DNA from: a virus
Taxonomy: Duplodnaviria > Heunggongvirae > Uroviricota > Caudoviricetes
Direction: 5' to 3' (one strand)
Virus record (IMG/VR): IMGVR_UViG_2851949629_000008
Location: 1 to 45,030 of that record
Length of the DNA stretch: 45,030 nucleotides
Notes under the pieces: generated by a model
Database searches by the model: none
What the model saw: the letters and a program-made list of their open reading frames with translations, nothing else
What the model was told of the DNA's origin: nothing
Position numbers and translations under genes: made by a program
Shown here: positions 1 through 45,030 of the stretch, piece by piece
How positions within the stretch are numbered: the first letter of the stretch is position 1
Layout of the letters: each line of letters begins with the position of its first letter

Positions 1-267
1 TTACTCTGCAGGTGAAGTCGGCCACTCAATATCAGGTGCGGTTGATGTATCAACACGGTTCAGCAACACCCGATACTTCTTCCAGGCTTCCAGCAACGAG
101 TTTTCTTCCTCCGTTGCGATCTCCAGATCTACAGCATCCTGAAGTGGCGCAATATGCTCACTGAATTCCTGGATGTAGAACTGTGTGGTGACGGTCTTCC
201 AGCCATTCGGCTCCTGCTGTATCGAAGCATACCAGGCTATTTCAATATCGCTATGCTGCGGCAGCAT
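1..267 (-). CDS. tfa: Tail fibre assembly protein (Tfa) C-terminal domain ORF, 88 aa, internal start
   Basis: Translation ends ...[27 protein letters not shown], matching the lambda/E. coli Tfa C-terminus as recalled; lacks the N-terminal half. Confidence 0.6.
16..70. repeat. Direct repeat copy 1 (tfa 3' end, ~55 bp)
   Basis: ggccactcaatatcaggtgcggttgatgtatcaacacggttcagcaacaccc recurs at 1066-1120 with 1 mismatch (g/a at the 24th base of the quoted string). Confidence 0.8.
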
Positions 268-323
268 TTAACCCCTTGTAATTCATCGCCACAATTGATT
301 TAATTCACAAATAAAACTATAAC

Positions 324-992
324 ATGGTGAAATTAATGAAAAAAAACACAGATGATGGGGCTAAAATTTACACACCACTTACCCTAAAGCTTTATGACTG
401 GTGGGTTTTGGGAGTATCAAATCGGCTTGCATGGGGATGTCCTACAAAGGAACACCTTCTTCCACACTTTCTAGAACATTTAGGTAACAACCATCTGGAT
501 ATTGGTGTTGGAACTGGGTTTTACCTTACTCACGTACCTGAGAGTAGTCTGATATCTTTAATGGATTTGAACGAAGCTAGCCTGAACGCGGCATCGACAA
601 GGGCTGGGGAATCAAAAATTAAACATAAAATTAGCCATGATGTTTTTGAACCTTATCCCGCGGCATTACATGGTCAATTTGATTCCATTTCCATGTTTTA
701 CCTTCTTCACTGCCTGCCTGGAAATATATCTACAAAAAGCTGTGTAATACGCAATGCGGCGCAGGCCTTAACTGACGATGGAACTCTATACGGAGCCACA
801 ATTCTTGGTGACGGCGTTGTGCACAATAGCTTCGGTCAAAAACTGATGCGCATTTACAATCAAAAAGGCATCTTTTCAAACACAAAAGATTCCGAAGAAG
901 GCTTAACACATATACTCTCAGAGCATTTCGAGAATGTTAAAACCAAGATTAAAGGTACTGTAGTAATGTTTTCCGCTTCAGGGAAAAAATAG
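324..992 (+). CDS. Class I SAM-dependent methyltransferase-like cargo protein (222 aa)
   Basis: Motif I-like LDIGVGTGFYL followed by an acidic residue ~20 aa later (ISLMDLNE); appears AT-rich by eye; opposite strand to the phage late genes; sits between tfa remnants. Confidence 0.5.
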   Translation: MVKLMKKNTDDGAKIYTPLTLKLYDWWVLGVSNRLAWGCPTKEHLLPHFLEHLGNNHLDIGVGTGFYLTHVPESSLISLMDLNEASLNAASTRAGESKIKHKISHDVFEPYPAALHGQFDSISMFYLLHCLPGNISTKSCVIRNAAQALTDDGTLYGATILGDGVVHNSFGQKLMRIYNQKGIFSNTKDSEEGLTHILSEHFENVKTKIKGTVVMFSASGKK

Positions 993-1046
993 CATCCAGC
1001 CGCAGCACGTTCTTGCGCACGACGTGCTGCGGCATAATCCCAATGA

Positions 1047-1175
1047 TTACTCCCTGACAGGGTTCGTAGGCCACTCAATATCAGGTGCAGTTGATGTATC
1101 AACACGGTTCAGCAACACCCTGCATGCCTTCCATGCCGCCAGCAATGATGTTTCCTCCTTCGTTGCATATACTGC
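1047..1175 (-). pseudogene. tfa 3' remnant (last ~42 codons only)
   Basis: Minus-frame translation [42 protein letters not shown] is bounded upstream by an in-frame stop; it was not in the ORF track. Confidence 0.45.
1066..1120. repeat. Direct repeat copy 2 (tfa 3' end)
   Basis: Near-identical to 16-70. Confidence 0.8.
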
Positions 1176-1439
1176 TCACCTTTTTCACCCACGATTAACC
1201 AACAGCCAGATTCGCAGGCACGCCCCACCACGGCATATTCATACGCTTGCCATGTCCGAACATTTCAATCCAGCGATATTATGCCTGGGGTGTTCAAGCG
1301 CAATGAAGTACGTATTGTATCTTCGCGATTTTTTATAGGCTAATTGACGCGCAATTCTGAGCGGGGAGCGCACAATCAAACAGCACAGAATGGATCGCTG
1401 ATATTTATCCTTTTGTCGGTTTATCAAACAACAAGAGAG

Positions 1440-3275
1440 TCAATAGCGGATTGTCCCTACATCCATTTCTGGCGAATCCACTAACCAGAAATTATCTGGC
1501 TTTACAGCCAGAATGATCCAGGCAGTGTTTGTTGTTGATGACCAGGAAGGCAGCACATCGTATGCCGGGTCATCGCAAGAATCACGATAACCGTACTCAT
1601 TAAAAAGTGGAGCCATTGCTGCCACAAGATTCACCGCATTCAGCTCATTACCCAGCTTGCGCTCAAAAAGTGCCACACCTGCCGTTCCTTCCACCCACAC
1701 GCCACGGCTGTGACCACTATAACCATAATCAGGGTGGTACGGTGTGTAACCCGTGGTTTCCCTCGTACCAAATAAAAAACGCCCCATATATTTTCGGCAC
1801 TTAGCCGCTTTCTCAGCATCAATATTGGCAACAAACAATCCGCCCCAGGAAGACTGATCCAGCGCCGCTGCGTTGTCATAGTGGGTTGAATGAACCCCCT
1901 GTCGAAATCGGCCTTCATCTTCCACCCACAGACCTCTGATGATGCTCTTTGCCAGCCTGTCAGCCCGCTCACTGAAACCGTCAAATCCCAGCCGTCCCAT
2001 CAGTTCAAACAAAAACCAGATATCAACGTTATGCTCCAGTGCGCACCATTCGGCGACAAAAGTTTCATCAAAATTGCCGTCCACATAACGCCCCTGCCCC
2101 CCTTTATACAGGCCTTCACGCAGGTCGCCTGGTGTGCTCACCAGAAAAGTATCCAGCCAGGCAATGCCTGCCAATAGCTTTTCTCTGACCCGCGCAGTCT
2201 GAGTACCGTCCGGATACTTCTCCAGATAGAAAGCAAGAGCATAATAAACCCATGCCGCATTGCCCAAGCGGTAATAGGTACGCGGTGACATGGCAGACAG
2301 CCTGTTAACAAAAAACTTTACTCCACCGTTTTCATCAACAAGCGCACACAAGCCCGCAACGTATCTTTCTACAGCCTCATGTCGCTGAACCATCAACGCC
2401 AGTGCTGCCAGCGCCTGGTCATACGTGTAACACCGATCTTTCATCACCCTGATCACTTCGGGGTCTGCGTCCTCCGGCATCCAGTAGCTACGAATGAGCA
2501 GTGGAAACTCCAGCGTTGTGATCCACGCATTATCCTCAATCCGAATAAGACGAAACTGTTTTGCTCCCGTCCAGCAACGTCTGAAATAGAAAGTTCCGTC
2601 ACTATTCAAATTAGCGTCGCCGTTAAAATACTCTCCGGTTGTATAAGCATACATATCGACTTTATACTTTTCAGGTTCAGGAATATCGCAATATCCGTTA
2701 ACTGCACCGACATAATTAAAATCGATATTTTCTTTTATTTTTAAAGATATTGATGTATTAACAACCTCGGGTTGTTCCAGTTTTAACATTGCAGTAGTGC
2801 AACGACTCACGATGTCGTCAAAGTTCTCAAAGCGCAAACCGGGAAAACTATCGGCTATTCCCTGCATTTCAGACAGTAACGCTTCTGCCCTTTTTGTCGC
2901 TGATATTGCCACATCTGCACTTCGTTGCGCCTGACTTGTCAAATCTTCAAATCGTTTCACCACATCTGGCTTCAGGTCGCCTTCGTCGGGGGCAGTCAGA
3001 AAATCATTCAGCGTACCTGGTCTGGAACCTTCATAAACGGTAATGGTCCCGGCATGTGAAGGCGGAAAACCTTCAACCAACAGGGTGACGCTGTATTGAC
3101 CATACTCAACATCCATGCTGTAACGTCCAGCTTCATCCGGATTTTCTGAGGCCACCGTGTTCACCACAACCGTTGTGCTGTTACGTTTTGCCTTCAGTTG
3201 AATAGTGCAGTTCTGTATTGGTTTTCCCGCACCATCTTTCAGCACACCTGAGATTTTTACTGCTGCCATATCCAC
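1440..3275 (-). CDS. stf: Side tail fibre protein, chimeric: lambda Stf-like N-terminus with a distinct C-terminal domain
   Basis: First ~90 aa (MAAVKISGVLKDGAGKPIQNCTIQLKAKRNSTTVVVNTV...) match the lambda Stf N-terminus as recalled; the remaining ~500 aa are unrelated to lambda Stf; position after lom. Confidence 0.8.
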   Translation of the reverse strand: MDMAAVKISGVLKDGAGKPIQNCTIQLKAKRNSTTVVVNTVASENPDEAGRYSMDVEYGQYSVTLLVEGFPPSHAGTITVYEGSRPGTLNDFLTAPDEGDLKPDVVKRFEDLTSQAQRSADVAISATKRAEALLSEMQGIADSFPGLRFENFDDIVSRCTTAMLKLEQPEVVNTSISLKIKENIDFNYVGAVNGYCDIPEPEKYKVDMYAYTTGEYFNGDANLNSDGTFYFRRCWTGAKQFRLIRIEDNAWITTLEFPLLIRSYWMPEDADPEVIRVMKDRCYTYDQALAALALMVQRHEAVERYVAGLCALVDENGGVKFFVNRLSAMSPRTYYRLGNAAWVYYALAFYLEKYPDGTQTARVREKLLAGIAWLDTFLVSTPGDLREGLYKGGQGRYVDGNFDETFVAEWCALEHNVDIWFLFELMGRLGFDGFSERADRLAKSIIRGLWVEDEGRFRQGVHSTHYDNAAALDQSSWGGLFVANIDAEKAAKCRKYMGRFLFGTRETTGYTPYHPDYGYSGHSRGVWVEGTAGVALFERKLGNELNAVNLVAAMAPLFNEYGYRDSCDDPAYDVLPSWSSTTNTAWIILAVKPDNFWLVDSPEMDVGTIRY

Positions 3276-3323
3276 CCCACAAAAAAGCCCGCCAGAATAT
3301 GCGGGCTGTCATAACACTGCTAA

Positions 3324-3923
3324 TCAGAATTTATAACCGACACCCACGATAAAACCGTCAGTGCGCCAGTCACCACTGCCGGAGCCTTCATAAGCAATAT
3401 CAATGGCCACGGATTCGGTCGGGTTAAACTGCACGCCAGCCCCCCACGCCAGAGACGTGTTACTGTGGCGACCATCATCACTTGCGGTCAGCACATCGTG
3501 CGTTTTCCCCTTGTTGTCAGTTACGCGGAGATAATCCCCGGAGAAAGTCGAAACACGGCTGTAAGCCACACCCGCCATCGCATATGCGCTGAACCACTCA
3601 TTCACGCGCACAGATGGCCCCGCCATCATGCTGAACCAGCGGTTACGCACGGAATCTTCATGCCAGCGGGTATCACTGTAACGGGTAATCTGGCGATTCT
3701 TGTCTCCGGAATAACTGAATGACGTCACCAGCCCCAGCGTGTCCGTAAATTCATAACGGTATTTCACGTTAATGCCCTTCAGGTCATCGTTGCCGGGCAT
3801 ATCAGTATGGGACTGAATATACCCGGAGCTTAGTGTGGACTGATGCTCTGCTGCACTCGCTGGCGTACCAGCGGCGACCAGCCAGACTACTGCAGACAGA
3901 ATAACAGCACATAATTTACGCAT
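3324..3923 (-). CDS. lom: Lom outer membrane protein (Ail/Lom family)
   Basis: [12 protein letters not shown]... signal peptide, beta-barrel-like C-terminus ending GYKF, located after J as in lambda. Confidence 0.9.
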
Positions 3924-3990
3924 AATTACCTCTCGCTTTTCTGCAATAAAAAAGGCGTCATTTCTGACGCCCGTATTGGGGTTATAAAAT

Positions 3991-6900
3991 TCAGCTGATA
4001 CTGATGCCTGCGGTGGCTTTCTTCATCACCACAACCAGCAAATCGCTGATACTTGCTGTGGGATACCAGTTATTTACCAGCCATGCTGACACCGAAAACT
4101 CCAGTGTCATGTGACCGTGACCGGCAGGCATATCAATAACGCCACTGTAAATCAGCGTATTATCCAGCGCGGTACGGTTATAAATTTCAGCACCGTTTTT
4201 CCGCACTATCAGACGGCATGAGGAGTAAATATCAGTATGCTCTCTCTCATGCTTAGCGCCACTGAATGCCACCGCCGGAATAACAATTTGCCGGTCAAAC
4301 GGCTGATCGTCATAAACCCTGACGGTAATGGTCCTTGATGGCCACCGCTCCGGTGCTCGGGAGTCACGGGGGAAAGCTTTGCCCACTGTTTTAACGAGAT
4401 CGCCTTCAATCTGGTGCGCGGACAGTTTTCCCAGAACCCGACAGTTCTCGTTAATCGTGACGTTGTTGAGCGTCCCTGAGTTCGCATTCACGTTACCGCT
4501 GATATCGGCATTTTTAGCGGTCAGCTTTCCGTCCGGTGTCAGGGAAAATGCCGGCGGATTTCCACCGCTGGTAATGGTGGGAGCCGTCAGGCGTTTCAGG
4601 AACACGTCGTTCATGAATATCTGGTTGCCCTGCGCCACAAACATCGGCGTTTCATTCCCGTTTGCCGGGTCAATAAACGCGATACGGTTAGCGGCAACCA
4701 GAAACTGGCTCAGTTTGCCTTCCTCCGTGTCCTCCATGCTGAGGCCAATACCCGCGACATAATGTTTGCCGTCTTTGGTCTGCTCAATTTTGACAGCCCA
4801 CATGGCATTCCACTTATCGTTGGCGTCCTTCCACTCTTTCGAAAACTCCTCCAGTCTGCTGGCGTTATCCTCCGTCAGCTCGACTTTTTCCAGCAGCTCC
4901 TTGCCGAGATGGGATTCGGTTATCAGGCCTTTGAAAAAATCCAGGTAACCTTCCGCATCATCGCTCGCCCGACCGACGGCCTCCACGAATGCCGATTTGC
5001 CAACGGTGTTCACACTGCGGATATAAAAGTAATAATCATGGCCCGGTTTGATATTGATACTGGCGGCTATCCAGTACAGCCCCGTGCCAAGGTAGCGGGC
5101 TGTGGTTTCAACCTGCCTGATATCAGCAATCCGTTTTTCCGAGAACCAGAACTCAAACTGTACCGTCGGATCATAAACCGCAAGATGCGGCGTGGCGGTT
5201 ATCTGAAAATAGCCCGGCGTCAGCTCAATCCGCGACGGTGCTGCCGGTGCGGCAATCCGGAACGATACCGATGCCGGATCGCCCTGCTGTCCCCACGCAT
5301 TTACCGCCCGGACTGTCAGCCTGTAATTTCCTGGCGCCAGTTGCGTGAAGCGGTATGTAGTTTCCGTCGTCCTGGCCGTGCTGACCAGCCGCTCACTGCC
5401 ATCGTCCGCTGTTACGGTCAGACGGAGCAGGAAGCTCACGCCCTTCACCACCTTCGGTGTGTCCCATCGCGCCAGCACCTGATACTCCCCGCTGTCTGCG
5501 GTGACTTCGGCAGTCAGGTGCTGCACCGCTGGCGGCGTGACACCATTCACCGTGCCGCTCTGGTCGCCGTCAAAGTGCGCCCCGTTATCCACGATGGCTT
5601 CTTTTTCCGGTACATGCTGCACGGCGGTGATGGCATACGTGCCGTCGGCGTTCTCACGGATACTCACGCAGCGGAACAGGCGCTGGCGCAGCGTCGGCAG
5701 CTTCAGCCCCCACACGCTGTATTCAGCAACGCCGTCAGGAACACGGCTCACTTTCACCTTCACGCCGTCGGTGACGGACTGAACCTCCACGCTGACCGGA
5801 TTGCCACTTCCGTCAACCAGGCTTATCAGCGTGGTACCGGAGGATGGCAGCGTGATTTCACGGTCGAGCGTCAGCGTCCGGGTCTGGCTGTTTACCGCCA
5901 GCACGCGCCCGCCGGTGCTGATACCGGCATAGTCATCATCACAGATTTCAATGACATCGCCCGGCACATGGCGAAGCCCTTCGGCACCCACGCTGAAGTC
6001 CACGGTCTGCGTTTCCAGCAGTTCTGTTTTAATCAGCCACAGCCCGGCTCGGTGCGCCTGCCCCCGACTGGTACAGCCAAACGCATCCATCTTCGTGACG
6101 TTACGACCGTAACGGGCAATGGCCTGCGAGTCCTCCACAAGCTCTGTTGCCGTCTCCCAGCCGTTATCCGGGTCAATCCAGTTCACCTCAACGGCATTAT
6201 GGCGGTCTTTCAGGGCGCTGAAGCTGTAGCGGAACGGCGCGCCATCATCCGGCATCACCACATTACTGCGGTTATAGGTCCACACCTTATCTGATGGTCG
6301 GTCCTGCACGAACGTCAGCGTCTGCCCGTTCCATACCGGCATACAGCGCATCGCCGAGCAGAAATCACTGAGCACATCCCACGCCTTACGCTGCGTGGTA
6401 AGCCAGGCATTACAGGTGATGCGCGGCTCCGTGCCGCCAAAACCGTCCGGCACTGACTGGTCGCAGTACTGGCCGATGACATACAGCGCCCATTTATCCA
6501 CATCCGCCGCACCAAGACGTTTCCCCATGCCGTAGCGCGGGTGGGTCAGCATATCCCACAGACACCATGCCATGTTGTTGCTGTATGCCGGTTTAAACGT
6601 CCCGTCCCAGATACCGCTGTATTGCCGCGTCTGCGGGTTATAGTTCGATGGCACCTGCAGAATGCGCCCGCGAAGATGATAATTACGGCTCACCTGCTGG
6701 CTGCCGAACTGTTCCGAGTCCACCTGCACGCCGACCAGTGCCGTGTTCGGGTAGCACTGTTTCACATCGATGATTTCAGTGTATGACGACCAGAGCGTTT
6801 TGTTCTGCAGCTGGTCTGTGGTGCTGTCCGGCGTCATCCTGCGCATCCGGATATTGAACGGGCGCGGCGGCAGGTTACCCACCACCACCGAGGCCAGATA

Positions 6901-7386
6901 CTGCGAGGTGGTTTTGCCCTTAATGGTGATGTCTTTTTCCGTCACCCAGCCACCATTACGCTGTATCTGAACCAGCAGGCGAACTTCCGACGGATTCCGG
7001 TCCCCCTTTGAGGTGGTTTCCACCAGTGCCTGCACGCCGAAGGTAAAACGCAGTCGGTCAATGTTTGCCGACGTGATGGTCCGGGTGATCGGCGTGTCGT
7101 ATTTCACTTCCGTACCCAGCACCGTCTCGGAGCCGGAGGATTCAAATCCCTCCGGCGGTGTCTGCTCCTGCTCACCGGCCCGGAACACCACCGTGACGCC
7201 GGAGATGTTGGTATTCCCCTCACTGTCCAGCACCGGCGTACTGTTCAGCAGCACGCTTTTTAATCCCTCCACCGGACCTTCAACCGGCCCTTCGCTGATG
7301 GCATCGATCACACTCAGCAGCTGCGTGGACTTCAGGTTGTCCCTCGCTTCGCGCGGGGTATGCCCCTTACTGCTTCCTTTACCCAT
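3991..7386 (-). CDS. J: Tail tip host specificity protein J (1131 aa)
   Basis: Near-identical over most of its length to lambda J as recalled ([14 protein letters not shown]...); the C-terminal receptor-binding region diverges. Confidence 0.95.
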
Positions 7387-7400
7387 TCCTCACACTCCAT

Positions 7401-7427
7401 AAACAACAAAGCCGCCCAAAAGGCGGC
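7401..7427 (-). terminator. Rho-independent terminator after the lipoprotein moron
   Basis: Hairpin GCCGCC-caaaa-GGCGGC followed on the minus strand by TTTGTTGTTTAT. Confidence 0.5.
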
Positions 7428-7452
7428 TCATGAGTTACGGCAGGATTAACTA

Positions 7453-7791
7453 TTATTTACATGCATTAACACTATCAGCAAAAATTTTTGGCGTTAATGC
7501 TGGTACACGTTCATAAAGAGTAAAACTACTGCCATTTCCTGCTTTTTTGATATCAAGCACAACATCATATCCCCCCATAGCCTGTGGAACTAAAAGGCTT
7601 ACCCCATTCTCAATAGGAAGGGATGTTATAGGTGTTCCATTACCAGCCCATTGTCTGGATATGCAGCCTGACAATTCATCAATATTTTTTAATGAATTAC
7701 CTTCCATTACAGGTTTTCCGGATTTTACGTAATCCAAAGATTTACATCCTGTTAAGGCAATAATCGTGCAGAATAAAATCGTTTTGTTCAT
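7453..7791 (-). CDS. Small lipoprotein (moron) inserted between tail genes I and J
   Basis: MNKTILFCTIIALTGC has signal peptide plus lipobox Cys; looks AT-rich by eye; ATG at 7791 (track start 7803 is TTG); own downstream terminator. Confidence 0.6.
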   Translation of the reverse strand: MNKTILFCTIIALTGCKSLDYVKSGKPVMEGNSLKNIDELSGCISRQWAGNGTPITSLPIENGVSLLVPQAMGGYDVVLDIKKAGNGSSFTLYERVPALTPKIFADSVNACK

Positions 7792-7863
7792 ATAGCTAAC
7801 CAATAGAATAATTATCAGTGTTCGATATAAATATTAAATCAGTTAGAACATGAGTAAATAATA

Positions 7864-8505
7864 TTACCGCCCAATTACCACAACCTGACCACCATCCCCT
7901 TCATCTGCCGTGCTGATCTCCTGAGATGCCACACGTGACCCCACGCGCATTTCACCGTACAGAACAGGCAGGACATTGCCCTGGGCAACCATGTTATCCA
8001 GTGAGGAGAAATAGGTGTTCTGTTTGCCGTTATCCGTTGTCTGTGTACGTGGAGTTTTGGGTTTAGGAGCCAGCATCTGTGCGACACCACCAAGCGTCAT
8101 CGCTGCCCCCATAGAAAAGAGAATGTCACTGAAAGCGATACTGATCCCCGGCATCCAGATTGCCGTAGCAATCAACGCCGCACCCAGCACCGCCTGAAAC
8201 ACACCGCCACTTTTTGCTCCCGCAAGACGCGGCACGATGTGGATCACGGCACCATTTGCCAGCGGCTCATTAAGACGGGCAGATAATTCGGTTTCTCCTG
8301 CATCCCGCCCGGCAATCCGTACCTGATACCAGCCATCGCTCAGTTTCTGACGAAACGCCGGGAGCTGTGTGGCCAGTGCCCGGATGGCTTCAGCCCCCGT
8401 TTTCACACGAAGGTCGATGCGGCGGCCAAATCGTTGCAAATCCCCGTAAAGGCAGATGCGTGCCATGCCCGGTGACGCCAGAGGGAGTGTGTGCGTCGCT
8501 GCCAT
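7864..8505 (-). CDS. I: Tail assembly protein I
   Basis: Position between K and J, overlaps K 3' end as in lambda; ubiquitin-like N-terminus typical of gpI. Confidence 0.85.
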   Translation of the reverse strand: MAATHTLPLASPGMARICLYGDLQRFGRRIDLRVKTGAEAIRALATQLPAFRQKLSDGWYQVRIAGRDAGETELSARLNEPLANGAVIHIVPRLAGAKSGGVFQAVLGAALIATAIWMPGISIAFSDILFSMGAAMTLGGVAQMLAPKPKTPRTQTTDNGKQNTYFSSLDNMVAQGNVLPVLYGEMRVGSRVASQEISTADEGDGGQVVVIGR

Positions 8506-9146
8506 TTGTCGGTATACCTCTCTCGTTTGCTCAGTTGTTCAGGAATATGGTGCAGCAGCTCGCCATCACCACAGTAAATAGCGGCATGATTCGGCACCGA
8601 TGAACCAAAGCAGCACAGCAGCACATCGCCCGGCTGCGCCGCTGACAACGGCACCTGATACAGCCCCGTTGCCTCCAGATTATCCAGATAGAGATTCTGA
8701 CCGTGACGCCACCAGTCATCCTCACGATGAAAGTCCGGCATCTCAATCCCCGCCAGATGGTAAGCATCCCGGAACAGTGTGTAACAGTCCGTCACCCCGT
8801 ACTCAAAGCGCCGCCCGGTGAGATGCGGCACACAGCGGAACTTGTGAATCGCCCCCCGGCAGACCAGCCACCACGGCAAATCGCTCTGCACCTGTAGCCG
8901 CCGGTCAGCCTCACTCAGCCAGGGCAGACCACCGGGGTGGCTGTGGACCAGCGCCACAATCTCACCCTGCATCTCTGCCTGCAGCCAGTCCTCCGGAGCC
9001 ATCCGGAAATAATCCTCCGGCTCACCGGAAATATTCACGCAGGGAAAATATCTTTCCCCCTCCGGCGTTCTCACCACGAAGCCGCACGACTCCGCTGGCG
9101 CACATCGCCGGGCGTGCGCCAGAATCGCTGATTCTGTCTCTGTCAT
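8403..9146 (-). CDS. K: Tail assembly protein K (JAB/MPN plus NlpC/P60-like)
   Basis: Contains HSHPGG (JAMM-like) and a Cys/His NlpC-P60-like C-terminus; the canonical lambda K would start at the internal Met at 9002 (MAPEDWLQ...), the longer ORF includes the MPN N-terminus. Confidence 0.85.
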   Translation of the reverse strand: MTETESAILAHARRCAPAESCGFVVRTPEGERYFPCVNISGEPEDYFRMAPEDWLQAEMQGEIVALVHSHPGGLPWLSEADRRLQVQSDLPWWLVCRGAIHKFRCVPHLTGRRFEYGVTDCYTLFRDAYHLAGIEMPDFHREDDWWRHGQNLYLDNLEATGLYQVPLSAAQPGDVLLCCFGSSVPNHAAIYCGDGELLHHIPEQLSKRERYTDKWQRRTHSLWRHRAWHASAFTGICNDLAAASTFV

Positions 9147-9151
9147 GGGAT

Positions 9152-9850
9152 TTACTGCGAAAGTTTGTTAATGGAAAGGAAGCCGCCAAAGTTGCCGACG
9201 TTATTGCGAAACTTACAGCCACTCAGGCATTTGCTGCATTTATCCTTCGTGATATCGGACGTCGGCTGGTCATATTCATCCGCGACCGCCGGACCGTGGT
9301 AACCGCACTCATCGCCGCGATAGGTCCAGGTGCAGGTGTTGGCCAGCATGATTCGTCCCGGAAAAACAGCGCCGTCCGTTTCCGTCGGCGTGGACAGTAC
9401 AAAAGAGGCACTGACCGCGCTCAGTTCGCTGCACTGCTCGATGCGCCAGCGGCTGATCACCTCCTGCTCCGGATCGGCATCGCTGTTTCCGTTGACGAAG
9501 TTCACCGCATCCAGAAAACGGGCGTAAACCTTACGCCGGACCACCGTTCCGCCGACCAGACTCTGCAGATCTTCCGCCATCCCGCTGACCATACCGTACA
9601 GGTTAGAAACCGTCAGCGTGGGGCGCGTACTGGTGCCTTTGCCATTCAGTTCAAAACCACTCCCCTGAATGGGATACGGCTGATACTGTCGCCCCTGCCA
9701 GGTGACCGGCTCACCTTTTTCGTTCTGCTCATTACAGAAAAAATAACGTTCTCCACCGACCTCTGTCAGATCGATTTCCCAGAGCACCACGCTGGCCGAC
9801 TGCTCCGCACGGGTGCATTCATTCAGTGTTTCCTGCCGGATATCCTGCAT
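9152..9850 (-). CDS. L: Minor tail protein L
   Basis: 232 aa with a C-terminal Cys cluster; matches lambda L in length and position. Confidence 0.9.
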   Translation of the reverse strand: MQDIRQETLNECTRAEQSASVVLWEIDLTEVGGERYFFCNEQNEKGEPVTWQGRQYQPYPIQGSGFELNGKGTSTRPTLTVSNLYGMVSGMAEDLQSLVGGTVVRRKVYARFLDAVNFVNGNSDADPEQEVISRWRIEQCSELSAVSASFVLSTPTETDGAVFPGRIMLANTCTWTYRGDECGYHGPAVADEYDQPTSDITKDKCSKCLSGCKFRNNVGNFGGFLSINKLSQ

Positions 9851-10179
9851 CAGTTCACCACCTGTTTAAACTCTGCGCTGAACTCAACACGCAGCATACT
9901 GACCTGCGACGACCATTTTGCGCAGGTCACCTTTATCTGCCTGTAACCATAAGGCGGCGTCCACAGAAAGGCCTTCCAGCCCCCGTGCTCAGCCAGAAAC
10001 GACTCCAGCGCCGTGGCCTCCTCACGGGAGACAGACAGCGTCACGCTGTACGTTTTCAGGTCAGCGTTCAGCCCGGCAGGCGCACGCTGAGAATAGCCAT
10101 CACCAAAGCGCACCTTTCTTACGGAAGGGGCCGAAGCCACATCCATACCGGGTTTCACTTTCCAGCGAAAGGTTTTCAT
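9850..10179 (-). CDS. M: Minor tail protein M
   Basis: 109 aa, same length and position as lambda M. Confidence 0.9.
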   Translation of the reverse strand: MKTFRWKVKPGMDVASAPSVRKVRFGDGYSQRAPAGLNADLKTYSVTLSVSREEATALESFLAEHGGWKAFLWTPPYGYRQIKVTCAKWSSQVSMLRVEFSAEFKQVVN

Positions 10180-13100
10180 CGTCCACCTCCGGAGAACAGA
10201 CCACCATCACGGGACTGCTGTTGCATAAAGTCCGCTGCTGCTTTTTTCCCGAGGTCATAAACCACCTTCAGGGCAGCCGGACCTATCTGCCCGTTCGTGC
10301 CATCGTTATTGATCTCGATGTTGTACTGCGGGGCAAACATCGCCATACCTGAACCACCAATATCCGCCACAACCCCCAGCTTACCGTCAGCACCACGACG
10401 CAGTGGCAGAATGGCTTCAGGTCCAGCTTCCCCCATCACACCCGCGCCTTTTGCAAAAGCAAAAAACGTCGGACGGTTAACTACCGTGCCACTGTAGCGA
10501 CTCAAATCAGCAGACTGATAAACACCTCCATCCGCATTGGGCGTCACACTGGCAGCTGCTGCCCTCCCCCAGCCAAACGCCGAACCAACCCCCTTCACTG
10601 CCTGCATCATAGCCATCTGCGACATGATTTTTGCCAGATCAGAAAGGAGCGAGGCGGTAAAAGATTTGAAGTTCAGTTTTCCGGTGGTGCAGAACGTCGC
10701 CAGTGCATTACCTGCGCTGTTAAATGCCGCTGTAAACATCTGCTCAGCGGTACCTGCCGCGTTATCCGCACTCTCTGTAAAATTCTGAAACGCCCGCATG
10801 GCACCGTTTTTCCAGTTACCCTGAGCAATTTCAAGCTGTTGCCAGTAACGGCGATTCTCATTCAGTTGCCTGTTCAGGCTCTCCGTCAGCGCCTGCTCGG
10901 CCTTTCTGTAGTCATCCGTGTTATATGTCCCTTTCTGCTCACTATCCCGCCTCAACTGCTCCAGCTGTTGCTGGTATTTCTGGCGAAGACTCAGTTGTAC
11001 CTGATATCGCTGCCGCTGCTGATCACCCATACCCACCGTGGCGATATCCAGGTCATGTTGCTGGCGCTGAGCGCGCTCTTCTTCAGCCAGTTGACTGGTC
11101 AGCTGAATTGTTTTTTTCTTCAGCTCGTTGAGTGCCGTCTGTTTCTGAAGCTCCTGCTGTTTTACATCCAGCAGTGTCAGTGCCTGAATCAGTTCATCTT
11201 TACGGGCCAGCACACTCTTTTCATCTGCCGTCAGTTTTTTCCCGTCCAGGTCGCTGATGCGCTGCTGCAGAGCCAGAAGCTGTTTATGCGCTTCTGTCAT
11301 CCTGTCAGTGGCAATGCCTGCTGACTGTCTGGCAGCAGCAATCTGCCCTTCCACCTGTGCCTGTTGCTGACTGTACTGCAGCAATAACCGGGTGGTCTCA
11401 TCATTACGGGTTTCGCGTGTTTTTTTCTTACCGGATGCCAGGGCTTTCTCGTAACGTTCATTTTCACGTTGTATCGCCGCATCCCTGACAGCCTGGTCGG
11501 CGTACTGCATGGCATTAATACGCGCAATTTCACGCTGATGTCGTGCTGCTTCCGTTTCATTCATCCGGTTCAGTGCAGCATTTTCAGCATTACGGCGTTT
11601 CTGTTGCTCCTGATAATTCCGCTCTGCCTGCTCTTTTGCATCCTGCAAATCCTTCTGGCGTTTTTTCTCCTGAAGATCGTTAAGACGCTGCTGATCGTAC
11701 TCCACCTGAGTGGATGAATTCGTCCACGAAAACTTTTTCGCCCGCTGAATTTTTTCCTGTAAGGAAGCTATCTGCCCATCCAGTGAATCTTCACGACCGA
11801 TGTTCATGGCCGCGTCCCAGAACTGCTTCCACCAGTCAGACAAGGTTTGCAGCGTACTACCCAGCGCATTGAGGTTATTATCAATATCCGCAGTACGCCG
11901 ACCGGTTTCCTCCGCCAGTGCAGACATGGCTATCCGTGCCGCATCACTGGACCGCCCCTGCTCCCCAAGGACGCGTATCTGCTCAAGCTGAGTGGCAGTA
12001 AGAAAATGCAGCTCATTGTCCAGAGCCTTCGCGGCATTTACAGGATCATCCTTCAGCCGCTTAAACTGACTTATAGTATCGCTGACCGACTGACCAACCG
12101 ATCGCTCCATCTGTGCGGCAGCTCTCGCCACCATACCGATATCGTTTCCACGAAATGCACCACTCCCCACCACCTGAGCCAGCGCACCGGCTGCAGCATG
12201 TTGCGTGATACCATTCCCGGAAATAGCACGACTGAGCGTCCACAGCTGCCCGGCAGTGACTCCGGCATAATGCCCCGTCAGCGACAGCTGGCGGTTAAAT
12301 TCTTCCCCCTCCTTCTGACCGTCATACCAGGCTTTACCCAGACCATAGAGGGCCGCGGCAATACCGCCAATAACCCCGCCCAGCATCATACCTTTCGGTG
12401 ACATCAGTGTGTCTATCCATCCGGCACGGTTAGCCAGCGTTATCCCGGATCCCCTCAGCGCCCCTAAATTGCCGCGGGCCAGTTCACCTATCAGAACGCC
12501 TATCTCCCGGCGGGCCGCTGCACTTTTCAGCCCCAGCGAATGCGTGGCTTTTCCTGCCTGCTCCATTTTGCGGATATACAATTCTGCAGCACTGCTTACC
12601 CCCAGCTGGGCAGCCTTAGCACGAAGCAACTCAGAAGAAGAAAGATTCTGGCGGGTTGCCTGCTCTTTAAGCTGACGGATAAACGCCACTTTCTGTCGGG
12701 TAGCCTCTTCCTCAGCCTGTGTAAGAACACGGGTTTTCGCAGTAACCTCAGAAATCAGTGCCAGATAATCCTGCTGACCAATCCCACCACTGTTTCTGGC
12801 CTGTCGGATCTGCTGCTGAATACGCTGTAATTCCTGCAGCCCCGCACTGGCCTGTTTTACACTGTCAATCTGACGATAAAACGCAGCAGCCGCTTTATCC
12901 TGAGCCTCCGCCAGAGCCATGGCCTGCGCCTGTTCCTCGCGCATTTTCTGGCTCAGTGCCTCCATACGCTGGCGGGTTTTCTCCACCTCGCGGGCCATGC
13001 GTTCATGAGCCTGTGCGCTCTTCTCCACCGTCTGCGCATGGACGGATGCGGCTGTTGCAGCCGAAGAAGCCGCCTGCATTGTCTGCCGGGCGGCCTGAGT

Positions 13101-13250
13101 CTGACGCTCCATAAAACGCTGCATACGGGCAGAAGACCGTTCTGCATCGCTGGCTGCACCATTCAGAAGGTTTTTGATACGGGGAATTTCATTTTTAAAC
13201 TCTGCCGCATCAATCCCCAAATCAATGACCAGGTTGGCTATCTGGTCCAT
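10176..13250 (-). CDS. H: Tail tape measure protein (H-like, ~1024 aa, longer than lambda H)
   Basis: Coiled-coil-rich; C-terminus ...INNDGTNGQIGPAALKVVYDLGKK...GGLFSGGGR matches lambda H; likely start MDQIANLVIDL (13250), track ORF starts at 13280. Confidence 0.85.
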   Translation of the reverse strand: MDQIANLVIDLGIDAAEFKNEIPRIKNLLNGAASDAERSSARMQRFMERQTQAARQTMQAASSAATAASVHAQTVEKSAQAHERMAREVEKTRQRMEALSQKMREEQAQAMALAEAQDKAAAAFYRQIDSVKQASAGLQELQRIQQQIRQARNSGGIGQQDYLALISEVTAKTRVLTQAEEEATRQKVAFIRQLKEQATRQNLSSSELLRAKAAQLGVSSAAELYIRKMEQAGKATHSLGLKSAAARREIGVLIGELARGNLGALRGSGITLANRAGWIDTLMSPKGMMLGGVIGGIAAALYGLGKAWYDGQKEGEEFNRQLSLTGHYAGVTAGQLWTLSRAISGNGITQHAAAGALAQVVGSGAFRGNDIGMVARAAAQMERSVGQSVSDTISQFKRLKDDPVNAAKALDNELHFLTATQLEQIRVLGEQGRSSDAARIAMSALAEETGRRTADIDNNLNALGSTLQTLSDWWKQFWDAAMNIGREDSLDGQIASLQEKIQRAKKFSWTNSSTQVEYDQQRLNDLQEKKRQKDLQDAKEQAERNYQEQQKRRNAENAALNRMNETEAARHQREIARINAMQYADQAVRDAAIQRENERYEKALASGKKKTRETRNDETTRLLLQYSQQQAQVEGQIAAARQSAGIATDRMTEAHKQLLALQQRISDLDGKKLTADEKSVLARKDELIQALTLLDVKQQELQKQTALNELKKKTIQLTSQLAEEERAQRQQHDLDIATVGMGDQQRQRYQVQLSLRQKYQQQLEQLRRDSEQKGTYNTDDYRKAEQALTESLNRQLNENRRYWQQLEIAQGNWKNGAMRAFQNFTESADNAAGTAEQMFTAAFNSAGNALATFCTTGKLNFKSFTASLLSDLAKIMSQMAMMQAVKGVGSAFGWGRAAAASVTPNADGGVYQSADLSRYSGTVVNRPTFFAFAKGAGVMGEAGPEAILPLRRGADGKLGVVADIGGSGMAMFAPQYNIEINNDGTNGQIGPAALKVVYDLGKKAAADFMQQQSRDGGLFSGGGR

Positions 13251-13551
13251 AACGCACACCTCCGGAAATACCTTCCCCAAGATGCATCAGTTCTTCGTCC
13301 GTTCGCTCCGGTATCCCGTTCTCTTCCGGTAAAAGGCTGAAATCAGCCACCGCAGCATCACTGCTACCGGACACCATTCTCACGATCAATGCCTTCAGCG
13401 AGGCAAACTGCGCATCCATCCACACATCACTGAAGCTCTGCATCCGGAAATAATCGCCCCACTCACCAAGCTCAGTGGCCGACATTTCCGACAGCATCCG
13501 CCGCCAGTCTGCCCGCCGGAACTCCCGGGCAAGCCGCATGACAAACTGCAT
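13222..13551 (-). CDS. T: Tail assembly chaperone T segment (expressed as a G-T fusion by -1 frameshift)
   Basis: Open frame is -1 relative to G and overlaps the G 3' end; conserved G/GT arrangement upstream of the tape measure gene. Confidence 0.7.
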   Translation of the reverse strand: MQFVMRLAREFRRADWRRMLSEMSATELGEWGDYFRMQSFSDVWMDAQFASLKALIVRMVSGSSDAAVADFSLLPEENGIPERTDEELMHLGEGISGGVRYGPDSQPGH

Positions 13552-13559
13552 TTCCCGCG

Positions 13560-13949
13560 TCAGGACTTTTCCGGCGTCAGCACCTCATGCTCCAAATCCC
13601 CGGCATTCTCAATGGCTCCCATACCGCTCAGCGACAGAACCATCTCCGCCCCCGCTCCCAGGGCATCATACGACCATGTTGTAATAACGGATGCGCAAAG
13701 CGTCTCAACATCCTGAGACTGTTCCGCATTCCACAGTGAGCGGGAAACCAGCCAGGCATTGATATCCATCCCCATCCGCAGAAAAGCAATCTGTCGTTCA
13801 GCCTCCGGCAGTTCTCCCTCTTCGGCATCAAACTTTGCCGTTCGCTGCTGAACAAACGCCAGATATTCAATTCTCTGCAGCCCGGACAGCTCACTGAGCA
13901 CCACGGACTGCTTTTCATAATTAAACGTGCCCTGTTTCAGAAACATCAT
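13560..13949 (-). CDS. G: Tail assembly chaperone G
   Basis: MMFLKQGTF...VVLSELSGLQRIEYLAF resembles lambda G (MFLKTESFEHNGVTVTLSELSALQRIEHLA). Confidence 0.8.
   Translation of the reverse strand: MMFLKQGTFNYEKQSVVLSELSGLQRIEYLAFVQQRTAKFDAEEGELPEAERQIAFLRMGMDINAWLVSRSLWNAEQSQDVETLCASVITTWSYDALGAGAEMVLSLSGMGAIENAGDLEHEVLTPEKS
13566..13572 (-). promoter_or_regulatory. Candidate -1 frameshift slippery site for G-T (GGAAAAG)
   Basis: Minus strand ...CCG GAA AAG TCC TGA; the T frame is open through this site; lambda uses G GGA AAG at the equivalent position. Confidence 0.35.
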
Positions 13950-14006
13950 GTTCTCCACCTGCAAAAAAGCCCCGGATAACCGGGGCAAATGATGAGTATC
14001 GTCCTG

Positions 14007-14750
14007 TTAACCTGCGGCGCTGACAGCCACCGTAGCCACTGCCACAAAATCGCCGTCAGAAGTCATGCCCACAATGCTGACACTGCCCTGCTTCACGCCT
14101 TTCACCGTGGCCACAAGCCCGTTCAGGGTCACCGTGGCAGTCTGTGGATCTGTCGAATGCACACTGATCGCTTTGTCACTGGCTCCGTCAGGTTTTACTG
14201 TAAAGGTCAGCGTGGTGGTTGCTCCCACTTTTACACTGGCAGATGCCGGTGCCACCGTCAGCCCGGTAACGCCCACAGTTTCAGTGCCTTCCTCTGCCAG
14301 ATACGGACGCCCCACACCGCTGATTTTCACTGTGCGGGTCATCACGTCTTTTGAGGCAATGGTTTTACCCAGTGAGCTCAGCCAGCCACGGAAAACATCA
14401 ACAGTGCCGTTGGGATATTTGATACGAAACGCGCAGACTTCACCAGAGTCGAACAACTGAACCAGTTTTTTCTGCCCGCTGTCACCCGGACGCCAGGCCA
14501 GCGTCGCCGAAGTATCACCGACGGATTTCTGCCCCTGGGTTGTCGTTTTCCAGTCTGCATCTTCATCATCGAGATAAGTGTCATCTTCTGCATCAGCGGT
14601 CATTTCGCCAGGTTGCAGATCCTTCACCATCGCAAGACGCAGCCAGTCAGTGTCCGACAAAGGATTCGCAAACGCATCGCCGTTGCCGGTATACATCCAG
14701 AACGTCGTCCCCGCACCTTTCGTCTTTGCCAGTGGATTTGGTGTGGTCAT
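14007..14750 (-). CDS. V: Major tail protein V
   Basis: Start at MTTPNPL preceded by AAGGAGGTGGTAATG; C-terminal Ig-like (Big_2-like) region; position between U and G. Confidence 0.9.
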   Translation of the reverse strand: MTTPNPLAKTKGAGTTFWMYTGNGDAFANPLSDTDWLRLAMVKDLQPGEMTADAEDDTYLDDEDADWKTTTQGQKSVGDTSATLAWRPGDSGQKKLVQLFDSGEVCAFRIKYPNGTVDVFRGWLSSLGKTIASKDVMTRTVKISGVGRPYLAEEGTETVGVTGLTVAPASASVKVGATTTLTFTVKPDGASDKAISVHSTDPQTATVTLNGLVATVKGVKQGSVSIVGMTSDGDFVAVATVAVSAAG

Positions 14751-14760
14751 TACCACCTCC

Positions 14761-15162
14761 TTAATTCGTGTACGTGATCTGGTACGTGATTTCCGCCATC
14801 GCCCAGGTGGCCATCTCATTATCACGTTGATAGTTAAAACCGAGTGGGATCAGGGTGTCGATGAGTCCGGAAAGTGCCGGTATATCATTCAGGGCAGGAA
14901 AAATGGTGCTCTCCATCCACATATCCAGCTCTGAATCCGGTGCCTGTGCCCGGATGAAGACGGCAATATGCAGAACAGCCTGCCAGTCATCTTCATCCGT
15001 CATTTTTCCGGTGTACTGAGCATCACTCAGCCACACCGCCACGGCAGGCAGTTCCTGCGCATCAATAAATGCCGGAAGCCCGTCAAAAAACGTGGCGCTG
15101 TCTCCACACTGTTCCCGAAGGCGTGCCAGTACGACCTGGCGGATTTGTGTATGTCGGTTCAT
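14761..15162 (-). CDS. U: Tail terminator protein U
   Basis: ...ATFFDG.PA..D...PAVAV.L....YTG resembles lambda U; ATGA overlap with the Z stop. Confidence 0.85.
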   Translation of the reverse strand: MNRHTQIRQVVLARLREQCGDSATFFDGLPAFIDAQELPAVAVWLSDAQYTGKMTDEDDWQAVLHIAVFIRAQAPDSELDMWMESTIFPALNDIPALSGLIDTLIPLGFNYQRDNEMATWAMAEITYQITYTN

Positions 15163-15749
15163 CGGGTCAGCCATAATCTCAGTTGTTGTTTCAGTGCATA
15201 CCCCAGCTGTTTCGGCATTTCCGCAGCAATGATGCGGTCGCGGGCATCTTCAAATGCCTGTGTCAGCGGTCCGGACAGCGGGATTTTCACTACCTCCACA
15301 GGAAGACGATTTTTTCTTGGCCTGCCCTGATGGTCATGCCCTGTTGCAAAACGCGCTTCAGGAAGACGCCTCAGAACATGCCAGCGGCCATTCGCCAGTT
15401 GCTGAACAAATGCCCCCCGGAAAAAGTATTTTCCCACTCTCAGTCCTTCACCAGCACGCCGCCGTGTTGTGTTCAGTTTGATGGCGGGCAGATTGCCCCG
15501 GTTAACGCGGATCCTGGCCGTCATTTTTCCTGACGGACTGGCTTTAAACACCCGGACACGCTGACGTACCAGTTTCAGGGGGATCCCTTTCACCTGGTTA
15601 TCTCCCGCAACGGTATTCCCGGCAACCTGCCGGGTGGCAACCGAGACCGCTTTCTGTGCCACACGGTTTATCGCCCATGCGCTGGCCTGTGGCACCATAC
15701 GGGTATCAAGGCTGTTCAGATTGCGGATGGCATTCTCAAGCCCCTTCAT
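15159..15749 (-). CDS. Z: Head-tail connector / tail completion protein Z
   Basis: 196 aa, position between FII-like and U, lambda Z-like size. Confidence 0.8.
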   Translation of the reverse strand: MKGLENAIRNLNSLDTRMVPQASAWAINRVAQKAVSVATRQVAGNTVAGDNQVKGIPLKLVRQRVRVFKASPSGKMTARIRVNRGNLPAIKLNTTRRRAGEGLRVGKYFFRGAFVQQLANGRWHVLRRLPEARFATGHDHQGRPRKNRLPVEVVKIPLSGPLTQAFEDARDRIIAAEMPKQLGYALKQQLRLWLTR

Positions 15750-15760
15750 CCCACACCTCT

Positions 15761-16036
15761 TTACTCAATAAAGATCATTGGCTTACCGTTAAAGCGTTCA
15801 TGCCGTGTGACCGTCCATTGTTGTCCGTCATAAACAACGCGATCCCCGCGCCGTGGGCGGTATCCCGAAGAAAACACCACCAGAGAGACCGCAGGTCCGG
15901 ACAGAGCATTCAGCTCTGCCAGTGTTTCTCCCGGGATCACAGTCATATCGACATCATTAATCGAGGCTGTCTTTCCCATCTTTCTGACCGTGATCGCATC
16001 CATACGCGCTGCCAGCCGGGAAAAGGGATCAGACAT
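15761..16036 (-). CDS. Head-tail joining protein (FII-like)
   Basis: 91 aa at the FII position; RRGD motif as in lambda FII. Confidence 0.55.
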   Translation of the reverse strand: MSDPFSRLAARMDAITVRKMGKTASINDVDMTVIPGETLAELNALSGPAVSLVVFSSGYRPRRGDRVVYDGQQWTVTRHERFNGKPMIFIE

Positions 16037-16352
16037 TGAGTTTTACCGGCACTTCTTCTGCACTGGTTCCGGCATCTGCCCAGACAACCCCGACCAGCGG
16101 ATCAGAGCCGCTGTTAGTCAGCTGAACTTTTCCGGACTTCAGATAAACCTTCTTACCCGTTTTCATGTCATCCGTTTTCAGCTTAGGCAGCATAAACACA
16201 CCTTCGGTCATGCCGTCGCCTGTTTCACCCTGTGGAATATCGGTCAGCGCCACCGCAAAAACATCACCCACCTGCACCAGATCTCCGCTGCTGATGGCTG
16301 CACTGGCAACAATCGCCACCGTTTTTCCTTCTTCTACAAAATTCTTTGCCAT
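16029..16352 (-). CDS. Small head-associated protein at the FI/decoration position
   Basis: Start MAKNFVEEGK; Gly/Val-rich ~107 aa protein immediately downstream of the capsid gene; assignment is by position only. Confidence 0.4.
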   Translation of the reverse strand: MAKNFVEEGKTVAIVASAAISSGDLVQVGDVFAVALTDIPQGETGDGMTEGVFMLPKLKTDDMKTGKKVYLKSGKVQLTNSGSDPLVGVVWADAGTSAEEVPVKLNV

Positions 16353-16438
16353 AACTGTCTCCGCACAGCCCCGTTCAGGGGCTGATTTCAGGTACAAAAA
16401 AAGCCCTTACGGGCCATCAGAGTTGTTGTCTGCGACGT

Positions 16439-16756
16439 TTACGCCGTACATTTCACCAGACCGCGGTGATCAACTGGCGCGACACCGGCGTCAATACGCA
16501 CTTTCGTTGTCACGCCATCCACACTGAAGCCCTCCATCTGATCAATATATGGCGTATCCACACCGTTGAGATAAGCCACTTCAATCGTATCGGAGCCTTT
16601 TGACGCAGCCAGGTAGAAGGTGGTCTGGCTGTTATCATCAAGACGAGGCTCTGCAATAACGGTCGCAAAATCTTTCACCGGGTTAATAATACCGGCGTTA
16701 ATGTCAGCCCCCTTGACACTTGAGGAGCGAATGACCTGGTTAGCAACAGACTCCAT
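16439..16756 (-). CDS. Capsid C-terminal segment in -1 frame (probable continuation of the upstream protease/capsid ORF)
   Basis: This frame stays open upstream of its ATG to 16837, overlapping the last 14 codons of the upstream ORF; no convincing RBS of its own. Confidence 0.45.
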   Translation of the reverse strand: MESVANQVIRSSSVKGADINAGIINPVKDFATVIAEPRLDDNSQTTFYLAASKGSDTIEVAYLNGVDTPYIDQMEGFSVDGVTTKVRIDAGVAPVDHRGLVKCTA

Positions 16757-16791
16757 CGCCGTCGGTACCAGTACGAACGCAGGACGAATAT

Positions 16792-18498
16792 TCAGATGAC
16801 GCCCCCCTCTTTCTGAACGCGCATCAACTGGCGGGCTTTATCCAGCGATGCCACGTCCATTGCAGCGCTCTCCAGTACGTTTGCATGTTTCGCTTTATCG
16901 AACAGACTTACATTATCTGTGGAGATTTTCGGGTTAGACGTCAGAATGGCATAAACCAGATCGGCAATAGTGGATTTCGCCGCACGGCCCAGTTTCATCG
17001 GGACATCGGTCAGCATATTCAGATCATCATTGATAATGGCCTGACGGGTGATACTGAACAGCTCGCCATAGGTCGCCAGTGCAATAGTGGCCTGTTTATC
17101 TCCGGTGGTGACGTATTTATATTCCGCCCCTTCACGCACCTGACGCAGAGCACTGAAGCCCCCCATACCCACACGATGGGCAATTTTAAAATCAGACAAC
17201 TGACCTTTCCGGGTCCACTGTTCGTAAGTCTCAGGGGCTTCTTCCCAGCCCTGCAGAATGGCTTTGTTCGCGACATCCAGCAGAATATTACCGAAATCAG
17301 ACGTACTGTGCGTGAACGCTGCCCCGACCATCTGCATCGGGTTATACCCGGAAACCCCAATCCCCCGTTCTGTCAGTGACATTCGGGCATATTCACGCAG
17401 GGTCATCCCGTTATAGACGTTATCCTGTTCACGCTCAGCAAATCCGGCACGCGCCATCAGCGCCTGACGGATCCCGTCCCCCACAAAATTACCGTTTCCA
17501 GCATAAATATGGGCCGGGGTATTTTTATTTGATGGTGAAAATTCCTTACCCATTTCGTTAAGTAATTTCTCACGGGCCTGCTCAAGCGAGCACTCCGGAT
17601 CGGAAAGACAACTGGCCTGCAATGTCTGATAACGCCCGCCAAACATGGCAAACAGATCATTAATACCGTTTACACGCGCTTTTTGCTCTGCCAGTACCTG
17701 CGCACGGATACTGCTTTCATCTGCGGAAGGTGCATTTGTGGTAGTCGCGGTTGTAGCAACTGGAGCCGTAGTCTGATCCTGTGTCTGAGATGCAGTATTT
17801 TTGTTTTCAGGTTCACGCGTTGCACTGTTGCGTGGCGGAATAATCATATTTCGAATGGATTCCGGCATTTTTTTAAATTCCTCTGTACGTTTTGACTGAA
17901 TACATGCCATTGCCTTAACTTCCGGTGTCACCTGGTCAGCAAATCCGTGTGCCAGACATTCGGCACCGGACATCCAGGTTTCATCCGCCAGCATGGCAGC
18001 AATTTCATCGGTGGTTTTCCCGGTTTTCTGCGCATAAGCAGGCAACAGAACCGACTCAACTTTATCAAGCAGGTCGGCATAATCACGCATATCATCCGCA
18101 TCGCCACCACTCACTCCCCATGGTTTATGGATCATCATGAATGCGTTTTCCGGCATGATGACGGGCTCACCCACCATTGCAATGACCGATGCCATGGATG
18201 CCGCGACACCATCCACATAAACAGTAATAGACGCCCCATGATTTTTCAGCGCATTAAAAATGGCGATACCTTCAAAGACATCGCCACCAGGTGAATTGAT
18301 ATGGAGATTAATGTGAGTGATATTACCCAGCGCATTCAGATCGCTAACAAACTGCTTCGCCGTAACTCCCCAGAAACCAATCTCGTCATAGATATAAATA
18401 TCTGCGTCACTTTTATGACCCGCCTTCATCCTGAACCAGGAATTATTCTTCAGACTGGCCTTCGGTTCGCCGCGAAACCACGCGTTCTGTTTCAGCAT
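16792..18498 (-). CDS. Prohead protease (ClpP/S14-like) fused to scaffold/major capsid region
   Basis: HINSPGGDVFEGIAIFNAL is ClpP-like; Ala/Thr-rich linker; capsid-like C-terminal half; strong RBS AAGGAGGTGGTAATG at the MLKQNAW start (18498). Confidence 0.7.
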   Translation of the reverse strand: MLKQNAWFRGEPKASLKNNSWFRMKAGHKSDADIYIYDEIGFWGVTAKQFVSDLNALGNITHINLHINSPGGDVFEGIAIFNALKNHGASITVYVDGVAASMASVIAMVGEPVIMPENAFMMIHKPWGVSGGDADDMRDYADLLDKVESVLLPAYAQKTGKTTDEIAAMLADETWMSGAECLAHGFADQVTPEVKAMACIQSKRTEEFKKMPESIRNMIIPPRNSATREPENKNTASQTQDQTTAPVATTATTTNAPSADESSIRAQVLAEQKARVNGINDLFAMFGGRYQTLQASCLSDPECSLEQAREKLLNEMGKEFSPSNKNTPAHIYAGNGNFVGDGIRQALMARAGFAEREQDNVYNGMTLREYARMSLTERGIGVSGYNPMQMVGAAFTHSTSDFGNILLDVANKAILQGWEEAPETYEQWTRKGQLSDFKIAHRVGMGGFSALRQVREGAEYKYVTTGDKQATIALATYGELFSITRQAIINDDLNMLTDVPMKLGRAAKSTIADLVYAILTSNPKISTDNVSLFDKAKHANVLESAAMDVASLDKARQLMRVQKEGGVI

Positions 18499-19948
18499 TA
18501 CCACCTCCTTTATCGCAGGCCGGATCGGTATCAAACACCAGATCCAGCCTGCGGTTTTCATCAATTTCGGCCTTGCGCCGACGTTTAACATCATCCGGAT
18601 TACGACCACTGGCGCGCACCCAGTCTGATTCTGTTGCCGCACCACCACGAATCTGGATTTTCCAGGCTTCAGCTTCCTTGACAGGATCAATCCACGGCAT
18701 GACCGGACCAGAATATGTTGCGTTATATAATGTTTTTATATCCACATCCGACGGAATTTTCAGCAACCCCGCGGCAACCACCATATTCAGCCATGCCCGG
18801 TACACCGGACGGGTTACAGCACCAATAAAACAGTCCTGCAGGATCAGATAGCCATCGGTGGACTCAACCAGCTCCTGTCGCTGGGAACTGTAGGTACCGT
18901 TATAGTTACGTGCTGCACTGGAAAAACTCAGACGAGTGCCCGCCGCCATGGCCCGCAACTGACCATTACGAAAAGTTTCCAGATTAGGGTTAGGCCGATC
19001 AGATTTGACCATGCCAATATCTTCCCCCTTACGCAGATCGTCATAAATAATGCCAGGAGTGATATGCAGTTCCCGATCATTACCTTTATTCGTCACAGGT
19101 TCCTCATAATCCTGCCCGTCTCCTTTACGAATATACAGCCCCAGTGCCGCAGCAATGCGCGCCGCTACCAGCTCAGCATCTTCATATTCCTTAAGCGCAC
19201 TGATCCGCATCAGCACACCTGACAACATGGATGTGCCACGCGTCTGATGAAGGCGGCGGGTAAACTTCAGATGCACCATATTTTCAGCGGCGATCTCTTT
19301 GGTTTCGCTCTGTCGCCCGGTAACCGGATAATTTTTATAAACCAAATATTTTTTCGGCCTGCCCCATTTATCCAGAAAAACCCCCTGATTCATTCCCGCA
19401 GACTCATCACTGAGCATGGGCACAAAATCCGGCTCCATTGCCTCGAGCCAGAAAGGCACACCGGCAGTCCGCGCCAGCCCGGCACCTGCGCCTCTGACCA
19501 TCTGGGCAAACACTTCTCCATCACGTAACCAGGTACGCAACAGCAGACGTTCGAGCATGGGGCGCGTATGCTGCCCGGTCACATCCGGACTGACAGACCA
19601 TTCCGCCCACAAACGACGGATAATCATTGCCAGCTCTGTAGCCATATCACCATTTTTCAGTAATGGTTGTGGTTCAACAATGATCCCCTTTGCACCAATC
19701 ACCCGCTCCTCAAGTTTGTCGAAAACACCGATTACCAGGTCATGATTGATGTCCAGAAAACGGGCCTGTTCCCGCAGAGAAACCGCCCCGTACTTACTGA
19801 GCTGGTCGGCAGAACGGTTTTCCCGTCGGGCTTTGTGTGTGCGGGTGGGTTTCACGGCCTCATAAGCGCGAATTAACGCCCTTGAGCGCAACCTCGCAGC
19901 TTTCCAGCCGGGAGAAAAAACACCAATCACATCATCAAGAATTGCCAT
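18443..19948 (-). CDS. Portal protein (lambda B family)
   Basis: 501 aa, located between gpW-like and protease genes; lambda-portal-like. Confidence 0.85.
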   Translation of the reverse strand: MAILDDVIGVFSPGWKAARLRSRALIRAYEAVKPTRTHKARRENRSADQLSKYGAVSLREQARFLDINHDLVIGVFDKLEERVIGAKGIIVEPQPLLKNGDMATELAMIIRRLWAEWSVSPDVTGQHTRPMLERLLLRTWLRDGEVFAQMVRGAGAGLARTAGVPFWLEAMEPDFVPMLSDESAGMNQGVFLDKWGRPKKYLVYKNYPVTGRQSETKEIAAENMVHLKFTRRLHQTRGTSMLSGVLMRISALKEYEDAELVAARIAAALGLYIRKGDGQDYEEPVTNKGNDRELHITPGIIYDDLRKGEDIGMVKSDRPNPNLETFRNGQLRAMAAGTRLSFSSAARNYNGTYSSQRQELVESTDGYLILQDCFIGAVTRPVYRAWLNMVVAAGLLKIPSDVDIKTLYNATYSGPVMPWIDPVKEAEAWKIQIRGGAATESDWVRASGRNPDDVKRRRKAEIDENRRLDLVFDTDPACDKGGGNAETERVVSRRTEGQSEE

Positions 19949-20160
19949 CAGAACCTCGCCAGTTTATACCCCGGATTCCCCCGTCGCCGCGCGGTCAGAG
20001 CCACAAGGCGGCGCTCCCACTCCTGCCGCCCCTGCCGGATCTCAGATAAGTTTTCCATGGTCATCTGCTGACCATTAAAGGTGACGGATTTTCCGTCCAG
20101 CACCGCCATTTCAGCTTCCGTATAACGCTGAACCATGGCTTCAATATCATTCTTGTTCAT
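19948..20160 (-). CDS. Head-tail joining protein gpW-like
   Basis: ~70 aa, ends RRRGNPGYKLARF resembling lambda W C-terminus (RRRGPAGFYV); ATGA overlap with the terminase stop. Confidence 0.6.
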   Translation of the reverse strand: MNKNDIEAMVQRYTEAEMAVLDGKSVTFNGQQMTMENLSEIRQGRQEWERRLVALTARRRGNPGYKLARF

Positions 20161-22259
20161 AACCATCCTCCGGAAGTCAGCCAGGGGTTAACATCGTCAG
20201 TCACTGTTTTCTTCCGTTTTTGTTTTTTAACAGGCGTGGATACCGGTTCCGGTGAGGGTGACGGTCCGGTACTGTCCGGGACACACTCCAGCCAGGTTTC
20301 CCGGCTCGCCCACTCCGGTGCATCCGGCCAGCGGATCTTTTCGTATCCATGCAGAATGACCAGAGCCTCGGCATACACCATCAGGTCAAAAGCTTCGTTG
20401 GCACCGCGACCCGGCTTACTCCATTTCCCGTCACTACTCCGCTCTTCATACGTCAGTTCGTCGTAAAACCAGCTCCCCAGCCAGTCAGGGAAATGCACAT
20501 AGCCGGGACCTGGAGAGTCACGCCATAACGCGTTATTCACCCGGTCTTTCAGGGCATCCGTCTGAAGAAGCCAGAGCGGCACATCACCTGCGGCCTGCGC
20601 CCGTCGGCCCGTTCGTCCGGTGTTATCAGGGAATGTACGGGTGATCAGTTTTGCGCGCCGGATGCTGTCGCCCTTAAACAGGTAAATACGTTTACCAAGG
20701 CCATCACGACGGCAACGACGCCAGAATTTATAGGCATTATCAGTGACCCCGTCTTCACCGCCGGAGTCCACCGCCATTGCCATCAGTCGCATTTGTTGAG
20801 AAGGATCGGAGGCCAGCGGCCAGCTTTTATGAAAAACATCCGTCAGCAGGACATCCCAGTCTTCCGGATAGCTGGCCGGATCAATTCGCTGGCTCTCCCC
20901 GTCGCTGTCACCGCGCAATGACTGCGTGATGTTGTAACGATCAATAATCCAGCGTTCGCCACGGCTGCCATAGCCCGTTACCTGAACCACAAAACGGCGA
21001 TGACGTCCCGCCTGCACATCCACTGTCGCCACAAGGAAATTAACGCCATCCGGCACACTGCGGGAAGGAACTGGCTCTGCCCGCTGCTCAAGCAGTTCAC
21101 TTTTTCGTTGCTCCATGCTGGCGCGGGGAAGATAAGGTAATCCCCAGTCGGTATTGATAACCGTCTTGAGTGTTTCTTCACTTCCGGTTGTCTCGTATTC
21201 CTGTTCTGCAGTAAGCAGTTTGTAAACGAGTTGCGAGAGTGTCTGGTAAGCAGCTGCCGGACCCTCCATCCAGAATGACGCAATACGTGAGCGTCGGGGA
21301 TCACCATAACGACTGCCATCCGCATTGATGGATTCACCATCCCGCAGCCAGACCCCACGTCCGTTCAGCTCACGTTTTTGTTCAGGCATAATCCGTCCTG
21401 AACAGGAAGGACACTGAATATAAGCCGCCTCACTTGCCAGCACGGGATCGGCAATATCACGGAAACCAGCAACCACATCGCCGCAGGGCTGAAAATACTC
21501 ACCACAGTGTGGACAGGGCCAGTACCAGCGACGGCGATCGCCACGGTTATAGAGCGACAGTATCCCAGTGGTTGGTGGAGCCTCATGCGGTGAAGTCCGT
21601 CGCCATTTCACATCCTTCACATCCCTGCCGGGGGAACTCTCCACCAGCGTCATACCACTGGACATAAATGTTGTGGTACGTTTTGAGGCAAGAGAGAAAG
21701 CATCCCCCTCGCCATCAATATCTTCCGGAAAACGGTCATAATCCGTCAGCGCGACGCATTTATAATCTGATGAGGACATGATATTGACTGACGGCCAGCC
21801 GATTTTCAGGTAGTTGCCAGCAAGGAATGTTCTGTCATAAACGTTGTTGTCATTTTTGTTCGGACTCAGGCGACTGACCACTTCCGGGCTGACGCGAAAC
21901 GTTCTGGCGAGTCGTTTTTTGGAGTGTTCGCGGGCTTTTTCCTCCGTCATCTGAATGATCAGCATATCCGCAGGGTCGCAAATCACGTTGTAAATCACCC
22001 AGCCGTCAATCAGGCCGATAGTCTTGCCGGTTCGTGCCGGGCCAACAAATATCACTGCGTCGTATTCACGCGAGGCCAGGCAGTTCATCGGCTCAATAAC
22101 ATACGGTGCCACCAGCGGATCCCACGGGACTGAGTTCCCTGCCCCCATGGGCACCCGCATATACTGAGCAACGGCATCAGCAACCCGCATTCGTCTCGGT
22201 GCGCGAAGGATATAACCTGAATCGGTTCGTGCTGCCTTTGCGGTTTCCTGATTCAGCAT
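20157..22259 (-). CDS. Terminase large subunit (GpA family)
   Basis: 700 aa; Walker A-like VGPARTGKT; follows the small subunit and cos. Confidence 0.9.
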   Translation of the reverse strand: MLNQETAKAARTDSGYILRAPRRMRVADAVAQYMRVPMGAGNSVPWDPLVAPYVIEPMNCLASREYDAVIFVGPARTGKTIGLIDGWVIYNVICDPADMLIIQMTEEKAREHSKKRLARTFRVSPEVVSRLSPNKNDNNVYDRTFLAGNYLKIGWPSVNIMSSSDYKCVALTDYDRFPEDIDGEGDAFSLASKRTTTFMSSGMTLVESSPGRDVKDVKWRRTSPHEAPPTTGILSLYNRGDRRRWYWPCPHCGEYFQPCGDVVAGFRDIADPVLASEAAYIQCPSCSGRIMPEQKRELNGRGVWLRDGESINADGSRYGDPRRSRIASFWMEGPAAAYQTLSQLVYKLLTAEQEYETTGSEETLKTVINTDWGLPYLPRASMEQRKSELLEQRAEPVPSRSVPDGVNFLVATVDVQAGRHRRFVVQVTGYGSRGERWIIDRYNITQSLRGDSDGESQRIDPASYPEDWDVLLTDVFHKSWPLASDPSQQMRLMAMAVDSGGEDGVTDNAYKFWRRCRRDGLGKRIYLFKGDSIRRAKLITRTFPDNTGRTGRRAQAAGDVPLWLLQTDALKDRVNNALWRDSPGPGYVHFPDWLGSWFYDELTYEERSSDGKWSKPGRGANEAFDLMVYAEALVILHGYEKIRWPDAPEWASRETWLECVPDSTGPSPSPEPVSTPVKKQKRKKTVTDDVNPWLTSGGWL

Positions 22260-22753
22260 TACTCCTCCTGCTGTAATTCCTCCTCATCATCCGCACCTGC
22301 TTCAGTCACCCGCAGGGCTATCTGATCGCGCAGATCATCAATAATGGACTGAACACGGCTCACAGCGGCAGGCTGCAGACCGCAGTCACGTTCAAGAATA
22401 TCCGGTAATGTCTCCAGCACCTGCACGACCGCTTTTGCCCAGATGGCAAACTCCCGTCTGACATCACTGGCCGGAATGAGTTGTGCCGTTTCCTGTTCGA
22501 ACTTAAGACGCTCACGTTCAGACTGATACCAGGCTTTGCGCTCATGCGCGTCCATTTCGCCTTCTGCAACCGGCGGTGGTAATGCCAGAAATGCCGACAC
22601 AATATCAACCACCCGATAAAGCTTGAGGTTGCTTTCATGCCCCCCTGCAACGGGTAGATTTTGCAGCCTTGCCGCAGCAGTCTGGCGATGTACACCTGAC
22701 AGTGCCGCCAGCTGACTGATATTCAGCGTCAGATTTTTTAACTCTCGATCCAT
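22259..22753 (-). CDS. Terminase small subunit (Nu1-like, HTH)
   Basis: N-terminal HTH (LNISQLAALSGVHRQTAA), acidic C-terminus, immediately downstream of cos. Confidence 0.75.
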   Translation of the reverse strand: MDRELKNLTLNISQLAALSGVHRQTAAARLQNLPVAGGHESNLKLYRVVDIVSAFLALPPPVAEGEMDAHERKAWYQSERERLKFEQETAQLIPASDVRREFAIWAKAVVQVLETLPDILERDCGLQPAAVSRVQSIIDDLRDQIALRVTEAGADDEEELQQEE

Positions 22754-22759
22754 ACCCGC

Positions 22760-22960
22760 TCCAGAATGTTTTAAACATGCATCTTGCGAACAACTTTAGG
22801 CAAACGGTGTTAGCGATGAACAAAAAACAATCAAAATCGACACCACAAAAATAAAACCACTGCAATATCAATACATTACAGTAGTGGTGATGACGAATGA
22901 AATTTCAAAAACTAGCCTTTTTCCGCGACGCTCCCGCCCCGTGGCAGGCCACCCCACCGG
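22760..22960. other. cos region (cosN candidate at 22928-22939 plus AT-rich cosB toward the Nu1-like gene)
   Basis: Minus strand reads CCACGGGGCGGGAGCGTCGCGG versus lambda TTACGGGGCGGCGACCTCGCGG as recalled. Confidence 0.55.
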
Positions 22961-23206
22961 AAGGACCCGCCAAAATGAGAGTGATTATCACCATTGCTGA
23001 TGAATAAATTGATGAAAATCATTGAAACGCCTTTCAGCAAGATAACGGCGACGGTCGTTGTTGAACTCCGTAACTCTGCTACTAAGGTTAAAAGCATGGC
23101 CATCTTTTGCCACCGGCAAATCTTCAATGGATTTCCCCTGCCGGTTTTTTATTCCTCACATTATCGCAGCCCCTCAGTGAAGGGCTGCTGTAATGCCTGC
23201 TGTTAC

Positions 23207-23569
23207 TCAGTAACGACCGCGCCTTCCGGTAATTTCATACCGGCAAATACCGGACAGCCCGGGGATCGTTATCTGCAGCTGGTTAGCCAGGGAGTTAATC
23301 TCAGCGACCAACACTGGCTTCGTATAGCGCCATGCCGCCAGCCCTTGTCCACAGAAGCTCGCCATATCTTTTTTCTGATCAAACTCATGACACTTCATAT
23401 TGAGCTGCGCACTTAAGCTGTTGCGATGCTGAAGTTCTCCGGTGAAGTAATCATCCAGGACTTTATAGGCTGCATATTTTAATCCGGGGTTTAGCCATGC
23501 TGCATAATCATAAGCAACAAACTTCCCGCCATATGTTCCACCGTGTACACTGCGCTCAGTAAAAACCAC
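23207..23569 (-). CDS. Hypothetical protein (possibly KilA-N-like)
   Basis: ORF between Rz and cos; no confident family assignment from sequence alone. Confidence 0.3.
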   Translation of the reverse strand: MVFTERSVHGGTYGGKFVAYDYAAWLNPGLKYAAYKVLDDYFTGELQHRNSLSAQLNMKCHEFDQKKDMASFCGQGLAAWRYTKPVLVAEINSLANQLQITIPGLSGICRYEITGRRGRY

Positions 23570-23590
23570 AGATTCGTGTTTTTTCTCCAG

Positions 23591-24058
23591 CTACTTAATG
23601 CGCTGGGTGCGGATATATTCCTGCGCCCCTTCCAGTTGCTTCTGCATCGTCATCAACCGTTCTCTGAGGGTGAAATAATCCCGTTCAGCGGTGTCTGCCA
23701 GTCGGGGGCTGGTTGCATTATCCATGCTGGTGGGTCCGGTGGCTTCACGCACGGCTGCGGAGCAACTGGCATTGACCCGCAGGCGCTTACGACCAGCGGC
23801 AACATCAGCGCGCAGAGTTTCATTTTCAGTTTTCGCATCGGCTAACTCCTTCGTGTATTTTGCATCGATCGCAGCAACATCACGCTGACGCTGCTGCATG
23901 TCAGCGATGGTGGCGGTCGCCTGCTTCAGCTCACTGACTTTTTTATCACGCTGTTCTTTGTAGGCGATGGCGTTATCACGGTAATGATTCAGCCCCAGAC
24001 TAAGCACAACACAGGCCACCAGCAGCATAGCAATCACTACATACAGAACACGGTTCAT
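23591..24058 (-). CDS. Rz: i-spanin Rz
   Basis: MNRVLYVVIAMLLVACVV...NHYRDNAIAYKEQRDK closely matches lambda Rz; track ORF extends to a GTG at 24142. Confidence 0.85.
   Translation of the reverse strand: MNRVLYVVIAMLLVACVVLSLGLNHYRDNAIAYKEQRDKKVSELKQATATIADMQQRQRDVAAIDAKYTKELADAKTENETLRADVAAGRKRLRVNASCSAAVREATGPTSMDNATSPRLADTAERDYFTLRERLMTMQKQLEGAQEYIRTQRIK
23653..23838 (-). CDS. Rz1: o-spanin Rz1 (lipoprotein, nested in Rz in the +1 frame)
   Basis: MRKLKMKLCALMLPLVVSACGS...CVKPPDPPAWIMQPAPDWQTPLNGIISPSENG matches lambda Rz1. Confidence 0.85.
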   Translation of the reverse strand: MRKLKMKLCALMLPLVVSACGSMPVAPQPCVKPPDPPAWIMQPAPDWQTPLNGIISPSENG

Positions 24059-24760
24059 ATCACCACCAACGGATTGCCCAGACCAGAACAGCGACCGCCA
24101 CAAGGCGAATTGCAAAGGCCGTTGCCCGAATAAAATCAGCACTCATCTGTTTAAATAAATTGTTGTGTATGCAACCAGTGCAGTACAAATAATCCATGCA
24201 ACTGGCGTCAGTATATGTCTGATGCCCCGGCATACCGCGATGATTTTTGCGGCATCGTCAGCACCCTGCGAAGTTGTTTCTGCTTTTATCATCAGTTGCC
24301 ATGTCCCTCATGACACCCATCACCACTCACGATTTCAGAGCAACAATCAATTTTGCCAGCCCATACAGCATCGGAGACACGGCGATGCCAACCGCCACCC
24401 ACTTAATGGCAAAAGCCACCGCCCGGATAAGGCAGAGATTCGCCGTATTTTCTGTCTTATCTACAAACATATGCTATCGCTGCAACCGCAAAACCAATTG
24501 CCCCGATCATTGCCGATAATGCAAGAATAATTCCGGCAATATTTGCTGCTTTAGGTGTCATACTGCACCCTATACTCAGAAAGGTTTTATTGTTATCCTT
24601 TACCTGCATGAATTATATCCATGTCTGATTTGTCAAAATGCAACCCCGGACTGTTCCCCCAGCCGGGGTTTTACTTTTATTCACTTACCTTTTGCCAGTT
24701 TGCAGGATTTCGTGTTATCCGCTCGCGGGAGCACACGCCATTTTTCAGCAAAATATTCTG

Positions 24761-25294
24761 CTAGCTGTCGATACCCCAGCACACCAGTGCCGCTTCCTGG
24801 TCACGGCGAATAACCTGTCCATAGCAGTTATTTGAAAGTATGCGGCAATCGCGCCCACCATCTTTTATCCACCAGCGAATCGCCTCGCATGCACCCTTAC
24901 GATCACCGGCATTCAGCCGCTTATAAAACGTCGACGGGAAACACTTACCGGGGCCAATGTTATAGGGACAAAATGACGCTATACCCGCTTTCTGTGGTTC
25001 GGTCAGTGGTACTTTAATATTGCGCTCCACCCATGCCAGCGCCTTATCACGTTCAATAGCGTTAACCTGGTCGCATTCTTCCTTCGACAGCTTCATTCCC
25101 GGTATGACGGGCTTACCATCCACCATTGTGGCACCACGACAGATGGTCCATATACCGGAACCATCGCGGTATGCCGTAGTGTGGTTACCCTCTTTTTCAT
25201 CCAGAAACTGGTCAAGTATTTGAGGAGCAGACGCGCCTGCAGCAATCAGCGCCAGAACAGCAGCTGACAGGCCGTATTTGATTTTTGCGCTCAT
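24761..25294 (-). CDS. R: SAR endolysin (GH24 lysozyme, phage-21 R / RrrQ-like)
   Basis: 177 aa; N-terminal weakly hydrophobic SAR segment (LSAAVLALIAAGASA); lysozyme-like core. Confidence 0.85.
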   Translation of the reverse strand: MSAKIKYGLSAAVLALIAAGASAPQILDQFLDEKEGNHTTAYRDGSGIWTICRGATMVDGKPVIPGMKLSKEECDQVNAIERDKALAWVERNIKVPLTEPQKAGIASFCPYNIGPGKCFPSTFYKRLNAGDRKGACEAIRWWIKDGGRDCRILSNNCYGQVIRRDQEAALVCWGIDS

Positions 25295-25349
25295 GGATAT
25301 TTATCAGGATGCTACCAATGAAAGATACTGGAAAGCCAACTGCAAAAAG

Positions 25350-25664
25350 CTAACAACCCGTAATCGAGTTATCAGAACTGTTAATTTTTATGGTATACCG
25401 CGCCTCTGAACAGGGGCGCGTTTCTGGCAACAGCTCGTCCCCTTCACATAACCCGGCAGCAACATCCAGGAAGACCTGTCTGATGCTCCTTCTGGCTGCT
25501 GCCTCATAAAACTCCAGCGCTGCACCTTCAACACGGTCCAGCGAGATGTCCAGGTCAAAAATTTCACCGTCAAAGCGTTTTTTGTCCCGTAACGCTAAAG
25601 TTACCGTAACTTTATTCTCAAAATTGCGGATCCCTTTCACAATCAGTTCATAGTTTTGAATCAT
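25350..25664 (-). CDS. YdfR-like protein (DUF1327-type) between holin and endolysin
   Basis: 104 aa in the same position as ydfR in the Qin essQ-ydfR-rrrQ cassette. Confidence 0.55.
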   Translation of the reverse strand: MIQNYELIVKGIRNFENKVTVTLALRDKKRFDGEIFDLDISLDRVEGAALEFYEAAARRSIRQVFLDVAAGLCEGDELLPETRPCSEARYTIKINSSDNSITGC

Positions 25665-25668
25665 TGAA

Positions 25669-25884
25669 TTACTCTCCCCGTGCAGCCTTACGCTTGTCTT
25701 CTCTGATTTTGAAGTACAGATTTGTCAGATAAGTCAGGAAGCCCAGAATCAGACTCCCCAGTACACCAATCGCAGCCCACTGTGACGGACTGACCTGATC
25801 AAGCCACTGTAAAAACCAGTAGCCAGCACTGCCTGCGGAGGTGCCATAGGCAATGCCCGTTGAAATTTTGTCCATGGATTTCAT
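25669..25884 (-). CDS. S: Pinholin S21-like (dual-start MKSM...)
   Basis: [63 protein letters not shown] matches phage-21 S / EssQ. Confidence 0.9.
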
Positions 25885-25943
25885 AGCCTCACCTCCGCAA
25901 ATAACGGATGGCGTAGTTTTACACTGAGAAATGAAAGGGATTT

Positions 25944-25969
25944 GAAAAGAAAAGCCCGCAAAAGCGGGC
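25944..25969 (-). terminator. Rho-independent terminator between the tRNA cluster and S
   Basis: GCCCGC-(4 nt loop)-GCGGGC hairpin followed on the minus strand by TTTTCTTTTC. Confidence 0.55.
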
Positions 25970-26176
25970 GAAACGATATATACAGTAAGGAAAGCACTCT
26001 ATCCAACAAACCACCCACAGTTAATCGGAATAAAAGCAGAGTGCTTATGAATGATCGCCTGCCCGAAGGTTAGTATTTCTGCACAGCAATTTTGCAAAAA
26101 AAGGCGATCATTCATAACTTAAACGTCTTTCAGTCACTCCGGGATTTCCCATCATCGCAGACTGAAAGACTCTGAC

Positions 26177-26251
<75 letters not shown>

Positions 26252-26254
26252 ATA

Positions 26255-26330
<76 letters not shown>

Positions 26331-26332
26331 AC

Positions 26333-26409
26333 TGGACCGCCACCGGGGACTCGAACCTCGCACACTCAACTTAAAGGGTTGACGCTCTTTCCTGATGAGC
26401 CAGTGGCGG
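26333..26409 (-). tRNA. tRNA-like gene, anticodon loop CCUUUAA (UUU, Lys-type; C33 is noncanonical)
   Basis: 77 nt, 7-bp acceptor stem, T-loop TTCGAGT, CCA end; one A-C mismatch in the T-stem. Confidence 0.4.
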
Positions 26410-26410
26410 T

Positions 26411-26486
26411 TGGTGGCCCTTGCTGGATTTGAACCAGCGACCTGGCGATTATGAGTCGCTCGCTCTCACCACTGAGCTAAAGGGCC
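26411..26486 (-). tRNA. tRNA with CAU anticodon (Ile2/ileX-like or Met)
   Basis: GGCCCTTTAGCTCAGTGG...CTCATAA...GGTTCAAATCC resembles E. coli ileX as recalled. Confidence 0.7.
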
Positions 26487-26604
26487 GGGCGCAGGATAAT
26501 AACGTTACGAAATCAATGTTGCAAGCATTCAAGAATTACCTGGTTAAAAATTACCCTTACTTCCTCCACCAGCGCATTCACCATGTCTATCCGAGATAAG
26601 TGGC

Positions 26605-26640
26605 ACAAAAAAACCCGCTTGTGGGCGGGTTTTGTTTGCT
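26605..26640. terminator. Bidirectional intrinsic terminator hairpin downstream of the Q-like gene (tR' candidate)
   Basis: ACCCGC-ttgtgg-GCGGGT stem-loop flanked by an A-run upstream and a T-run downstream, so it is U-tailed on either strand. Confidence 0.5.
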
Positions 26641-26684
26641 TTTGCCATCACGTACAAAATCGGCAAAATATCAGATTTGCATGA

Positions 26685-26713
26685 AATATATGCCTTTCAA
26701 TCTGCTTTTGCAA
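26685..26713 (-). promoter_or_regulatory. Candidate late promoter (pR'-like) overlapping the 3' end of the Q-like gene
   Basis: Minus strand TTGCAA-17 nt-TATATT; by-eye sigma70 match only. Confidence 0.3.
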
Positions 26714-27386
26714 CACTTTGCTTTGAAAATGCCGCCTTTTGTTTTGAACGTGTTCTCATTACAAACAATAAAGCCTCACTATCCAGTCGGTGAAAAATGT
26801 GTTTCATTGCAACCCAGTGACGAGTAAATGTTTTGGACCAGTTTTTAGTTGTCACTCCCGCCAGTAATGCCAGCTCCTGGTATTCATAACCTTCCCCACC
26901 AAAAAGTTCTGCTTTTACTTCCTGCGCCGCCAGCCAGATTAATTTTTTCAGGCGTTCCTGCGTTTTCCCTGCAATTTTTCTGGTACCGGATTGAGTATTA
27001 AATTCATTCCACGCCCACTGTGTTATCGCGATCTGATATTCCCAACAAATACTCCCGCTGTAACACCACAACAACCAGGCTTTATGATGTTCTTCAAGAG
27101 ACAGAACCGCCCGCCGCCACGATGATGTCGAAAACTCAACCGGACTGACCAGAGGAATTGACGTCCCCTTCGCCAGCGATTGCTTTCCCGGGATTGGTGG
27201 ATTATCCCGCGTTATCATTTTTCCAGTCACTTCATCGCGGTACCGGATTTTTTTACGCCTGTAACGCCCTGTATCAAACATGGCATTCTCCTGCCAGGCC
27301 TCAAGCTGCCCTTTTGTTGATCCACTCAAATCGGCGGTGGCAATCATGAGTTGCTCACGAACAAACTGTAAATACTGGTTATTCAT
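26697..27386 (-). CDS. Putative late antiterminator Q (QuuQ-type family)
   Basis: 229 aa directly upstream of the tRNA cluster and lysis cassette, downstream of rusA; assignment by position and recalled family resemblance. Confidence 0.45.
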   Translation of the reverse strand: MNNQYLQFVREQLMIATADLSGSTKGQLEAWQENAMFDTGRYRRKKIRYRDEVTGKMITRDNPPIPGKQSLAKGTSIPLVSPVEFSTSSWRRAVLSLEEHHKAWLLWCYSGSICWEYQIAITQWAWNEFNTQSGTRKIAGKTQERLKKLIWLAAQEVKAELFGGEGYEYQELALLAGVTTKNWSKTFTRHWVAMKHIFHRLDSEALLFVMRTRSKQKAAFSKQSVAKAD

Positions 27387-27742
27387 GCATACTCCAGTTC
27401 TGTGATTTTTATCCCCAACCGCCCACCAGGAACAAGCTGACCGCGCACAATATTAATTTCATCAAACTGCTCGTCGTCTATGAGCAGCCCCGCATGCGTC
27501 AGTACATCCAGTGGTGCCTTCAGGATATTGTCCAGGTCACGACGGCGCTTATCCGGTGGCTCTGCAATAATTTCTATTGCCGGCCTTCCGGACAGGTTTA
27601 ATTTCAGTTGCTGCTGGCGAACAATAAGCGCCACATCACGGCGATAACGCTCACCGACTTTTGATACAAAATATGTGCTGCCACGGCGTCGCCAGTAAGT
27701 GTTCACCGTCGGCGGGTAAGGTAAAACCAAATCTATGAGCAT
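27383..27742 (-). CDS. rusA: Holliday junction resolvase RusA
   Basis: PDKRRRDLDNILK... motif and ~119 aa length match RusA. Confidence 0.9.
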   Translation of the reverse strand: MLIDLVLPYPPTVNTYWRRRGSTYFVSKVGERYRRDVALIVRQQQLKLNLSGRPAIEIIAEPPDKRRRDLDNILKAPLDVLTHAGLLIDDEQFDEINIVRGQLVPGGRLGIKITELEYA

Positions 27743-27754
27743 CAGTCACCTCTT

Positions 27755-28804
27755 TTACCCAAGCACGCCAGTTGCAAAGGCGTGATCAAGAAAACGAAAA
27801 ATTAAATCAACCTGAGAACCATGCTTTTCTTCGAACGCCAGCGGATCCGCATGAAGCTCGTTGTGATGCTCCCGACACAGCGGTAGCGTGAAAATATCGT
27901 GAGATTTTGTCCCCATTCCGCCCTGACCATGACCAATCAGGTGATGGGGATCGTCGGCTGGCTTACCACAACACGCACACGGCTGTGTCTTCACCCAGCG
28001 TGTGTATTTCTCGTTAACCCAGCGGCGACGTTTAGGTCGTTTCATGAAAGATTCCGGAGACTCAGGATCAACGGCAATGCTGACCACCGTCTTTTCCTGT
28101 GGTGGGTTCTGTTGCTGGTGGACGTGAGGCAGTAACGCAATATTTTTTGTGCGCTGCTTCAGTATGCTGGTGGCTGTCTGCTCTCCCGGTACGATGTCGC
28201 TTTCACGGTACATTGAGCGGATTTTTTCCGCACGCAACCCCAGCGAACGACGTAATACCGCTTCCGGTAGCGCGTCCGCCACCTGATTGCGGACCGCCCA
28301 CCAGGATAATTCAGCCAGAGATAATTCACGCTCCTGCGTACCGCTTATTGCGTGACCGATGACGTCAATCATCCATGCTGACAGGTTTTGATGAGCAAGT
28401 TGCTCGAGTGATTCGGATGTCTGGTCACGCAGCTGGTTGTCGCAGTGCCAGCACAACACCATTGCGCCGGTACCATAACGGTGAATGACGGTTTCGCTGT
28501 GATGATAATCGCCGTGTGGCCACTGGCAGGATTTAATATGGCGCAACAGCCAGTCAGACAATGCACCAGCACCACCAGCAGCACGAATCACCCGTGCGTT
28601 ACTGAAAAACGGCAGCAATGTTTTGTCTTCCACTAGCGGCTGGCGAACGGCAGGAACGACCCCGGACGGCAGATTACGCATGCTTTTCGGTTCCGGCTCC
28701 ACCAGTACCCGGGTATTGTGGAATACCGGCATGGATTCACGGCCCGGCTTAACGATCACCAGCCCGAGTTCCGGTACCAGAACAGGTCGAAGTAATACCC
28801 GCAC
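27755..28804 (-). CDS. DUF968-type nin-region protein (YdfU-like) with C-terminal HNH-like motif
   Basis: 349 aa; C-terminal CACCGKPADDPHHLIGHGQ...CREHHNELH; located upstream of rusA. Confidence 0.55.
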   Translation of the reverse strand: MRVLLRPVLVPELGLVIVKPGRESMPVFHNTRVLVEPEPKSMRNLPSGVVPAVRQPLVEDKTLLPFFSNARVIRAAGGAGALSDWLLRHIKSCQWPHGDYHHSETVIHRYGTGAMVLCWHCDNQLRDQTSESLEQLAHQNLSAWMIDVIGHAISGTQERELSLAELSWWAVRNQVADALPEAVLRRSLGLRAEKIRSMYRESDIVPGEQTATSILKQRTKNIALLPHVHQQQNPPQEKTVVSIAVDPESPESFMKRPKRRRWVNEKYTRWVKTQPCACCGKPADDPHHLIGHGQGGMGTKSHDIFTLPLCREHHNELHADPLAFEEKHGSQVDLIFRFLDHAFATGVLG

Positions 28805-28805
28805 G

Positions 28806-29138
28806 TTACCTCCAGATGCGTTGCTGGAATGTGCGGGACGGACGCGGTGGGCGTTCGGAGTAAGGAAGCCTGACGGAGATTATCCAGTGACGATAATCGA
28901 GACTGAGGGCTTTCTTAACCTCGTATCCGCGCCTGCGGTAACACTGAATCAGCCATTCAGCCTGTTCTTCGGTGCAGGGGTCGTGCTGATACCAGTCAGA
29001 TTTGAATGCATGAGAACGCCGCCCGTGCCTGCTGGCAAAGACGGCTGAATTATCAGAATTGTATGGTTTGGTATCGTGCGCCATCTGTTTTCTCTGCTGG
29101 CGCAGCAGGTGCCAGTTGTTCAGGCTGGCGTGCGGCAA
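28806..29138 (-). CDS. Hypothetical phage protein
   Basis: ORF abutting the DUF968 gene; no family assignment. Confidence 0.3.
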   Translation of the reverse strand: MPHASLNNWHLLRQQRKQMAHDTKPYNSDNSAVFASRHGRRSHAFKSDWYQHDPCTEEQAEWLIQCYRRRGYEVKKALSLDYRHWIISVRLPYSERPPRPSRTFQQRIWR

Positions 29139-29156
29139 TATTGTCTCTGATTTCTG

Positions 29157-29184
29157 TTGTCGTCAACAGGCAGCGTGCTATCAT
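29157..29184 (+). promoter_or_regulatory. Candidate promoter of the parDE-like operon
   Basis: TTGTCG-16 nt-TATCAT about 35 nt upstream of the antitoxin ATG. Confidence 0.3.
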
Positions 29185-29219
29185 CGAATAGTGTTCTATC
29201 CTACTCCGTGAGGTTTACC

Positions 29220-29477
29220 ATGCGTACAACCCAACAATTCAGCATTACATTAACTAACGAGATGGCTGACATGGTGCGCGCCCGTGTGGCTTCCGGTGCC
29301 TATGCTTCAGAAAGCGAGGTCATTCGTGAAGGGCTTCGCGCACTGAATGAGCGCGATAAAGCAATCGAAGCGTGGTTAACGCATTCAGCCGCCCCCTCTC
29401 TTGATTCTATCCGCGAAAATCCAAACAACGGACGCTCCATTTCACAGGTTCGCGCCGCGATTCGATCCGGGAAGTAA
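29220..29477 (+). CDS. parD: ParD-family (RHH) antitoxin
   Basis: MRTTQQFSITLTNEMADMVRARVASGAYASESEVIREGLRALNER is a ribbon-helix-helix ParD-like signature; SD GAGG upstream. Confidence 0.8.
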   Translation: MRTTQQFSITLTNEMADMVRARVASGAYASESEVIREGLRALNERDKAIEAWLTHSAAPSLDSIRENPNNGRSISQVRAAIRSGK

Positions 29478-29482
29478 TCTGC

Positions 29483-29782
29483 ATGACATTTGAAGTCATC
29501 ATTACCCCCGAGGCCGAACAGCAGATAATAAACCTGCACGGATATATAACGGAGAAAGCAGGAAGCGTCATTGCTGACAATTATGCCAATGCGCTTCTTG
29601 ATTATCTTGATGGGTTTTCTACATTCCCACATCGGGGCAATAAACGCGATGATATTCGCCAGGGAATGCGAGTAACTCACTTCCGCCACAGAACGATTAT
29701 TGCTTTTGCCGTTGATGGCAATAAAGTCTTTATCGCTGGCGTTTACCATGGAGGGCAAAGTTATGAATCTGACTTTTTATAG
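29483..29782 (+). CDS. parE: ParE/RelE-family toxin
   Basis: 99 aa, 5 bp downstream of the antitoxin; ParE-like size and pattern. Confidence 0.75.
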   Translation: MTFEVIITPEAEQQIINLHGYITEKAGSVIADNYANALLDYLDGFSTFPHRGNKRDDIRQGMRVTHFRHRTIIAFAVDGNKVFIAGVYHGGQSYESDFL

Positions 29783-29843
29783 TTTATATTTTCACTAACA
29801 AAAAACTTAAATAACCAAGAAATACTTATAAAAGGGCTTCTAA

Positions 29844-30197
29844 ATGAATAAAACAATTTGTTTTCTATTGGTTTTTGCAATTTCAGGATGCGTCAACCCT
29901 TATAACTACAGAGAAGAACAAAATGTTATTATCTCGTTCAAAACAAATTCTCCACCACAAGAAATACAAGAATGCATTCTCAGTGAGTGGCAGCGTACAC
30001 CTCTCTTAGCCACTATCACGTCTCAAAAAATTGGCAAGTATTACAGCGTATTAGCGGTTGCAGATAATGCCGACATTTATAAGTTGGCAGATGGTTCTAC
30101 TATCATTGATTTTTATTCCCTTCGAGGGGTCTTAGACCCCACCAATGGGAAAAGCAAGAGGATTCAGGGAATTAAATCATGTATTAGCACTAAATAA
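29844..30197 (+). CDS. Small lipoprotein, paralog of the 7453-7791 lipoprotein
   Basis: MNKTICFLLVFAISGC lipobox; shares N-terminus, a central E-x-x-C-I-x-x-x-W motif and C-terminal Cys with the other lipoprotein; AT-rich; terminator hairpin at 30271-30300. Confidence 0.6.
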   Translation: MNKTICFLLVFAISGCVNPYNYREEQNVIISFKTNSPPQEIQECILSEWQRTPLLATITSQKIGKYYSVLAVADNADIYKLADGSTIIDFYSLRGVLDPTNGKSKRIQGIKSCISTK

Positions 30198-30301
30198 TCA
30201 TCAGTTCGAACCCAGAAACAGCCAAATAGATTTTATCTCAGGTGCGTTGAGGATGCCTGACACATCAGAGGTGGCGAGGGATTTCTCCCTCGCCTGGTTT
30301 T

Positions 30302-30457
30302 TTACTTCTCAGATTCGTAGGCTACGAAGACAGCGACCTCCGTCTGGCCGGTTCGGATTCGTACCTCGCAGAGGTCTTTCCTCGTTACCAGTGCCGTCAC
30401 AATGACGGTTAAACAGATGACGATAAGGGCGATTAACATCGCCTTTTGCTGCTTCAT
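30302..30457 (-). CDS. hok: Hok-family type I toxin (51 aa)
   Basis: MKQQKAMLIALIVICLTVIVTALVTRKDLCEVRIRTGQTEVAVF... is near-identical to HokD/RelF as recalled. Confidence 0.85.
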   Translation of the reverse strand: MKQQKAMLIALIVICLTVIVTALVTRKDLCEVRIRTGQTEVAVFVAYESEK

Positions 30458-30557
30458 AGCCTGCTTCTCCTTGCCTTTCGGCACGTAAGAGGCTAATCTT
30501 CAGTTGTCGAGACATAAGACTGGCCTCACTTTGTACTGACCCCAAAAAGTTGGACAG

Positions 30558-31409
30558 TTAAACACGAGGCATATAGGTCTGATTCCGATATTCAATTGGA
30601 GTCAGACCTTTTAATTTCAGGCTAATTCTTCTGCTGTTGTAGTATTCAATATATTCCGTAACAGCATCCTTCAGTTCGCTTATATTACTGAACTCATCAA
30701 GATAAAAACACTCCGACTTTAAGGTTCCAAAGAAACACTCCACCACAGCATTATCCAGACAATTGCCTTTTCTGGACATGCTTTGTTTAATACCATGTTC
30801 TTTAAGGATATTTTGATATCTTCTCATACGATACTGCCATCCCTGGTCAGAGTGCAGAACAGGATGCTCGTGAGGATTAAGCTTTTTGAATGCCTGATCG
30901 AGCATATTCTCAACCATGTTCATCACTGGTCTTTCCGAAAGGCTGTAAGAAATAACTTCGTTGTTGAAGAGATCTATTACTGGAGACAAATACAGCTTGC
31001 GCCCATTGACTGCAAATTCAGTAACATCGGTAACCCACTTCTCGTTTGGCCGCGTAGCCTTGAAATCTCTTTGGAGAACATTAGGGGCGGTTTGCCCTAC
31101 CTCTCCTCTGTAAGAGCGGTATCGCTTGACCTTAATCGCTGCTTTAAGTGAGAGGGTTCCCATCAGGCGCTGAACAGCTTTATGGTTAATCTGTTTCCCT
31201 TCTCGATGAAGAGACAGCGTTACCCTACGGTATCCGTATCGGCCTCTATTCTCGTGATAAATCTCACTAATACGCTTTTTAACGTCCGCATACTTGTCAG
31301 GCTTGCTGAGAGCCTTTAGATGATAATAAAACGTACTGCGCGGTATCTCCGCAGCCCTGAGAAGCTCATCAAGAGGATAAAACTGCCTTAGCTCGTTGAG
31401 TACTTTCAC
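30558..31409 (-). CDS. insK: IS150 transposase OrfB (InsK, DDE)
   Basis: 283 aa IS3-family integrase-core ORF. Confidence 0.9.
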
Positions 31410-31927
31410 TTTTTCGTGGGATGAGCTAAGGCTTTCAGCTTTTTTAGATACATAAGCCGCGTTTCAAGAAATCGAACTTGCCTTTCAAGATCCTCAATGC
31501 GTCGGTCTTTTGACAGCTCCAATGCTGATGCCGCTTTTTCTGGATCAACTGATATTGCAATGTTTCTTTTGGTGCCAATCTTGAGCGCGCGTAAACCAGC
31601 TTCTCCGCGCTCTTCATAGACCTTCAGCCACCTGGCTACAGAACCACTACCAGCAAGCATAAAGTGAGCAGCAGCCTGATTAAGGGACATGTGCTGCTCG
31701 ATCACAGCTTTCACGACCTTAATACGCAACTCTGGATCAGCACTAACGCCTTTAGGTTTGGGAATTAAACCTTTTTCTCCATGTTTTTCATAGAGGGCAA
31801 CCCATGTCCTGACCTGGGTTCGGGGGACACCAAAACGTGCCGAGATGATCCTGTAACCATCATCAGTTGTGAAGTAGTGATTCACGACTTCAAGGCGCTT
31901 TTCAAAAGGGTATTTTGGCTTTGACAT
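31406..31927 (-). CDS. insJ: IS150 OrfA (InsJ, HTH)
   Basis: 173 aa; overlaps orfB. Confidence 0.9.
   Translation of the reverse strand: MSKPKYPFEKRLEVVNHYFTTDDGYRIISARFGVPRTQVRTWVALYEKHGEKGLIPKPKGVSADPELRIKVVKAVIEQHMSLNQAAAHFMLAGSGSVARWLKVYEERGEAGLRALKIGTKRNIAISVDPEKAASALELSKDRRIEDLERQVRFLETRLMYLKKLKALAHPTKK
31422..31428 (-). promoter_or_regulatory. IS150 -1 programmed frameshift heptamer AAAAAAG
   Basis: Minus-strand A AAA AAG at the orfA/orfB overlap, as expected for IS3-family transframe transposase. Confidence 0.6.
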
Positions 31928-32236
31928 ATTAGGGGCTATTCCATTTCATCGTCCAACAAAATGGGTGCAGTACACTTCGATTTATAGTCGGGTGGGGCTT
32001 TTCTCTATCTGCCTTTTGGTGTTCATGCCTGAGACAGATAGCCTCAAGCACCCGCAGCAATTCTACTTATGACGCAATTTAATGACAACAACTCTACAGC
32101 GGTAGTGTGTTTAACTATTGACATTGATTAACTCATTATTCAAAATTTTTGCGTACGCATTAATGATTTTGTGTCGTTGTTGTGATGGTAAAAAAATCAC
32201 AAACGATCTAACAATAACATAGGTGATATTTTCAAT

Positions 32237-33377
32237 ATGGAAATTAAGCAAGTTATCGTTCATGAACTAATTAAAGAAGCAAAAAAGGATTTTGATTTTT
32301 CTAAGCCGTATCAGCTTAGATCCACTCCTCTCGATAAAACCAATCCAATTGTTATAAAACTTATTCAAGACATTTCATCTTTATATGGAACCAAAGGCAA
32401 TTCTGCACATTATGGCGTTTTTAAAGAGGAGAAAACAGAACAAGGGCCTGTGCCATCAATATTTGAAGAGTATTCTCAGTCAGAGGATAACATTAATGAA
32501 AAGTTTGTGCCTTTTTCTATTGAAGTGATGAAGCAACTTGTAAAAAAAGCCAAAGAAGAACCTTGGTCATCTGGTGGTTTTATTGTGTTTTGTGACTATA
32601 TTGTAAATAACAATAAATTCTTTTTAATTGCAATGATTAAAAAGAAAAATGGTGTTACTATCAGCAACAAACTCGAACCTGAAGAAATGATCCATTTGGA
32701 TCTATCCAAAATACACCAAGCAGCAAGAATAAATTTCAATCTCTACCAACAATATAAAACTGCTGATGAGTCTGAAAAAATTGACTTAAGTTATCTAAGT
32801 TTCGTAAGTAAAGGAGTGGGTCAATCCACATCAGCATATTTTATTGCAGCAATAGGATGCGACAAATCACTTGCAGCAGCAAAAGCCACAAAAACTACCA
32901 ACTGTCGCAAAACAATTTTTTAACCAAAAACCAGAACTTAAAGCATGTGCCAATAGATTTAAACATGACGTTATTGCATATTTAGACACACAAGCAGCTA
33001 AAAATTTGTCAGCCCGATTGAGTGATATTGAAGTAATTGCAGCACGTCACATGACAAATTTAGATGAGTCTACCAAAGAATCTTACACTCACGAATTAAT
33101 TCTTTTTTTAAATAGTGAAAATGTGAGAATCCCAACTGAATTTGTTATCAGTAAACGGGCGTTGAAAGACATTAAAAACATCACCTTTAAGACTGATGAG
33201 ATTGGATTTAATTTTGACAAGTCTCTCCTTGGAGTGACAGCTGATGATGATGTGTGGTACGATGAAACAACTGGAAGATTATCATTTACAAACTTACCAG
33301 CTGAATTTAAGGCTAAACTAAGCGCTGTGGTAAAAGAAAATTTAAAAATAAGGGATAGTGGAAAAGAAAATGGCTAA
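32237..33377 (+). CDS. NdpA/YejK-like (NA37 family) nucleoid-associated protein homolog, interrupted by an apparent +1 frameshift near 32889-32893
   Basis: N-terminus MEIKQVIVHELIK and GGFIVFCDYIV align with E. coli YejK as recalled (INQIALHQLIK, GGFVLFCHYRY); track splits it into 32237-32923 and 32871-33377 (the latter with a TTG start); AT-rich. Confidence 0.55.
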
Positions 33378-34590
33378 TTTATCAACGGTTGTAGATTTTT
33401 ATAGAGCATCATCGAAGCCCCAATTCGACGGACGTTCTTTTTCTGCAACTGTTGAAATAAATAATAACAATCAACGTTTGGTAAACTTGTTAGTAAATTC
33501 ACATAAAGCCTACGGTTATTTTGAAGATGTTGATATTAATAATGAGTTCATTGACGAAGACGATTTAAAATCACACCCAATTAAAATTGGAGATAAATTC
33601 TCATACACTTACATATCCCCTAAAAATGGAGCAGAACGTTTCTATAACTCAATTCAAGAGTTCCTTTGTATAAACTCACTCAAGAAAGGTGTAATTCCTA
33701 AAGAGTATTACATAATCGATGAGGATTTTCATCCGTCTGATTCAAGTAAACCGGACGAAATTATAAAAATCGAGAAAATTTGTGCAATTATTTCTTCCCT
33801 GGCTGAGATTGCGCACTTTCACGATACAAAATCGGAATCTTCAAATTATCGTTTAGTTTTCGTGAAAGATTCTGACGCAAAATCAACATCTATTATTTTA
33901 GAAACGTGCATTACACCTAAGATGCTCAATATAAATGACATTGATGATGCTATCATCAAGAGTCTTTTAGATGTAAAAAACGCCCAAATCCCCCATCAAG
34001 CAGAAAAAACAGGTATTTTCAGGAATACCATAGTGGAGTTTATTCTCGATAACAAATATGATTTTGAAAACCTAATTTGCCATTGGGATAAATTTGTAAA
34101 GCTATTTGAAAATAATTTATCCACGTATATGAGTGGTTTTTCATTCCATAAGGCACGAAAAGAAATTGCGAAGTCTGAAGCAGAGTTTGCTGAAAAAATC
34201 TCAAAACTTATTACTGATTTGACGACAAAAGTATTATCAATCCCTGTGTCTTTACTGGCATCCTTCGGGATTATAAAACTAACATCAAGATCTGAAATGT
34301 TACTCGTTTTATTAGGTGTATTGTTAAGCTCACTTATTTTATATATGGTATTACTCAATCAGGATAAACAATTAAAACATATTTATCATGCTAAAGATAT
34401 AGCATTTATGCCTTTTCTAAAAAACAATGAAAATTATCCAGAAGACCTTAAGAAGGACATTAATGAGGCTCTATATGAACTATCAAAGAGCCAAACCAAA
34501 TGTGATAATACAATAAAGTTATTTATGTATTTGGCTTGGCTACCAAGTTCTATTGCAGCAGGAATATTTCTTGTGAAGATTTTTATTTAG
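33358..34590 (+). CDS. Large AT-rich protein with two C-terminal transmembrane helices (candidate membrane effector)
   Basis: 410 aa, no recognised domain; hydrophobic segments LLVLLGVLLSSLILYMVLL and LFMYLAWLPSSIAAGIFLVKIFI; overlaps upstream gene by ~20 bp. Confidence 0.5.
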   Translation: MEKKMANLSTVVDFYRASSKPQFDGRSFSATVEINNNNQRLVNLLVNSHKAYGYFEDVDINNEFIDEDDLKSHPIKIGDKFSYTYISPKNGAERFYNSIQEFLCINSLKKGVIPKEYYIIDEDFHPSDSSKPDEIIKIEKICAIISSLAEIAHFHDTKSESSNYRLVFVKDSDAKSTSIILETCITPKMLNINDIDDAIIKSLLDVKNAQIPHQAEKTGIFRNTIVEFILDNKYDFENLICHWDKFVKLFENNLSTYMSGFSFHKARKEIAKSEAEFAEKISKLITDLTTKVLSIPVSLLASFGIIKLTSRSEMLLVLLGVLLSSLILYMVLLNQDKQLKHIYHAKDIAFMPFLKNNENYPEDLKKDINEALYELSKSQTKCDNTIKLFMYLAWLPSSIAAGIFLVKIFI

Positions 34591-34599
34591 CTCTAACAG

Positions 34600-35127
34600 T
34601 TAGAGCATTAATACTCCCTCCAATACTCCCATCGCTGCTTGTATTTTTTTTCTAATAGTCCCATCCGCACATTTCTTTCTTTTTGCGATCTTTCTCAAAG
34701 AAACGCCTATTACAAAGTGGGCAACAATTAACTCATATTCATCTATTTTATATTGTCTGAGTCTCAATATCCACTCATCAATCACTCGCCCTTCATCATC
34801 GCTGCTCTGGCGACGCAATTTTTTACCATGAGGCACAACATCTTTATATTTATCAGCCACTTGCTGCCAGTTGATAGAACTATTTCCAGCTACAGCCCAA
34901 GCTCCCCAACAGTCCAAAATATCATATATATTAGCATTGCTATCTACCTGTTTTTTATATTCTTTTTTGAAGCGAGCAAGAAGCATCCTGGCCATCGTTA
35001 TTATTTCTATACTTGTAACTGATTCATAAGCATCAGGAGAAATAATCCTCCCATCACTTAATGCCCTTTCACTAAGATTTGCTATTTCCAATAATCGTTC
35101 TTTAGTTATTTCCATTATTATCTCCAC
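34600..35127 (-). CDS. Antiterminator Q-like protein (QuuD/phage-82 type)
   Basis: LDCWGAWAV...NWQQVA and LIVAHFVIGVSLRKIAKRKKCADGTIRKKIQAAMGVLEG resemble DLP12 QuuD as recalled. Confidence 0.6.
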   Translation of the reverse strand: MEIIMEITKERLLEIANLSERALSDGRIISPDAYESVTSIEIITMARMLLARFKKEYKKQVDSNANIYDILDCWGAWAVAGNSSINWQQVADKYKDVVPHGKKLRRQSSDDEGRVIDEWILRLRQYKIDEYELIVAHFVIGVSLRKIAKRKKCADGTIRKKIQAAMGVLEGVLML

Positions 35128-35229
35128 CGCCCTTTCGGGCGACCTCCTGATGCTCTGAGGGTGCAGAAATCCCTCCGGTTAAGGATTAAATTTTATTTAC
35201 AGTGCTGGATTTAATTATTCAGATTTGGA

Positions 35230-35505
35230 TTATGCTTTCTCTTCACTCCGGTATACAAGAATTACAACGTCACCTCTGCTAATCACGCGAGCTGGCTCTC
35301 CTGGTTCTATACTGTCAATATCGAAGGTCTCAAAAAACGCATTCATTGCCTTCTGCCGCTGCGTCTGTTTACAGCGTTTATTCCATTCTTTCAGTAACAT
35401 CAGTGACAGCCACCGCCATGAGCAGAACATGATGTAGCACCAACCAAGAAGCGCCAGCCCCGTATTGAGGGCCGTACCAATCGTCATTGTTGCGTCGATA
35501 TTCAC
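35230..35505 (-). CDS. Hypothetical small protein
   Basis: 91 aa ORF with a hydrophobic N-terminal region, in the nin-like region. Confidence 0.3.
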   Translation of the reverse strand: MNIDATMTIGTALNTGLALLGWCYIMFCSWRWLSLMLLKEWNKRCKQTQRQKAMNAFFETFDIDSIEPGEPARVISRGDVVILVYRSEEKA

Positions 35506-35798
35506 TGTACCTCCTCCTGGAAAATAACTGCATGCCCCAGTTTCTCCGCCAGTGCCAGCTCTGCCTTAGCGCCCGCTGACCGCTGCCAGCCATTCAGCAT
35601 GTAAATCGCATCCACACAACGAATCATTGCCATGCAAATATCCATGTAGTGCGGCTGTGCCAGTCCGTCCGGAAGTACTGCCGGGTTTAAGACGGTATGC
35701 CCTTCCCGTTTCAGTTCCTCTTCCACCTTGTGAAATGCCTCACGGTTGAAATTTTCATATCCCGTCATTGGACCGGCAATATAAACTCTCACCCTCAC
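35502..35798 (-). CDS. DUF4406-like (nucleoside deoxyribosyltransferase-fold) protein
   Basis: MRVRVYIAGPMTGYENFNREAF... N-terminus typical of this family. Confidence 0.45.
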   Translation of the reverse strand: MRVRVYIAGPMTGYENFNREAFHKVEEELKREGHTVLNPAVLPDGLAQPHYMDICMAMIRCVDAIYMLNGWQRSAGAKAELALAEKLGHAVIFQEEVQ

Positions 35799-36217
35799 TC
35801 CATCACCTCCTGAAAGTTTCCCCGATAGAACGCCAGCACACGCTGCATAACTTCGCTCCTCCTGCTCTCACGACAAATTATGTTCTGGTGCCTGTCGTAG
35901 CGGCGTATTTCGCCGTCTGGTAACGACCAGATAAGGTCCGGATCAACCACTGCAGGTTTCTTCAGCTTTGCCCTTGAGAGCTTTTTACGGGTATTTTGCC
36001 AGTCCTTACGCGCCTGTTCAGACGGGAATAACCCGTAACCAGAGTTGTATACATCGCCACTGGCAACCAGCTCTCTGGCCAGAACGCTCATCAGATATCT
36101 TGTTGCCCCAGTTTTAGTTTCCAGTTGTCGTAACGTCTCGCGCCCACTCTGGCGTACGAGTTCAACAACCTGCCCTTTAATTTTTTCCCGCTCTTCTTGT
36201 GTAAAAACTTTTGCCAC
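35795..36217 (-). CDS. Hypothetical phage protein
   Basis: 140 aa basic protein between the initiator and nin-like genes. Confidence 0.35.
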   Translation of the reverse strand: MAKVFTQEEREKIKGQVVELVRQSGRETLRQLETKTGATRYLMSVLARELVASGDVYNSGYGLFPSEQARKDWQNTRKKLSRAKLKKPAVVDPDLIWSLPDGEIRRYDRHQNIICRESRRSEVMQRVLAFYRGNFQEVME

Positions 36218-36257
36218 AAGCCCTCCTGAAAATTACCTCATGACCAGAAATTAACAC

Positions 36258-37235
36258 TTACCCCCTGAAGCCCGGCGGAATTTCAGTGTCCGGTTCAGAA
36301 ATGTGATTCACGCAACGCTGCGCAGGCGAACGCCCCAGGCGGATAACCAGTTCATCCCATTTTTCCCGGAGTTTTGCCGGACTCATGATGTTTTTTACCC
36401 AGAACGAATCCCGCTGGAGACGCCCAAACATTTCACAAATTTGTCTGTGAGTTCTGCCATCCAGCATCCGCATTGTGCGAACGTCATTGGCCCATGCCGT
36501 CCAGTTGGGTTCTTTCGGTCTTGTGATCTCGCCATCATAGCTGGCCGCCTGCTCGTAAAGACTCACGATTCGTCCCCAGATCCACTGTGCGCACACCAAA
36601 TCTTCCTGACTTCCCCACTGGCGTTTTTTCGCACTGAACACAACCGCGTCAGGGTGTCGGGTTAAAAAATCCTGTTCAGCCGTCTGCGGGTCCGGTTGCG
36701 AAGCGTCCGGACAAGAAGATCTTTTATCTGACGGATCAGGTTTTAATACTGACGGATCGGGGTCAATCATCGCCCCCCTAATCGGCAGTTTTTTATCAAC
36801 AGTTGATCCATCAAAATTTGACGGGTCAACCGTTGAGGGGTCAATATTTGACGGGTCAACTGTTAACGGGTCATTTTTTGCCGGGCTAATTTTTCTTTTC
36901 GGTTTATATGACTCACGCGCCGCCGCCGCAGCTGCTTCGAGTTTTTCCACATTAAGCCGATAGATATTGCTTACATTACGCCCACCGACCTTACGCTCTT
37001 CCTTCGTCAGCCAGCCCTCTTTCGCCAGTTCTGCAATAGCCGATTTCACTGTGGATTCACTTCTTGCACCGATCTGACGCCGGATAGTTTCAATGGCAGG
37101 CCATGACACGCCCTCGTCATTGCTGTAGTCTGCAAGACGGGCCATAACCGCCACCCTGGATAAGATCATGCCGGTGAAGGCGCACCCTTCCCAGACAAGA
37201 CCATGAAGCTTGCTGCTCATAAAACCCCCGAACAC
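36258..37235 (-). CDS. Replication initiator (O-like; N-terminal winged-helix/HTH)
   Basis: HTH-like N-terminus; central repetitive peptide DPLTVDPSNIDPSTVDPSNFDGSTVD encoded by DNA iterons; follows the cro/cII-like genes. Confidence 0.65.
   Translation of the reverse strand: MFGGFMSSKLHGLVWEGCAFTGMILSRVAVMARLADYSNDEGVSWPAIETIRRQIGARSESTVKSAIAELAKEGWLTKEERKVGGRNVSNIYRLNVEKLEAAAAAARESYKPKRKISPAKNDPLTVDPSNIDPSTVDPSNFDGSTVDKKLPIRGAMIDPDPSVLKPDPSDKRSSCPDASQPDPQTAEQDFLTRHPDAVVFSAKKRQWGSQEDLVCAQWIWGRIVSLYEQAASYDGEITRPKEPNWTAWANDVRTMRMLDGRTHRQICEMFGRLQRDSFWVKNIMSPAKLREKWDELVIRLGRSPAQRCVNHISEPDTEIPPGFRG
36728..36880. repeat. Origin-like iteron array inside the initiator gene
   Basis: Repeats of GACGG(G/A)TCAAC-like units (gacgggtcaac, gaggggtcaat, gacgggtcaac, aacgggtcatt, gacggatcgg). 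Confidence 0.55.
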
Positions 37236-37242
37236 CGTGCTT

Positions 37243-37668
37243 TTAGTGCATCACCACAGCATTCCCTGCCGGGCCGCCGCGATTCATCTGGTCATACAAA
37301 ACAACCGCTGACGCAACAAAATCATCGACATCCTTCACCAGCCGATCCCTCCGTTCGACGATCTCACGGTAATATTCAGAACTGTGGCTGCGCATACGGG
37401 CCACCAGCAAAGGCGGCATCGCCTTTTCGATCGCCGGTAACAGAGCCTGCATTTTTTCAACAGCATCAGGGGTGTCTTTATCCAGCCAACGGAAAATTTT
37501 CTGGGTATTACGGGCCAGGGCTTCCGGATGGCTGTCGTCATACAGTTCCGGGAACGTCATTCCCAGCTCGAAATACGCTTTGGTAATTTTCGCAGCCGGT
37601 ACTTTTTCGCCGTCCGGATGCGCCCAGGCATTCATCGCCATGCGGATGTGTTCATGCTTGATTTTCAT
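37243..37668 (-). CDS. YdaT-like (CII-like) regulator
   Basis: MKIKHEHI... N-terminus matches Rac YdaT as recalled; SD AAGGGGGG upstream. Confidence 0.7.
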   Translation of the reverse strand: MKIKHEHIRMAMNAWAHPDGEKVPAAKITKAYFELGMTFPELYDDSHPEALARNTQKIFRWLDKDTPDAVEKMQALLPAIEKAMPPLLVARMRSHSSEYYREIVERRDRLVKDVDDFVASAVVLYDQMNRGGPAGNAVVMH

Positions 37669-37894
37669 GAATCCCCCCTTGGTTAGAAGGCGGATTATGA
37701 TCAGAACCGGGAATGACAACCGTCGGTATGTGTAACTCATATTTGAGCGCCCCGGCAGTGACTGCCTGAATTAGCAACGCCCATTTCCACGGAACCTCTT
37801 CCCCCCACATGCTGACTGTGGTTTTTGACGTTCCTAGAGCTGCGGCTGTTTTAACAACTCCGCCAAAATAGCCTAATACTTCTGATTTTTTCAT
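37652..37894 (-). CDS. Cro-like HTH repressor (YdaS-like)
   Basis: MKKSEVLGYFGGVVKTAAALGTSKTTVSMWGEEVPWKWA is an HTH; divergent from the CI-like gene. Confidence 0.65.
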   Translation of the reverse strand: MKKSEVLGYFGGVVKTAAALGTSKTTVSMWGEEVPWKWALLIQAVTAGALKYELHIPTVVIPGSDHNPPSNQGGIHENQA

Positions 37895-37968
37895 GAGTCG
37901 CTCCATAAAACTGAACGTCAAAAGTTTAATAATCAAAACCAAAGAAAGTCAAGAAACAAAACCATCTG

Positions 37969-37986
37969 TGTTTTAAAATCAAAACA
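37969..37986. promoter_or_regulatory. Candidate operator (TGTTTT-N6-AAAACA) in the cI/cro intergenic region
   Basis: Inverted repeat TGTTTTaaaatcAAAACA ends at the cI start codon; a related site lies at 38691-38708. Confidence 0.35.
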
Positions 37987-38624
37987 TGAGCAAGCAAACT
38001 ATATCTGAACGCATAACCCAACGTATGCATGCGCTAAACCTGAAAGGCAAAGACCTTGTCAATGGCACTGGCGCATCAAAAGGCTCCGTAAGTCAATGGA
38101 TGAACGGTGGAGGAGCGCCGTCCTCGCGTTACATAAGTTCACTGGCAAAAATATTGAAAGTAAACGAAAATTGGCTTCTTAATGGAGGAGAGTTAAATAC
38201 AGGTGATTCGCTTGATCTATCTTTACCGCCGATAAAAACGGTTCCGCTACTATCACTTCAGCAGGCAGCAAGCTGGAGTGATTATATGAAAAATTCCTCA
38301 ATAACCTCTTGTGTGCAGCTTGTCGGAGAAATCCCGGTCAATACCTTTGCAGTTGTTCTAGAGAGTGACAGTATGTCAACATCTGGTGGGGGAGTTTCCA
38401 TCCCAAATGGTTCAACAGTTTTTGTTGATCCCGATCGAACCGTACAACCAGGAAATATTGTCCTTGCCTTACCCAAAGGGACCACAACACCTGTCATTCG
38501 TAAACTGGAGATAGAAGGGCCGGATATTCTTTTAGTCCCCACGAATCCTCGCTACCCTTCAATTATGCTGGATGATCTATCTTGCATATTGGGCGTATGC
38601 TTTAAAATTCAACAAGATATTTAA
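37986..38624 (+). CDS. CI-like repressor (HTH plus S24 LexA-like peptidase domain)
   Basis: N-terminal HTH; C-terminal S24-like autocleavage domain; 212 aa. Confidence 0.8.
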   Translation: MSKQTISERITQRMHALNLKGKDLVNGTGASKGSVSQWMNGGGAPSSRYISSLAKILKVNENWLLNGGELNTGDSLDLSLPPIKTVPLLSLQQAASWSDYMKNSSITSCVQLVGEIPVNTFAVVLESDSMSTSGGGVSIPNGSTVFVDPDRTVQPGNIVLALPKGTTTPVIRKLEIEGPDILLVPTNPRYPSIMLDDLSCILGVCFKIQQDI

Positions 38625-38690
38625 CCAACCTCATCTATTTGATTAACTGTATGCCATCGTGGTGATGGCTTAACAGCTGCCTGCTTAAAA

Positions 38691-38737
38691 TGTTTTGATA
38701 AAAAAACATTGACCTGAAAAGTTCGTTTTTCTAAACT
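38691..38737 (+). promoter_or_regulatory. Candidate early-left promoter with adjacent operator
   Basis: TGTTTTgataaaAAAACA immediately followed by -35 TTGACC, 17-nt spacer, -10 TAAACT. Confidence 0.4.
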
Positions 38738-38916
38738 TCATTCATTCCCTCACCCCATCCTACAGAATGCAGGGCAATACTTCGAGTTACCAGGCAGTGG
38801 TCAGGGGTTAAGTAGCCAGCCCGAGGCGTAAGAACATGACGGCAGGGTTCAACTTTAATAACTATGCAGCAGGTTTTTGTTCCGCTACCCCGGCGTTAAG
38901 GGGAAATGAGGTCAAC

Positions 38917-39072
38917 ATGGATACTATCGATCTTGGCAACAACGAATCTCTGGTGTACGGCGTGTTTCCCAACCAGGACGGCACGTTCACCGCGATGACG
39001 TATACCAAAAGCAAAACGTTTAAAACCGAATCTGGAGCGCGTCGCTGGCTGGAAAGAAATTCAGGTGGGTGA
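38917..39072 (+). CDS. YdaF-like small protein (51 aa)
   Basis: MDTIDLGNNESLVYGVFPNQDGTFTAMTYTKSK... resembles Rac YdaF; SD GAGG upstream. Confidence 0.55.
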   Translation: MDTIDLGNNESLVYGVFPNQDGTFTAMTYTKSKTFKTESGARRWLERNSGG

Positions 39073-39073
39073 T

Positions 39074-39202
39074 ATGGATTTCGACACAATCATGGAAAAG
39101 GCTTACGAAGAATACTTCGAAGGCCTTGCCGAAGGCGAAGAAGCTCTCAGCTTCAGTGAATTTAAACAGGCGCTTTCCAGTTCGGGAAAATCTAACGGCT
39201 GA
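39074..39202 (+). CDS. YdaG-like small protein (42 aa; not in ORF track)
   Basis: MDFDTIMEKAYEEYFEGLAEGEEALSFSEFKQALSSSGKSNG resembles Rac YdaG; the listed 39069-39278 ORF is in a different frame. Confidence 0.5.
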   Translation: MDFDTIMEKAYEEYFEGLAEGEEALSFSEFKQALSSSGKSNG

Positions 39203-39231
39203 TAAGCGAAACAGCACCGCGAGGAATCAGT

Positions 39232-39450
39232 ATGCAGAAACGAGAACCCGTCATCATCGCGCCAGACTATACCGATGATGAACTTTATGAGTGGATGCGC
39301 CAGAAAATTAATGCAGCGCAGGATCTGAAATGGGCCAATGAAGCCAGGACTAAGCAGGCTGAAAATCTGTCCGCTCTGGAGCAGGATATCACCAGGCTGG
39401 AAAAAGCAGCGGCATTAAGCATTGCCAGAATGGTTACATACCCACGTTAA
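39232..39450 (+). CDS. Hypothetical early protein
   Basis: 72 aa ORF in the early-left operon. Confidence 0.35.
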   Translation: MQKREPVIIAPDYTDDELYEWMRQKINAAQDLKWANEARTKQAENLSALEQDITRLEKAAALSIARMVTYPR

Positions 39451-39472
39451 TAGCTAACCAACGAGGCTAATA

Positions 39473-39874
39473 ATGGAATTTAAAGATTTACCAATGCCAT
39501 TCCAGGAAATGGCAGCGAATGTGGTTCGCTCTCAACTGGCGACTCTTGACCTGAGTACTGTAGAAAAGGAAACCATCGATACTATATCCGGTAACGTGCG
39601 TCGTGCCTTTATAGGTCTGTATGAAGAGAAGCGCCTATTCGGCGGACAGAATTTGCCTGAAAACAAGAATCAAGCAAATGATGAGAAGCTGAAACACATT
39701 ATCGCCTTACTTTTGGAAGACGCAAAACGTCTACAGCAACTGGAACCAAATGCAGGCACAGAGGCCCGCATTTGGATTGCCATGAAATCACTCAAATGTG
39801 AAAGCAGTGATTATTTCAAAACAACAATTAAAACTACTCAACTTTCGGGAGAGCTACTGAAGAAATTGCCATAA
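39473..39874 (+). CDS. Hypothetical early protein
   Basis: 133 aa ORF with SD GAGG upstream. Confidence 0.4.
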   Translation: MEFKDLPMPFQEMAANVVRSQLATLDLSTVEKETIDTISGNVRRAFIGLYEEKRLFGGQNLPENKNQANDEKLKHIIALLLEDAKRLQQLEPNAGTEARIWIAMKSLKCESSDYFKTTIKTTQLSGELLKKLP

Positions 39875-40151
39875 GAGCATGGTCTTTCTCTTGTTCTGCA
39901 AGATGAGCATTAATACCTGGTATGGTTTTTTCAAATTTATCTATCTGTTGAATAACAACTTCGCGGTATACGTTTGTTTTTGTACCACCAAGCGCAGCCG
40001 TTAATGCAGAAAGCATATTTAGTATCATATCAGTGCGATATGAAAGAATCCTGATAGCTTCATCTTGTTTTTCAATAATAGATTGCAGGGCCTCAATTTG
40101 CTTTTTATCCATTTCACCCTCCTGAGGGTTGGTAATTAAGGAGTTCTCCAC
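39834..40151 (-). CDS. Hypothetical coiled-coil protein on the opposite strand
   Basis: 105 aa; overlaps the 3' end of the upstream plus-strand gene. Confidence 0.3.
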   Translation of the reverse strand: MENSLITNPQEGEMDKKQIEALQSIIEKQDEAIRILSYRTDMILNMLSALTAALGGTKTNVYREVVIQQIDKFEKTIPGINAHLAEQEKDHALMAISSVALPKVE

Positions 40152-40500
40152 GGGTCAGGTGGAGTGCGTGCGCCGGACACGGGTGAACATCCGGCACTGA
40201 CAGTTTACTGAAAGGATATGTCCCTGAAAAGTCAGGGCATAACGCGAAAGCGCACGGCGAAATTGGTCTCTCTGTACGGTGTCGTTAAATTTAGTTCGAC
40301 CGTGCGCTTCCGGTTGTGGCAATCCGCGAAATGGCGCGGCGGTAAGTATGGCGGGGTTATTCCTTCCCCGTTGAGGACACCGGGTTGTCAGGTTGACCAT
40401 ACGCTTAAGTGACAACCCCGCTGCAACGCCCTCTGTTATCAATTTTCTGGTGACGTTTGGCGGTATCAGTTTTACTCCGTGACTGCTCTGCCGCCGTTTT
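40152..40500 (+). ncRNA. Candidate structured noncoding RNA region (GC-rich, multiple hairpins)
   Basis: Stems CCCTGA/TCAGGG, CCGCG/CGCGG, GGGTTGTCA/TGACAACCC, GGCGG/CCGCC followed by GTTTTTAAAG; ORFs here are Arg-rich and implausible; strand is uncertain. Confidence 0.3.
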
Positions 40501-40670
40501 TAAAGTGAATTTTGTGATGCGGTGAATGCGGCTGAGCGCACGCGGAACAGTTAAAACCAAAAACAGTGTTATGGGTGGATTCTCTGTATCCGGCGTTAAT
40601 TGTTAACTGGTTAACGTCACCTGGAGGCACCAGGCACTGCATCACAAAGTTCATTGTTGAGGACGCGATA

Positions 40671-40859
40671 ATGAAAACGTTATTACCAAACGTTAATACG
40701 TCTGAAGGTTGTTTTGAAATTGGTGTCACTATCAGTAACCCAGTATTTACTGAAGATGCCATTAACAAGAGAAAACAAGAACGGGAGCTATTAAATAAAA
40801 TATGCATTGTTTCAATGCTGGCTCGTTTACGTCTGATGCCAAAAGGATGTGGACAATGA
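40671..40859 (+). CDS. Hypothetical small protein (62 aa)
   Basis: SD GAGGA 7 nt upstream of the ATG; ATGA-coupled to the next ORF. Confidence 0.4.
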   Translation: MKTLLPNVNTSEGCFEIGVTISNPVFTEDAINKRKQERELLNKICIVSMLARLRLMPKGCGQ

Positions 40860-41047
40860 ATTCAGCATTTGCGCTTGTTCTGACAGTTTTTCTTGTTTCC
40901 GGAGAGCCAGTTGATATTGCAGTCAGTGTTCACAGGACAATGCAGGAGTGTATGACTGCAGCAACCGAACAGAAAATTCCCGGTAACTGTTACCCGGTCG
41001 ATAAAGTTATTCACCAGGATAATATCGAAATCCCGGCAGGTCTTTAA
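40855..41047 (+). CDS. Small Cys-containing protein with N-terminal signal-like segment (63 aa)
   Basis: MNSAFALVLTVFLVSG...; translationally coupled to the upstream ORF. Confidence 0.4.
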
Positions 41048-41140
41048 AACAGTTCCGTAATAAATATCCGGTTTCATTCTTATATGCCAGCAATGGCAGG
41101 GATTTGTTCATCCTTAAATCTGTCATGAGGTTAAAACAAA

Positions 41141-43612
41141 ATGAGTAAAGTCTTTATTTGCGCCGCTATTCCTGACGAACTGGCAACAAGGGAAGAAGGC
41201 GCTGTGGCTGTAGCCACAGCCATTGAAGCTGGCGACGAACGCCGTGCACGAGCAAAATTTCACTGGCAATTCCTGGAACATTATCCGGCTGCTCAGGACT
41301 GCGCTTATAAATTTATTGTCTGCGAGGATAAACCTGGCATACCCCGCCCTGCCCTCGATTCATGGGATGCTGAATATATGCAGGAAAACCGCTGGGATGA
41401 GGAGTCTGCTTCTTTTGTTCCGGTTGAGACTGAATCCGATCCGATGAACGTCACTTTTGACAAGCTGGCCCCTGAAGTACAGAACGCTGTCATGGTTAAG
41501 TTCGACACATGTGAAAACATCACCGTTGATATGGTTATTAGCGCACAGGAATTGTTGCAGGAAGACATGGCAACATTCGACGGACATATCGTTGAAGCGT
41601 TGATGAAAATGCCAGAAGTTAACGCCATGTATCCGGAGCTTAAGTTGCACGCCATTGGGTGGGTTAAGCATAAATGTATTCCTGGTGCTAAATGGCCCGA
41701 AATTCAGGCAGAGATGCGCATCTGGAAAAAACGTCGCGAAGGTGAACGCAAGGAAACCGGAAAATACACGTCTGTTGTTGATCTCGCCCGCGCCAGAGCC
41801 AATCAACAGTACACTGAAAATTCAACAGAAAAAATCAGCCCGGTCATTGCTGCCATTCATCGCGAATACAAGCAGACATGGAAAACACTGGATGACGAAC
41901 TGGCCTACGCTCTCTGGCCTGGTGATGTGGATGCCGGAAACATTGACGGCAGCATCCATCGCTGGGCAAAAAATGAAGTTATCGACAACGACCGCGAAGA
42001 CTGGAAGCGTATCTCGGCATCGATGCGCAAACAGCCTGATGCCCTTCGCTACGACCGCCAGACTATTTTTGGCCTTGTCCGTGGACGTCCGATCGACATT
42101 CACAAAGATCCTGTGGCACTGAACGAATACATTACTGAATACCTGACTACAAAGGGCGTGTTTGAAGATGAAGGAACAAATCAGAGCGCAACTGATACTC
42201 TCTCGTCGCCAGTACCAGAAACTGATGCAGTGGAAACGGCAATTCCGGACAACGAAAAAACCGAATGCAAAGTGGAAGTCGAACCATCTGTAGAGCGTGA
42301 GGGGCCGTTCTACTTCCTCTTCACCGACAAGGATGGCGAAAAATACGGTCGCGCAAACAAACTTTCTGGTCTGGATAAGGCGCTGGCTGCCGGGGCTACT
42401 GAAATCACGAAAGAAGAATATTTCGCCCGCAAAAACAGTACATACTCAGGTTCACAACAAAATACTGGTGCATCTGACACGACCGCACAGCCAGAACCGG
42501 TAAAAGTTACCGCTGACGAAGTAAACAAAATTATGCAGGCAGCCAATATCAGCCAGCCTGACGCCGATAAGTTGCTTGCTGCATCACGTGGTGAATTTAT
42601 TGAAGGGATTAGCGACCCGAATGATCCGAAATGGGTTAAGGGGATCCAGACCCGCGATACTGTGAACCAGAACCAGCAAGAAACGGAACAGAACGACCAG
42701 AAAGCGGAACAAAACAGCCCAAATACGCAACAAAACGAGCCAGAAACGAAACAACCTGAACCAGTAGTGCAACAGGAACCGGAAAAAATCTGCACCGCCT
42801 GCGGTCAGAGCGGTGGTGGCAACTGCCCTGATTGTGGTGCGGTGATGGGCGACGCAACATACCAGGAAACATTCGATGACAAGAACCAGGTTGAAGTTCA
42901 GGAAGACGATTCGGAGAAAATGGAAGGCGCTGAACACCCACACAAGGAGAATGCTGGCAGCGCTCAGGATCACGCCAGCGATAGTGAAACTGGCGAGACG
43001 GCAGATCCCTTAATTACGGTGAACGGTCATCGCGTTATCACATCCACCAGCAGGACGTGTGACCATCTAATGATCGACCTTGAAACCATGGGAAAAAATC
43101 CTGATGCCCCGATTATCTCAATAGGTGCAATATTTTTCGATCCGCAAACCGGAGATATGGGACCGGAATTTAGTAAGACTATCGATCTGGAAACTGCTGG
43201 CGGAGTCATTGATCGTGACACCATTAAATGGTGGCTTAAGCAATCACGCGAGGCGCAATCTGCCATTATGACCGATGAAATCCCGTTAGATGATGCACTG
43301 TTACAATTGCGGGAATTTATCGACGAAAACTCCGGTGAATTTTTTGTTCAGGTCTGGGGAAATGGAGCCAACTTCGACAACACGATTTTGCGCCGTTCAT
43401 ACGAACGGCAGGGGATCCCCTGCCCGTGGCGTTACTACAACGATCGCGATGTACGCACAATCGTTGAGCTGGGGAAAGCCATAGACTTCGATGCCAGAAC
43501 GGCTATTCCATTCGAAGGTGAGCGCCATAATGCACTTGATGACGCCCGTTACCAGGCAAAATACGTTTCAGTTATCTGGCAAAAACTGATCCCGAGTCAG
43601 GCTGATTTTTAA
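41141..43612 (+). CDS. RecE-like protein with a C-terminal DnaQ-like (DEDDh) 3'-5' exonuclease domain
   Basis: Middle region (LLAASRGEF..DGISDPNDPKWVKGIQTRD...CGQ.GG.NCPDCGAVMGDATYQETFD) matches Rac RecE as recalled; the C-terminal ~220 aa carry MIDLETMG, GNGANFD and HNALDDA exonuclease motifs. Confidence 0.75.
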   Translation: MSKVFICAAIPDELATREEGAVAVATAIEAGDERRARAKFHWQFLEHYPAAQDCAYKFIVCEDKPGIPRPALDSWDAEYMQENRWDEESASFVPVETESDPMNVTFDKLAPEVQNAVMVKFDTCENITVDMVISAQELLQEDMATFDGHIVEALMKMPEVNAMYPELKLHAIGWVKHKCIPGAKWPEIQAEMRIWKKRREGERKETGKYTSVVDLARARANQQYTENSTEKISPVIAAIHREYKQTWKTLDDELAYALWPGDVDAGNIDGSIHRWAKNEVIDNDREDWKRISASMRKQPDALRYDRQTIFGLVRGRPIDIHKDPVALNEYITEYLTTKGVFEDEGTNQSATDTLSSPVPETDAVETAIPDNEKTECKVEVEPSVEREGPFYFLFTDKDGEKYGRANKLSGLDKALAAGATEITKEEYFARKNSTYSGSQQNTGASDTTAQPEPVKVTADEVNKIMQAANISQPDADKLLAASRGEFIEGISDPNDPKWVKGIQTRDTVNQNQQETEQNDQKAEQNSPNTQQNEPETKQPEPVVQQEPEKICTACGQSGGGNCPDCGAVMGDATYQETFDDKNQVEVQEDDSEKMEGAEHPHKENAGSAQDHASDSETGETADPLITVNGHRVITSTSRTCDHLMIDLETMGKNPDAPIISIGAIFFDPQTGDMGPEFSKTIDLETAGGVIDRDTIKWWLKQSREAQSAIMTDEIPLDDALLQLREFIDENSGEFFVQVWGNGANFDNTILRRSYERQGIPCPWRYYNDRDVRTIVELGKAIDFDARTAIPFEGERHNALDDARYQAKYVSVIWQKLIPSQADF

Positions 43613-43676
43613 TGTTCAACCGTCGCCAGTTGTCGTTGATATTCTGCAACTGGCGCGTTCCGGAGTGATAGCCATG

Positions 43677-43943
43677 AGCGAACAGTACCTGATAACGCTC
43701 GACGAGTGGAAACCAAAACGGTTCAGTCTCCCAATAACAAACACTACCCTGGTGAAATACGGAAAACTAGGATACATCGTTCCAAGACCACAAAAAATTC
43801 GTGGGCGTTGGCTGATAGATCGCCGAGCAGTATTTGTTGGGCCTGGTGAAACGGGAATTGCGCCGGAAATTCATACTGGCGATGATGATGCACTGAAGGA
43901 GATTTTAACTCATGTCACCGAGGCCACGAAAAAACAGCACTGA
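43677..43943 (+). CDS. xis: Excisionase (Xis-like)
   Basis: Small basic protein immediately upstream of and overlapping int. Confidence 0.6.
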   Translation, partial: SEQYLITLDEWKPKRFSLPITNTTLVKYGKLGYIVPRPQKIRGRWLIDRRAVFVGPGETGIAPEIHTGDDDALKEILTHVTEATKKQH

Positions 43944-45030
43944 CGTAGCCGGTCTTTACGAAAAGTTTGATCGCAGAACTGGCAGAGTTTACTACCAGTA
44001 TAAAAATCCTGTGACTGGAAAATTTCACGGACTCGGAACAGACAAAGGTAAGGCAGAAAAAATCGCTTCCACAGCCAATCAGCGAATAGCTGCAGCAGAA
44101 GCTGAATATTTCATGCGCAAAATTGATGAAAGTCCGTCAGCAACAAAACGTCGGGGTATCAGATTAAAGGCATGGGTTGATCGATATCTGAAAATACAGG
44201 ACACGCGACTGAAAAATGGAGATATTGCAGCTACAACTCACAAAGAAAAAACTCGAATGGCTGCATACCTGGTTTCCCGTCTGGGAAACCACCCATTGAA
44301 AGAACTGGAAGTAAGAGACTTTGCATTAATACTGGATGAGTGGCTGGATAAAGACATGGTCAGCACAGCGAGAGTAAATCGTGGATTATGGGTTGATATT
44401 TATAAAGAAGCACAGCATGCAGGGGAAGTTCCTCCTGGATGGAATCCTCCGGAGGCTACCCGTAAACCGATCCCTAAAGTAACCAGAGCTAGGCTCACCA
44501 TGGAAGACTGGCAAAAAATTTACAATGCAACGCCTGAAAAACACTTTATCCGTAACGCAATGCTTCTTGCGATTGTTACTGGTCAGCGCCGTGATGACAT
44601 TTGCCACATGCGTTTTTCAGATGTGTGGAACGAACACTTGCATATCACCCAGGGAAAAACCGGAATGCGTCTGGCGTTACCGCTTACACTACGCTGTGAT
44701 GCCATTGGGATAACGTTAAAAGAAGTTATTGATGGGTGCCGAGACAGAATATTAAGTCCATATCTAATCCATAGTCGGCACCAGAAACAACCGAAGCCGA
44801 TGAGTAAAGACAACCTGAGCGACTACTTTGCCAAAGCACGGGATCTGGCTGGGATAATTCCACCAGCAGGAAAAACTCCGCCAACATTTCATGAACAACG
44901 CTCTCTATCAGAACGGCTGTACCGTGCACAGGGTATCGATACAAAAACATTACTAGGACATAAAGTCCAGGCAACCACCGATCGCTATAACGATACTCGA
45001 GGTCAGGAATGGGTTAAGTTGGTTATTTGA
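43912..45030 (+). CDS. int: Tyrosine integrase (lambda Int family)
   Basis: C-terminus FHEQRSLSERLY...LLGHK...DRYNDTRGQEW closely resembles lambda Int (HELRSLSARLY...LLGHK...YRDDRGREW); stop at the window end. Confidence 0.9.
   Translation: MSPRPRKNSTDVAGLYEKFDRRTGRVYYQYKNPVTGKFHGLGTDKGKAEKIASTANQRIAAAEAEYFMRKIDESPSATKRRGIRLKAWVDRYLKIQDTRLKNGDIAATTHKEKTRMAAYLVSRLGNHPLKELEVRDFALILDEWLDKDMVSTARVNRGLWVDIYKEAQHAGEVPPGWNPPEATRKPIPKVTRARLTMEDWQKIYNATPEKHFIRNAMLLAIVTGQRRDDICHMRFSDVWNEHLHITQGKTGMRLALPLTLRCDAIGITLKEVIDGCRDRILSPYLIHSRHQKQPKPMSKDNLSDYFAKARDLAGIIPPAGKTPPTFHEQRSLSERLYRAQGIDTKTLLGHKVQATTDRYNDTRGQEWVKLVI

Follow-up and report, generated by a model that had tools for sequence, protein, structure and literature searches.

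At the start of the window, the 45,030-nucleotide stretch of viral DNA that we analysed, a methyltransferase gene lies between two partial copies of tfa, a tail-fibre assembly gene, and the question is whether these copies record the arrival of the gene or something else. The sequence-only reading had favored insertion or replacement of a methyltransferase cargo by recombination at the conserved tfa end. We think it very likely that positions 1-1175 are instead the ybcY-tfaX module, in which the repeats are tfa 3′ ends left behind by the swapping of tail-fibre cassettes and ybcY is a moron. The locus is composed of the following features.

1-267, minus strand: tfaX-like chimeric ORF of 88 aa (BLASTP, Pfam Caudo_TAP, PHROG 2341, PHROG 3893, K-12 annotation)
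17-117: distal repeat copy, near-identical core 20-71 (repeat search and recount)
268-335: divergent AT-rich spacer between tfaX and ybcY, 27.9% GC, with a proposed ybcY promoter and a Shine-Dalgarno-like GGTGA at 326-330
336-992, plus strand: ybcY, predicted class I SAM-dependent methyltransferase of 218 aa (Pfam, PHROG 2132, AF2); PGAP start 324, 222 aa
999-1033: GC-rich hairpin of 13 bp where ybcY and the tfa remnant converge (folding energy)
1047-1166, minus strand: 120-nt pseudogene remnant, probably of the resident tfa (Tfa residues 156-194; tblastn, PGAP)
1167-1439, minus strand: decayed non-coding scar with phage ev243 gp25-like fragments at 1188-1287 (tblastn)
1440-3275, minus strand: current side tail fibre, 611 aa (Pfam phage_tail_N at residues 5-130; PHROG 13714/4128)

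The direct repeats and the two tfa fragments

Our repeat search of the window yielded a direct pair at 17-117 and 1066-1166 (101 nt, 84% identity, spacing 1049), and a recount gave 85 identical positions out of 101. The tightest core pairs 20-71 with 1069-1120 at 51 of 52 positions, and 41-71 is its longest stretch without a mismatch (31 nt). The ~55-bp near-identical segment described earlier is real, although its register was one off: 17-71 pairs with 1066-1120, with 53 of 55 positions the same. Other elements of that description were borne out. Both copies are tfa 3′ ends on the minus strand, as judged by Pfam Caudo_TAP matches, and the ORF between them lies on the opposite strand and passed Pfam gathering thresholds for methyltransferases. 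Since the repeats are direct, recombination between them would delete ybcY and not invert it. When we surveyed 94 related loci, the 52-nt core was found in 144 copies, 76 with a single mismatch. By this comparison, the near-identity of the core is far above chance, yet it reflects conservation across the tfa family, and so provides no evidence for a recent duplication.

The window begins at the stop codon of tfaX, a name that the equivalent gene carries in the K-12 annotation. The ORF matched only the C-terminal part of Pfam Caudo_TAP (PF02413; profile positions 75-131 of 131, E 3.5e-26). By BLASTP, residues 32-86, which correspond to the conserved C-terminal helical domain of Tfa, are identical at 50 of 55 positions to residues 137-191 of the full-length Tfa of PhiR26_1, and codons 1-31 have no relation to Tfa. 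PHROG 2341 covers all 88 residues, and the N-terminus matched PHROG 3893. At its inner edge (~174), the tfa segment is thus fused to an unrelated 31-codon N-terminus. This implies an old illegitimate join rather than a homologous insertion, and the sequence points to illegitimate recombination as the origin of tfaX.

The proximal remnant, which holds the second repeat copy with its core at 1069-1120, is identical to Tfa at 35 of 39 residues (89.7%) by tblastn, and its fragment 1047-1145 matched Caudo_TAP positions 103-130 (E 5.8e-11). An in-frame stop lies directly upstream, and PGAP annotated the bases 1047-1166 as "tail fiber assembly protein, incomplete, missing N-terminus". The identical 120-nt remnant was present in 19 loci. 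Neither tfaX nor the stub encodes a full two-domain Tfa, with an N-terminal fibre-binding and a conserved C-terminal domain; each is a fragment, and the 1-1175 region therefore lacks a functional tfa. We found that the conserved C-terminal domain aligns to TfaMu of phage Mu (5yvq_B). As summarized in PMC9608196, which cites North et al. 2019 for the modular structure of Tfa, the C-terminal domain is a conserved trimerisation module and the N-terminal fibre-binding domain is variable.

The distal copy could also be read as a small-RNA gene instead of a protein-coding remnant, because positions 41-244 (minus strand) matched Rfam RF02111 (IS009) at 129.2 bits, above the gathering score of 117. 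However, the same model reached 227.8 bits within full-length coding sequences of tfa, in K-12 (tfaD) and in PhiR26_1, and 47 bits on the proximal stub, and most of the model is unpaired in the alignment. Given the higher scores inside complete tfa genes, the match reflects tfa coding homology and marks the tfa 3′ region, making a small-RNA gene extremely unlikely.

The predicted methyltransferase YbcY and its putative flanking signals

The ybcY product scored above the gathering thresholds of Pfam Methyltransf_12, _23, _25, and _11. The ATG at 336 is the start kept in homologues, with M1 invariant in an alignment of 30 sequences, and PHROG 2132 covers residues 5-222 of the product. In the SAM-binding motif I (GxGxG), which reads DIGVGTG, residues D55, G57, G59, T60, and G61 are invariant. 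The AF2 model (pLDDT 90.4) shows alternating beta/alpha elements in a single domain, and all of the best fold matches are SAM methyltransferases. Based on motif I and this modeled Rossmann-like fold, YbcY is a class I SAM methyltransferase, probably one of the small-molecule type. The best neighbors in fold and sequence, bacterial PmtA (8ys9), insect JHAMT (7ec0), and UbiG (4kdr), likewise consist of a single Rossmann-fold domain of ~200-220 aa, but the resemblance amounts to only 13-21% identity at TM 0.55-0.69 and lies below NCBIfam cut-offs. HMM classification, suggested earlier as a route to the substrate, reached generic methyltransferase models and no equivalog model. In NCBIfam we observed only far sub-threshold matches (CpaM, RquA, and PmtA, at 16-17 bits against cut-offs of 175-390), and PDB searches by sequence and by profile returned generic methyltransferases only.

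We rejected a DNA methyltransferase, as the 218 residues contain no (D/N/S)PP(Y/F/W) or PC motif and form a single domain without an extra DNA-binding region; nor did Pfam match YbcY to a DNA methyltransferase of the restriction-modification or anti-restriction kind. PADLOC placed YbcY in no defence system and gave only a sub-significant mad2 match (E 0.0039). Judged from its substitution pattern, ybcY is kept under purifying selection: it is intact in 90 of 92 loci, with a pN/pS of 0.14. Homologues with 56-68% identity occur in Enterobacter, Yersinia, Pantoea, and Testudinibacter as stand-alone chromosomal genes with no tfa nearby. Their neighborhoods hold no conserved partner, so genomic context yields no clue to function.

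Within the spacer, which is 94-100% identical between loci, we read a proposed ybcY promoter of TTGATT (295-300), 17 nt, and TATAAC (318-323). In K-12, RpoD holoenzyme bound the ybcY/tfaX spacer in genomic SELEX (Shimada et al. 2014, PMC3946193), and the promoters proposed there are TTGATT-17-TATAAC for ybcY and ATGGCA-15-TTAAAT for tfaX, with an H-NS mark at the same spacer. A consensus promoter scan and a strict terminator scan of 1-1500 called nothing. The proposed −10 element TATAAC directly adjoins the start codon (PGAP start, 324); a transcript from it would begin near 330 and be nearly leaderless, and TTGTAA-17-TGaTTTAAT, further upstream, is an alternative. These elements may act as promoters in this strain, and ybcY may be expressed in the lysogen.

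On the other side of ybcY, the hairpin begins 7 nt 3′ of the stop codon and has a minimum free energy of −26.4 kcal/mol (z −4.6 on the plus and −5.2 on the minus strand). No U-tract follows it on the plus strand, and on the minus strand a U-run lies 9 nt past it. It is probably a bidirectional terminator and may act as such in this strain. Homology between Kati-type loci and the window stops at 1032-1033.

Distribution of the module and proposed replacement of tail-fibre cassettes

The arrangement is the ybcY-tfaX accessory module of lambda-like E. coli prophages, placed directly beyond the tail-fibre genes, and is both old and common. When ybcY together with its alpha/beta-hydrolase flank served as query, 3,857 of 5,426 complete E. 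coli genomes gave a match, in nearly every case via ybcY, and at least 80% of positions 1-1500 was present in 280 genomes. The gene order of the window also occurs in the active phages PhiR26_1 and ev243. The cryptic prophage DLP12 of K-12 carries tfaD-ybcY-tfaX-appY-ompT, with the three shared elements in the order and orientation of the window, a ybcY that is 98% identical in DNA, and a conserved spacer and hairpin. In DLP12, however, a frameshift has made ybcY a pseudogene, tfaX has only 61 aa, and residues 50-194 of tfaD are retained; the window has an intact ybcY, a tfaX of 88 aa, and a proximal tfa of which only residues 156-194 survive. The window module adjoins the attachment site beside potB, a place taken in DLP12 by appY-ompT. 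Linkage of tfaX to ybcY was nearly invariant (73 of 74 surveyed loci), and only the tfa copy on the tail-fibre side varied. Across 91 related loci, the proximal tfa was complete in 32, reduced to a 3′ remnant in 37, and absent from 22; because the proximal copy can be missing, ybcY is not always bracketed. With a tfaD-ybcY-tfaX order in K-12, such a spread among genomes, and such tight linkage, the arrangement is largely fixed and widespread, which speaks against the earlier proposal that the methyltransferase was inserted as cargo.

The comparison with prophages that share the distal end and tfaX-ybcY of the window showed where the locus had been reshaped. Relatives with a full tfa match the window at 94-100% identity as far as ~1120, the end of the conserved core, and ev243-type relatives do so as far as ~1300; past these points identity falls to 18-50%. 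DNA similarity to ev243-type loci thus extends into the scar, in which tblastn recovered gp25 residues 86-97 and 44-65. The divergence points at ~1120 and ~1300 argue for serial replacement of tail-fibre cassettes. Hence, recombination at the conserved tfa end, as proposed from the sequence, did reshape the locus, but ybcY is not a recent cargo bracketed by repeats of its own. In the 611-aa fibre, a conserved prophage tail-fibre N-terminal domain precedes a C-terminal domain of unrelated sequence, and the fibre gene has no intact tfa on its 3′ side. PGAP labels this fibre "glucosidase family protein" in one genome.

We envision the following history. In lambdoid E. coli prophages, the module sits in the region that separates the tail-fibre genes from the attachment site. 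The distal repeat copy belongs to tfaX, probably an old in-frame fusion of 31 unrelated codons to Tfa from residue 137 onwards that travels with ybcY, and the proximal copy is probably a leftover of the phage's own tfa. What the two share is the coding sequence for the C-terminal helical oligomerisation domain common to the chaperone family. In the prophage of the window, the original stf-tfa cassette was probably replaced at least twice; the earlier replacement would have been an ev243-type tail protein together with gp24 and gp25, and the later one the 611-aa fibre now present. Recombination within the conserved tfa core or directly beside it would have left the 120-nt tfa stub and the decayed gp25 stub next to ybcY. 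Exchange of tail-fibre modules at conserved tfa/U-family sequences was reportedly described by Haggard-Ljungquist in 1992 and Sandmeier in 1994. The window resembles such exchange in having mosaic breakpoints in or beside the coding sequence of the conserved C-terminal domain, and differs in two respects: stubs of tfa and then of gp25 are nested next to a fixed moron, and the current fibre lacks a tfa. The locus is thus textbook lambdoid mosaicism, a fixed accessory gene beside a recombination-prone cassette, with nested stubs recording earlier host-range modules. It also helps to interpret annotations of "partial tail fiber assembly protein" and Rfam IS009 matches.

Were ybcY a recent cassette inserted at the tfa end, the repeats would be a product of the insertion and would permit precise excision. 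In principle, RecA or Red could act on the repeats to cause a deletion, given their 31-nt perfect run, the base composition of ybcY is foreign, and phages without ybcY exist (lambda, 2H10). Against this stand the age and fixity of the arrangement, from DLP12 to the genome-wide matches; the modest identity of the repeats over 101 nt around a core conserved in all tfa genes; and the loci in which ybcY-tfaX lacks a proximal repeat. Moreover, ybcY-less phages differ in the entire downstream region and not by the 1,049-bp unit alone. In the comparison with related prophages that the sequence-only reading called for, we found no single uninterrupted deletion product among the genomes and phage records inspected: the site was occupied in 20 of 20 window-type genomes, the best 40 of 370 PhiR26_1-type genomes, and 4 of 4 phage records. 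Rare excision products may occur outside this set, and in a PhiR26_1-type phage the repeats are 158 nt long. The one flank-only candidate that we opened, H199, has the alpha/beta-hydrolase flank without ybcY, but it is a DLP12-like remnant with a larger, unrelated deletion into lysis genes and not a tfa x tfaX recombinant. We therefore regard recent insertion as quite improbable.

Other routes of entry were also considered and rejected. Campbell-type insertion of a circular ybcY element lacks a recombinase, and the inner junction of the distal repeat fuses to unrelated coding sequence. For insertion of a transposon or IS, 1-7400 contains no transposase ORF and the only inverted pairs are weak (14-18 nt, 78-86%); as an IS target-site duplication, the repeats are too unlike one, being 101 nt long, imperfect, and coding. 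Alternatively, the tfa copies might be what is left of a tail-fibre cassette of the alternative or invertible kind (Mu G, P1 C, or e14 Pin). Pin-type invertases do lie between tfa and ybcY in Kati and PhiR68_2, and at other loci pin-like genes are truncated and accompanied by tfa-like segments that point one way or the other. However, the copies in the window are direct and not inverted, no Pin homologue or invertase occurs anywhere in the window, and Kati-type loci have tfaX on the far side of pin, where no invertible unit would include it. This makes an invertible cassette a most improbable source. We favor cassette swapping beside a resident ybcY-tfaX module.

Probable moron character and possible roles of ybcY-tfaX

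In its sequence, ybcY looks like a moron: a low-GC, self-contained unit of AT-rich spacer, ORF, and hairpin that lies antisense to the late tail operon. Its base composition is foreign, with 40.6% GC in ybcY and 27.9% in the spacer against 49.3% in the window, 50.2% in tfaX, and 57.1% in J. Morons are an established concept for lambdoid phages, from Juhala, Hendrix, and co-workers, and Tobe et al. reportedly described in 2006 "exchangeable effector loci" 3′ of tail-fibre genes in EHEC prophages. Like both, ybcY is compositionally foreign, antisense to the late operon, placed in the accessory region past the tail fibres, and putatively autonomous, with proposed transcription signals of its own. 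The same region holds an IpaH-type NEL effector, OmpT, AppY, or an alpha/beta hydrolase in sister loci. In contrast to these, ybcY encodes a predicted cytoplasmic methyltransferase and not a secreted effector or outer-membrane protein, is fixed to an unusual degree, and has a chimeric tfa fragment as its linked neighbor. Lambda, HK629, 2H10, ev099, and other phages carry stf-tfa without ybcY-tfaX. As these ybcY-less phages differ throughout the downstream region, the comparison involves no strict adjacent-gene pair.

We also weighed whether tfaX is a functional partner of ybcY, a Tfa oligomerisation domain expressed in the lysogen that disturbs or redirects tail-fibre assembly, for instance by acting as a poison on Tfa from lambdoid phages that share the cell or superinfect it. 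In keeping with this, tfaX rarely parts from ybcY, most copies are open (86-101 aa), AAGGGG, a good Shine-Dalgarno sequence, lies 4 nt 5′ of the ATG, a divergent tfaX promoter has been proposed in K-12 (PMC3946193), and the oligomerisation domain is retained where the fibre-binding N-domain is absent. Yet ~12 of 83 copies are truncated, including the 61-aa K-12 form, at least four unrelated C-termini occur, pN/pS of the N-terminal part is 0.51, and low divergence alone could account for the open frames. The tfa-homologous part of tfaX has a synonymous diversity of 0.13, ~six times the 0.02 found for the tfaX N-terminus and for ybcY, which suggests exchange with other tfa alleles. While its mostly open frame, Shine-Dalgarno sequence, and proposed promoter mean that tfaX may be more than a scar, we consider the partner role improbable.

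The role of YbcY is the point of wider interest, since it is an intact, selectively maintained, predicted methyltransferase carried by prophages and present in most complete E. coli genomes. A speculative and, in our estimate, unlikely reading is that ybcY-tfaX forms a two-gene lysogenic-conversion unit, in which YbcY would methylate a small envelope-related molecule (a membrane lipid, a quinone, or another) and TfaX would disturb fibre assembly of competing lambdoid phages; the nearest fold to YbcY is bacterial phosphatidylethanolamine N-methyltransferase. If so, the pair would change host fitness or susceptibility to phages, and this would account for its being kept beside tail-fibre genes in most E. 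coli.

The tfa repeat at the window end

ORF, Pfam and PHROG reading of the window end gave a minus-strand order of J, lom, a 611-aa side tail fibre, a fragment of a tail-fibre-assembly (tfa) gene and an 88-aa ORF.

Features of the window end (coordinates, strand, description)
3991-7386 (-), J
3324-3923 (-), lom
1440-3275 (-), side tail fibre, 611 aa
1047-1166 (-), short tfa fragment
324 or 336 to 992 (+), ybcY ORF, 218/222 aa, between the tfa fragment and the 88-aa ORF
1-267 (-), 88-aa ORF (tfaX), stop codon at the window's first base

The 88-aa ORF is chimeric: residues 32-86 correspond to Tfa 137-191 (50/55 identical), and residues 1-31 are unrelated to Tfa and match a different PHROG. The proximal fragment comprises Tfa residues 156-194 with an in-frame stop immediately upstream, and broken pieces of a gene like gp25 of phage ev243 lie at 1188-1287. 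In matching genomes, PGAP labels the region as a "class I SAM-dependent methyltransferase" between two partial "tail fiber assembly protein" pseudogenes, and potB follows 231 bp outside the window's first base.

The direct repeat of tfa 3' ends noted in the sequence-only reading is real, and its coordinates were right save for one base of register. A repeat search paired 17-117 with 1066-1166 (101 nt, 84%, spacing 1049; 85/101 on recount), with a longest perfect run of 31 nt and a core, 20-71 and 1069-1120, identical at 51/52 positions. Both copies are tail-fibre-assembly 3' ends, matching Pfam Caudo_TAP positions 75-131 and 103-130 of 131. We gathered 100 related loci from IMG/VR, GTDB genomes and annotated phages and classified them by tblastn with reference proteins. 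Since the 52-nt core occurred 144 times across 94 loci with 0-6 mismatches (76 copies with a single mismatch), the near-identity of the window's two copies is a property of the family. This region can be aligned with the C-terminal end of TfaMu from phage Mu (5yvq_B, E 1.4e-9). Tfa proteins are modular, with a variable N-terminal fibre-binding domain and a conserved C-terminal helical domain that mediates trimerisation (PMC9608196, summarising North et al. 2019). In the commonest locus class, the repeat extends over a hairpin downstream of each tfa end. This agrees with a possible origin of the arrangement, in which a unit of tfa and hairpin, derived from a second genome, would have been fused by illegitimate joining to the gene preceding ybcY; in loci of the L011 type, a hairpin ("term 8-54") precedes tfaX.

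The core also holds a palindrome-like 14-mer, TTGATGTATCAACA (TTGAT-GT-ATCAA), at 42-55 and 1091-1104, with a third copy (93%) inside the tail-fibre gene at 2750-2763. The Rfam family IS009 (RF02111), listed as a candidate sRNA of E. coli, covers 41-244 (-) in tfaX with a score above its gathering cut-off. It scores much higher within full-length coding sequences of tfa, both K-12 tfaD and that of phage PhiR26_1 (L006 7857-8055; L003 4410-4608); this model appears to represent a protein-coding region.

Distribution of ybcY-tfaX and search for excision products

The sequence-only reading suggested insertion or replacement by recombination at the conserved tfa end; the arrangement is the long-annotated ybcY-tfaX module. 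Phage annotators had named the methyltransferase "YbcY", and the K-12 cryptic prophage DLP12 shows the same order: tfaD, ybcY (pseudogene), tfaX, appY, ompT. Twenty complete genomes matched window positions 1-1500 at 99.7-99.9% identity, and serotyped human isolates (e.g. O169:H41, O6:H16, O27:H7) account for many of these. A query of ybcY plus one distal flank matched 3,857 of 5,426 complete E. coli genomes, and 58/60 rows in a spread sample of these matches carried ybcY.

Among loci with enough flank, tfaX adjoined ybcY in 73/74. The tail-fibre side is variable. The proposed comparison with related prophages found full-length tfa and stf (side tail fibre) beside tfaX-ybcY in 32 loci; 37 had 3' tfa remnants, starting at residue 156 as in the window (19 loci), 147 (4), 163 beside a truncated pin-like gene (9) or elsewhere (5), and 22 had no tfa next to ybcY, as in phages Kati and PhiR68_2 (stf-tfa-pin-ynaE...ybcY). 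The distal side varies as well (alpha/beta-hydrolase-ompT-int, appY-ompT, or an attachment site next to potB), and homology to the window begins at 1, 17-21 or 43, either within the conserved core or at its margin.

The deletion products expected from a tfaX x tfa crossover were then constructed and used as queries. With a perfect run of 31 nt, the repeats come close to the shortest homology on which RecA-dependent recombination can act, and excision via the direct repeats, as the sequence-only reading had predicted, is mechanistically possible. However, our searches of complete genomes and phage records found no evidence of it. All 20 genomes covering at least 80% of the window-type product were occupied, with no single-piece match; in each, the product was split into two segments spaced 1,049 bp apart, and the methyltransferase lay in between. 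For the PhiR26_1-type product, the best 40 of 370 genomes (at least 80% coverage) were all occupied, as were 4/4 phage-collection records, with no deletion product. The one sampled genome with the distal flank and without ybcY proved to have a larger deletion reaching the lysis genes. Phages lambda and 2H10 are without ybcY-tfaX, yet their whole downstream region is different.

Several loci had further peculiarities. In L014, examined among those without tfa next to ybcY, the neighbour of ybcY (6973-8616, +) encodes a 547-aa IpaH-type type-III effector (LRR_TTSS and NEL E3 ligase), showing that the region acts as a hub where accessory cargo collects. Where a truncated pin-like gene flanks ybcY, a diverged tfa-like segment (46% identity) accompanies it, on one strand in L023, L032 and L082 and on the opposite strand in L044, L061, L074 and L078; this may have been left by an invertible tail-fibre segment. 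L015, L022, L079 (1-212) and L100 hold, besides the complete module, a second partial copy (the last 41 nt of ybcY, hairpin and tfa) some 4.5 kb distant from it, upstream of a broken integrase; several contigs end within this second copy, which suggests that tandem or duplicated ybcY modules break assemblies. Short contigs with E. coli-type ybcY-tfaX (97-100% amino-acid identity) in metagenome bins labelled Bacillus, Planococcaceae and Segatella copri (L088, L095, L100) are probably binning contaminants.

Tail-fibre cassette exchange and the nature of tfaX

In four IMG/VR prophages, tfaX-ybcY is combined with the same distal end as in the window, and in L047 potB is visible too. Two with full tfa and stf (L067, L077) are 94-100% identical to the window until ~1100-1120, beyond which identity falls to 78% and then to 18-46%. 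For two with ev243-type tails (L075, L047), similarity persists to ~1300 before divergence. Judged from these divergence points, the tail-fibre cassette was exchanged within one lineage while ybcY-tfaX stayed in place. One cassette junction coincides with the end of the conserved tfa core. Synonymous diversity (pS) was six-fold higher in the tfa-homologous part of tfaX (0.13) than in its N-terminus or in ybcY (0.02), which fits repeated exchange of this part with other tfa alleles. Recombination at the tfa end was rightly suspected as regards cassette swapping; the repeats reflect this swapping together with the conservation of the Tfa C-terminal domain, rather than a recent insertion of ybcY that could be excised.

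For tfaX itself, we consider a tolerated fusion remnant most likely, with a functional role as the minority alternative. Most copies remain open (86-101 aa), but four or more unrelated C-termini occur among them; truncation affects about a dozen of the 83 copies, K-12's included, and the N-terminal part has a pN/pS of 0.51.

The 611-aa fibre has the usual prophage N-terminal domain and a ~480-aa C-terminal part unrelated to lambda Stf. One genome's PGAP annotation names it 'glucosidase family protein', and strain F9792 has just a 417-nt N-terminal pseudogene piece annotated. That no intact tfa follows this fibre suggests a chaperone-independent, possibly glycan-degrading receptor-binding domain.

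YbcY and the remaining prophage

The methyltransferase call was correct, as ybcY passes four Pfam class I methyltransferase models. The gene was intact in 90/92 loci, both exceptions being the DLP12-type pseudogene allele, with a pN/pS of 0.14 across 28 alleles. Homologues at 56-68% identity occur across Enterobacterales and in one Pasteurellaceae genus as stand-alone chromosomal genes in unrelated non-phage contexts, all named merely "class I SAM-dependent methyltransferase". Sequence and profile searches reached only JHAMT and UbiG. The confident AF2 model (pLDDT 90.4) matched, in Foldseek against the PDB, bacterial phosphatidylethanolamine N-methyltransferase (8ys9), juvenile-hormone acid methyltransferase (7ec0) and natural-product O-, N- and C-methyltransferases (TM 0.55-0.69, 13-21% identity). 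Reading the 218-aa sequence revealed no DNA-methyltransferase motif, and a defence-system search gave no match. We conclude that YbcY is a predicted small-molecule or lipid methyltransferase.

ybcY resembles a moron, an accessory transcription unit within a phage genome. Its GC content is 40.6%, and that of the spacer 27.9%, against 49.3% for the window. The K-12 ybcY/tfaX spacer is among RpoD-holoenzyme-bound sites, with an H-NS mark, and promoters were proposed for ybcY (TTGATT-17-TATAAC) and, divergently, for tfaX (Shimada et al. 2014, PMC3946193). The ybcY promoter bases are present at 295-323. A strict scan of 1-1500 called no promoter, and the proposed -10 element lies directly against the ATG at 324, which leaves the ybcY start site uncertain. 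The convergent genes are separated by a 13-bp GC hairpin (999-1033; -26.4 kcal/mol, z -4.6), and in Kati-type loci homology ceases precisely where this hairpin ends on its 3' side.

The window opens at the tfaX stop codon and closes at that of a lambda-type integrase (43912-45030, +; Arm-DNA-binding and Phage_integrase domains), and so has the appearance of a prophage trimmed to its two outermost genes. In strain F9792, 231 bp separate the tfaX end from potB (L001 4906-6000), which suggests the potB/potC junction as the integration site. Elsewhere, we observed four clustered tRNA genes at 26177-26486 (-), namely Gly(TCC), Thr(TGT), Lys(TTT) and Met(CAT), and Rfam hits that exceed the gathering score for the sok antitoxin RNA of a hok/sok-type locus (31898-32053, -) and for the DicF sRNA (40445-40496, +). 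Lastly, an 823-aa ORF in the early region (41141-43612, +) carries a C-terminal Rv2179c-like 3'-5' exoribonuclease domain.

Follow-up and report, generated by a model that had tools for sequence, protein, structure and literature searches.

The 45,030-nucleotide stretch of DNA that we analyzed (the window) has a tfa fragment at base 1 and, at its other end, an integrase open reading frame (ORF) that ends at 45030, and it looks like one whole lambdoid prophage. The genes for the tail tip, an outer-membrane protein and a side tail fiber are in the order J-lom-stf, all on the minus strand, and this is the order found in lambda. The features at this end of the window, all on the minus strand, are as follows.

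1..267, minus strand: a further 3' piece of tfa, located where the prophage ends (Caudo_TAP positions 75-131, E=3.5e-26)
1047..1172, minus strand: a tfa 3' remnant of 42 codons (stop to stop) that lacks a start codon
1239..1427, minus strand: a damaged small ORF with a 1-nt deletion, in which homology stops after '...MPWWG'
1440..3269, minus strand: the whole side-tail-fiber gene, 609 aa (assigned from a phage homologue and PHROGs)
1440..2489, minus strand: (alpha/alpha)6 toroid (aa ~261-609 and the stop codon), a putative glycoside-hydrolase catalytic domain
2490..2846, minus strand: connector (strand and helix, aa 147-165) and seven-stranded beta-sandwich (aa 175-254), both from the models
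2847..2990, minus strand: linker (aa 94-100) and single long helix (aa 101-141), from the model and heptad pattern
2991..3269, minus strand: collar, the anchor domain (aa 1-93), a homologue of lambda gpStfN (PF08400, PDB 9e7m and Stf BLASTP)
3324..3923, minus strand: lom, an Ail/Lom outer-membrane protein (PF06316, E=8e-120), directly upstream of the fiber gene
3991..7386, minus strand: J, the tail-tip attachment protein and central fiber, 1131 aa, annotated as gpJ in matching genomes and a matching phage

The fiber ORF at 1440..3275 (minus strand) has 611 codons when counted from a GTG at 3275, two codons 5' of an ATG at 3269. The ATG is the more likely start, giving a protein of 609 aa, because a Shine-Dalgarno-like motif (GGTGGA) is located just 5' of it and because the homologue in phiSTEC1575-Stx2k is annotated with 609 aa. 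Residue positions throughout are numbered from this ATG. The homologue in phiSTEC1575-Stx2k, a complete phage, is 98.5% identical and is annotated as a 'tail protein'. PHROGs 13714, 4128 and 7032 ('tail fiber protein') also match the fiber, with E down to 9e-270.

The N-terminus of the protein is that of a lambda side tail fiber. PF08400 (phage_tail_N) matches residues 5-130 (E=2e-62) and the solved lambda tail-fiber chain 9e7m matches residues 5-95 (E=9e-49). In a BLASTP alignment with a lambda Stf, aa 3-129 are 75% identical, and almost all of the identities are in aa 3-93, where the collar is ~92% identical. The original prediction, made from the sequence of the window, that the first ~90 aa match lambda Stf is right for this high-identity collar; similarity after aa 93 is weak, continues to about aa 130, and was not found by BLASTP past that point. 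In the full-length model (pLDDT 80.4), the collar is a beta-sandwich (residues 1-85). In Ur-lambda, Stf residues 1-91 are the collar domain, which docks on gpV and gpM at the tail tip, followed by a flexible linker (92-101) and a trimeric coiled coil from residue 102, and there are four Stf trimers per virion (PMC12617516). The long helix of the window fiber (residues 101-141) has low pLDDT in the monomer model. In its best heptad register, 11 of 13 a and d positions are hydrophobic (the 95th percentile for shuffled sequences is 9), and the helix is probably a short trimeric coiled-coil stalk. By analogy with Ur-lambda, we infer that the fiber would form trimers and be incorporated into virions. 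The predicted fiber is much shorter than that of lambda.

The remainder of the protein had been described as a single domain of ~500 aa, unrelated to Stf, rich in Trp and Tyr, and with predicted helical hairpins. It has no similarity to Stf past about aa 130, and in the models it has three parts: the coiled-coil helix, the beta-sandwich and a toroid of ~340 aa. Trp and Tyr together make up 8.2% of aa 99-609, whereas the median among long ORFs in the window is 4.2%, and the structure models contain the paired helices that the hairpins implied. A stretch of low GC content (0.38, positions 2551-2850) falls within the region of the connector and beta-sandwich.

Searches at the level of sequence did not place the distal part of the fiber in a known family. 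No Pfam or NCBIfam model matched the distal 470 aa of the window protein, and even at E up to 10 no Pfam model of a glycoside hydrolase (GH) family, PF00723 included, was found for the distal part. Two profiles searched against all PDB sequences gave no match for the distal domain. The domain shared by 60 diverse relatives was matched by no Pfam model, and GH15 was not among the families listed for these proteins. A few relatives gave sub-threshold Pfam echoes of MGH1-like (GH63), GH94, GH88 and trehalase, and PGAP named one C-terminal fragment a 'glucosidase family protein'. A profile search of 1.84 billion representatives (clusters at 50% identity) retrieved 731 clusters at E<=0.001, 196 of them at E<=1e-30. 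The names retrieved for ten distant relatives were 'hypothetical protein' in every case.

Structure prediction was more informative. The model of a fragment covering aa 133-609, made with a 23-sequence alignment, has a pLDDT of 89.4 and a pTM of 0.91, and eleven to twelve paired helices (residues 270-609) form the toroid. Its structural matches include the dextran dextrinase of Gluconobacter (9ju0, a GH15 homologue; score 32.2, 325 residues, 2.8 A), the mycobacterial endo-alpha-1,4-mannosidase MmpH (7qsj; 30.3, 306 of 345) and the GH15 isomaltose glucohydrolase of Kribbella (5z3a; 28.9, 307). Foldseek was in agreement, with GH78, GH76 and AGE-family matches. Toroids that are not hydrolases are also among the matches (AGE epimerases/isomerases, terpene cyclases and complement TED domains). 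The distal ~340 residues are thus confidently modelled as an (alpha/alpha)6 toroid that is nearest to GH15-type glycosidases. The fold predicted from the sequence alone was an alpha/alpha-toroid glycoside hydrolase, to be weighed against a beta-helix or some other non-enzymatic fold, and structure prediction came out in favor of the toroid: the models consist of the beta-sandwich and the helical toroid, they contain no beta-helix, and no beta-helix protein is among the structural matches. The protein belongs to the lambda Stf family by its collar only, and its toroid is predicted to have a GH15-type fold with no GH15 match in sequence.

The residues that are most conserved in the toroid cluster in a way that suggests an active site. 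Among 120 representatives that span the toroid at 25-52% identity, Y283, D284, R334, G336, G391, W408, E412, H413, D416, W448, D465, L470, D471, W475, G507, W525, E527, G528 and W584 are 86-100% conserved. The six carboxylates (D284, E412, D416, D465, D471 and E527) are 93-100% conserved in this set, and in the model all occupy the N-termini of alternate helices and are on the same side of the barrel, the side where GH15 enzymes have their active site. In those enzymes, the catalytic acid is supplied by the alpha5-alpha6 loop and the base by the alpha11-alpha12 loop (PMC12446779). E412 is invariant and, as placed by helix order and spacing, would be at the equivalent of the alpha5-alpha6 junction. 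D571, in the alpha11-alpha12 loop, is invariant in close relatives, and its position is D or E in only about 70% of the family. The reference residues in MmpH are D47/D50 and E262 (PMC9883506). By helix order and spacing, the analogy to GH15 would assign acid and base to E412 and D571, whereas the analogy to MmpH would assign them to D284 and E527. Because the two analogies disagree, we give the candidate catalytic residues as the set of invariant carboxylates. Together, fold and conservation suggest that the putative toroid enzyme hydrolyzes glycosidic bonds.

The region downstream of the fiber gene bears on whether this fiber uses a Tfa chaperone. The 42-codon tfa remnant that had been reported at this position has no start codon and matches only positions 95-130 of the 131 in Caudo_TAP (PF02413, E=2e-14); PGAP describes its equivalent in TW10690 as 'incomplete, missing N-terminus'. 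The two tfa fragments contain a direct repeat (17-117 and 1066-1166, 84% identity) and flank a gene for a SAM-dependent methyltransferase on the other strand. In TW10690, a near-identical left end abuts potB, immediately outside the prophage. The SA53-3 prophage, which is at a different chromosomal site, has the same trio of fiber, damaged small ORF and tfa scar, so the scar goes back to the recombination event by which the module was installed. The tfa remnant is a recombination scar common to another prophage and not evidence of gradual decay. No tfa was found downstream of the module in the 11 loci examined, the P1-like locus included, and none is annotated between the fiber gene and the integrase at the genome end of phiSTEC1575-Stx2k. 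The absence of tfa 3' of the module in all 11 loci agrees with the suggestion in the original prediction that this fiber no longer needs Tfa.

The small ORF between the fiber gene and the tfa remnant is intact in phiSTEC1575-Stx2k, where it encodes 99 aa that have no Pfam match. Its equivalent in SA53-3 is annotated as 'frameshifted'. We considered the possibility that its product is an obligatory partner of the fiber, for example a chaperone, and rejected it: the P2-, Mu-, P1- and P22-like contexts described below lack the ORF, and the copy in the window is damaged.

The distal part of the fiber is a module that has moved among phages. Divergence profiles have exchange breakpoints at about aa 94 with one relative and at about aa 147 with the other, and these are domain boundaries. 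In alignments, homology between proteins with different anchors starts at about aa 148 (RFENFDD), where the transferable module begins. Besides that of the window, at least six other N-terminal anchors are found with it; anchors that precede the module include PF08400, PF12571, PF18668, PF03406 and PF25675 (nozzle), and it also occupies a P22-like tailspike slot. With a lambda-like collar joined to a module that is found with other anchors, the fiber is a chimera, as had been proposed. The contexts of the module are:

lambda-like J-lom-stf: the window, phiSTEC1575-Stx2k and SA53-3
P2-like prophage: second fiber
Mu-like prophage: ahead of com/mom
P1-like S gene: without the usual U (in P1, gene U normally follows S)
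P22-like prophage: tailspike slot
gpJ-like protein: adjoining it
podovirus nozzle proteins: inside the protein, in a metagenomic phage and a Methylomonas prophage
Microbacterium phage RubyRalph: last minor tail protein
jumbo phage ph0011: stand-alone protein with no obvious tail module around it

Purifying selection on the toroid is strong. Compared to two E. coli homologues, its dN/dS is 0.06-0.07 (dS 0.8-0.96), and that of the beta-sandwich is 0.10-0.14. Relatives at 25% identity are found in phages of Enterobacteria, Microbacterium, Thermus and Methylomonas, and the toroid domains are ~50% diverged across E. coli, Salmonella, Citrobacter and Yersinia. At the level of at least 80% nucleotide identity, the module is present in 40 of 5426 complete E. 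coli genomes. Near-identical fibers (at least 98%) are found in O169:H41, O27:H7 and O18 lysogens, and this argues weakly against a single O-antigen as the substrate. Substrate inference from serotype is itself weak, as the prophages of several of those lysogens are decayed. The copy of the fiber in TW10690 is frameshifted.

We propose that this protein is the side tail fiber of a lambdoid prophage in which a compact enzymatic head replaces the long distal fiber of lambda, and that it binds and hydrolyzes a host polysaccharide. We give this reading a probability of about 0.6. Counting against it are the lack of a significant GH match by sequence, the non-hydrolases among the toroid matches, a GH15-type base position that is acidic in only ~70% of the family, the frameshifted TW10690 copy and other decayed prophages, and the stand-alone homologue of the jumbo phage. 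If arranged as in Ur-lambda, four trimers would place a ring of twelve collar domains at the tail tip, and the seven-residue linker and ~41-residue coiled coil would hold three heads per fiber, each composed of a beta-sandwich and a toroid. As judged from fold and conservation, the toroid's funnel is probably lined by D284, E412, H413, D416, D465, D471 and E527 and by several Trp and Tyr residues. The ligand of this funnel might be a polysaccharide on the host surface (O-antigen, LPS core, ECA or capsule), whose glycosidic bonds the heads might hydrolyze. The outcome would be reversible adsorption and a cleared path for J to its outer-membrane receptor. Each head would be a self-folding globular domain and not an intertwined gp37-like tip. 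If so, the Tfa chaperone would be dispensable, leaving only a recombination scar of tfa.

It is also conceivable that the toroid is a lectin-like receptor-binding domain that recognizes a glycan or a protein and does not cleave it, with the conserved carboxylates serving only to bind sugar. The absence of a GH family match by sequence and the GH15-type base position that is not invariant are consistent with such a domain; in addition, complement TED toroids are binders, and lambda's own Stf is purely an OmpC adhesin. However, one would expect divergence among sites that only bind, if their ligands differ, whereas the six carboxylates and the His are 93-100% conserved at 25% identity in phages of unrelated hosts, and the nearest structural matches are active enzymes. 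For these reasons we think that a non-catalytic toroid is unlikely. We judge it slightly less likely still that the toroid is an enzyme with an activity other than hydrolysis of this kind. It could be a polysaccharide lyase or an unsaturated-uronyl hydrolase with uronic-acid polymers (colanic acid or K capsules, for example) as substrates; other candidates are a transglycosylase similar to dextran dextrinase and an AGE-type epimerase/isomerase.

We find it very improbable that the fiber has no role in infection, either as a non-functional relic of a decaying prophage or as a cargo enzyme that became fused to the collar by accident. The region downstream is scrambled: it contains two pieces of tfa, a methyltransferase gene as cargo, and a small ORF with a frameshift. 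The copies of the fiber in TW10690 and SA53-3 are pseudogenes, and the small number of E. coli genomes with the module (40/5426) also fits with a relic. In contrast, the ORF in the window is intact, and the 98.5%-identical copy in the complete genome of an Stx2k phage is in the canonical J-lom-stf position. A relic would also be hard to reconcile with the dN/dS of 0.06-0.07, with exchange breakpoints that are exactly at domain boundaries, and with a module that fills the fiber or spike slot in eight different tail architectures.

The reading that we prefer, a side tail fiber with an enzymatic head, could be extended. Tentatively, and with more doubt than confidence, we speculate that the toroid founds an uncharacterized family of glycoside hydrolases, none with a solved structure, that serves as a universal, chaperone-independent head for all tail morphotypes (lambda side fibers, podovirus nozzles and the minor tail proteins of actinophages among them), and that its target in Enterobacteria is a conserved envelope glycan (LPS core or ECA) and not a serotype-specific O-antigen. 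Fibers that are at least 98% identical in O169, O27 and O18 lysogens, together with a divergence of only ~50% across genera, provide a weak hint of a conserved-glycan target.

If these suggestions are correct, they could be of use in several ways. A large toroid family that has no Pfam model and has a conserved pocket offers a tractable starting point for a possible new CAZy family. A module that is independent of Tfa and works behind many anchors would be attractive for engineering host range in lambda-, P2- and P22-type chassis. Furthermore, the module is carried by ETEC prophages and by an Stx2k-converting phage, so its substrate would help to define the strains that are able to acquire those phages.

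The window fiber and lambda gpStf (Ur-lambda; PF08400; 9e7m/9mgh) have in common the J-lom-stf gene order, a collar that is ~92% identical, a short linker, and a coiled coil that starts near residue 101. They differ in what follows. In lambda gpStf, the coiled coil is about 290 plus 100 residues long, there is a hinge, OmpC is bound by an intertwined, gp37-like tip, and tfa is located downstream (PMC12617516). The window fiber, in contrast, has a stalk of ~41 residues, is predicted to have three globular enzyme-like heads, and is followed by a 42-codon scar of tfa.

The enzymes with folds nearest to that of the toroid act on alpha-glucans and alpha-mannans. The toroid is 9-13% identical to GH15-type enzymes (9ju0, 5z3a, and the bacterial glucoamylase and glucodextranase 1lf6 and 1ulv), and its invariant D284, D416, D471 and E527 have no assigned GH15 counterpart. 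It is 13% identical to MmpH (7qsj), with no link at the level of sequence. MmpH also differs in its setting: it is a stand-alone cytoplasmic enzyme that recycles polysaccharide, and not a virion protein.

The literature on this protein, on toroid tail fibers and on lambdoid Stf glycosidases yielded computational surveys only, in which the toroid is a rare predicted fold of depolymerases. Among the depolymerase folds predicted in phage genomes, ~1% are alpha/alpha toroids (PMC11326577), and in Klebsiella prophages the share is <1% (PMC12491483). We found no characterized member of the toroid family in the literature, and the window protein is not listed in the DepoScope supplement. The characterized phage depolymerases are trimers of parallel beta-helices (DepoCatalog, PMC13385381). 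Like the tailspikes and depolymerases of P22, HK620, Sf6 and Klebsiella phages, the window fiber combines an N-terminal virion anchor with an exchangeable distal module, here one that is putatively active on polysaccharide. Unlike beta-helix tailspikes, it is modelled with no core of right-handed parallel beta-helix. An enzymatic fiber based on a toroid, if this is what the gene encodes, would thus be a different catalytic scaffold beside the beta-helix depolymerases in the toolkit that phages use to bind receptors.

The final base of the window is also where an integrase ORF stops, and a 3' fragment of tfa, the tail fibre assembly chaperone gene, lies at base 1; this arrangement suggests that the window is a single excised prophage. 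The features at its ends and around the fibre gene are as follows.

324..992, + strand: class I SAM-dependent methyltransferase gene, 222 aa (Methyltransf_12/23/25)
1239..1427, - strand: small ORF directly after the fibre gene
about 3285..3312, - strand: GC-rich hairpin (AGCCCGC...GCGGGCT) followed by a T run, between lom and stf
41141..43612, + strand: 823-aa ORF just upstream of the integrase ORF
43912..45030, + strand: integrase ORF

The methyltransferase gene is bracketed by two tfa 3' fragments on the opposite strand (1..267 and 1047..1172, both -). These fragments form a direct repeat within the window, with positions 17-117 and 1066-1166 sharing 84% identity. The methyltransferase looks like a cargo gene that entered when tfa ends recombined at the extreme edge of the prophage.

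The small ORF that follows the fibre gene has a counterpart of 99 aa in phage phiSTEC1575-Stx2k (5849..6148 of that locus), and a Pfam search with the 99-aa product gave no match. Its C-terminus is hydrophobic. The copy in the window carries a 1-nt deletion, and homology stops past '...MPWWG'; in strain SA53-3 the small ORF is likewise annotated as frameshifted. The fibre gene itself is split in E. coli TW10690, where a 1-nt indel close to codon 391 (equivalent to about 2097 in the window) interrupts an otherwise near-identical copy and PGAP annotates an N-terminal pseudogene plus a separate 214-aa 'glucosidase family protein'. J is truncated there too, which marks the TW10690 prophage as decaying.

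Immediately 5' of the ribosome-binding site of the fibre gene, the hairpin and T run resemble an intrinsic terminator, and expression of the fibre may need antiterminated late transcription. Within the gene, GC content falls to 0.38 at 2551..2850 (the end of the stalk and the beta-sandwich), compared to 0.52 in the toroid and 0.58-0.63 in J, a dip consistent with parts of mosaic origin.

Related proteins occur in other settings as well.

Metagenomic phage locus, 8001..13130: 1709-aa podovirus tail protein with an embedded distant toroid relative and a PF25675 nozzle domain
Methylomonas prophage locus, 8001..11579: 1192-aa podovirus tail protein with an embedded distant toroid relative
Escherichia jumbo phage ph0011, 4923..6407: stand-alone 494-aa homologue, 56% identical

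A Pfam search with the 1192-aa protein gave no match, and a T7 gp14-like gene lies downstream of both podovirus genes. The ph0011 homologue has small hypothetical genes as neighbours, with the annotated tail genes distant; perhaps it acts as a free enzyme, or perhaps an unrecognised adaptor attaches it. Since distant relatives of the toroid lie within very large podovirus tail proteins, the module is not confined to fibres.

Follow-up and report, generated by a model that had tools for sequence, protein, structure and literature searches.

Cor (phages phi80, N15, HK022 and mEp167) and Llp of phage T5 are small phage outer-membrane lipoproteins encoded beside siphovirus tail or host-range genes, and another accessory lipoprotein gene of lambdoid prophages, bor, is located near the lysis genes. 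The recognized features of a moron (Juhala/Hendrix) are extra DNA between neighbouring genes, deviant base composition, a promoter and terminator of its own, and expression from the repressed prophage (PMC3594210). HK97 gene 15, the founding moron, occupies the slot between tail genes T and H, and its product gp15 mediates superinfection exclusion (Cumby et al. 2012, summarised in PMC3594210). Tail-operon morons encoding small envelope proteins are known already, and the gene described here is a new instance. It belongs with gp19 of phiKO2, a linear-plasmid prophage of Klebsiella oxytoca, in the protein family PHROG 914; the GenBank note on gp19 reads [quoted passage not shown], so that the family has already been flagged as a putative moron in the phiKO2 record.

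The DNA analysed here (the window) is the whole 45,030-nucleotide stretch of the IMG/VR virus record IMGVR_UViG_2851949629_000008 and constitutes a complete lambda-like prophage, with the integrase at the right end and the tail genes on the minus strand. The gene for tail assembly protein I (7864..8505, minus strand; PF06805, E 1.6e-24) and the gene for tip attachment protein J (3991..7386, minus strand; six GpJ Pfam domains) form the upstream and downstream flanks of an intergenic gap of 477 bp (7387-7863) that has 36% GC and contains one minus-strand ORF. J is followed directly, as in lambda, by a Lom homologue, i.e. an Ail/Lom-family outer-membrane protein gene (3324-3923, minus strand; PF06316, E 8e-120), and by a side tail fibre gene. 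The ORF (7453..7791, minus strand; stop codon 7453-7455) encodes 112 amino acids (aa) including a 15-aa signal peptide and is separated from the I stop codon by a 72-nt AT-rich leader (7792..7863, minus strand). Its start codon is ATG; a TTG four codons upstream would make a product of 116 aa. The product is identical to RefSeq entry WP_001332187.1, which is named "hypothetical protein". The GC content is 0.34-0.39 over 7400-7900 and 0.36 in the lipoprotein gene alone, compared with 0.55-0.64 in the flanks, and family homologues in other hosts likewise have 0.37-0.46 against about 0.5 in their flanks; the insert thus shows the deviant base composition of a moron. The ORF, its lipobox and the low GC content bear out the preliminary description of a 112-aa lipoprotein gene in AT-rich DNA between I and J.

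According to the lipobox rule, a positively charged n-region is followed by a hydrophobic h-region and the motif [LVI][ASTVI][GAS]C, whose Cys falls at about position 15-35. The N-terminus MNK-TILFCTIIA-LTG-C16, read by eye, satisfies this rule (PROSITE PS51257-type): the n-region contains Lys, a hydrophobic core and the lipobox L-T-G-C16 follow, and Lys and Ser occupy positions +2 and +3. The signal peptide and lipobox, MNKTILFCTIIALTG followed by C, were read from the sequence at 7744..7791 (minus strand; Cys16 codon 7744-7746). An alignment of 40 family members shows no variation at the lipobox Cys, Cys43 or Cys111 and almost none at Pro27, Trp48 and Gly63, and Asp at +2 is found in none; among 11 close homologues G15-C16-K17-S18 is invariant. 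Lipidation at Cys16 is predicted from the established rules, and Lys at +2, together with the lack of Asp at +2 in the 40 members, predicts Lol sorting to the outer membrane. Cys43 and Cys111 probably form a disulfide bond in the mature domain.

The ORF is intact in 59 of the 62 gene copies in the fetched loci. Fourteen intact alleles differ at 10 of 75 synonymous and 6 of 261 non-synonymous sites (pN/pS about 0.17), and the gene is under purifying selection. An exhaustive profile search collected 121 cluster representatives, nearly all of 105-125 aa. By our own arithmetic, an open frame of 112 codons at 36% GC has a chance of about 3e-4 per frame; a chance ORF was rejected in view of purifying selection and family conservation. 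An o-spanin was also rejected as a candidate: no i-spanin partner overlaps or adjoins the gene, which is outside the lysis-gene region.

Alignment with lambda, vB_EcoS-689R5 and mEp332 delimited the DNA that is extra with respect to insert-free lambdoid phages to about 434 bp (7430..7863, minus strand). Homology to these three phages reaches the last I codon and restarts at a hairpin, a spacer of about 20 nt having been replaced; by megablast, the junction gave a two-piece match to insert-free phages, spanning only 234 bp. The extra DNA between otherwise adjacent genes that characterizes a moron is therefore present at I-J. The preliminary description was right about the insertion relative to lambda, but I and J do not abut in that phage, the lambda I-J spacer being 60 bp (J02459.1, 15445-15504); similarly, its figure of about 480 bp for the insert fits the gap of 477 bp, but only about 434 bp are extra relative to lambda.

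The hairpin at the insert boundary is GC-rich and has a T-rich tail, resembling a terminator, and is located just upstream of the J ribosome-binding site (7399..7429, minus strand). Its 9-bp stem and loop are at 7429-7409 (GAGCCGCC-TTTT-GGGCGGCTT, then the T-rich tail), with a folding energy of -21.4 kcal/mol (z -4.8). The lambda I-J spacer contains the hairpin GAAACCGCC-tgc-GGGCGGTTTT, in which an A-T pair corresponds to a G-C pair in the window; this compensatory change indicates that both hairpin arms are homologous between lambda and the window. In phiKO2 a hairpin between I and J is annotated "terminator, putative" (positions 6007-6029 of the extracted phiKO2 locus). Because insert-free lambda has the homologous hairpin, the window hairpin was resident at the junction and was not brought by the insert. 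The terminator that the preliminary description assigned to the lipoprotein gene as its own is accordingly unlikely to be so, given this homology and the presence of one at I-J in phiKO2 too, although homologues in other slots do have hairpins of their own. The lambda I-J hairpin may be a landing pad for moron insertion or a relic of it.

In database searches the window protein matched phrog_914 ("unknown function") with E 7.3e-33, residues 1-112 aligning to profile positions 1-118, and phrog_914 was also matched by the homologues from Fraca, phiKO2 (gp19, E 2.5e-23), phiAH14a and ST846-OXA48phi9.1. The Fraca member is 31% identical to the window protein and 48.6% to phiKO2 gp19, and the best BFVD match of the window protein is the Pseudomonas phage phiAH14a protein, also a family member. 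Pfam yielded no family for the window protein at E up to 0.1 and nothing relevant for 40 family members; searches of NCBIfam and of PDB sequences were empty, and the PADLOC-DB v2 anti-phage defence HMMs gave no family at E up to 0.1. A profile search of genome contigs found one locus only, in Kluyvera, and a profile search with a family subgroup alignment found one viral locus. No mention of WP_001332187 or phrog_914 was found in the literature. We conclude that the ORF is very likely a functional accessory lipoprotein gene, i.e. a moron, of the PHROG 914 / phiKO2 gp19 family.

The distribution of the insert in E. coli is patchy. Of 5,426 complete E. coli genomes, 4,085 were hit by a junction-spanning query, at about 7,670 places, but just 333 genomes contained the whole insert; the insert alone as query hit 348 places in 336 of the 5,426 genomes, always with at least 95% identity. 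The insert is missing from about 95% of the E. coli I-J junctions with near-identical I and J. Among 85 isolated-phage records sharing the I-J junction none has the insert, and tblastn of the lipoprotein against 50,697 phage records at E 1e-5 gave no match; distant homologues appeared when the threshold was relaxed to E up to 10. The insert-bearing strains include APEC O1, the neonatal-meningitis strain CE10 and O104:H4 C227-11, in which the lipoprotein gene has locus tags out of sequence with those of the adjacent genes (e.g. APECO1_RS31530 among RS069xx), a hint that it was missed in the original annotations and added in later re-annotation. The insert is consequently not universal in its tail module (348 against about 7,670 places), the circumstance, coupled with a structural role, that the preliminary description had named as incompatible with its proposal.

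This distribution bears on the possibility that the product belongs to the tail tip as a structural or assembly component, e.g. as a partner of gpI. The gene usually adjoins I, whether the slot is I-J or, in relatives, K-I, and in phiAH14a a lipoprotein gene and a second I gene (I'), the latter 79% identical to the tail-module I, were copied together. The patchy distribution nevertheless excludes an essential structural role: the gene is absent from lambda and from about 95% of the E. coli I-J junctions, some relatives occupy the T-H slot, non-tail or chromosomal sites, and an exported, lipid-anchored protein would be away from cytoplasmic tail assembly. A tail structural protein was rejected on distribution; the gpI-partner version is extremely improbable, and a structural role or a junk ORF is highly improbable.

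Relatives of the gene were found in three intergenic slots of lambdoid tail operons, each ending at a hairpin, and the family thereby illustrates the mobility of morons. The E. coli copies (at least 92% identity) are always arranged I-gene-J, in 58 IMG/VR loci, behind at least two unrelated V-G-T-H modules. The K-I slot is occupied by homologues of 48-59% identity in Klebsiella and related prophages and by more distant family members in phages Fraca, phiKO2 and ST846-OXA48phi9.1. The T-H slot, between tail chaperone T and tape measure H, contains homologues in Enterobacter/Citrobacter prophages. Distant family members lie close to antirepressor, helicase and recombinase genes at non-tail sites. 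The K-I gap is a cargo hotspot: in one locus (L070, about 8410-8890) a second, unrelated lipoprotein gene directly follows the family member, and in two others (L095 and L096, 2300-7000) the lipoprotein gene is preceded by islands of about 4.5 kb that contain Arc repressors along with Bro-N/KilA-N/ANT antirepressor-like genes.

The phiAH14a member (AH14a_p33) is located in the early region; its GenBank start is too far downstream, the true ORF having a full lipoprotein signal peptide, and it is followed by the I' copy (L086 6962-7948, L101 24239-25310). To judge from sequence comparison, the lipoprotein gene and I' are a transplanted tail fragment, and since the pair was copied from the tail, its early-region position says little in favour of lysogenic expression. 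At its true K-I position, phiAH14a has a different lipoprotein gene, of 140 aa. In Shimwellia blattae (CP001560.1; 7001-7339 of the extracted locus L097) a 38%-identical family member is apparently not in a prophage; it has a YidB-like gene on one side and ecotin on the other, with copC/copD/yebY nearby. Such a chromosomal homologue indicates that the fold can serve a housekeeping envelope role, a point against the preferred explanation given below. The Shimwellia homologue also recalls the YebO/gp15 pair of host gene and moron.

The window itself carries a divergent paralogue in the nin/Q region (29844-30197, plus strand), of 117 aa with the lipobox AISG-C, which matches phrog_914 with E 8.5e-28 and the family profile with an hhalign probability of 96.7% and is 27% identical to the I-J copy. 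It has a GC content of 0.355, has its own terminator-like hairpin and T-run (30273-30294), and gave no tblastn match in isolated phages. Being antisense to the flanking phage genes, it is not transcribed from the late operon and must have its own transcription. Beside it is an IS3-family element (rve, HTH_21; 30558-31927, minus strand). Next to this element, and upstream of the Q antiterminator gene (34600-35127), is a very AT-rich block (GC 0.30-0.35; 32237-34590, plus strand) with genes for an NA37-like nucleoid-associated protein and a 410-aa protein without Pfam match, which probably represents additional cargo.

The question of when the I-J copy is expressed is connected with another explanation, that the product serves as a helper late in the lytic cycle, produced only along with the tail genes and acting in the dying cell, where it would keep progeny virions off receptors in debris or outer-membrane vesicles or block superinfection in the latent period. 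Sparing progeny virions from receptors in cell debris is also the second role ascribed to T5 Llp. No sigma-70-like promoter on the minus strand met the criteria of a consensus scan, and the lack of a detected promoter of its own in the window fits such a helper; the best promoter-like hexamers in the 72-nt leader, picked by eye, have 8 of 12 matches (TTTACT-17-AATATT or TTTAAT-16-GATAAT), and the Shine-Dalgarno sequence of the gene is weak. In all the tail-module slots found, the close homologues run in the direction of the late tail operon, and in the K-I slot their distance of about 30 nt from K leaves no space for a promoter while their Shine-Dalgarno sequences are strong, an arrangement that fits co-transcription with the late genes better than lysogenic expression. 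Against a purely late role, every family homologue in every tail slot is followed by a GC hairpin and T-run abutting the ribosome-binding site of the next gene, and terminators after all homologues are a classical argument for non-antiterminated transcription, i.e. lysogen expression; the argument is weakened because lambda and phiKO2 have the hairpin without the gene. The antisense paralogue, transcribed on its own, likewise speaks against the late helper, as does the lack of linkage between the lipoprotein gene and the J receptor-binding type described below. A Salmonella prophage transcriptome paper and a telomere-phage lysogen proteome paper contained nothing on the lipoprotein gene. We regard the late helper as quite unlikely.

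Up to about aa 1000 the window J shows 96-100% identity to its lambda counterpart; at the receptor-binding end the values drop to 43% and 31%. The diverged C-terminus is encoded at 3991-4390. This C-terminal type is the commonest in E. coli prophages, occurring in 3,377 genomes against 336 with the insert. Lipoprotein alleles that do not differ from each other occur together with at least four J C-terminal types, which are 13-59% identical to one another, and this argues against a mask of the phage's own receptor in the manner of Cor or Llp; an own-receptor mask was rejected on this ground. The allele associations and the genome counts thus give no sign of the coupling to one receptor that marks Cor and Llp.

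With these points considered, we propose that an AT-rich cassette of about 430 bp was acquired horizontally, its place being after the I stop codon and before the hairpin already resident at the junction, and that its lipoprotein would be processed by Sec/Lgt/LspA to a mature part of about 97 aa with a compact alpha/beta domain. Its Lys at +2 would direct it through the Lol pathway to the outer membrane, where it would be neither a virion nor an assembly component. In its most likely role it would alter the envelope of the lysogen or infected cell and so impede further phage infection, at a target other than the receptor of the phage's own J tip, e.g. tail-tip docking or periplasmic DNA passage. 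Expression late in the lytic cycle would result from Q-antiterminated read-through of the tail operon, and expression from the repressed prophage is plausible. By analogy with the known systems, phage exclusion is a tentative assignment of function, with the chances somewhat against it; the overall explanation, an exclusion-type moron lipoprotein between the I stop codon and the resident hairpin, has in our judgement nearly an even chance of being correct.

The structure of the protein was considered in connection with a further explanation, namely a lysogenic-conversion or host-fitness factor unrelated to phages, Bor- or Lom-like, in which the lipoprotein expressed from the prophage would shift adhesion, the tolerance of envelope stress, or resistance to serum, colicins or antimicrobials. 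An AF2 model of the window protein (pLDDT 84) predicts a helix-strand-helix-four-strand-helix domain, and among solved structures the closest fold is that of Flpp3, a Francisella lipoprotein deposited as a "virulence determinant", which would suit such a factor. The likeness to Flpp3 / DUF3568 of Francisella tularensis is limited to 6-11% identity, and the window protein has no Pfam DUF3568 match; matches to its fold class extend to DUF302, KA1 domains and the N-terminal domain of BamC, and the Flpp3 likeness is therefore at the level of the fold only and carries no functional information. A host-fitness role is further favoured by the Lom homologue (PF06316) directly after J, which places envelope-conversion cargo in the same module, by the occurrence of the insert in the extraintestinal or outbreak pathogens APEC O1, CE10 and O104:H4 C227-11, and by the chromosomal homologue beside ecotin in Shimwellia. 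On the other side, the sequence is related neither to Bor/Iss nor to any Pfam family, the consensus scan found no promoter, and the close relatives are concentrated in siphovirus tail modules across genera, which is unexpected for a general fitness factor. We consider a role unconnected with phages unlikely.

If the preferred reading, phage exclusion or envelope remodelling, is true, the PHROG 914 lipoproteins would form a new family beside Cor, Llp and Bor, and would be relevant to phage-therapy host range, the gene occurring in roughly 6% of complete E. coli genomes, those of APEC O1 and O104:H4 C227-11 among them. A broader conjecture is that they constitute a widespread, unrecognised Gram-negative class of superinfection-exclusion proteins that act from the outer membrane or periplasm without receptor masking. 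By analogy with the Gram-positive lipoprotein Ltp, such a class might act on the conserved opening of the siphovirus tail tip or on tape-measure-mediated DNA passage. It would explain the tail-tip placement by I or K, the independence from the J type and the two paralogues, which would have different specificities; we judge it very unlikely to hold in this general form.

Among the known systems, phiKO2 gp19 is the closest: it and the window protein belong to PHROG 914, both are about 111-112 aa long with a lipobox, and both are encoded in a lambda-like tail-tip module with a hairpin following, gp19 between K and I and the window gene between I and J. Lambda Bor / Iss resembles the window protein as a lambdoid-prophage accessory lipoprotein of about 100 aa but differs in genomic position; the window protein is without any Pfam match, and the Pfam Bor model in particular gave none at E up to 0.1. 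As regards Cor, the tail region of phage Fraca has both a PHROG 914 family member and a Cor gene, and hhalign of the family profile against Fraca Cor aligned only 30 columns, i.e. the signal peptide and a few residues; no match of the window protein to T5 Llp appeared. HK97 gp15 is a small envelope protein from an extra, compositionally deviant cassette in a lambdoid tail operon, like the window insert, and its T-H slot is the one used by the Enterobacter/Citrobacter homologues of the window protein (PMC3594210). Each has a chromosomal bacterial relative, YebO for gp15 and the Shimwellia homologue for the PHROG 914 family. The two differ in that gp15 is an inner-membrane YebO-like protein with a demonstrated promoter, prophage expression and exclusion phenotype, whereas the window protein is a predicted lipoprotein. 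What is notable in the present system beside these relatives is the use of three alternative slots, the occurrence of two paralogues in one prophage and the hairpin that is common to insert-free phages.

Follow-up and report, generated by a model that had tools for sequence, protein, structure and literature searches.

The programmed G/GT frameshift is conserved across lambdoid phages. Gifsy-2-type phages carry a 'tripartite' capsid gene (Effantin et al., 2010, Virology 402:355, as referred to in a citing passage of PMC12315714). The stretch analyzed here, a 45,030-nucleotide window from a tailed-phage record (IMGVR_UViG_2851949629_000008), is a lambdoid prophage with a head module of the mEp460/cdtI/Fels-1 (Gifsy-2-like) type, and the DNA of its fused capsid gene is 98% identical to that of phages mEp460, cdtI, Ayreon and HannyBb. 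Its capsid gene shows the same domain order as the Gifsy-2-type gene (N-terminal ClpP-like prohead protease, scaffold-like linker in the middle, C-terminal major capsid domain) and likewise sits between a lambda-family portal gene and a decoration gene, but in the window copy a 1-nt deletion breaks the frame 120 codons upstream of the gene's end. We consider it probable, at roughly 0.75, that this is a genuine and recent one-base deletion, an ordinary inactivating mutation that splits the capsid gene and involves no programmed frameshift.

Results

The protease/capsid gene of the window is read in two frames. All features of the locus lie on the minus strand. The truncated ClpP-like prohead protease/scaffold/major capsid fusion ORF occupies positions 16792..18498 and encodes 568 aa from an ATG at 18498, a start that follows PGAP's choice for the F9792 orthologue; an upstream extension to a TTG at 18690 is possible and corresponds to the 632-aa version in the mechanical ORF list. 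The ORF ends at a premature TGA (16794-16792), its zero frame at the junction being CAG AAA GAG GGG GGC GTC ATC TGA. In the -1 frame, a TAA at 16840-16838 is followed by an open frame from 16837 to a stop at 16441-16439 (~133 codons), and this segment, 16439..16837, holds the displaced C-terminal ~120 codons of the capsid domain. The -1 reading of the G-run is GGG GGG CGT CAT CTG AAT and continues through an ATG at 16756, which opens a mechanical ORF of 105 aa (16439-16756). The earlier note had placed the protease/capsid stop at 16792 and described a -1 frame that is open across this end into the 105-aa ORF, and both its coordinates and its frames are correct. By a rough estimate, (61/64)^133, an open frame of ~133 codons has a chance of ~0.002, but the conclusion of a frame switch does not need this figure since homology settles the point independently.

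The gene lies among further head and tail genes. A lambda-family portal gene lies immediately upstream (18443..19948, 501 aa; Phage_portal_2, 2.8e-81) and overlaps the start of the protease/capsid gene, as it does in relatives. The next gene downstream encodes a head decoration/cement protein (16029-16397; Phage_cement_2, 1.4e-20; phrog_122 'head decoration') whose orthologue is annotated as a DUF2190 family protein. The overall gene order is terminase (700 aa), small head-tail protein, portal, fusion gene, decoration gene and lambda-like tail genes; this is the order of the fusion family, and the relatives share it. Other prophage genes look intact, including those for terminase (700 aa), portal (501), tape measure (1,034), J (1,131) and integrase (372).

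Profile searches identify the two ORFs as pieces of one fusion gene. The upstream ORF contains the N-terminal ClpP-related head maturation protease domain, with a Pfam CLP_protease match to residues 109-255 of the 632-aa version (1.3e-36) and a score of 222 bits for NF045542 Clp_rel_HeadMat against a cutoff of 120. The Phage_capsid_4 profile (262 positions) is divided between the ORFs, the upstream one matching 7-149 and the 105-aa ORF 171-261. NCBIfam NF045540 is divided likewise: the upstream ORF covers profile positions 2-528 of 652 (793 bits) and the 105-aa ORF positions 549-651 of 652, a stretch of 103 positions at the profile's end. PHROGs agrees with this split (phrog_133). When the two frames are joined by a -1 shift, the resulting 686-aa product follows NF045540 from 2 to 651 in one stretch and scores 994 bits against a cutoff of 475. 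Protease and capsid are thus continuous in one polypeptide in the hypothetical -1-joined product and in the orthologues, but not in the window. Because the two ORFs match consecutive segments of the NF045540 and Phage_capsid_4 profiles and the joined product is collinear, they represent one gene in two pieces, and the locus is a disrupted member (pseudogene) of the NF045540 fusion family.

Comparison with relatives locates the lesion at a single adenine. In the aligned sequences of DS26-1, whose DNA is 99.8% identical to the window, and of mEp460, Fels-1 and VT1-Sakai, the junction reads GAG GGG GAG CGT or an equivalent (GAA GGT GAG or GAA GGC GAT) and KEG(E/D)R is encoded without a change of frame. 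In the window the corresponding letters are GAG GGG G-G CGT, the A of GGGGGAG being absent. The G6 tract (16802..16807, CCCCCC on the plus strand; the missing A falls between 16803 and 16802) evidently arose, as judged from the alignment, by loss of the A that interrupts G5-A-G and not by a change in the number of Gs. The earlier note was right about a G6 at 16802-16807 within the overlap, and its framing of the lesion as a homopolymer event has to be replaced, the lost base being an A. A 1,001-nt query spanning the junction matched 2,039 records of complete E. coli genomes. Among the matches listed, 40 of 40 span 1,002 nt against the 1,001 nt of the query, and each of the 40 is recorded as one 'ClpP-like prohead protease/major capsid protein fusion protein'; the same 1,002-nt span is found in 16 phage records (95-99% identity; mEp460, cdtI, Ayreon, HannyBb, Tritos, phi458 and others). 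Alignment with orthologues, which the earlier note had proposed as a check, accordingly shows an unbroken ORF in mEp460, in Fels-1 and in the listed E. coli genomes with annotation.

The exact junction of the window was also searched for directly. A megablast search of 5,426 complete E. coli genomes with an 81-nt junction query returned 1,826 matching records, none of which is identical to the window's junction (best match 98.8%, one gap). The exact junction 34-mer had no matches in one-genome-per-species contigs, IMG/VR contigs or JGI metagenome contigs. By these comparisons the break is private to the window sequence. The joined product aligns collinearly with the F9792 orthologue, also of 686 aa, and differs from it at 15 positions. 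After residue 284, the sole difference is E566G at the junction, and the amino acids of the displaced 120 codons are the same as in F9792, the nearest orthologue. If the deletion is real, the unchanged amino acids of the displaced codons indicate that it is recent.

Neither a second gene nor functional recoding accounts well for the two-frame arrangement. Two genes, one for a protease/scaffold protein with part of a capsid domain and an independent one downstream for a 105-aa decoration or accessory head protein, would agree with the ATG at 16756 that opens the shorter ORF and with the frequency at which gene callers report exactly this 105-aa product (286 index blocks; 187 contigs). However, the upstream gene is itself broken in 10 of 10 such loci that were read (G5 to G4 at the same run in six, nonsense mutations in two, an upstream A insertion in one and a large deletion in one), the 105 residues coincide with the end of the fusion-protein profile and no good Shine-Dalgarno sequence was found before ATG 16756 (GGTACCGACGGCGATG), which bears out the earlier remark that this ORF lacks a convincing ribosome binding site. 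The decoration protein, as which the downstream ORF might have been recognized, is moreover encoded by the separate next gene, 16029-16397, and the ORF itself corresponds to the C-terminal capsid domain. The orthologue alignment and the broken upstream gene at every locus read lead us to reject the 105-aa ORF as an independent gene, a reading with practically no chance of being correct; the ORF is a by-product of the frame break and no gene. The six G5 to G4 loci (L007, L008 and L011-L014, at ~3955 of each, equivalent to window 16803-16807) belong mostly to assemblies full of homopolymer indels, with L011 (CP030783.2) looking otherwise clean, and errors, possibly real mutations too, recur at the G-run. 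Functional recoding would require that ribosomal -1 slippage on G_GGG_GGC, or RNA polymerase slipping on the G6/C6 tract and adding a G, yields enough E566G capsid protein for viability. The heptamer (16807-16801, zero-frame codons GGG GGC) does lie within the overlap in X_XXZ_ZZN phase, the zero-frame stop follows 2 codons past it, the predicted -1 product (junction ...VQKEGGR...; HLNIRPAFVLVPTAMESVANQVIR) is collinear over 686 aa with one E-to-G change and the prophage itself encodes a tRNA-Gly(UCC). Against this stands the poor shiftiness of the site: in assays of all heptamers in E. coli, GGGGGGC in this phase shifted by -1 at a rate of 0.072 ± 0.006% when no stimulator was present, of 0.122% next to the IS911 stimulators and of 0.262% next to the IS3 pseudoknot (Sharma et al., 2014, PMC4066793, Table S3), at a background -1 level of ~0.055% (Sharma et al., 2014, PMC4066793). 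In a comparison of folding energy with shuffled sequences, no stimulatory fold was found in the 82 nt downstream (-18.4 kcal/mol versus a shuffle mean of -18.85, z = 0.16). Given an efficiency of ~0.07% and no downstream structure, rescue by slippage should be negligible. A capsid needs hundreds of subunits, and a more than 1,000-fold excess of truncated protein would swamp the full-length form. Efficient transcriptional slippage in E. coli is documented for long A/T runs, typically of 8-9 or more, and the run here consists of six Gs. Furthermore, neither the two-frame arrangement nor the slippery site is conserved among the homologues compared. Recoding that sustains the phage is therefore highly improbable, and the full-length capsid by slippage that the earlier note had entertained finds no footing in a private break at a ~0.07% heptamer without a stimulatory structure. 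Just as improbable is a leaky supply of E566G protein by low-level slippage or stuttering that leaves the prophage marginally viable or rescued in trans by a co-resident prophage; if true, this would be, for a capsid gene, a natural case of 'translational correction of a savior indel'.

The remaining alternative to a real deletion is an artefact, in which the true DNA is GGGGGAG, the gene is intact and the A beside G5 was dropped during base-calling or consensus polishing. The lesion is a single-base indel next to a homopolymer, it is private to the window sequence and the lack of decay in the displaced frame relative to F9792 is what an error would also give. The same G-run is miscalled from G5 to G4 in the noisy assemblies L007, L012, L013 and L014. 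However, the missing base is an A outside the G-run, so that the run-length change expected of a homopolymer-length error is not seen. Over a 9,838-column HSP against the F9792 prophage (window 25310-15474; 98.7-99% identity), the capsid deletion is the only indel and no second one occurs in 9.8 kb of the window, in contrast to noisy long-read assemblies of the same module, which contain 10-20 single-base indels, mostly in runs. The identical 568-aa protein is also encoded on a 5.14-Mb NCBI contig and in the Logan assembly of run ERR054686. Aligned with the window, Logan contig L016 of this run shows 0 gaps and 1 mismatch across 11,095 nt, and it contains the G6. The ERR054686 assembly is read-derived and may share reads or a systematic error with the window's assembly, and an error common to both is possible. 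The mismatch, which falls in the tape-measure gene, shows that the window and L016 are not copies of one record. The sequencing error that the earlier note had listed as one of three alternatives is thus unlikely, an assembly with the same deletion and one other differing base weighing against it. The reading of one gene broken by a 1-nt indel is supported, and slippage as a designed mechanism is not. A genuine deletion is consequently the reading we adopt.

The ERR054686 contig carries a further difference from the window. The mismatch (window 13121 versus L016 9315, C versus T) is the sole difference over 11 kb and changes Gln54 (CAG) of the tape-measure ORF to TAG in L016, splitting the gene into 43 aa and 978 aa. 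A sister isolate may have acquired a second inactivating mutation here, or the base may be an artefact that a paralogous prophage introduced into the assembly graph. The left end of L016 is chimeric, with terminase-region sequence 76% identical, which hints that the ERR054686 genome holds another such prophage.

A genuine deletion would probably deprive the prophage of its own heads. Loss of the A from ...GAG GGG G[A]G CGT... would make translation run GGG GGC GTC ATC TGA and terminate, giving a 568-aa product that would be without approximately its last 120 residues and ~40% of the capsid Pfam domain. Profile positions ~529-651 of 652 of NF045540 are lost from the zero-frame product. When the intact orthologue was compared by sequence with solved structures, only ClpP chains and no capsid structure were matched, and the value of ~40% hence rests on Pfam and NCBIfam profile coordinates. 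Judged by this domain coverage, the truncated protein should not assemble into a shell. In that case the prophage would be incapable of making its own heads unless a related prophage supplied capsid protein in trans. G_GGG_GGC would be an accidental consequence of the deletion, and full-length E566G protein would arise in ~1 in 1,000 translations.

Additional features of the window are located outside the head module. Four phage tRNA genes (26177-26486, minus strand) lie downstream of the Q antiterminator region and are of the Met/Ile2 type (CAU; tRNA-Ile in F9792), Lys(UUU), Thr(UGU) and Gly(UCC). Rfam matches at gathering level were obtained for DicF (40445-40496, plus strand), sok antitoxin RNA (31898-32053, minus strand), which adjoins a hokD-like region, and IS009 (41-244, minus strand). 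These matches fit a Qin/Rac-like early region (dicB and ydfA-D homologues in the F9792 relative).

Discussion

The capsid locus of the window represents an ordinary frameshifted prophage gene of an already known family and touches no open biological question. Its consequences concern annotation: the two ORFs belong under a single pseudogene entry, a frameshifted ClpP-protease/major-capsid fusion gene, and, despite its complete look, the prophage is to be scored as probably defective in head assembly. The locus also carries a caution, namely that where a frame breaks at a heptamer that is in phase and looks slippery, programmed recoding is not indicated unless the arrangement is conserved.

Related prophages show comparable damage. 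In the VT1-Sakai prophage the orthologue of the protease/capsid gene is likewise inactivated, with IS629 dividing it into two annotated CDS, whereas the lesion in the window is a single-base deletion and the remaining prophage looks intact. In the VT1-Sakai record (AP000400.1, L004 689-3957; Stx1 prophage of O157:H7 Sakai) these CDS bear the names 'scaffolding protein' and 'hypothetical protein'. DS26-1, the closest complete-genome relative, has an intact capsid gene and a large terminase pseudogene with an internal stop (L001 1-244). As judged from their sequences, copies of this prophage appear to be inactivated at different head and packaging genes.

The lambda-like G/GT system offers an instructive comparison, as the window contains a candidate for it. 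The tail assembly chaperone pair gpG/gpT (13222-13988, minus strand) has a candidate slippery site at ~13566-13572. gpG ends ...CCG GAA AAG TCC TGA, and the -1 frame from A_AAG enters the gpT ORF (13551-13222). This gene pair is present in every relative examined and is a candidate for a lambda-type programmed -1 frameshift, unlike the capsid break, which is private. Both share overlapping frames with a -1 slippery site shortly before the zero-frame stop. G/GT, however, combines an efficient A_AAG with two needed products, while the capsid break offers one of the poorest heptamers and a zero-frame product without a known role.

Follow-up and report, generated by a model that had tools for sequence, protein, structure and literature searches.

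The question raised by this locus is what a lambdoid prophage keeps between its endolysin gene R and its spanin gene Rz, and whether that material belongs to the lysis machinery. The window, by which we mean the whole analysed stretch of 45,030 nucleotides (IMG/VR record IMGVR_UViG_2851949629_000008), carries a SAR-type endolysin, whose N-terminal sequence read directly from the translation is KYGLSAAVLALIAAGASAP, and Rz with an embedded Rz1 (Table 1). The S21-type holin of the same cassette lies at window positions 25669-25884. A preliminary description had reported, between R and Rz, a gap of about 600 bp (24143-24760) with three hydrophobic minus-strand ORFs, here called A, B and C. The spacer is real and the three ORFs lie where they had been placed, but the gap extends further. 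PGAP annotation of a 99.9%-identical genome starts Rz at the position equivalent to ATG 24058, where the Rz homologues also begin (MNRVL or MSRV), and the 183-aa ORF from GTG 24142 is therefore an over-extension of Rz. With this start the interval covers 24059-24760 and measures 702 nt, and the sequence thus freed makes room for a fourth hydrophobic ORF, D, which had been overlooked. The corrected start and the additional ORF are both relevant to the annotation of such cassettes. At 0.43-0.49, the GC content of the interval does not stand out from that of the flanks (0.49-0.55).

Table 1. Features of the R-Rz interval and its borders (window coordinates)
Feature	Position	Strand	Basis and remarks
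Rz (i-spanin, 155 aa)	23591..24058	-	PGAP 'lysis protein', 468 nt; right border of the interval
Rz1	23653-23838, embedded in Rz	-	ORF with lipobox VVSAC
ORF D, 28 aa (MSADFIRATAFAIRLVAVAVLVWAIRWW)	24060..24146	-	PGAP WP_085950722.1
ORF C, 49 aa	24143..24292	-	Core KAETTxQGADxAAKIIAVCRGIRHILTPVAW; E. coli and Salmonella homologues
ORF B, 47 aa	24327..24470	-	PGAP WP_000496062.1; core RAVAFAIKWVAVGIAVSPMLYGLAKLIVALKS
ORF A	24457..24609 (34-aa core 24457-24561; 50-aa form from ATG 24609)	-	ORF, homologues, pN/pS
Candidate -10 element, perfect TATAAT	24612..24617	-	About 45 nt upstream of the 34-aa A start
G+C-rich hairpin	24642..24670	.	Stem AACCCCGG CTG ... CAG t CCGGGGTT; A-run 5', T-rich run 3'
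Untranslated leader directly 3' of the endolysin stop	24671..24760	-	GCAGAATATTTTGCTGAAAAATG...GGATAACACGAA; conserved, with a short hypervariable patch
SAR-type endolysin R, 177 aa	24761..25294	-	ORF; PGAP 'rrrQ: lysozyme' in a 99.9%-identical genome; left border of the interval

The last 14 nt of A are also the first 14 of B, the stop of C overlaps the start of D (ATGA), and D stops 1 nt 5' of the Rz start codon (TGGTGGTGA-T-ATG). This last joint is identical in 54 loci, 25 with a D-type and 29 with an E-type micro-gene; the joint sequence kept at Rz is TGGTGGTGAnATG, and the sequence in front of Rz is TGGTGGTGATATG. The conserved core of A, MTPKAANIAGIILALSAMIGAIGFAVAAIAYVCR, is preceded by AGGGTG 5' of its start, and an in-frame ATG upstream allows a possible longer form, in whose extension the NKTFL codons vary synonymously only, across three contexts. 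A lipoprotein reading of this long form (LSIGC) was rejected, because no signal peptide or hydrophobic core precedes the motif and the cysteine is a glycine in the homologues. In many C alleles, as in A, a further in-frame start lies about 16 codons 5' of the conserved one. In Salmonella the upstream start of C is destroyed by a stop codon, so the long form of C is not required.

The 19-residue Kyte-Doolittle windows of the four ORFs score 1.86-2.54, with one long hydrophobic stretch in each, which agrees with the hydrophobic helix-like cores described earlier. An AlphaFold2 model of C is a single helix (residues 8-48, mean pLDDT 81). The single hydrophobic helix of A is rich in Gly, Ala and Ser at a spacing of 3-4 residues, as is typical of oligomerising holin or toxin helices. 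With one hydrophobic helix of about 20 residues apiece, the four products are predicted to be single-pass membrane microproteins.

Substitutions among homologues follow the reading frames. The pN/pS ratio is 0.16 for A (5/5/20 variable sites at the three codon positions; no stop in any of 3 alleles), 0.28 for B (14/11/23), 0.21 for C (16/8/36; open in 7 alleles) and 0.35 for D (11/5/18; open in 8 alleles). These ratios were obtained by pooling pairwise comparisons, without a tree, and the alleles compared were few (3 for A, 7 for C). Synonymous divergence is about 0.6 in the A and C comparisons. In the other two sense frames, which stops interrupt, the ratios are 0.8-2.8. The divergent alleles with open frames and an excess of third-position changes come from E. 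coli, Salmonella and Citrobacter. A 121-aa ORF on the plus strand (24165-24530) was discarded as an antisense artefact: its variation peaks at codon position 1, its pN/pS is 0.8-1.2, and some alleles contain stops. Of the sense-strand ORFs with an ATG start and a length of 25 aa or more, all four are hydrophobic (a 19-residue window with a Kyte-Doolittle mean of at least 1.6), where 0.19 (sd 0.42) would be expected from dinucleotide-preserving shuffles of the interval; none of 2000 shuffles reached four. By these comparative measures, all four ORFs are shown to be protein-coding and under purifying selection at the protein level. Conservation of the ORFs in related lysis cassettes had been proposed as a check in the preliminary description; open frames in divergent homologues were found for all four. 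The suggestion made there of genes for small membrane-type proteins is borne out by the hydrophobic stretches, the helix model of C and the conserved frames.

B and D match each other by hhalign (probability 93%, E = 3e-7) and are paralogues, A and C being separate families. A relationship of C to B and D, first judged by eye, found no support (hhalign E = 0.44 and 0.06). Searches of Pfam, NCBIfam, PADLOC and PDB sequences gave no match to A, B, C or D, the vinculin and PsbX matches (E = 0.5-0.9) being noise, and eight micro-proteins matched no PADLOC defence model at E up to 1. Among PHROGs, A belongs to phrog_12997 (E = 5e-7), B to phrog_1115 (E = 4e-19) and D to phrog_4493 (E = 2e-6), all three of 'unknown function'. 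No paper mentioning these ORFs, and no experiment on them, was found in the literature, full-text search for the peptide strings and supplement search included. Genes this small are routinely missed by annotation, and PGAP annotates only B and D of the four; the micro-ORFs make up an overlooked gene class inside the best-studied type of lysis cassette.

A has 5 homologous clusters, Citrobacter included, C has 29 in E. coli and Salmonella (65-98% identity), and B has 88 in the same two genera. Among 1.84 billion proteins, only 18 clusters at 50% identity correspond to B, all of at most 87 aa. A degenerate B pattern matched species-representative genomes just four times, by chance and in unrelated taxa; with no true match there, B appears to be a strain-level accessory family. 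B was also found in plaque-forming or induced phages. A tblastn search of isolated phage genomes with A and C gave no relative, for which the low-complexity filter is probably responsible. Taken over these searches, the families prove to be small and apparently restricted to enterobacterial prophages.

R and Rz had been described as normally adjacent. This holds for K-12 Qin and phage vB_EcoS-640R1, where the two genes overlap with neither an interval nor a small ORF, but 1882 of 5426 complete E. coli genomes (about a third), O157:H7 and ST131 strains among them, contain DNA related to B/C/D. The Rz of the window is 74% identical to that of vB_EcoS-640R1. Judging from these genomes, close relatives of this lysis cassette function with none of the micro-ORFs present. 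The interval itself comes in 66 distinct versions with 11 micro-gene architectures, which contain one to four micro-genes each, in varying order and with chimeras. Some versions carry further cargo, namely P22_AR_N, ANT/KilAC (antirepressor), N6_N4_Mtase and MethyltransfD12 (DNA methylase). The comparison indicates that, within the late operon of this lambdoid prophage, the R-Rz interval serves as a hypervariable slot for cargo genes.

The lysis region, the region downstream of the tail fibres and that next to int are the classic positions of lambdoid morons, and the micro-ORFs recur at such positions together with an intrinsic-terminator hairpin. In Salmonella, C follows tail-fibre genes and overlaps a DUF1353 gene; it also occurs after a tail protein gene near an integrase and, elsewhere, after int-alpA. 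In Citrobacter, A follows tail-fibre genes, with C after it, and A is also found at a prophage end, adjoining host genes (a Ni_hydr_CYTB-family gene and ZinT). B occurs upstream of a DUF1353 gene. The micro-ORFs accompany three unrelated holin types (S21-type with SAR lysozyme; holin_2_3 with lysozyme; holin_8/holin_3_7 with M15 peptidase), and A, B and C also occur with no holin nearby, so that no constant tie to one cognate holin was found. With number, order and N-terminal chimeras all varying in the same slot, the families are seen by this comparison to behave as independent modules. The prophage with the M15 peptidase (L129) has a pertussis-like toxin subunit gene just upstream of its lysis cassette.

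The leader downstream of R is common to every interval version, in 55 distinct variants, and is found behind the M15-peptidase endolysin of L129 as well. In a sequence search, query positions 1-97 match many genomes at 84-91% identity and are unannotated there. The hairpin that follows the leader coincides with a terminator-like site on the minus strand (24662-24646 in a scan) and looks, from its stem and flanking runs, like a bidirectional intrinsic terminator. Its consensus stem has 10 pairs over 10 contexts, with compensatory changes in 3 pairs. The same hairpin precedes the micro-genes in every context examined; hairpins stand 5' of A and C homologues in L126, L130, L131, L132 and L134, and in L131 one is present on both sides of A. 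A consensus scan of the minus strand of the interval detected no sigma-70-like promoter. The perfect TTGACA at 24631-24636 is merely 13 nt from the TATAAT and thus not a properly spaced -35 element. Hexamers resembling a -10 element were also seen in other contexts (TGgTAAAAT in L134, GATAAT in L132, TTTAAT in L130).

We lean towards the reading that the four ORFs encode mobile accessory (moron-type) membrane microproteins carried in a late-operon cargo slot, and that they are not parts of the holin-endolysin-spanin system. This is suggested by the hypervariability of the slot, by the occurrence of the same families elsewhere, and by the phage with the 74%-identical Rz that lacks the interval. 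Expression in the lysogen, the hallmark of morons, is only conjectural for the micro-ORFs, as no sigma-70-like promoter was detected before the array. The start/stop chaining into Rz implies that the peptides would be made together with the lysis proteins, and this counts against the moron-type reading, as do the small-residue spacing of helix A and the lack of similarity to known exclusion or defence proteins in the PADLOC search. Lambdoid morons are extra genes between conserved late genes, such as lambda bor next to Rz or the morons of HK97 and HK022 (Hendrix, Juhala and colleagues). Like them, the micro-ORFs are present in some phages and absent from the same junction in close relatives, lie exactly at late-operon gene boundaries, and share their slot with conflict cargo (antirepressors, methylases). 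Unlike them, they have no detected promoter of their own, their associated terminator is upstream of the array and not downstream, they are translationally chained into Rz, their products (28-50 aa) are far smaller than those of bor or lom, and they form a shuffling array with N-terminal chimeras.

In this prophage S, R and Rz probably share their Q-antiterminated late transcript with the four genes, which would be translated as a chain, with B overlapping A, D overlapping C at ATGA, and D joined to Rz. As single helices the peptides would insert in the inner membrane and there bind a target helix to helix. On the moron-type reading, they plausibly exclude other phages at the membrane or modulate membrane proteins of the host, and might incidentally influence when lysis occurs. 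Exclusion, if true, would make the micro-ORFs a new kind of prophage-encoded protection. Very small phage peptides that inhibit host membrane enzymes include Iap of Pseudomonas phage D3, which has 31 aa. The micro-ORF products resemble Iap in size, hydrophobicity, the tail-fibre/tailspike neighbourhood of some contexts and the proposed helix-helix binding; no sequence relation to it is known, and they differ from it in having no O-antigen genes nearby.

A rather less probable reading is that the ORFs are dedicated lysis regulators, that is antiholin- or holin-like helpers, 'releasin'-like SAR endolysin factors or spanin-helix partners, which tune the time or completeness of lysis. They do lie within the lysis cassette on the strand of the lysis genes, the joint of D to Rz is kept throughout the loci compared, and small ORFs stand at the endolysin-spanin junction in three cassette types. 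P2 lysA, a non-essential timing gene coding for a membrane protein, occupies the same position between endolysin and spanin genes; LysA has several membrane helices, P1 LydB and the Mu gp25 'releasin' are further accessory membrane proteins of lysis cassettes, and each of the three belongs to one cassette type. The likeness to LysA is one of position and of production alongside the lysis proteins. Those proteins are larger, whereas the micro-ORFs encode single helices, accompany several holin and endolysin types and occur outside lysis cassettes as well.

The distribution of the families tells against a dedicated lysis role. A, B and C are also found far from any lysis gene, and the same families occur with unrelated holins and endolysins (B/D-type micro-genes with three holin and two endolysin types), whereas antiholins are normally specific to their own holin. 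The vB_EcoS-640R1 and Qin cassettes have no such ORF, and the number and order of the ORFs vary freely. No significant match to a known holin or antiholin family was obtained in Pfam, NCBIfam or PHROGs; the sole PHROG 'holin' match, that of A, which like the Gly/Ala/Ser zipper of its helix could be cited for a lysis role, is weak (E = 0.036). Spanin features were not found either, as the peptides end 2-3 residues past the helix, leaving no periplasmic domain, and have no lipoprotein signal. The products resemble the S21 pinholin/antiholin in being small inner-membrane proteins, in the small-residue spacing of helix A and, loosely, in the upstream starts of A and C, which recall the S21 dual-start motif; they differ in having one helix and not two, in showing no sequence similarity, and in the dispensable long form of C. 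The antiholin or spanin-accessory role put forward in the preliminary description is thus not supported as stated. A non-essential lysis-tuning role may still apply to some ORFs, especially D, which abuts Rz, and if true would mean that the micro-ORFs influence when phage and toxin are released. Elsewhere B and C have a DUF1353 gene as their downstream partner; the phospholipase A2 TtaP is of the DUF1353 family (PMC11525133), so that this partner is envelope-active as well. That such a gene stands directly downstream of B or C in two contexts (Rz here, and DUF1353 in Salmonella) may hint at a function in the envelope or in lysis.

We consider it improbable that the ORFs encode type-I-toxin-like or abortive-infection peptides, i.e. 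pore-forming helices held in check by antisense RNA or low translation, which stabilise the prophage or abort superinfection. Their size (28-50 aa) and single hydrophobic helix do fit, type I toxins (Hok/Gef, TisB, Ibs, Ldr) being peptides of 20-50 aa with one such helix and frequent in prophages. A hok/gef gene is present in the same accessory region of one Salmonella prophage (L126), and the upstream hairpin could also terminate antisense transcripts. However, an Rfam scan of 23000-26500 at E up to 1 returned four tRNAs only and no antitoxin RNA family, no Pfam toxin family matched the ORFs, and the plus strand within 24059-24760 has no promoter-like site by consensus scan. Known type I loci are not built as a tandem overlapping array like this one, which runs into Rz, and four adjacent families would call for four separate antitoxins. 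No positive evidence therefore emerged for the toxin-like option raised earlier.

Still more improbable, in our judgement, is that the ORFs are relays only, handing ribosomes from R across the interval to Rz, with functionless peptides. The start/stop overlaps and the conserved TGGTGGTGAnATG joint fit such a relay, and the same joint nucleotides are kept where a methylase gene, in another frame, abuts Rz; part of the C-terminal IRWW of D thus reflects the ribosome-binding site of Rz. Against this, amino acids are conserved while synonymous sites diverge (pN/pS 0.16-0.35), the hydrophobic helix is retained in every family, and A, B and C occur without a downstream Rz. The other early suggestion, a non-coding remnant with chance ORFs, could appeal to PGAP calling just two of the four and to the lack of a curated family match, and is refuted by the shuffle test, the third-position excess and open frames in divergent E. 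coli, Salmonella and Citrobacter alleles, and the existence of PHROG families for A, B and D.

In-frame chimeras were found between Y and C (L129), C and B (P0058) and D and B (P0037), which adds to the case for coding. Speculatively, and with considerable doubt, the R-Rz junction of lambdoid prophages might house a cassette that diversifies by exchanging membrane helices of 28-50 aa. Recombining N-terminal and helix segments would create new specificities, the products serving at the inner membrane as a rapidly evolving exclusion layer between phages or as tunable modifiers of pinholin, SAR-endolysin and spanin lysis. If so, it would be the microprotein counterpart of the defence hot spots of larger genes, present in about one E. 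coli genome in three. With four short ORFs, and natural variants that carry one to four, the system lends itself to simple tests. A relationship between the E- and X-type micro-genes by hhalign (99%) was set aside, because the X set included one E sequence; micro-genes of the two types share the motif DFSKLIRE..WKF.

In the preliminary description, the DNA between the endolysin gene R and the spanin gene Rz was a spacer of about 600 bp with three short hydrophobic ORFs. The ORF listing confirms the spacer and these three ORFs (A, B and C in the table), but the interval measures 702 nt (24059-24760), because Rz begins at ATG 24058, and holds four genes. This Rz start (155 aa) is the equivalent position in the PGAP annotation and in Rz homologues; the longer ORF from GTG 24142 (183 aa) is an over-extension, which had hidden gene D. 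D, annotated by PGAP, sits in the sequence freed by the correction. B starts 14 nt ahead of the end of A, the C stop and D start share ATGA, and the Rz ATG lies 1 nt past the D stop. Each of the four ORFs has a 19-residue window of strong hydrophobicity; dinucleotide-preserving shuffling of the interval (2000 shuffles) gave 0.19 such ORFs on average, and no shuffle had four.

Features around the R-Rz interval, in late-gene order; variable sites are counts at codon positions 1/2/3
Feature	Coordinates	Strand	Position or product	Homologue clusters	pN/pS	Variable sites
Q antiterminator	26697-27386	-	first in late order			
tRNA genes (4)	26180-26486	-	between Q and holin, head of late operon			
S21-type class II holin	25669-25884	-	after tRNAs			
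DUF1327/YdfR-family gene	25350-25664	-	between holin and endolysin			
SAR-type lysozyme R	24761-25294	-	directly before interval			
Leader	24671-24760	-	right after endolysin stop, ~90 nt			
Hairpin	24642-24670		A-run/GC-stem/T-run			
TATAAT	24612-24617		ahead of array			
A	24457-24561	-	34 aa (50 aa from 24609)	5, incl. Citrobacter	0.16	5/5/20
B	24327-24470	-	47 aa	88	0.28	14/11/23
C	24143-24292	-	49 aa	29, E. coli and Salmonella	0.21	16/8/36
Antisense ORF	24165-24530	+	121 aa, antisense to B and C			
D	24060-24146	-	28 aa		0.35	11/5/18
Rz with embedded Rz1		-	after interval			
ORF11CD3-domain gene	23207-23569	-	120 aa, just after Rz			
Terminase genes		-	after ORF11CD3-domain gene			

The source prophage is of the E. 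coli lambdoid type, with its late genes on the minus strand. A 901-nt query spanning the interval (24000-24900) has 99.6-99.9% identity in 30 complete E. coli genomes. PGAP annotation of a near-identical genome gives the tRNAs as Ile, Lys, Thr and Gly, and places a hypothetical gene of 90 aa, on the opposite strand, just downstream of the DUF1327/YdfR gene (locus L001, 2229-2501). The DUF1327/YdfR gene, also of unknown function, is a further accessory gene within the lysis cassette.

Judged by their substitution patterns, A, B, C and D are genes. Reading frames are conserved among homologues, being open in all alleles of A, C and D and in all of the 14 B alleles except one with an internal stop. 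For A and C the synonymous divergence is about 0.6, with nearly unchanged peptides. The remaining two sense frames are broken by stops and give pN/pS of 0.8-2.8; the antisense frame with shared third positions copies the coding signal, as expected, and is not consistently open. In-frame inter-family chimeras, namely MSDKLITLPRGADDAAKIIAVCRG... (locus L129), MMIKAETT...AVAFAIKW (protein P0058) and MSADFIRAVAFAIKW (protein P0037), lend further support. The plus-strand 121-aa ORF is an artefact, its variation peaking at codon position 1; this substitution pattern shows it to be a by-product of the hydrophobic sense genes. Similar antisense ORFs occur in the related loci L004 and L005. The chimeras (L129, 2828-3236; P0058, P0037 and P0062) exchange N-terminal segments (MSDKLIT.., MIKAETT.., MSADFIR.., MKNGLEL..) among families Y, C, D and B, and their joints are short common sequences such as ACTGATGA.

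B is a paralogue of D (93% probability and E 3e-7 in hhalign); A and C are two further, separate families. Searches of Pfam, NCBIfam, PADLOC and PDB with the micro-proteins gave no match; PHROGs families exist for A, B and D, each of "unknown function". The B/D profile retrieved only 18 clusters at 50% identity from 1.84 billion proteins, all of at most 87 aa, so the B/D helix never occurs within a larger protein. C is modelled as a single helix (residues 8-48, mean pLDDT 81, AlphaFold2). B/C/D-related DNA was found in 1882 of 5426 complete E. coli genomes, in up to seven places per genome, and B in isolated or induced coliphages; a degenerate B pattern was absent from species-representative genomes.

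Comparison of related loci identifies the R-Rz interval as a cargo slot. With the conserved leader after the endolysin stop as a probe, we collected 120 viral contigs with 66 distinct R-to-Rz intervals of 296 to 2101 nt. Each interval contains between one and four micro-genes; at least five families (A, B/D, C, E/X, Y) are represented, in 11 architectures: E (29 loci), B-Y (22), X-Y-B-D (13), Y (7), A-B-C-D (6), D (4), X-Y (3), B-D and Y-D (2 each), Y-B and X-Y-D (1 each). Longer intervals contain, in addition, an antirepressor gene (P22_AR_N or KilAC) or a DNA methylase gene (N6_N4 or D12). In K-12 Qin and phage vB_EcoS-640R1, R and Rz overlap without an interval; the vB_EcoS-640R1 Rz and that of the window share 74% identity. 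With few exceptions the final small ORF ends at TGGTGGTGAnATG(Rz). It is precisely at this last-micro-gene/Rz joint that the methylase genes are inserted (1414-2101-nt classes, e.g. loci L058, L062, L063, L067, L077), and one of them, ending ...EMVVI-stop, reads these TGGTGGTGATATG nucleotides too, in a different frame. On these grounds we attribute the joint motif both to initiation of Rz translation and to a recombination joint; the C-terminal IRWW of D reflects, in part, nucleotide-level constraint. The ORF11CD3 domain encoded just after Rz is also the C-terminus of P22_AR_N antirepressor-type cargo in the slot of other phages.

The same modules occur elsewhere. In Salmonella, C follows tail-fibre genes and overlaps a DUF1353 gene at its start (L126-128); in read-archive assemblies it comes after a large tail protein, with KilA-N and an integrase nearby (L134-136), or after int-alpA (L132). 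A lies after the tail-fibre genes of a Citrobacter Baseplate_J phage, with C directly next (L130), and at an E. coli prophage end beside host genes (a Ni_hydr_CYTB-family gene, ZinT; L131). In Salmonella, B is found after a SASA tail fibre upstream of DUF1353 (L138) and between Rz and a lysozyme accompanied by a holin_2_3 holin (L139-141). In L129, X(truncated)-B-Y/C-D stands between an M15-peptidase endolysin (with holin_8, holin_3_7) and Rz. The phospholipase A2 TtaP, from the typhoid-toxin islet, belongs to the DUF1353 family (PMC11525133), and the recurring pairing of DUF1353 with B or C suggests a functional link. In these Salmonella prophages the C-family (L126, 3001-3509) or B-family (L138, 2501-3025) gene is immediately upstream of DUF1353, past the tail fibres; in L126 the C-family stop overlaps the DUF1353 start, and the accessory region there also includes a hok/gef-family gene (5106-5243), about 2 kb downstream of the C-family gene.

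The leader is 84-91% conserved in many E. coli genomes, with no annotated feature and no Rfam match. A 700-nt interval query matched 2235 of 5426 genomes, a figure that pools matches to positions 1-97 alone with all others. The same leader follows the unrelated endolysin of L129. Within constant flanks it holds a hypervariable patch of 12-15 nt, often palindromic (e.g. CGTTGGCCAACG). The leader may act as a recombination linker or as an RNA element. The hairpin is found upstream of the module in all contexts compared, with compensatory changes in three pairs, and looks like a bidirectional intrinsic terminator.

A consensus scan detected no promoter-like site ahead of the array, which lies in the Q-dependent operon; it is therefore probably transcribed late, by antiterminated polymerase that ignores the hairpin. 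Translation would be chained, ending in Rz, and the products are predicted to be single helices in the inner membrane. We regard the micro-genes as uncharacterised accessory genes for small membrane proteins, carried in a cargo slot of phages and distinguished by their prevalence, modular shuffling and place inside a textbook lysis cassette. They have the features of lambdoid morons apart from a promoter of their own, for which the lone TATAAT is the sole candidate element. Also among the closest concepts are type I toxin systems, very small phage inhibitors of membrane enzymes, and the accessory membrane genes that lysis cassettes carry, for example P2 lysA, which occupies this position. A literature search returned no paper mentioning these ORFs, nor are they described in surveys of Stx-phage lysis cassettes (PMC8136144) and spanins (PMC6139136).

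We somewhat favour mobile, moron-type accessory membrane peptides with a membrane target outside the core lysis pathway, for instance in the exclusion of other phages. The main point against this is that B and C neighbour envelope-active genes in both contexts (Rz here, DUF1353 in Salmonella) and that the peptides are necessarily made at lysis time. A role as non-essential lysis tuners, which the preliminary description had proposed as lysis modulation, is weakened to a rather unlikely one. Its toxin-like peptides are improbable. The defining features checked for holins, spanins, type I toxin systems and PADLOC defence proteins were absent from the micro-genes. Pure translational relays appear more improbable still, and a non-coding remnant is effectively refuted by the open frames, low pN/pS and hydrophobic ORFs beyond shuffle expectation.

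In A, ATG 24561 is the first codon of the conserved core, and AGGGTG precedes it; the 50-aa form is possible because the in-frame upstream codons NKTFL show only synonymous differences in three contexts. An upstream in-frame start of C is seen in many alleles and is followed by a stop in Salmonella; the conserved form, by this comparison, is that of 49 aa. Long-form A (MQVKDNNKTF...) and long-form C (MQVKxNTxKDKFGDDLM...; proteins P0004-P0007, P0026-P0029) begin identically, with the same 16-codon in-frame extension (24561-24609 for A) ahead of the conserved Met. This points to a shared 5' module, and perhaps to two starts in each gene.

Follow-up and report, generated by a model that had tools for sequence, protein, structure and literature searches.

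An Escherichia coli prophage with two late-gene Q switch genes of unrelated families, one of them in a recurring module with swappable anti-phage cargo and a 12-base site

The window, i.e., the whole stretch of 45,030 nucleotides analyzed here, corresponds to a Rac/Qin-like lambdoid prophage of E. coli (DicF, YdaT, DUF977, hok, DUF968, RusA) that carries two late-gene Q switch genes of unrelated families, here called Q1 (the long Q) and Q2 (Table 1). The initial annotation had claimed two unrelated Q-type genes, at 26697-27386 and 34600-35127, and HMM searches bore this out, placing both proteins in Q families of Pfam and PHROG. Q2 matched PF06323 (Phage_antiter_Q; E 4e-92, 308 bits) and PHROG 304, and was 74% identical to a phage 434 gene annotated as 'Q82-like', while residues 66-174 of Q1 matched PF06530 (Phage_antitermQ; E 4.6e-30, 104 bits, cut-off 26) and the whole protein fell in PHROG 79, 'anti-termination protein Q-like'. 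PF06530 and PF06323 represent the Q21 and Q82 families, respectively, between which there is no sequence similarity (PMC9388147).

Table 1. Features of the region holding Q1 and Q2, in window coordinates.
Feature	Position	Strand	Remarks
tRNA-Met, -Lys, -Thr, -Gly, then second intrinsic terminator	25954..26486	-	tRNAs 26177-26486; terminator 25969-25954
Q2 late promoter unit	26605..26713	-	promoter, -10-like repeat, terminator
Q2, Q82-family antiterminator, late-gene activator	26697..27386	-	Pfam PF06323
nin-type genes	27383..29138	-	PHROG 1212 110-aa protein 28806-29138; DUF968 27755-28804; RusA 27383-27742
Second cargo block	29135..30240	+	ParD 29157-29477; ParE 29483-29782; lipoprotein 29844-30197
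mok/hok toxin ORF	30302..30484	-	Pfam HOK_GEF E 6e-23
IS150, 1443 bp	30532..31974	-	ends TGTACTG...CAGTACA; 3-bp target duplication CTT
hok promoter TTGTCA-17-TAGAAT and hok mRNA 5′ leader	31975..32088	-	severed from hok ORF by IS150
Predicted cargo-operon promoter-like site TTGACA-17-CAAAAT	32118..32146	+	consensus scan, 10/12 matches
12-mer GCGTACGCAAAA, candidate Q-binding element	32147..32158	-	Q strand, just past cargo start
NA37/YejK-like nucleoid-associated sensor gene, Pag2A/DS1_1-like	32237..33377	+	PF04245 on both halves
Pag2B/DS1_2-like effector, 410 aa	33358..34590	+	acidic N-terminal 290 aa, pI 5.45; two C-terminal hydrophobic segments
Long Q (Q1)	34600..35115	-	Q21/QuuD-family domain, residues ~62-171; lineage-specific 62-residue N-terminal extension
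Long-Q leader, ~110 nt, conserved	35116..35234	-	two small hairpins and ribosome-binding site (alignment)

The Q1 gene itself stood as first annotated, except that its start is moved from GTG 35127 to ATG 35115 (171 aa), where all homologues begin. In an AlphaFold2 model of the protein (pLDDT 78.7), the significant Foldseek matches were Q21 structures only (6p1c, E 1e-3, TM 0.48-0.59). The N-terminal extension was kept in homologues down to 64% identity, and dN/dS values of 0.18-0.32 at dS 0.37-0.78 showed that the long Q is under purifying selection and, therefore, that Q1 is not a stranded relic; with dS up to 0.78, its alleles do not represent one recent clone. The window allele should be regarded with caution, as the alignment revealed Ser in place of a near-invariant Cys at position 104. 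The leader of Q1, for which an Rfam search gave no match, was also found 5′ of unrelated genes in two phages lacking the long Q (L004 and L005; blastn 87-89%). Neither a promoter nor a terminator adjoins Q1, and no canonical terminator was found at its end.

The surroundings of Q2 were those of a complete late-gene unit. Its promoter (TTGCAA-17-TATATT, 26713-26685) is accompanied by a GATATT -10-like element in the early transcribed region and by an intrinsic terminator (CCCGCCCACAAGCGGG followed by T7, 26633-26605), and this arrangement is conserved in phage 434, whose terminator is an annotated feature. Downstream of the tRNAs and the second terminator lie an S21-type holin gene (25669-25884) and then the lysis genes, so that the order initially described, with Q2 after DUF968-rusA and before the tRNAs and the lysis cassette, was recovered. 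In addition, the hok-DUF968-rusA-Q2-tRNA-lysis module was found in the phage records vB_EcoS-689R5 and vB_EcoM-606R7, from which Q1 is absent. Because of the complete 434-type unit and the occurrence of the Q2-tRNA-lysis module in phages without Q1, Q2 is the gene placed to drive the late operon and constitutes the late switch.

The DNA between the two Q genes had been read as a single convergent cargo island, but it proved composite, consisting of a hotspot cassette, an IS150 insertion, the backbone hok gene and a separate replacement by ParDE and a lipoprotein gene. The joints of IS150 were located by comparison with strain 602354 (L001), and IS150 and the ParDE/lipoprotein block proved to be separate insertions. 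Convergent orientation holds for the NA37/410-aa pair (32237-34590) and for the ParD/ParE/lipoprotein genes (29157-30197) and fails for IS150 and hok, which lie on the prophage (-) strand. Although hok is present as listed, it is not cargo but conserved backbone, coming after the hotspot in all long-Q prophages. IS150 entered the hok leader by simple insertion, and Rfam sok (RF01794) was detected in this segment at 31898-32053 (82.6 bits). The ParDE/lipoprotein block takes the place of 56 bp that, in relatives, hold an intrinsic terminator placed after hok and pointing along the prophage direction.

In the hotspot cassette, the effector and Q1 genes converge, with stop codons 9 nt apart. The NdpA/NA37 gene has lost 2 bp from an A7 run near 32889, as judged against the intact 380-aa gene of strain 602354; the frameshift leaves a pair of ORFs (32237-32923 and 32871-33377), and the gene is probably a pseudogene. 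That intact copy matched NCBIfam NF053868 with an E value of 6e-29, under the cut-off, and the effector likewise matched NF053869 ('DS1_2_antiphage') under the cut-off (E 4e-30); the latter belongs to PHROG 5023 and had no match in Pfam or PADLOC. The whole module around Q1 is low in GC (0.29-0.39 over 32000-35250 versus 0.50-0.55 in the flanks), and both the frameshifted sensor gene and the IS150-split hok locus indicate that parts of it are decaying in the window copy.

The 12-mer just past the cargo occurs once in the window. It was found once per module at every examined locus having a Q21-subfamily Q of the QuuD-like branch, including a tandem prophage (L141) with two copies, one in each module, and was absent from all three examined loci without such a Q. 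This distribution showed an association between the candidate site and the QuuD-like Q subfamily. In relatives with a short Q, the 12-mer lies within the late promoter: a TAnnnT hexamer facing the late genes stands 7 nt downstream in 9/9 distinct sequences, and the conserved leader GTTAAGAGTGGTYACTT follows in seven of the nine, most of these also having an intrinsic terminator, and holin/lysozyme or stx1 genes come next wherever the downstream sequence suffices. Across 95 short-Q contigs, the gap between Q and the 12-mer measured 629-3756 nt and was never empty. It was coded by opposite-strand genes only at 88 of these loci, which marks the gap as a swap-in hotspot for anti-phage systems. Its content comprised 47 protein clusters in at least 29 operon types, and many of the cargos are defence genes, including KwaB (Kiwa; E 2e-150), NsnA/PD-T4-2_A, a HEC-04-type ATPase and PDC-S60. 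In phage mEp460, where the long Q is absent, the equivalent place is occupied by convergent PD-T7-1 cargo. The proposal that cargo had been captured at the boundary between Q and the late operon thus applies to the NdpA cassette, which occupies a Q-to-promoter gap with the 12-mer just past it, and not to IS150, the ParDE and lipoprotein genes or hok. No earlier description of the Q-to-12-mer slot was found in the literature searched.

The architecture of the long-Q locus was shown to be recurrent. In E. coli and Salmonella (strain 602354, E2348/69, Salmonella, KE55, E7-1N7 and O8:H49), DUF977 was followed by the long Q, the convergent cargo, the 12-mer, hok, the nin genes and a second Q, with at least eight cargo types and three second-Q families; in KE55, the module is located in a Rac-like prophage, beside trkG. 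The survey covered 27 long-Q viral contigs from IMG/VR, with sequence sufficient to assess the 12-mer in 26 and the second Q in 21: the 12-mer was present in 26/26, with hok next in all, and a second Q (DUF1133, PF06323 or PF03589) in 20/21, counts that overstate the number of independent events since IMG/VR contigs are redundant. Among 5426 complete E. coli genomes, 67 had the long form. These sequence comparisons make Q1 part of a recurring three-part module, composed of a Q gene, swappable opposite-strand anti-phage cargo and a Q-associated 12-base site, which sits ahead of the real late switch across a lineage of Rac-like prophages.

The best overall explanation, to which a probability of roughly one half is assigned, is that a displaced Q cassette stands in series with a canonical late cassette. 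The latter comprises the Q82-family gene, its promoter, -10-like pause element and terminator, the tRNAs with their terminator, and the lysis and structural genes. The former is a displaced copy of another cassette type, in which 0.6-3.8 kb of cargo always intervenes between a QuuD-like Q and its promoter. In the long-Q lineage, the unit formed by the extended Q, cargo and 12-mer closes the replication module, with the hok promoter ~50 nt downstream, so that the nin genes and the true late Q come after it; the leader and terminator found next to the 12-mer of short-Q phages have been lost. We infer that the long Q would either relay a restart of terminator-resistant transcription toward Q2 or control the cargo promoter. 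In the relay, the long Q, expressed from the early operon upon induction, would bind the 12-mer and load on RNA polymerase starting there; transcription would restart past the convergent cargo, resist the post-hok terminator and reach DUF968-rusA-Q2, occluding on its way the overlapping cargo promoter. The terminator that this scheme invokes is present in relatives and, in the window, replaced by the ParDE/lipoprotein block.

The relay step on its own is held tentatively, and several findings speak against it. The leader GTTAAGAGTGGTYACTT, presumed to provide the start site and pause element for Q loading, was found in 0 of 26 long-Q modules, and the -10-like hexamer stands at varying distances from the 12-mer. 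Furthermore, loci L003-L005, which lack the long Q, share the post-hok terminator and the downstream genes, so the relay is not obligatory; mEp460 combines convergent cargo with the absence of a long Q, and the end of Q1 has no canonical terminator. Caution is also due because the 12-mer includes a palindrome and overlaps predicted cargo promoters, so that it could act for the cargo and not for the Q.

Some of the same observations would suit a Q-derived, non-antiterminating DNA-binding regulator acting through the 12-mer on the divergent cargo promoter, or on hok, which could, for example, switch off an abortive-infection cargo once the prophage enters lytic growth. At least eight long-Q module types carry the 12-mer unchanged, while leader and terminator were lost in 26/26 and the -10 position drifts; at all loci, 51-95 nt separate the 12-mer from the start codon of the first cargo gene; its complement provides TTGCGT, with TAnnnT 17-18 nt on, in 9/17 modules, including 5/7 long-Q types; in the window, the -10 hexamer of the predicted cargo promoter directly abuts it; and the N-terminal domain is specific to the long-form family. 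However, the spacing is equal in short-Q phages, whose 12-mer is clearly a late-promoter element, which leaves this geometry with little weight, and the TTGCGT/TAnnnT pattern is missing from the PANGU-type module of the window. Repression would also leave the defence proteins already made in place, and we know of no Q protein acting as a classical repressor. Such a regulator is considered rather unlikely.

It is improbable that the 12-mer is unrelated to Q and is a promoter/operator element or recombination anchor travelling with the cargo, with a merely physical linkage to Q. The site holds the palindrome GCGTACGC, unlike the Q21 Q-binding element, described as a direct repeat (10.1101/651190), and its spacing to the cargo start is constant. 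Nevertheless, it is identical across 29 unrelated cargo operon types, is missing where the same slot has cargo and no such Q (PD-T7-1 in mEp460), and keeps its fixed 7 nt from the late-facing TAnnnT hexamer in short-Q phages.

Even less credit is given to a one-off event at the mosaic junction initially proposed, which would make Q1 a functionless leftover of a recombination placing cargo between an old Q and the late operon, with Q2 arriving together with a new late region. The unrelated families of the two Qs, the compositionally foreign block, the lack of a promoter or terminator adjoining Q1 and the decay of the window copy (frameshift, IS150, Cys-to-Ser) would all fit it, but E. coli and Salmonella repeat this gene order with varied cargos and second Qs, every module keeps the 12-mer, the N-terminal extension is conserved and dN/dS is low at high dS; recurrence and selection, therefore, largely refute it. 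Finally, that both Qs drive the late operon, redundantly or cooperatively, is barely credible: each has an intact ORF on the prophage strand, but they belong to unrelated families, the promoter region of Q2 belongs to the 434/82 type and the sole 12-mer in 45 kb lies at 32147-32158, with none close to the Q2 promoter.

Regarding known systems, a displaced cassette in series with a canonical one brings together two types of Q. Q2 resembles the Q82-family systems of phages 82 and 434 in sequence, promoter unit and place before the lysis genes, and differs from them by the four tRNAs and second terminator between its promoter unit and the holin gene. Q1 covers the full length of the Pfam domain of Q21-family antiterminators (phage 21 Q; QuuD/YbcQ of DLP12), has a predicted fold like Q21 structures and shares with short QuuD-like Qs, to which it is 56-59% identical over 110 residues, the HTH-like segment SLRxIAK..C.DGTIRK, although its kinship to phage 21 Q itself is distant (E 0.004 in a weak direct match to the PDB sequence). 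Unlike these members, it has 62 additional N-terminal residues restricted to the long-Q lineage, lies 3′ of the replication genes instead of DUF968/rusA, is not followed by late genes and has a candidate site without leader and terminator. Under the relay reading, an early antiterminator would allow the gene of its successor to be transcribed, as in the lambda N-to-Q cascade. Lambda N depends on nut sites in the RNA and on Nus factors of the host; both steps here would employ Q-type, DNA-site-loaded factors, and neither an N gene nor a nut site was noted in the course of the annotation.

Accessory genes around the Q-to-late-promoter junction are also found in Stx phages and in DLP12 (quuD-nmpC-essD). 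The slot had been equated with that of the Stx genes, which does not hold: in the Stx1a phage Stx1_14040, a convergent trio separates a short Q of the same subfamily from the 12-mer and terminator, beyond which lies stx1AB, so the two positions are adjacent and distinct. The stx genes are Q-dependent, on the late strand and downstream of promoter and terminator, while hotspot cargo is on the opposite strand, upstream of the promoter. The window pair is a two-gene operon like PANGU type II (Pag2A NAP sensor and Pag2B membrane effector; bioRxiv 10.64898/2026.04.06.716658) and has the make-up of DS-1, a YejK/NA37-like protein with a similar partner (NF053868/NF053869; DefensePredictor, PMC13092281), the partner being in all cases acidic in its N-terminal part, with membrane segments toward the C-terminus. 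It differs by its frameshifted sensor gene, and its scores of ~100 bits, far under the equivalog cut-offs of 315-330, make it a relative of PANGU II/DS-1 and another system. A temperate phage slot with conserved flanks and many unrelated, swappable anti-phage systems was described in 2022 (PMC9122126), and the hotspot is likewise a fixed slot with interchangeable systems. The two differ in phage type and in their flanks, formed in the present case by a regulator gene together with its own site on the DNA, and, unlike that slot, a duplicate of the one described here has moved into the early region.

The prophage is read along the minus strand, with its early genes at high coordinates and its late genes at low coordinates. 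Together with the YdaT/DUF977/hok/DUF968 set, the DicF RNA found within the leftward early operon places the element, on gene content, among E. coli lambdoid prophages of the Rac/Qin-like type. E. coli accounts for all of the best DNA matches, with at most 58% of the 9.5-kb region found in any complete genome of the collection.

Positions of the features discussed, from the early to the late end of the prophage
Feature	Position	Strand	Remark
DicF RNA	40445-40496	+	Rfam, 72.5 bits
S24-type repressor	37986-38624	+	followed by a Cro-like gene
YdaT, replication organiser, DUF977, DUF4406, DUF4752			between the Cro-like gene and Q1
Leader before Q1	35116-35234	-	about 110 nt, non-coding
Q1 (long Q)	34600-35115	-	after DUF4752
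N-terminal 62 codons of Q1	34930-35115	-
Q domain of Q1	34600-34930	-
Residue 104 of Q1	34804-34806	-
410-aa protein	33358-34590	+	cargo, partner gene
NA37/YejK-like gene, two pieces	32237-33377	+	cargo
Overlap of the two cargo ORFs	33358-33377
Altered A7 run in the NA37 gene	32885-32892
Low-GC span	~32000-35250
12-mer GCGTACGCAAAA	32147-32158	-	single copy
hok promoter and 5′ leader	31975-32088
sok match	31898-32053	-	Rfam, 82.6 bits
IS150	30532-31974		after the plus-strand cargo pair
hok ORF	30302-30484		after IS150
Lipoprotein, ParE, ParD (block)	29135-30240	+
110-aa gene, DUF968, RusA			between the ParDE block and Q2
Q2	26697-27386	-	followed by four tRNAs
Intrinsic terminator after Q2	26633-26605		64-92 nt beyond the Q2 stop
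S21-type holin, DUF1327, lysozyme, Rz			after the tRNAs
IS009 RNA family match	41-244	-	Rfam, 129 bits; at the window start

Two Q-type antiterminator genes had been proposed in the initial annotation, and HMM searches bore out both family assignments above the curated thresholds. Q2 matched PF06323 (E 4e-92, 308 bits against a cut-off of 25) over profile positions 1-217 of 220, and Q1 matched PF06530 (E 4.6e-30; cut-off 26 bits, score 104.4 bits); with the ORF counted from a GTG at 35127, the alignment takes in its residues 66-174 and profile positions 3-111 of 118. These families, Q82 for PF06323 and Q21 for PF06530, share their function and have no sequence similarity (PMC9388147). Q1 was also matched by PHROG 79 (E 1e-30) and gave a weak alignment (E 0.004) to the PDB sequence of phage 21 Q. 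An AlphaFold2 model of Q1 built from 51 homologues reached a pLDDT of 78.7 overall and of 85-93 over residues 61-160, which form the Q domain. In a Foldseek search of the PDB with this model, the top 12 matches were all Q21 structures (best E 9.8e-4, probability 1.0, TM 0.48-0.59), which were also the only significant ones, and ECF sigma region 4 came next. The modelled protein fits, in a match of moderate strength, a Q21-type fold with a sigma-region-4-like helix-turn(loop)-helix core. By sequence, both Q1 and Q2 are ordinary members of known Q families, and it is in its context that Q1 departs.

Q2 is firmly supported as the late switch. A promoter-like TTGCAA-17-TATATT, called as a consensus match, overlaps the Q2 stop codon, a -10-like GATATT lies a few bases into the downstream transcript, and a strong intrinsic terminator follows. 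This stretch is kept element for element after the 'Q82-like' Q of phage 434, in which the terminator is annotated; the lysis genes follow the unit, a Q82-type context with a predicted pause element. The block from hok through DUF968, rusA, Q2, and the tRNAs to the lysis genes is about 91% identical to that of vB_EcoS-689R5 and vB_EcoM-606R7, which have the same replication genes as the window and lack Q1. The annotation of DUF968 as a Q in mEp460 records was rejected as a mis-annotation.

All matches to Q1 in the phage collection were confined to residues 66-175, and the best were short QuuD-like Qs of roughly 113-115 aa with 56-59% identity. The protein search recovered a clade of Q1 homologues of 170-185 aa from E. 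coli and Salmonella, with identity down to 64%, all sharing the N-terminal 62 residues and a start at the ATG equivalent to position 35115. This long Q was found in 67 of 5426 complete E. coli genomes, and a peptide-pattern scan of genome contigs with Q1 gave no confirmed relatives. That Q1 would be a relic of a one-off mosaic junction is contradicted by the pairwise dN/dS of 0.18-0.32 among four diverged long-Q alleles (dS 0.37-0.78; dN/dS 0.12-0.27 for the Q domain alone) and by the recurrent gene order of the long-Q modules.

Several features of the long-Q gene itself were also observed. The dS of the N-terminal 62 codons was 0.06-0.36, against 0.5-1.4 in the Q domain, and this several-fold lower value suggests either that recombination broke within the gene or that its 5′ end is constrained at the DNA level. 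Variation in the C-terminal tail appears to follow the type of cargo. Residue 104 is a Ser in the window allele and its closest relatives, against a Cys in 90% or more of the homologues, long and short; constraint may have been relaxed in this sublineage. Further along the protein come a His and a Cys that are both invariant. The leader before the long Q carries two small hairpins, one whose pairing is kept in Salmonella through a different sequence and another formed by CGCCC-GAAA-GGGCG, and it recurs in phages that lack the long Q, where it precedes early genes of unrelated kinds (L004 11188-11294, L005 11018-11124). The leader and the region around Q1 gave no Rfam match, and no U-tract follows the leader.

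The promoter expected for a QuuD-like Q was sought by comparing the window to the sequence preceding stx1A in the Stx1a phage Stx1_14040, whose sole Q is a short Q of the Q1 subfamily followed by three convergent genes. The sequence that follows QuuD-like Qs gave a single match (E 0.006) in the window, just past the start of the NA37 gene, with the 12-mer GCGTACGCAAAA at its core. Every fetched locus with a Q1-subfamily Q carries one copy of GCGTACGCAAAA per module, on the Q strand and just past the cargo, including a tandem prophage (L141) with two copies for its two modules, and the 12-mer was absent from the three loci without such a Q, among them mEp460, in which PD-T7-1 takes the equivalent slot. 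This strict co-occurrence is the one line of evidence that makes the 12-mer a candidate Q-binding element for Q1. In short-Q phages, all 9 distinct sequences have a TAnnnT hexamer exactly 7 nt after the 12-mer, 7 of them continue with the conserved leader GTTAAGAGTGGTYACTT.G.CAC and most with an intrinsic terminator, and holin/lysozyme or stx1 genes lie downstream where enough sequence is present. Q-binding elements are expected in the spacer and the -35 region of late promoters (10.1101/651190), and the fixed hexamer spacing, leader, terminator, and late genes indicate that the short-Q 12-mer would lie within such a spacer/-35 region.

The gap between the Q gene and the 12-mer proved to be a site of cargo insertion. 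A 14-mer scan of IMG/VR gave mostly chance matches, with a Q in only 13 of 119, and was superseded by a 23-base composite pattern of 12-mer and leader, which matched more than 120 viral contigs, 95 of which have a short Q on the same strand upstream. In these 95 contigs the 12-mer lies 629-3756 nt beyond the Q stop (median 1594), and the gap was empty in none. All ORFs of at least 80 aa were on the opposite strand in 88 of the 95 gaps (154 kb of ORF bases against 7 kb), and the cargo fell into 47 protein clusters and 29 operon types. It included Kiwa, identified by KwaB (E 2e-150) and its small membrane partner, as well as NsnA/PD-T4-2_A, PDC-S60, PDC-S33, an SDH/ClpP-like protease, a HEC-04/OLD-type ATPase adjoining a 346-aa partner gene, and further NA37 pairs; the same cargo types stand beside both long and short Qs. 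With its conserved flanks and unrelated cargos, known defence systems among them, the slot is a prophage defence hotspot, and its occupation by the NA37 pair in the window is firmly supported.

Two related loci deserve mention. In Stx1_14040 (L021 7243-11529), the convergent three-gene operon (350, 130, and 220 aa) between the sole Q and stx1AB is homologous to the long-Q cargo of E2348/69 and has no Pfam match; it is a candidate defence system in a Shiga-toxin phage. In mEp460_ev081 (L003 10188-11537), PD-T7-1 (PADLOC E 4e-157) lies between the replication genes and hok, in the prophage slot of the long-Q module, without Q and without the 12-mer.

The long Q occurs in a recurrent order, composed of DUF977 with or without small genes, the long Q, one to three opposite-strand genes, hok, nin-type genes, a second Q, and the late genes. 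Both the cargo and the second Q vary. An intact NA37 pair precedes a DUF1133 second Q in strain 602354, as does an NA37 pair in Salmonella, NA37 plus a 477-aa protein in the Rac-like prophage adjoining trkG of KE55, and a 309 + 182 aa pair in E7-1N7; E2348/69 combines three cargo genes with a PF06323 Q, and many E. coli isolates combine DUF6731 plus a 159-aa protein with PF03589. The long Q was present in 27 of the 80 viral contigs retrieved, with a DUF977 match within 1.5 kb upstream in 26 of the 27 (the exception being L268), hok after the module in 26 of 26 with enough sequence, and a second Q of one of the three families in 20 of 21 with at least 4.5 kb downstream, although these counts include many near-identical E. 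coli prophages and those by operon and module type are safer. The GC content falls to 0.29-0.39 over a span that includes the 12-mer, cargo, long Q, and long-Q leader, against 0.50-0.55 in the flanks, which is consistent with one imported unit. It is firmly supported that this first cassette is a displaced, selected copy of the unit formed by Q, hotspot, and site. In O8:H49 isolates (L141 6179-13320 and L142), two Qs of one family, the first long and the other short, stand in tandem with cargos of 161 + 273 aa and a 221 + 130 + 350-aa trio, each module having its own convergent cargo and an identical 12-mer; the leader and terminator follow the 12-mer in the second copy only.

A Q21-type Q gene is defined as having its own unit of promoter, sigma-dependent pause element, terminator, and late genes (10.1101/651190), and Q1 stands outside this definition: its candidate site is 2.4 kb away, hok and not late genes lies beyond, and neither the conserved leader nor a terminator within 100 nt was found at the site. 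The Q1 stop is 9 nt from that of the convergent gene, and no terminator was found at this junction, where a 7-bp inverted repeat covers the stop codons with a U-tract on neither strand.

From these arrangements we infer a function for the long Q, with promoters called as consensus matches only. The convergent cargo would interrupt the early operon; the long Q would bind the 12-mer and load on the polymerase starting there, and transcription from the 12-mer would run through hok and its terminator to DUF968, rusA, and Q2. To this restart of terminator-resistant transcription towards Q2 we give a probability of about 0.35. It agrees with the known activity of the Q family, with the fold and DNA-binding segment retained in the long Q, with a site on the correct strand and in the correct position, and with the terminator found downstream in relatives. 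However, the short-Q conserved leader is missing from 26 of 26 long-Q modules, the -10 position drifts in them, and relatives without the long Q share both the post-hok terminator and the downstream genes; being present with and without the long Q, that terminator was set aside as an uninformative discriminator.

The main alternative is that the long Q keeps DNA binding only and controls an overlapping cargo promoter. The complement of the 12-mer gives TTGCGT with TAnnnT 17-18 nt later in 9 of 17 modules, and in the window the predicted cargo -10 abuts the 12-mer; no fixed -10/-35 geometry around the 12-mer was consistent across the long-Q modules in either direction, the cargo direction fitting in those 9 of the 17 modules overall and the Q direction varying. 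We consider this control of the cargo unlikely and rate it below the restart towards Q2, with the remaining readings lower still. An action of Q1 at the Q2 promoter was rejected, as no 12-mer is found there. Rather doubtful, too, is the broader proposal that the long Q has been repurposed, either as the first step of a two-tier Q-to-Q relay that permits a convergent defence cassette in the middle of the early operon, or as a switch, derived from Q, through which the activity of the neighbouring defence cassette is coupled to prophage induction. If true, either way the Q gene, swappable cargo, and Q site would form a portable unit, with the regulator and its site as the flanks at which a defence hotspot recombines. 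In four long-Q module types the hok mRNA leader starts 96-101 nt from the 12-mer, although the first ~50 nt after the 12-mer are of unrelated sequence; the distance is 72 nt in one type and more than 200 nt in two (loci L261, L268, L271, L277, and L319).

The genes between the two Qs had been read as a single cargo island; this holds for the NdpA/NA37 pair in the hotspot, whereas IS150 and the ParDE/lipoprotein block arrived as separate events. IS150 (IS3 family, 1443 bp, ORFs of 173 and 283 aa, ends TGTACTG/CAGTACA) is a clean insertion into the hok leader, with a 3-bp CTT duplication relative to the empty site of strain 602354, and is annotated as IS150 in relatives. It splits the hok promoter and 5′ leader from the hok ORF; HOK_GEF (E 6e-23) and the Rfam sok match are both present, in a locus that is not contiguous. 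The sok match crosses from the hok leader into the first ~75 nt of IS150, and the Rfam sok model seems to include an IS150-hok junction of the type found in the window. IS150 also adjoins hokA in K-12, which would suggest a recurrent insertion site. ParD, ParE, and the low-GC lipoprotein gene replace 56 bp that form the post-hok intrinsic terminator in relatives. This position is a second, smaller variable slot, with a different 130-aa gene in vB_EcoS-689R5 and, in E7-1N7 (L145 12336-15361), the methylase and specificity subunit of a type I restriction-modification system, which lie between hok and the nin genes and add to the defence cargo of the slot occupied by ParDE in the window.

In the textbook description, a Q antiterminator is a single-copy late switch that lies directly upstream of its promoter. 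One large Q subfamily always has gene and promoter split by opposite-strand cargo, creating a lambdoid-phage defence hotspot whose flanks, a PF06530 Q gene and GCGTACGCAAAA, are easy to recognise. Its content of Kiwa, PD-T4-2-like, and PANGU/DS-1-like genes and many uncharacterised operons makes it a mining ground for anti-phage systems. Rac-like prophages have a selected paralogue of the cassette in their early region, before a second Q, which raises the testable question of serial Q control or of induction coupled to prophage-borne abortive-infection systems, and genes of ~171 aa annotated as 'antiterminator Q family protein' should not be read as the late-gene switch. The literature searched, whose coverage was incomplete, contained no description of two-Q prophages, the split Q/promoter hotspot, the 12-mer, or the long-Q form; the hotspot, the 12-mer, the long form, and the two-Q series appear to be undescribed there.

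As for the cargo of the window, PF04245 was found on both halves of the NA37 gene, and the partner protein has a pI of 5.45 over residues 1-290 and hydrophobic segments at ~312-335 and 388-410. Compared with the intact copy of strain 602354 (L001), the Pag2A-like NA37 gene has a 2-bp deletion in an A7 run and one substitution; either the gene became a pseudogene very recently or the homopolymer was misread in sequencing. PADLOC 2.0 gave no significant match for this cargo or for those of E2348/69 and locus L006, although the 159-aa partner of the latter gave a weak hint of a RexB-like protein (E 1.5e-3). The YejK domain is among the newly validated defence domains of DefensePredictor (PMC13092281). 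With 101 bits for NF053868 (cut-off 330) and 105 for NF053869 (cut-off 315), the pair scores below the equivalog level of DS-1, although its bicistronic organisation, an NA37/YejK-like gene with a partner that is acidic at the N-terminus and has its membrane segments at the C-terminus, is like that of PANGU type II, which joins an NA37/YejK-like sensor (Pag2A/DS1_1) to a membrane effector (Pag2B/DS1_2).

Follow-up and report, generated by a model that had tools for sequence, protein, structure and literature searches.

An IS150 insertion splits the hok/sok leader of an E. coli lambdoid prophage at a recurrent, hairpin-associated site

Introduction

Two IS3-family elements of the IS150 group, IS1397 and ISKpn1, insert into REP/BIME palindromic units. 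For IS150 itself, the searchable literature contains a general statement that the element has an insertion preference (PMC10379815) and no target consensus beyond it; the hotspots themselves are published, and a unified hairpin motif with a mechanism for IS150 was not found there. Several of these hotspots concern hok/sok type I toxin-antitoxin loci. The trg/mokB region is an IS150 hotspot in mutation-accumulation lines, where it received 10 of the 50 IS150-mediated mutations (PMC5289635). In the long-term evolution experiment, mokB was hit by parallel IS insertions (PMC4301190, PMC3576414), which were fixed in half of the populations (PMC4301190). Insertion of IS150 at hokC/nhaA, at position 16,972 of REL606, was described in three lineages (PMC5419217). 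Furthermore, sokE::IS150 is present in more than 400 isolates and has a measurable phenotype, and sokA is disrupted in MG1655 (PMC11551753). Given this phenotype, IS150-split alleles are not necessarily neutral. Insertion hotspots of mobile elements occur near hok/sok homologues in both E. coli and Klebsiella (10.1101/527788).

Here we analyzed a stretch of viral DNA of 45,030 nucleotides (IMG/VR record IMGVR_UViG_2851949629_000008), referred to as the window, in which a sequence-only reading had noticed IS150 next to a hok toxin gene. We describe what the insertion left of the locus, how often such insertions occur, and which target they have in common.

Results

A prophage-borne hok/sok locus is interrupted by IS150

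The window corresponds to an E. coli lambdoid prophage, with tail-fibre assembly genes at the left end, integrase and excisionase genes at the right end, and tRNAs, DicF, Q, RusA, DUF968, and ParDE between them. The hok/sok locus is located in the nin region, between the ParDE module and the Q antiterminator gene. It extends over approximately 30241-32088 and is thus wider than the range 30271-31977 originally assigned to it, which leaves out both the hok promoter and fbi. The features of the locus are listed in Table 1.

Table 1. Features of the interrupted hok/sok locus in the window
Feature	Position	Strand	Description
fbi element	30241-30252	minus	CCUCAACGCACC; 3' of hok, retained; complementary to the 5' tac end; located by sequence reading
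hok toxin ORF	30302-30457	minus	51 aa, MKQQKAMLIALIVICLTVIVTALVTRKDLCEVRIRTGQTEVAVFVAYESEK; HokD/HokC type, intact
mok ORF	30309-30515	minus	68 codons, intact; ATG at 30515; overlaps hok in another frame; weak DUF5431 match
Downstream leader kept beside hok	30458-30531	minus	mok ribosome-binding site, mok ATG, Sok-target hairpin; RF01794 model positions 84-157
Predicted sok promoter	30471-30499	plus	-35 TTGCCT (30471-76), 17-nt spacer, -10 TAATCT (30494-99); kept on the hok side
Sok 5' fragment	30506-30531	plus	26 nt, continues into the IS150 IRR; Sok +1 at 30506, 7 nt past the predicted promoter
mok ribosome-binding site	30527-30524	minus	GAGG; 4 nt from the IS150 end; sequence reading
Target-site duplication, copy 1	30529-30531		CTT on the plus strand
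IS150	30532-31974	minus	1443 bp; IRR at 30532 toward hok, IRL at 31974 toward the hok promoter
IS150 orfB (insK)	31409-30558	minus	283 aa; ORF list
IS150 orfA (insJ)	31927-31406	minus	173 aa; ORF list
Target-site duplication, copy 2	31975-31977		CTT on the plus strand (AAG in hok sense)
Upstream hok mRNA leader, nt +1 to +79	31975-32053	minus	5' tac end GGGUGCUUGAGG, leader hairpins 1 and 2; RF01794 model positions 1-84
Sok 3' fragment	31978-32021	plus	second Sok stem arm and terminator-like T-run, severed from the sok promoter
hok promoter	32060-32088	minus	-35 TTGTCA (32088-32083), 17-nt spacer, -10 TAGAAT (32065-32060); 10/12 matches in the consensus scan

The toxin ORF matches the Pfam family PF01848 HOK_GEF (81 bits, E = 3.9e-23) and is near-identical to annotated hokD genes in two prophages with an uninterrupted locus, those of E. 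coli 602354 (L004) and JE86-ST02 (L005). Alignment of the flanks to intact hok/sok loci, the check suggested by the sequence-only reading, placed the insertion relative to mok and sok. With nt +1 of the hok mRNA at about 32053, IS150 was inserted at approximately nt +79 of the leader, just upstream of the mok ribosome-binding site. The distance between the IS150 end and the hok ATG is 74 nt, and the toxin ORF itself is uninterrupted. These results bear out the initial placement of IS150 in the mok/sok region of the hok mRNA leader, about 75 bp upstream of the toxin ORF. In line with this, the Rfam leader model RF01794, which scores 122 bits on the empty site of 602354, was recovered from the window in two pieces scoring 82.6 and 45.4 bits, located on either side of IS150 and split at model position 84/85. 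The upstream piece spans 32053-31975 and the downstream piece 30531-30452.

On the far side of IS150, the upstream leader part is identical in sequence to the empty site of 602354, its last 3 nt representing one copy of the target duplication. The hok promoter is also found in the empty-site locus and is located 7 nt upstream of Rfam model position 1 (32053). IS150 now places 1443 bp between mok/hok and the features of the far side, namely the promoter, the 5' tac, the pair of leader hairpins, and the stem/terminator at the Sok 3' end, as expected from the earlier claim that hok was probably severed from its promoter. On the other side, the toxin gene is still accompanied by fbi at its 3' end, by the ribosome-binding site and ORF of mok, and by the predicted sok promoter with the initial 26 nt of Sok. 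Between IS150 and hok, only mok and its ribosome-binding site were found, not an intact set of promoter, mok, and sok. The mok start is homologous to R1-type mok starts in metagenome flanks. A duplex calculation for the 5' end and the 3' region yielded -22.2 kcal/mol for the pairing of tac with fbi, between which IS150 is located in the window. Past fbi, the window and the JE86-ST02 prophage have a 3' flank without the terminator hairpin present in 602354.

We scanned the minus strand for transcription signals. No terminator-like site was detected between the hok promoter and hok, IS150 included, and the consensus scan revealed no promoter-like site between IS150 orfB and hok. A hybrid outward promoter reaching from IRR into mok/hok was rejected on the basis of the latter scan.

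The antisense gene is split, and its promoter-proximal part is kept

The sok gene was placed from the annotated K-12 sokC, whose 5' end corresponds to RF01794 model position 106 and whose 3' end corresponds to approximately position 44. The hexamers of the predicted sok promoter are weak and the site was not called by the consensus scan, its placement following from the sokC 5' end. In 602354, sok is contiguous from promoter to terminator; in the window, it is split. The Sok 3' fragment is homologous to the annotated K-12 sokC and sokA and contains a terminator-like hairpin (31989-32011) followed by CCTTTTGG, so that the 3' stem/terminator spans 31989-32021. The uninterrupted Sok was folded as well.

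The initial claim that hok had lost its antisense control stands in part. Although sok is split and its stem/terminator displaced, hok retains beside it the predicted sok promoter and 26 nt from the Sok 5' end, which cover the mok start; antisense control thus appears truncated rather than wholly removed. A transcript initiated at sok would meet a hairpin in IS150 (30575-30609; 15-bp stem and U-run), and a chimeric Sok'-IS150 RNA of approximately 105 nt may end there. The predicted chimera folds with a strong terminal hairpin and U-run (z = -5.1).

The IS150 copy is intact and flanked by a target-site duplication

As had been noted from the letters, the element comprises 1443 bp with imperfect terminal repeats and CTT at both flanks. 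The terminal arms (30532-30562 and 31944-31974) are 31 nt long, are 71% complementary, and have a TGTACTG-type start. The two IS3-type ORFs overlap at 31406-31409 and are joined by a -1 frameshift. IS150 has the same orientation as hok. On the plus strand, the left junction reads GACTGGCCTCA-CTT followed by TGTACTGACCCC, and the right junction reads GGGTGCAGTACA followed by CTT-CGATTTATAG. When the window element was compared with the annotated K-12 IS150, all 1443 of 1443 positions were identical (0 mismatches), and so were insJ and insK. The insertion is probably recent, since this copy has not diverged from that of K-12.

An empty site was sought in other strains and found in the prophage of E. 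coli 602354. The locus there continues across the junction without interruption and has a single AAG; on the right flank, this prophage is 99.8% identical to the window. Because this empty site has only one CTT/AAG, the CTT repeat in the window reads as a true target-site duplication. The uninterrupted locus of the JE86-ST02 prophage has the left flank in common with the window (ParDE, a small ORF, and hok). The particular insertion of the window was found in 0 of 5426 complete E. coli genomes; the best hits, at 82% query coverage, correspond to hokC::IS150 or to an unrelated composite hit (H1). A target resembling the IS150 inverted repeat, as in IS911, was considered by comparing both flanks by eye with IRL and IRR in both orientations, and nothing convincing was seen.

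IS150 recurs at the same leader position in hok paralogs

Junctions of IS150 with hok-type leaders are compiled in Table 2. In all of them, IRL is directed toward the hok promoter and IRR toward hok, and the leader position is the same. Plasmid hok loci also carry IS150 at this position and in this orientation, and E. coli 300709 harbors the element simultaneously in hokB, hokC, and hokE.

Table 2. Junctions of IS150 with hok-type leaders, written in hok sense with the duplication in brackets
Locus	Junction	Remark
Window	AAATCG[AAG]-IS-[AAG]TGAGGCC	
hokA, non-K-12 strains	AAATCA[AAG]-IS-[AAG]TGAGGCT	
hokC, allele 1	[AACC]GAGGCC	
hokC, allele 2	[ACC]CGAGGCC	
hokC, allele 3	[AAC]CCGAGGCC	
hokB	[AAC]CGAGGCC	
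hokE	[CCC]TGGGGCT	
sok-like (sokX-like) remnant between cysH and cas3	[ACC]TGAGGCT	no hok gene annotated
[Erwinia] mediterraneensis	[ACC]TGAGGCA	

To count such junctions, the 79 nt of the window's leader were joined to 120 nt of IRL, and matches over at least 80% of the query length were scored. At least 1126 of the 5426 complete E. coli genomes contain this leader-IRL junction, where counts for different loci overlap because paralogous hok leaders are alike. Altogether, 5907 copies of the IS150 IRL were present in 2847 of these genomes. We also constructed in silico the junctions expected if IS150 entered the uninterrupted leaders of K-12 hokE and hokB. Both matched natural genomes over the full length with 99.5% identity; the prediction of insertion at the same position was thus tested and held. 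Among the GTDB species representatives, the exact junction of the window had 0 matches, and a degenerate leader-IRL pattern was found in Superficieibacter, in [Erwinia] mediterraneensis, and in a probable E. coli contaminant contig.

The published position 16,972 of REL606 (PMC5419217) mapped to the same GGTT site as in natural isolates. Only this hokC/nhaA coordinate was used from the published table, in which the coordinates for hokE and mokB fall off those genes in REL606. The sequence-only reading had further invoked IS insertions in several chromosomal hok loci of K-12. This precedent applies to hokA/sokA, which is annotated as split by IS150 (PMC11551753), whereas the element near hokC and hokE is IS186 and is located downstream of the toxin gene. 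The window insertion is an ordinary instance of a documented event, the splitting of a hok/sok leader by IS150, here in a prophage-borne locus of the hokD type.

Insertion sites share a GRGGC pentamer and a hairpin

IRR-side flanks were pooled from the window, E. coli loci, IMG/VR contigs, and 120 metagenome contigs, yielding 70 distinct flanks. The pentamer G[AG]GGC was located exactly 5 nt past the IS end, that is, after the 3-bp duplication and one base, in 42 of the 70, and GRGGC was found at 6-7 nt in 8 further flanks (background frequency, 0.0015 per position). A regular expression assigned 30 of the 70 flanks to hok-family leaders; it overlooked several (four hokC and two other hok-related flanks), and with the missed ones added, roughly half of the flanks are of this family, R1/F-type plasmid loci among them. 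The same pentamer was present in clearly non-hok flanks (L041, L044, L046/L114, L053, L058, and others). For sites with both flanks available, reconstruction of the empty site usually gave a hairpin of the form AAAGCCCC-loop-GRGGCT, which the IS had entered immediately before the 3' arm. IS150 thus appears to prefer insertion 1 nt upstream of GRGGC, a pentamer that is usually the 3' arm of a GCCCC...GRGGC hairpin. Every hok leader contains such a hairpin, which there forms the Sok stem/terminator beside the mok ribosome-binding site. The pentamer alone is insufficient for site choice, since the window contains 38 YGRGGCY sites.

A scan with 24 nt of IRR additionally led to AT-rich viral contigs carrying a relative of IS150 that is approximately 65% identical and has a 25-nt IRR tip in common with it. 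This relative sits before stem-plus-T-run sequences, which suggests that the insertion preference is old.

Discussion

We consider it highly probable that a lambdoid prophage of E. coli recently received an intact IS150 by transposition into its hokD-type hok/sok locus, a type I toxin-antitoxin module. The DNA at the target specifies the hok mRNA leader on one strand and the antisense Sok RNA on the other. The site appears to be non-random, 1 nt upstream of the GRGGC that forms the 3' arm of the hairpin corresponding to the Sok stem/terminator. The sequence shows that the hok promoter, the 5' tac, and two leader hairpins are displaced by 1443 bp and that sok is cut after 26 nt and has lost its stem and terminator, with mok, hok, and fbi left intact. 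Judging from this structure, normal hok mRNA and Sok RNA would no longer be made, and expression would be low-level at most, by read-through transcription. Because neither of the two normal RNAs should be produced, the module has most likely lost its capacity for post-segregational killing.

More tentatively, and at somewhat less than even confidence, we propose that IS150, and apparently also distant relatives of the IS150 group, is a hairpin-targeting element. Its site would be AAAGCCCC-loop-[3-bp duplication]-N-GRGGCY, used in one orientation and built into every hok/sok leader. Chromosomal, prophage, and plasmid hok/sok loci would then act as IS150 traps, and their recurrent "inactivation" would chiefly be a side effect of where IS150 prefers to insert, and not an adaptive loss. 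This account of the hotspot is the most interesting result to take further.

The recurrence could instead be due mainly to selection for loss of the toxin-antitoxin locus and not to target preference. An adaptive role was proposed by the authors of two studies (PMC5419217; 10.1101/527788), and the long-term evolution experiment, where mokB insertions were fixed in half of the populations (PMC4301190), is compatible with it. However, the same hotspot was observed in mutation-accumulation lines, which evolve under minimal selection (trg/mokB accounted for 10 of the 50 IS150-mediated mutations; PMC5289635). Moreover, the sok-like remnant between cysH and cas3 was struck at the same position with no hok gene annotated, the position is conserved to the nucleotide and in orientation across paralogs and genera, and non-hok sites show the same GRGGC and hairpin motif. 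Selection as the main cause is therefore unlikely, and the target motif argues that insertion bias outweighs selection in the parallel IS150 insertions in hok loci. In evolution experiments, such parallel insertions should be taken as no evidence of selection unless a strong target bias is corrected for.

Another possibility is that the locus has been rewired rather than killed. As no minus-strand terminator was detected on the way from the hok promoter to hok, transcripts that start at the transposase promoter or at the displaced hok promoter could run on into mok/hok. If the Sok'-IS150 chimera (26 nt of Sok and approximately 80 nt of IS150, up to the hairpin at 30575-30609) still repressed, a functional or partly functional toxin-antitoxin system would result. 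The intact mok ribosome-binding site, mok ORF, hok, and fbi are consistent with this scenario, as are the retained sok promoter prediction, the strong terminal hairpin and U-run of the chimera (z = -5.1), and the measurable phenotype of sokE::IS150 (PMC11551753). On the other hand, no promoter-like site directed toward hok was detected between orfB and hok, and tac and the upstream hairpins, which control hok mRNA folding, are now 1.4 kb away. Pedersen and Gerdes reportedly found in 1999 that plasmids are stabilised by the hokA of E. coli B, which is free of IS150, but not by the K-12 loci. In addition, IS150 insertions in hok loci were repeatedly fixed without apparent toxicity (PMC4301190). 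Taken together, we regard a rewired, still functional module as quite improbable.

Least probable of all is that this IS150 copy did not transpose but came from another hok::IS150 locus, such as hokA::IS150, through homologous recombination or gene conversion: the AAG duplication and the almost identical upstream leader that hokA::IS150 of non-K-12 strains (L011, L012) shares with the window, chimeric junctions with flanks from two hok paralogs (L103, L134, L153, L154), and an IMG/VR contig (L028) with the same junction and a different 3' flank point in this direction, but the single-nucleotide differences in the flanks make it unlikely, as both window flanks match 602354 up to the duplication, including positions at which hokA differs (G at -4, C at +9), homology to hokA downstream of the IS is limited to about 9 nt, and a clean 3-bp duplication is present.

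Under the preferred reading of a recent, direct transposition, the window adds one more IS150-disrupted hok/sok locus, here on a lambdoid prophage, with a toxin module that is probably disabled; by itself, it carries little wider weight. For annotation, the presence of IS150 beside hok should be taken to mean that the sok/hok leader is split. Genomes in which several hok paralogs carry IS150 contain ready substrates for inversions and deletions and thus for chromosomal rearrangement.

Comparison with known systems

Plasmid R1 hok/sok and the window locus are alike in the Hok ORF, the overlapping mok, the tac/fbi complementarity, the position of Sok over the mok start, and the RF01794 leader. 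They differ in that the window locus is interrupted.

The closest annotated counterpart is K-12 hokA/sokA::IS150 (b4455, b4614, b4647), where sokA and mokA are annotated as pseudogenes split by IS150. The IS is 100% identical, the upstream junction agrees within 2 nt, sok is likewise divided, with one part next to its promoter and a remnant farther away, and the toxin ORF is unaffected. In contrast to the window, the K-12 IS is inverted relative to hok, a target duplication is lacking, and approximately 40 nt, among them the ribosome-binding site and start of mok, are missing; the K-12 copy is thus secondarily rearranged. The window copy is a clean insertion, like hokA::IS150 of the non-K-12 strains and unlike that of K-12. 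It further differs from K-12 hokA in being prophage-borne and of the hokD/hokC type.

The hotspots in hokB (trg/mokB), hokC (hokC/nhaA), and sokE resemble the window in the element, its location 0-2 nt upstream of GRGGC, its orientation, and the 3-4 bp duplications. These loci are chromosomal paralogs, whereas the window locus belongs to the nin region of a lambdoid prophage.

Like IS150, IS1397 and ISKpn1 insert into palindromes that can form hairpins, with both position and orientation fixed. Their targets are REP units, whereas the target of IS150 is the GCCCC...GRGGC hairpin, found in the Sok stem or in terminator-like sequences.

A strong target consensus of IS150 inside and outside hok loci

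IS150 flanks were collected from the window, E. coli loci (L001-L025), IMG/VR contigs (L026-L045), and metagenome contigs (L046-L165). The 70 flanks revealed a strong target consensus on the side of IRR, the end facing hok: the 3-bp duplication is followed by one base and then GRGGC(Y). At most sites, the motif makes up the 3' arm in a GCCCC...GRGGC hairpin. The same consensus was found at IS150 sites outside hok loci.

Hok/sok of the R1 plasmid type was also entered by IS150 away from the usual point, as detected in two metagenome contigs (L049 and L095). One of these insertions interrupts the leader-hairpin loop and precedes the usual site by approximately 12 nt. The other lies at the extreme 5' end of hok mRNA (CGCT^TGAGGCT), where GAGGC again occurs soon after the duplication. 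In E. coli 23CRST025, a copy between cysH and cas3 is flanked by an ACC duplication and occupies the usual leader position; its target is a degenerate hok/sok-like remnant adjoining cas3, without an annotated hok gene.

Rearrangement, recombination, and loss of IS150 copies

The IS150 copy at hokA of E. coli K-12 is inverted compared with the arrangement in other strains, has no target duplication, and is accompanied by the loss of approximately 40 nt, including the mok ribosome-binding site and start. Together, these features mark the K-12 copy as a secondarily rearranged form of the hokA::IS150 allele that is common. In four metagenome contigs (L103, L134, L153, and L154), IS150 also has no target duplication, and its two flanks originate from different hok paralogs (for example, hokA upstream and hokB downstream). 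Such copies imply recombination between IS150 copies residing in different hok loci.

At the prophage hok locus of two IMG/VR contigs (L037 and L043), the final 45 bp are all that remains of IS150. This remnant is joined to approximately nucleotide 19 of the leader and is then followed by AAGTGAGGCC. A deletion has reconnected the hok promoter to mok/hok via the IS scar.

Hok transcript 3' terminus and neighboring prophage features

In the empty-site prophage of E. coli 602354 (L004), a terminator hairpin (AACCCGCTTCGGCGGGTT) with a T-run is located 3' of fbi. The corresponding region of the window lacks this hairpin and T-run, as does the uninterrupted locus of the JE86-ST02 prophage. A prophage mosaic breakpoint coincides with the 3' terminus of the hok transcript.

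The gene that adjoins the hok promoter encodes a nucleoid-associated protein of 37 kDa (Pfam NA37). This gene is intact in E. coli 602354 (381 aa) and broken into two ORFs in the window, because a 2-nt deletion at approximately position 32889 shortened an A-run from A7 to A5. Further Rfam matches in the prophage are listed in the table.

Coordinates of the described features
Feature	Sequence	Position	Remark
IS009 RNA	Window	41-244	Rfam match, left end
Four tRNA genes	Window	26180-26486	Rfam match, upstream of lysis region
Region downstream of fbi	Window	30197-30260	
NA37 gene	Window	32237-33377	
DicF antisense RNA	Window	40445-40496	Rfam match
Region compared downstream of fbi	L004	4688-4705	
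IS150 at hokA	L006 (K-12)	1134-2576	
IS150, cysH-cas3	L016 (23CRST025)	2539-3981	
IS150 remnant	L037	5996-6040	
IS150 remnant	L043	8009-8053	

An apparently distant IS150 relative in AT-rich viral contigs

AT-rich viral contigs from IMG/VR (26-36% GC; L026, L029, L032-L035, L038-L040, and L042) carry an IS only ~65% identical to IS150, with a 25-nt IRR tip exactly as in IS150. This element immediately precedes short stems followed by T-runs, sequences that look like intrinsic terminators.
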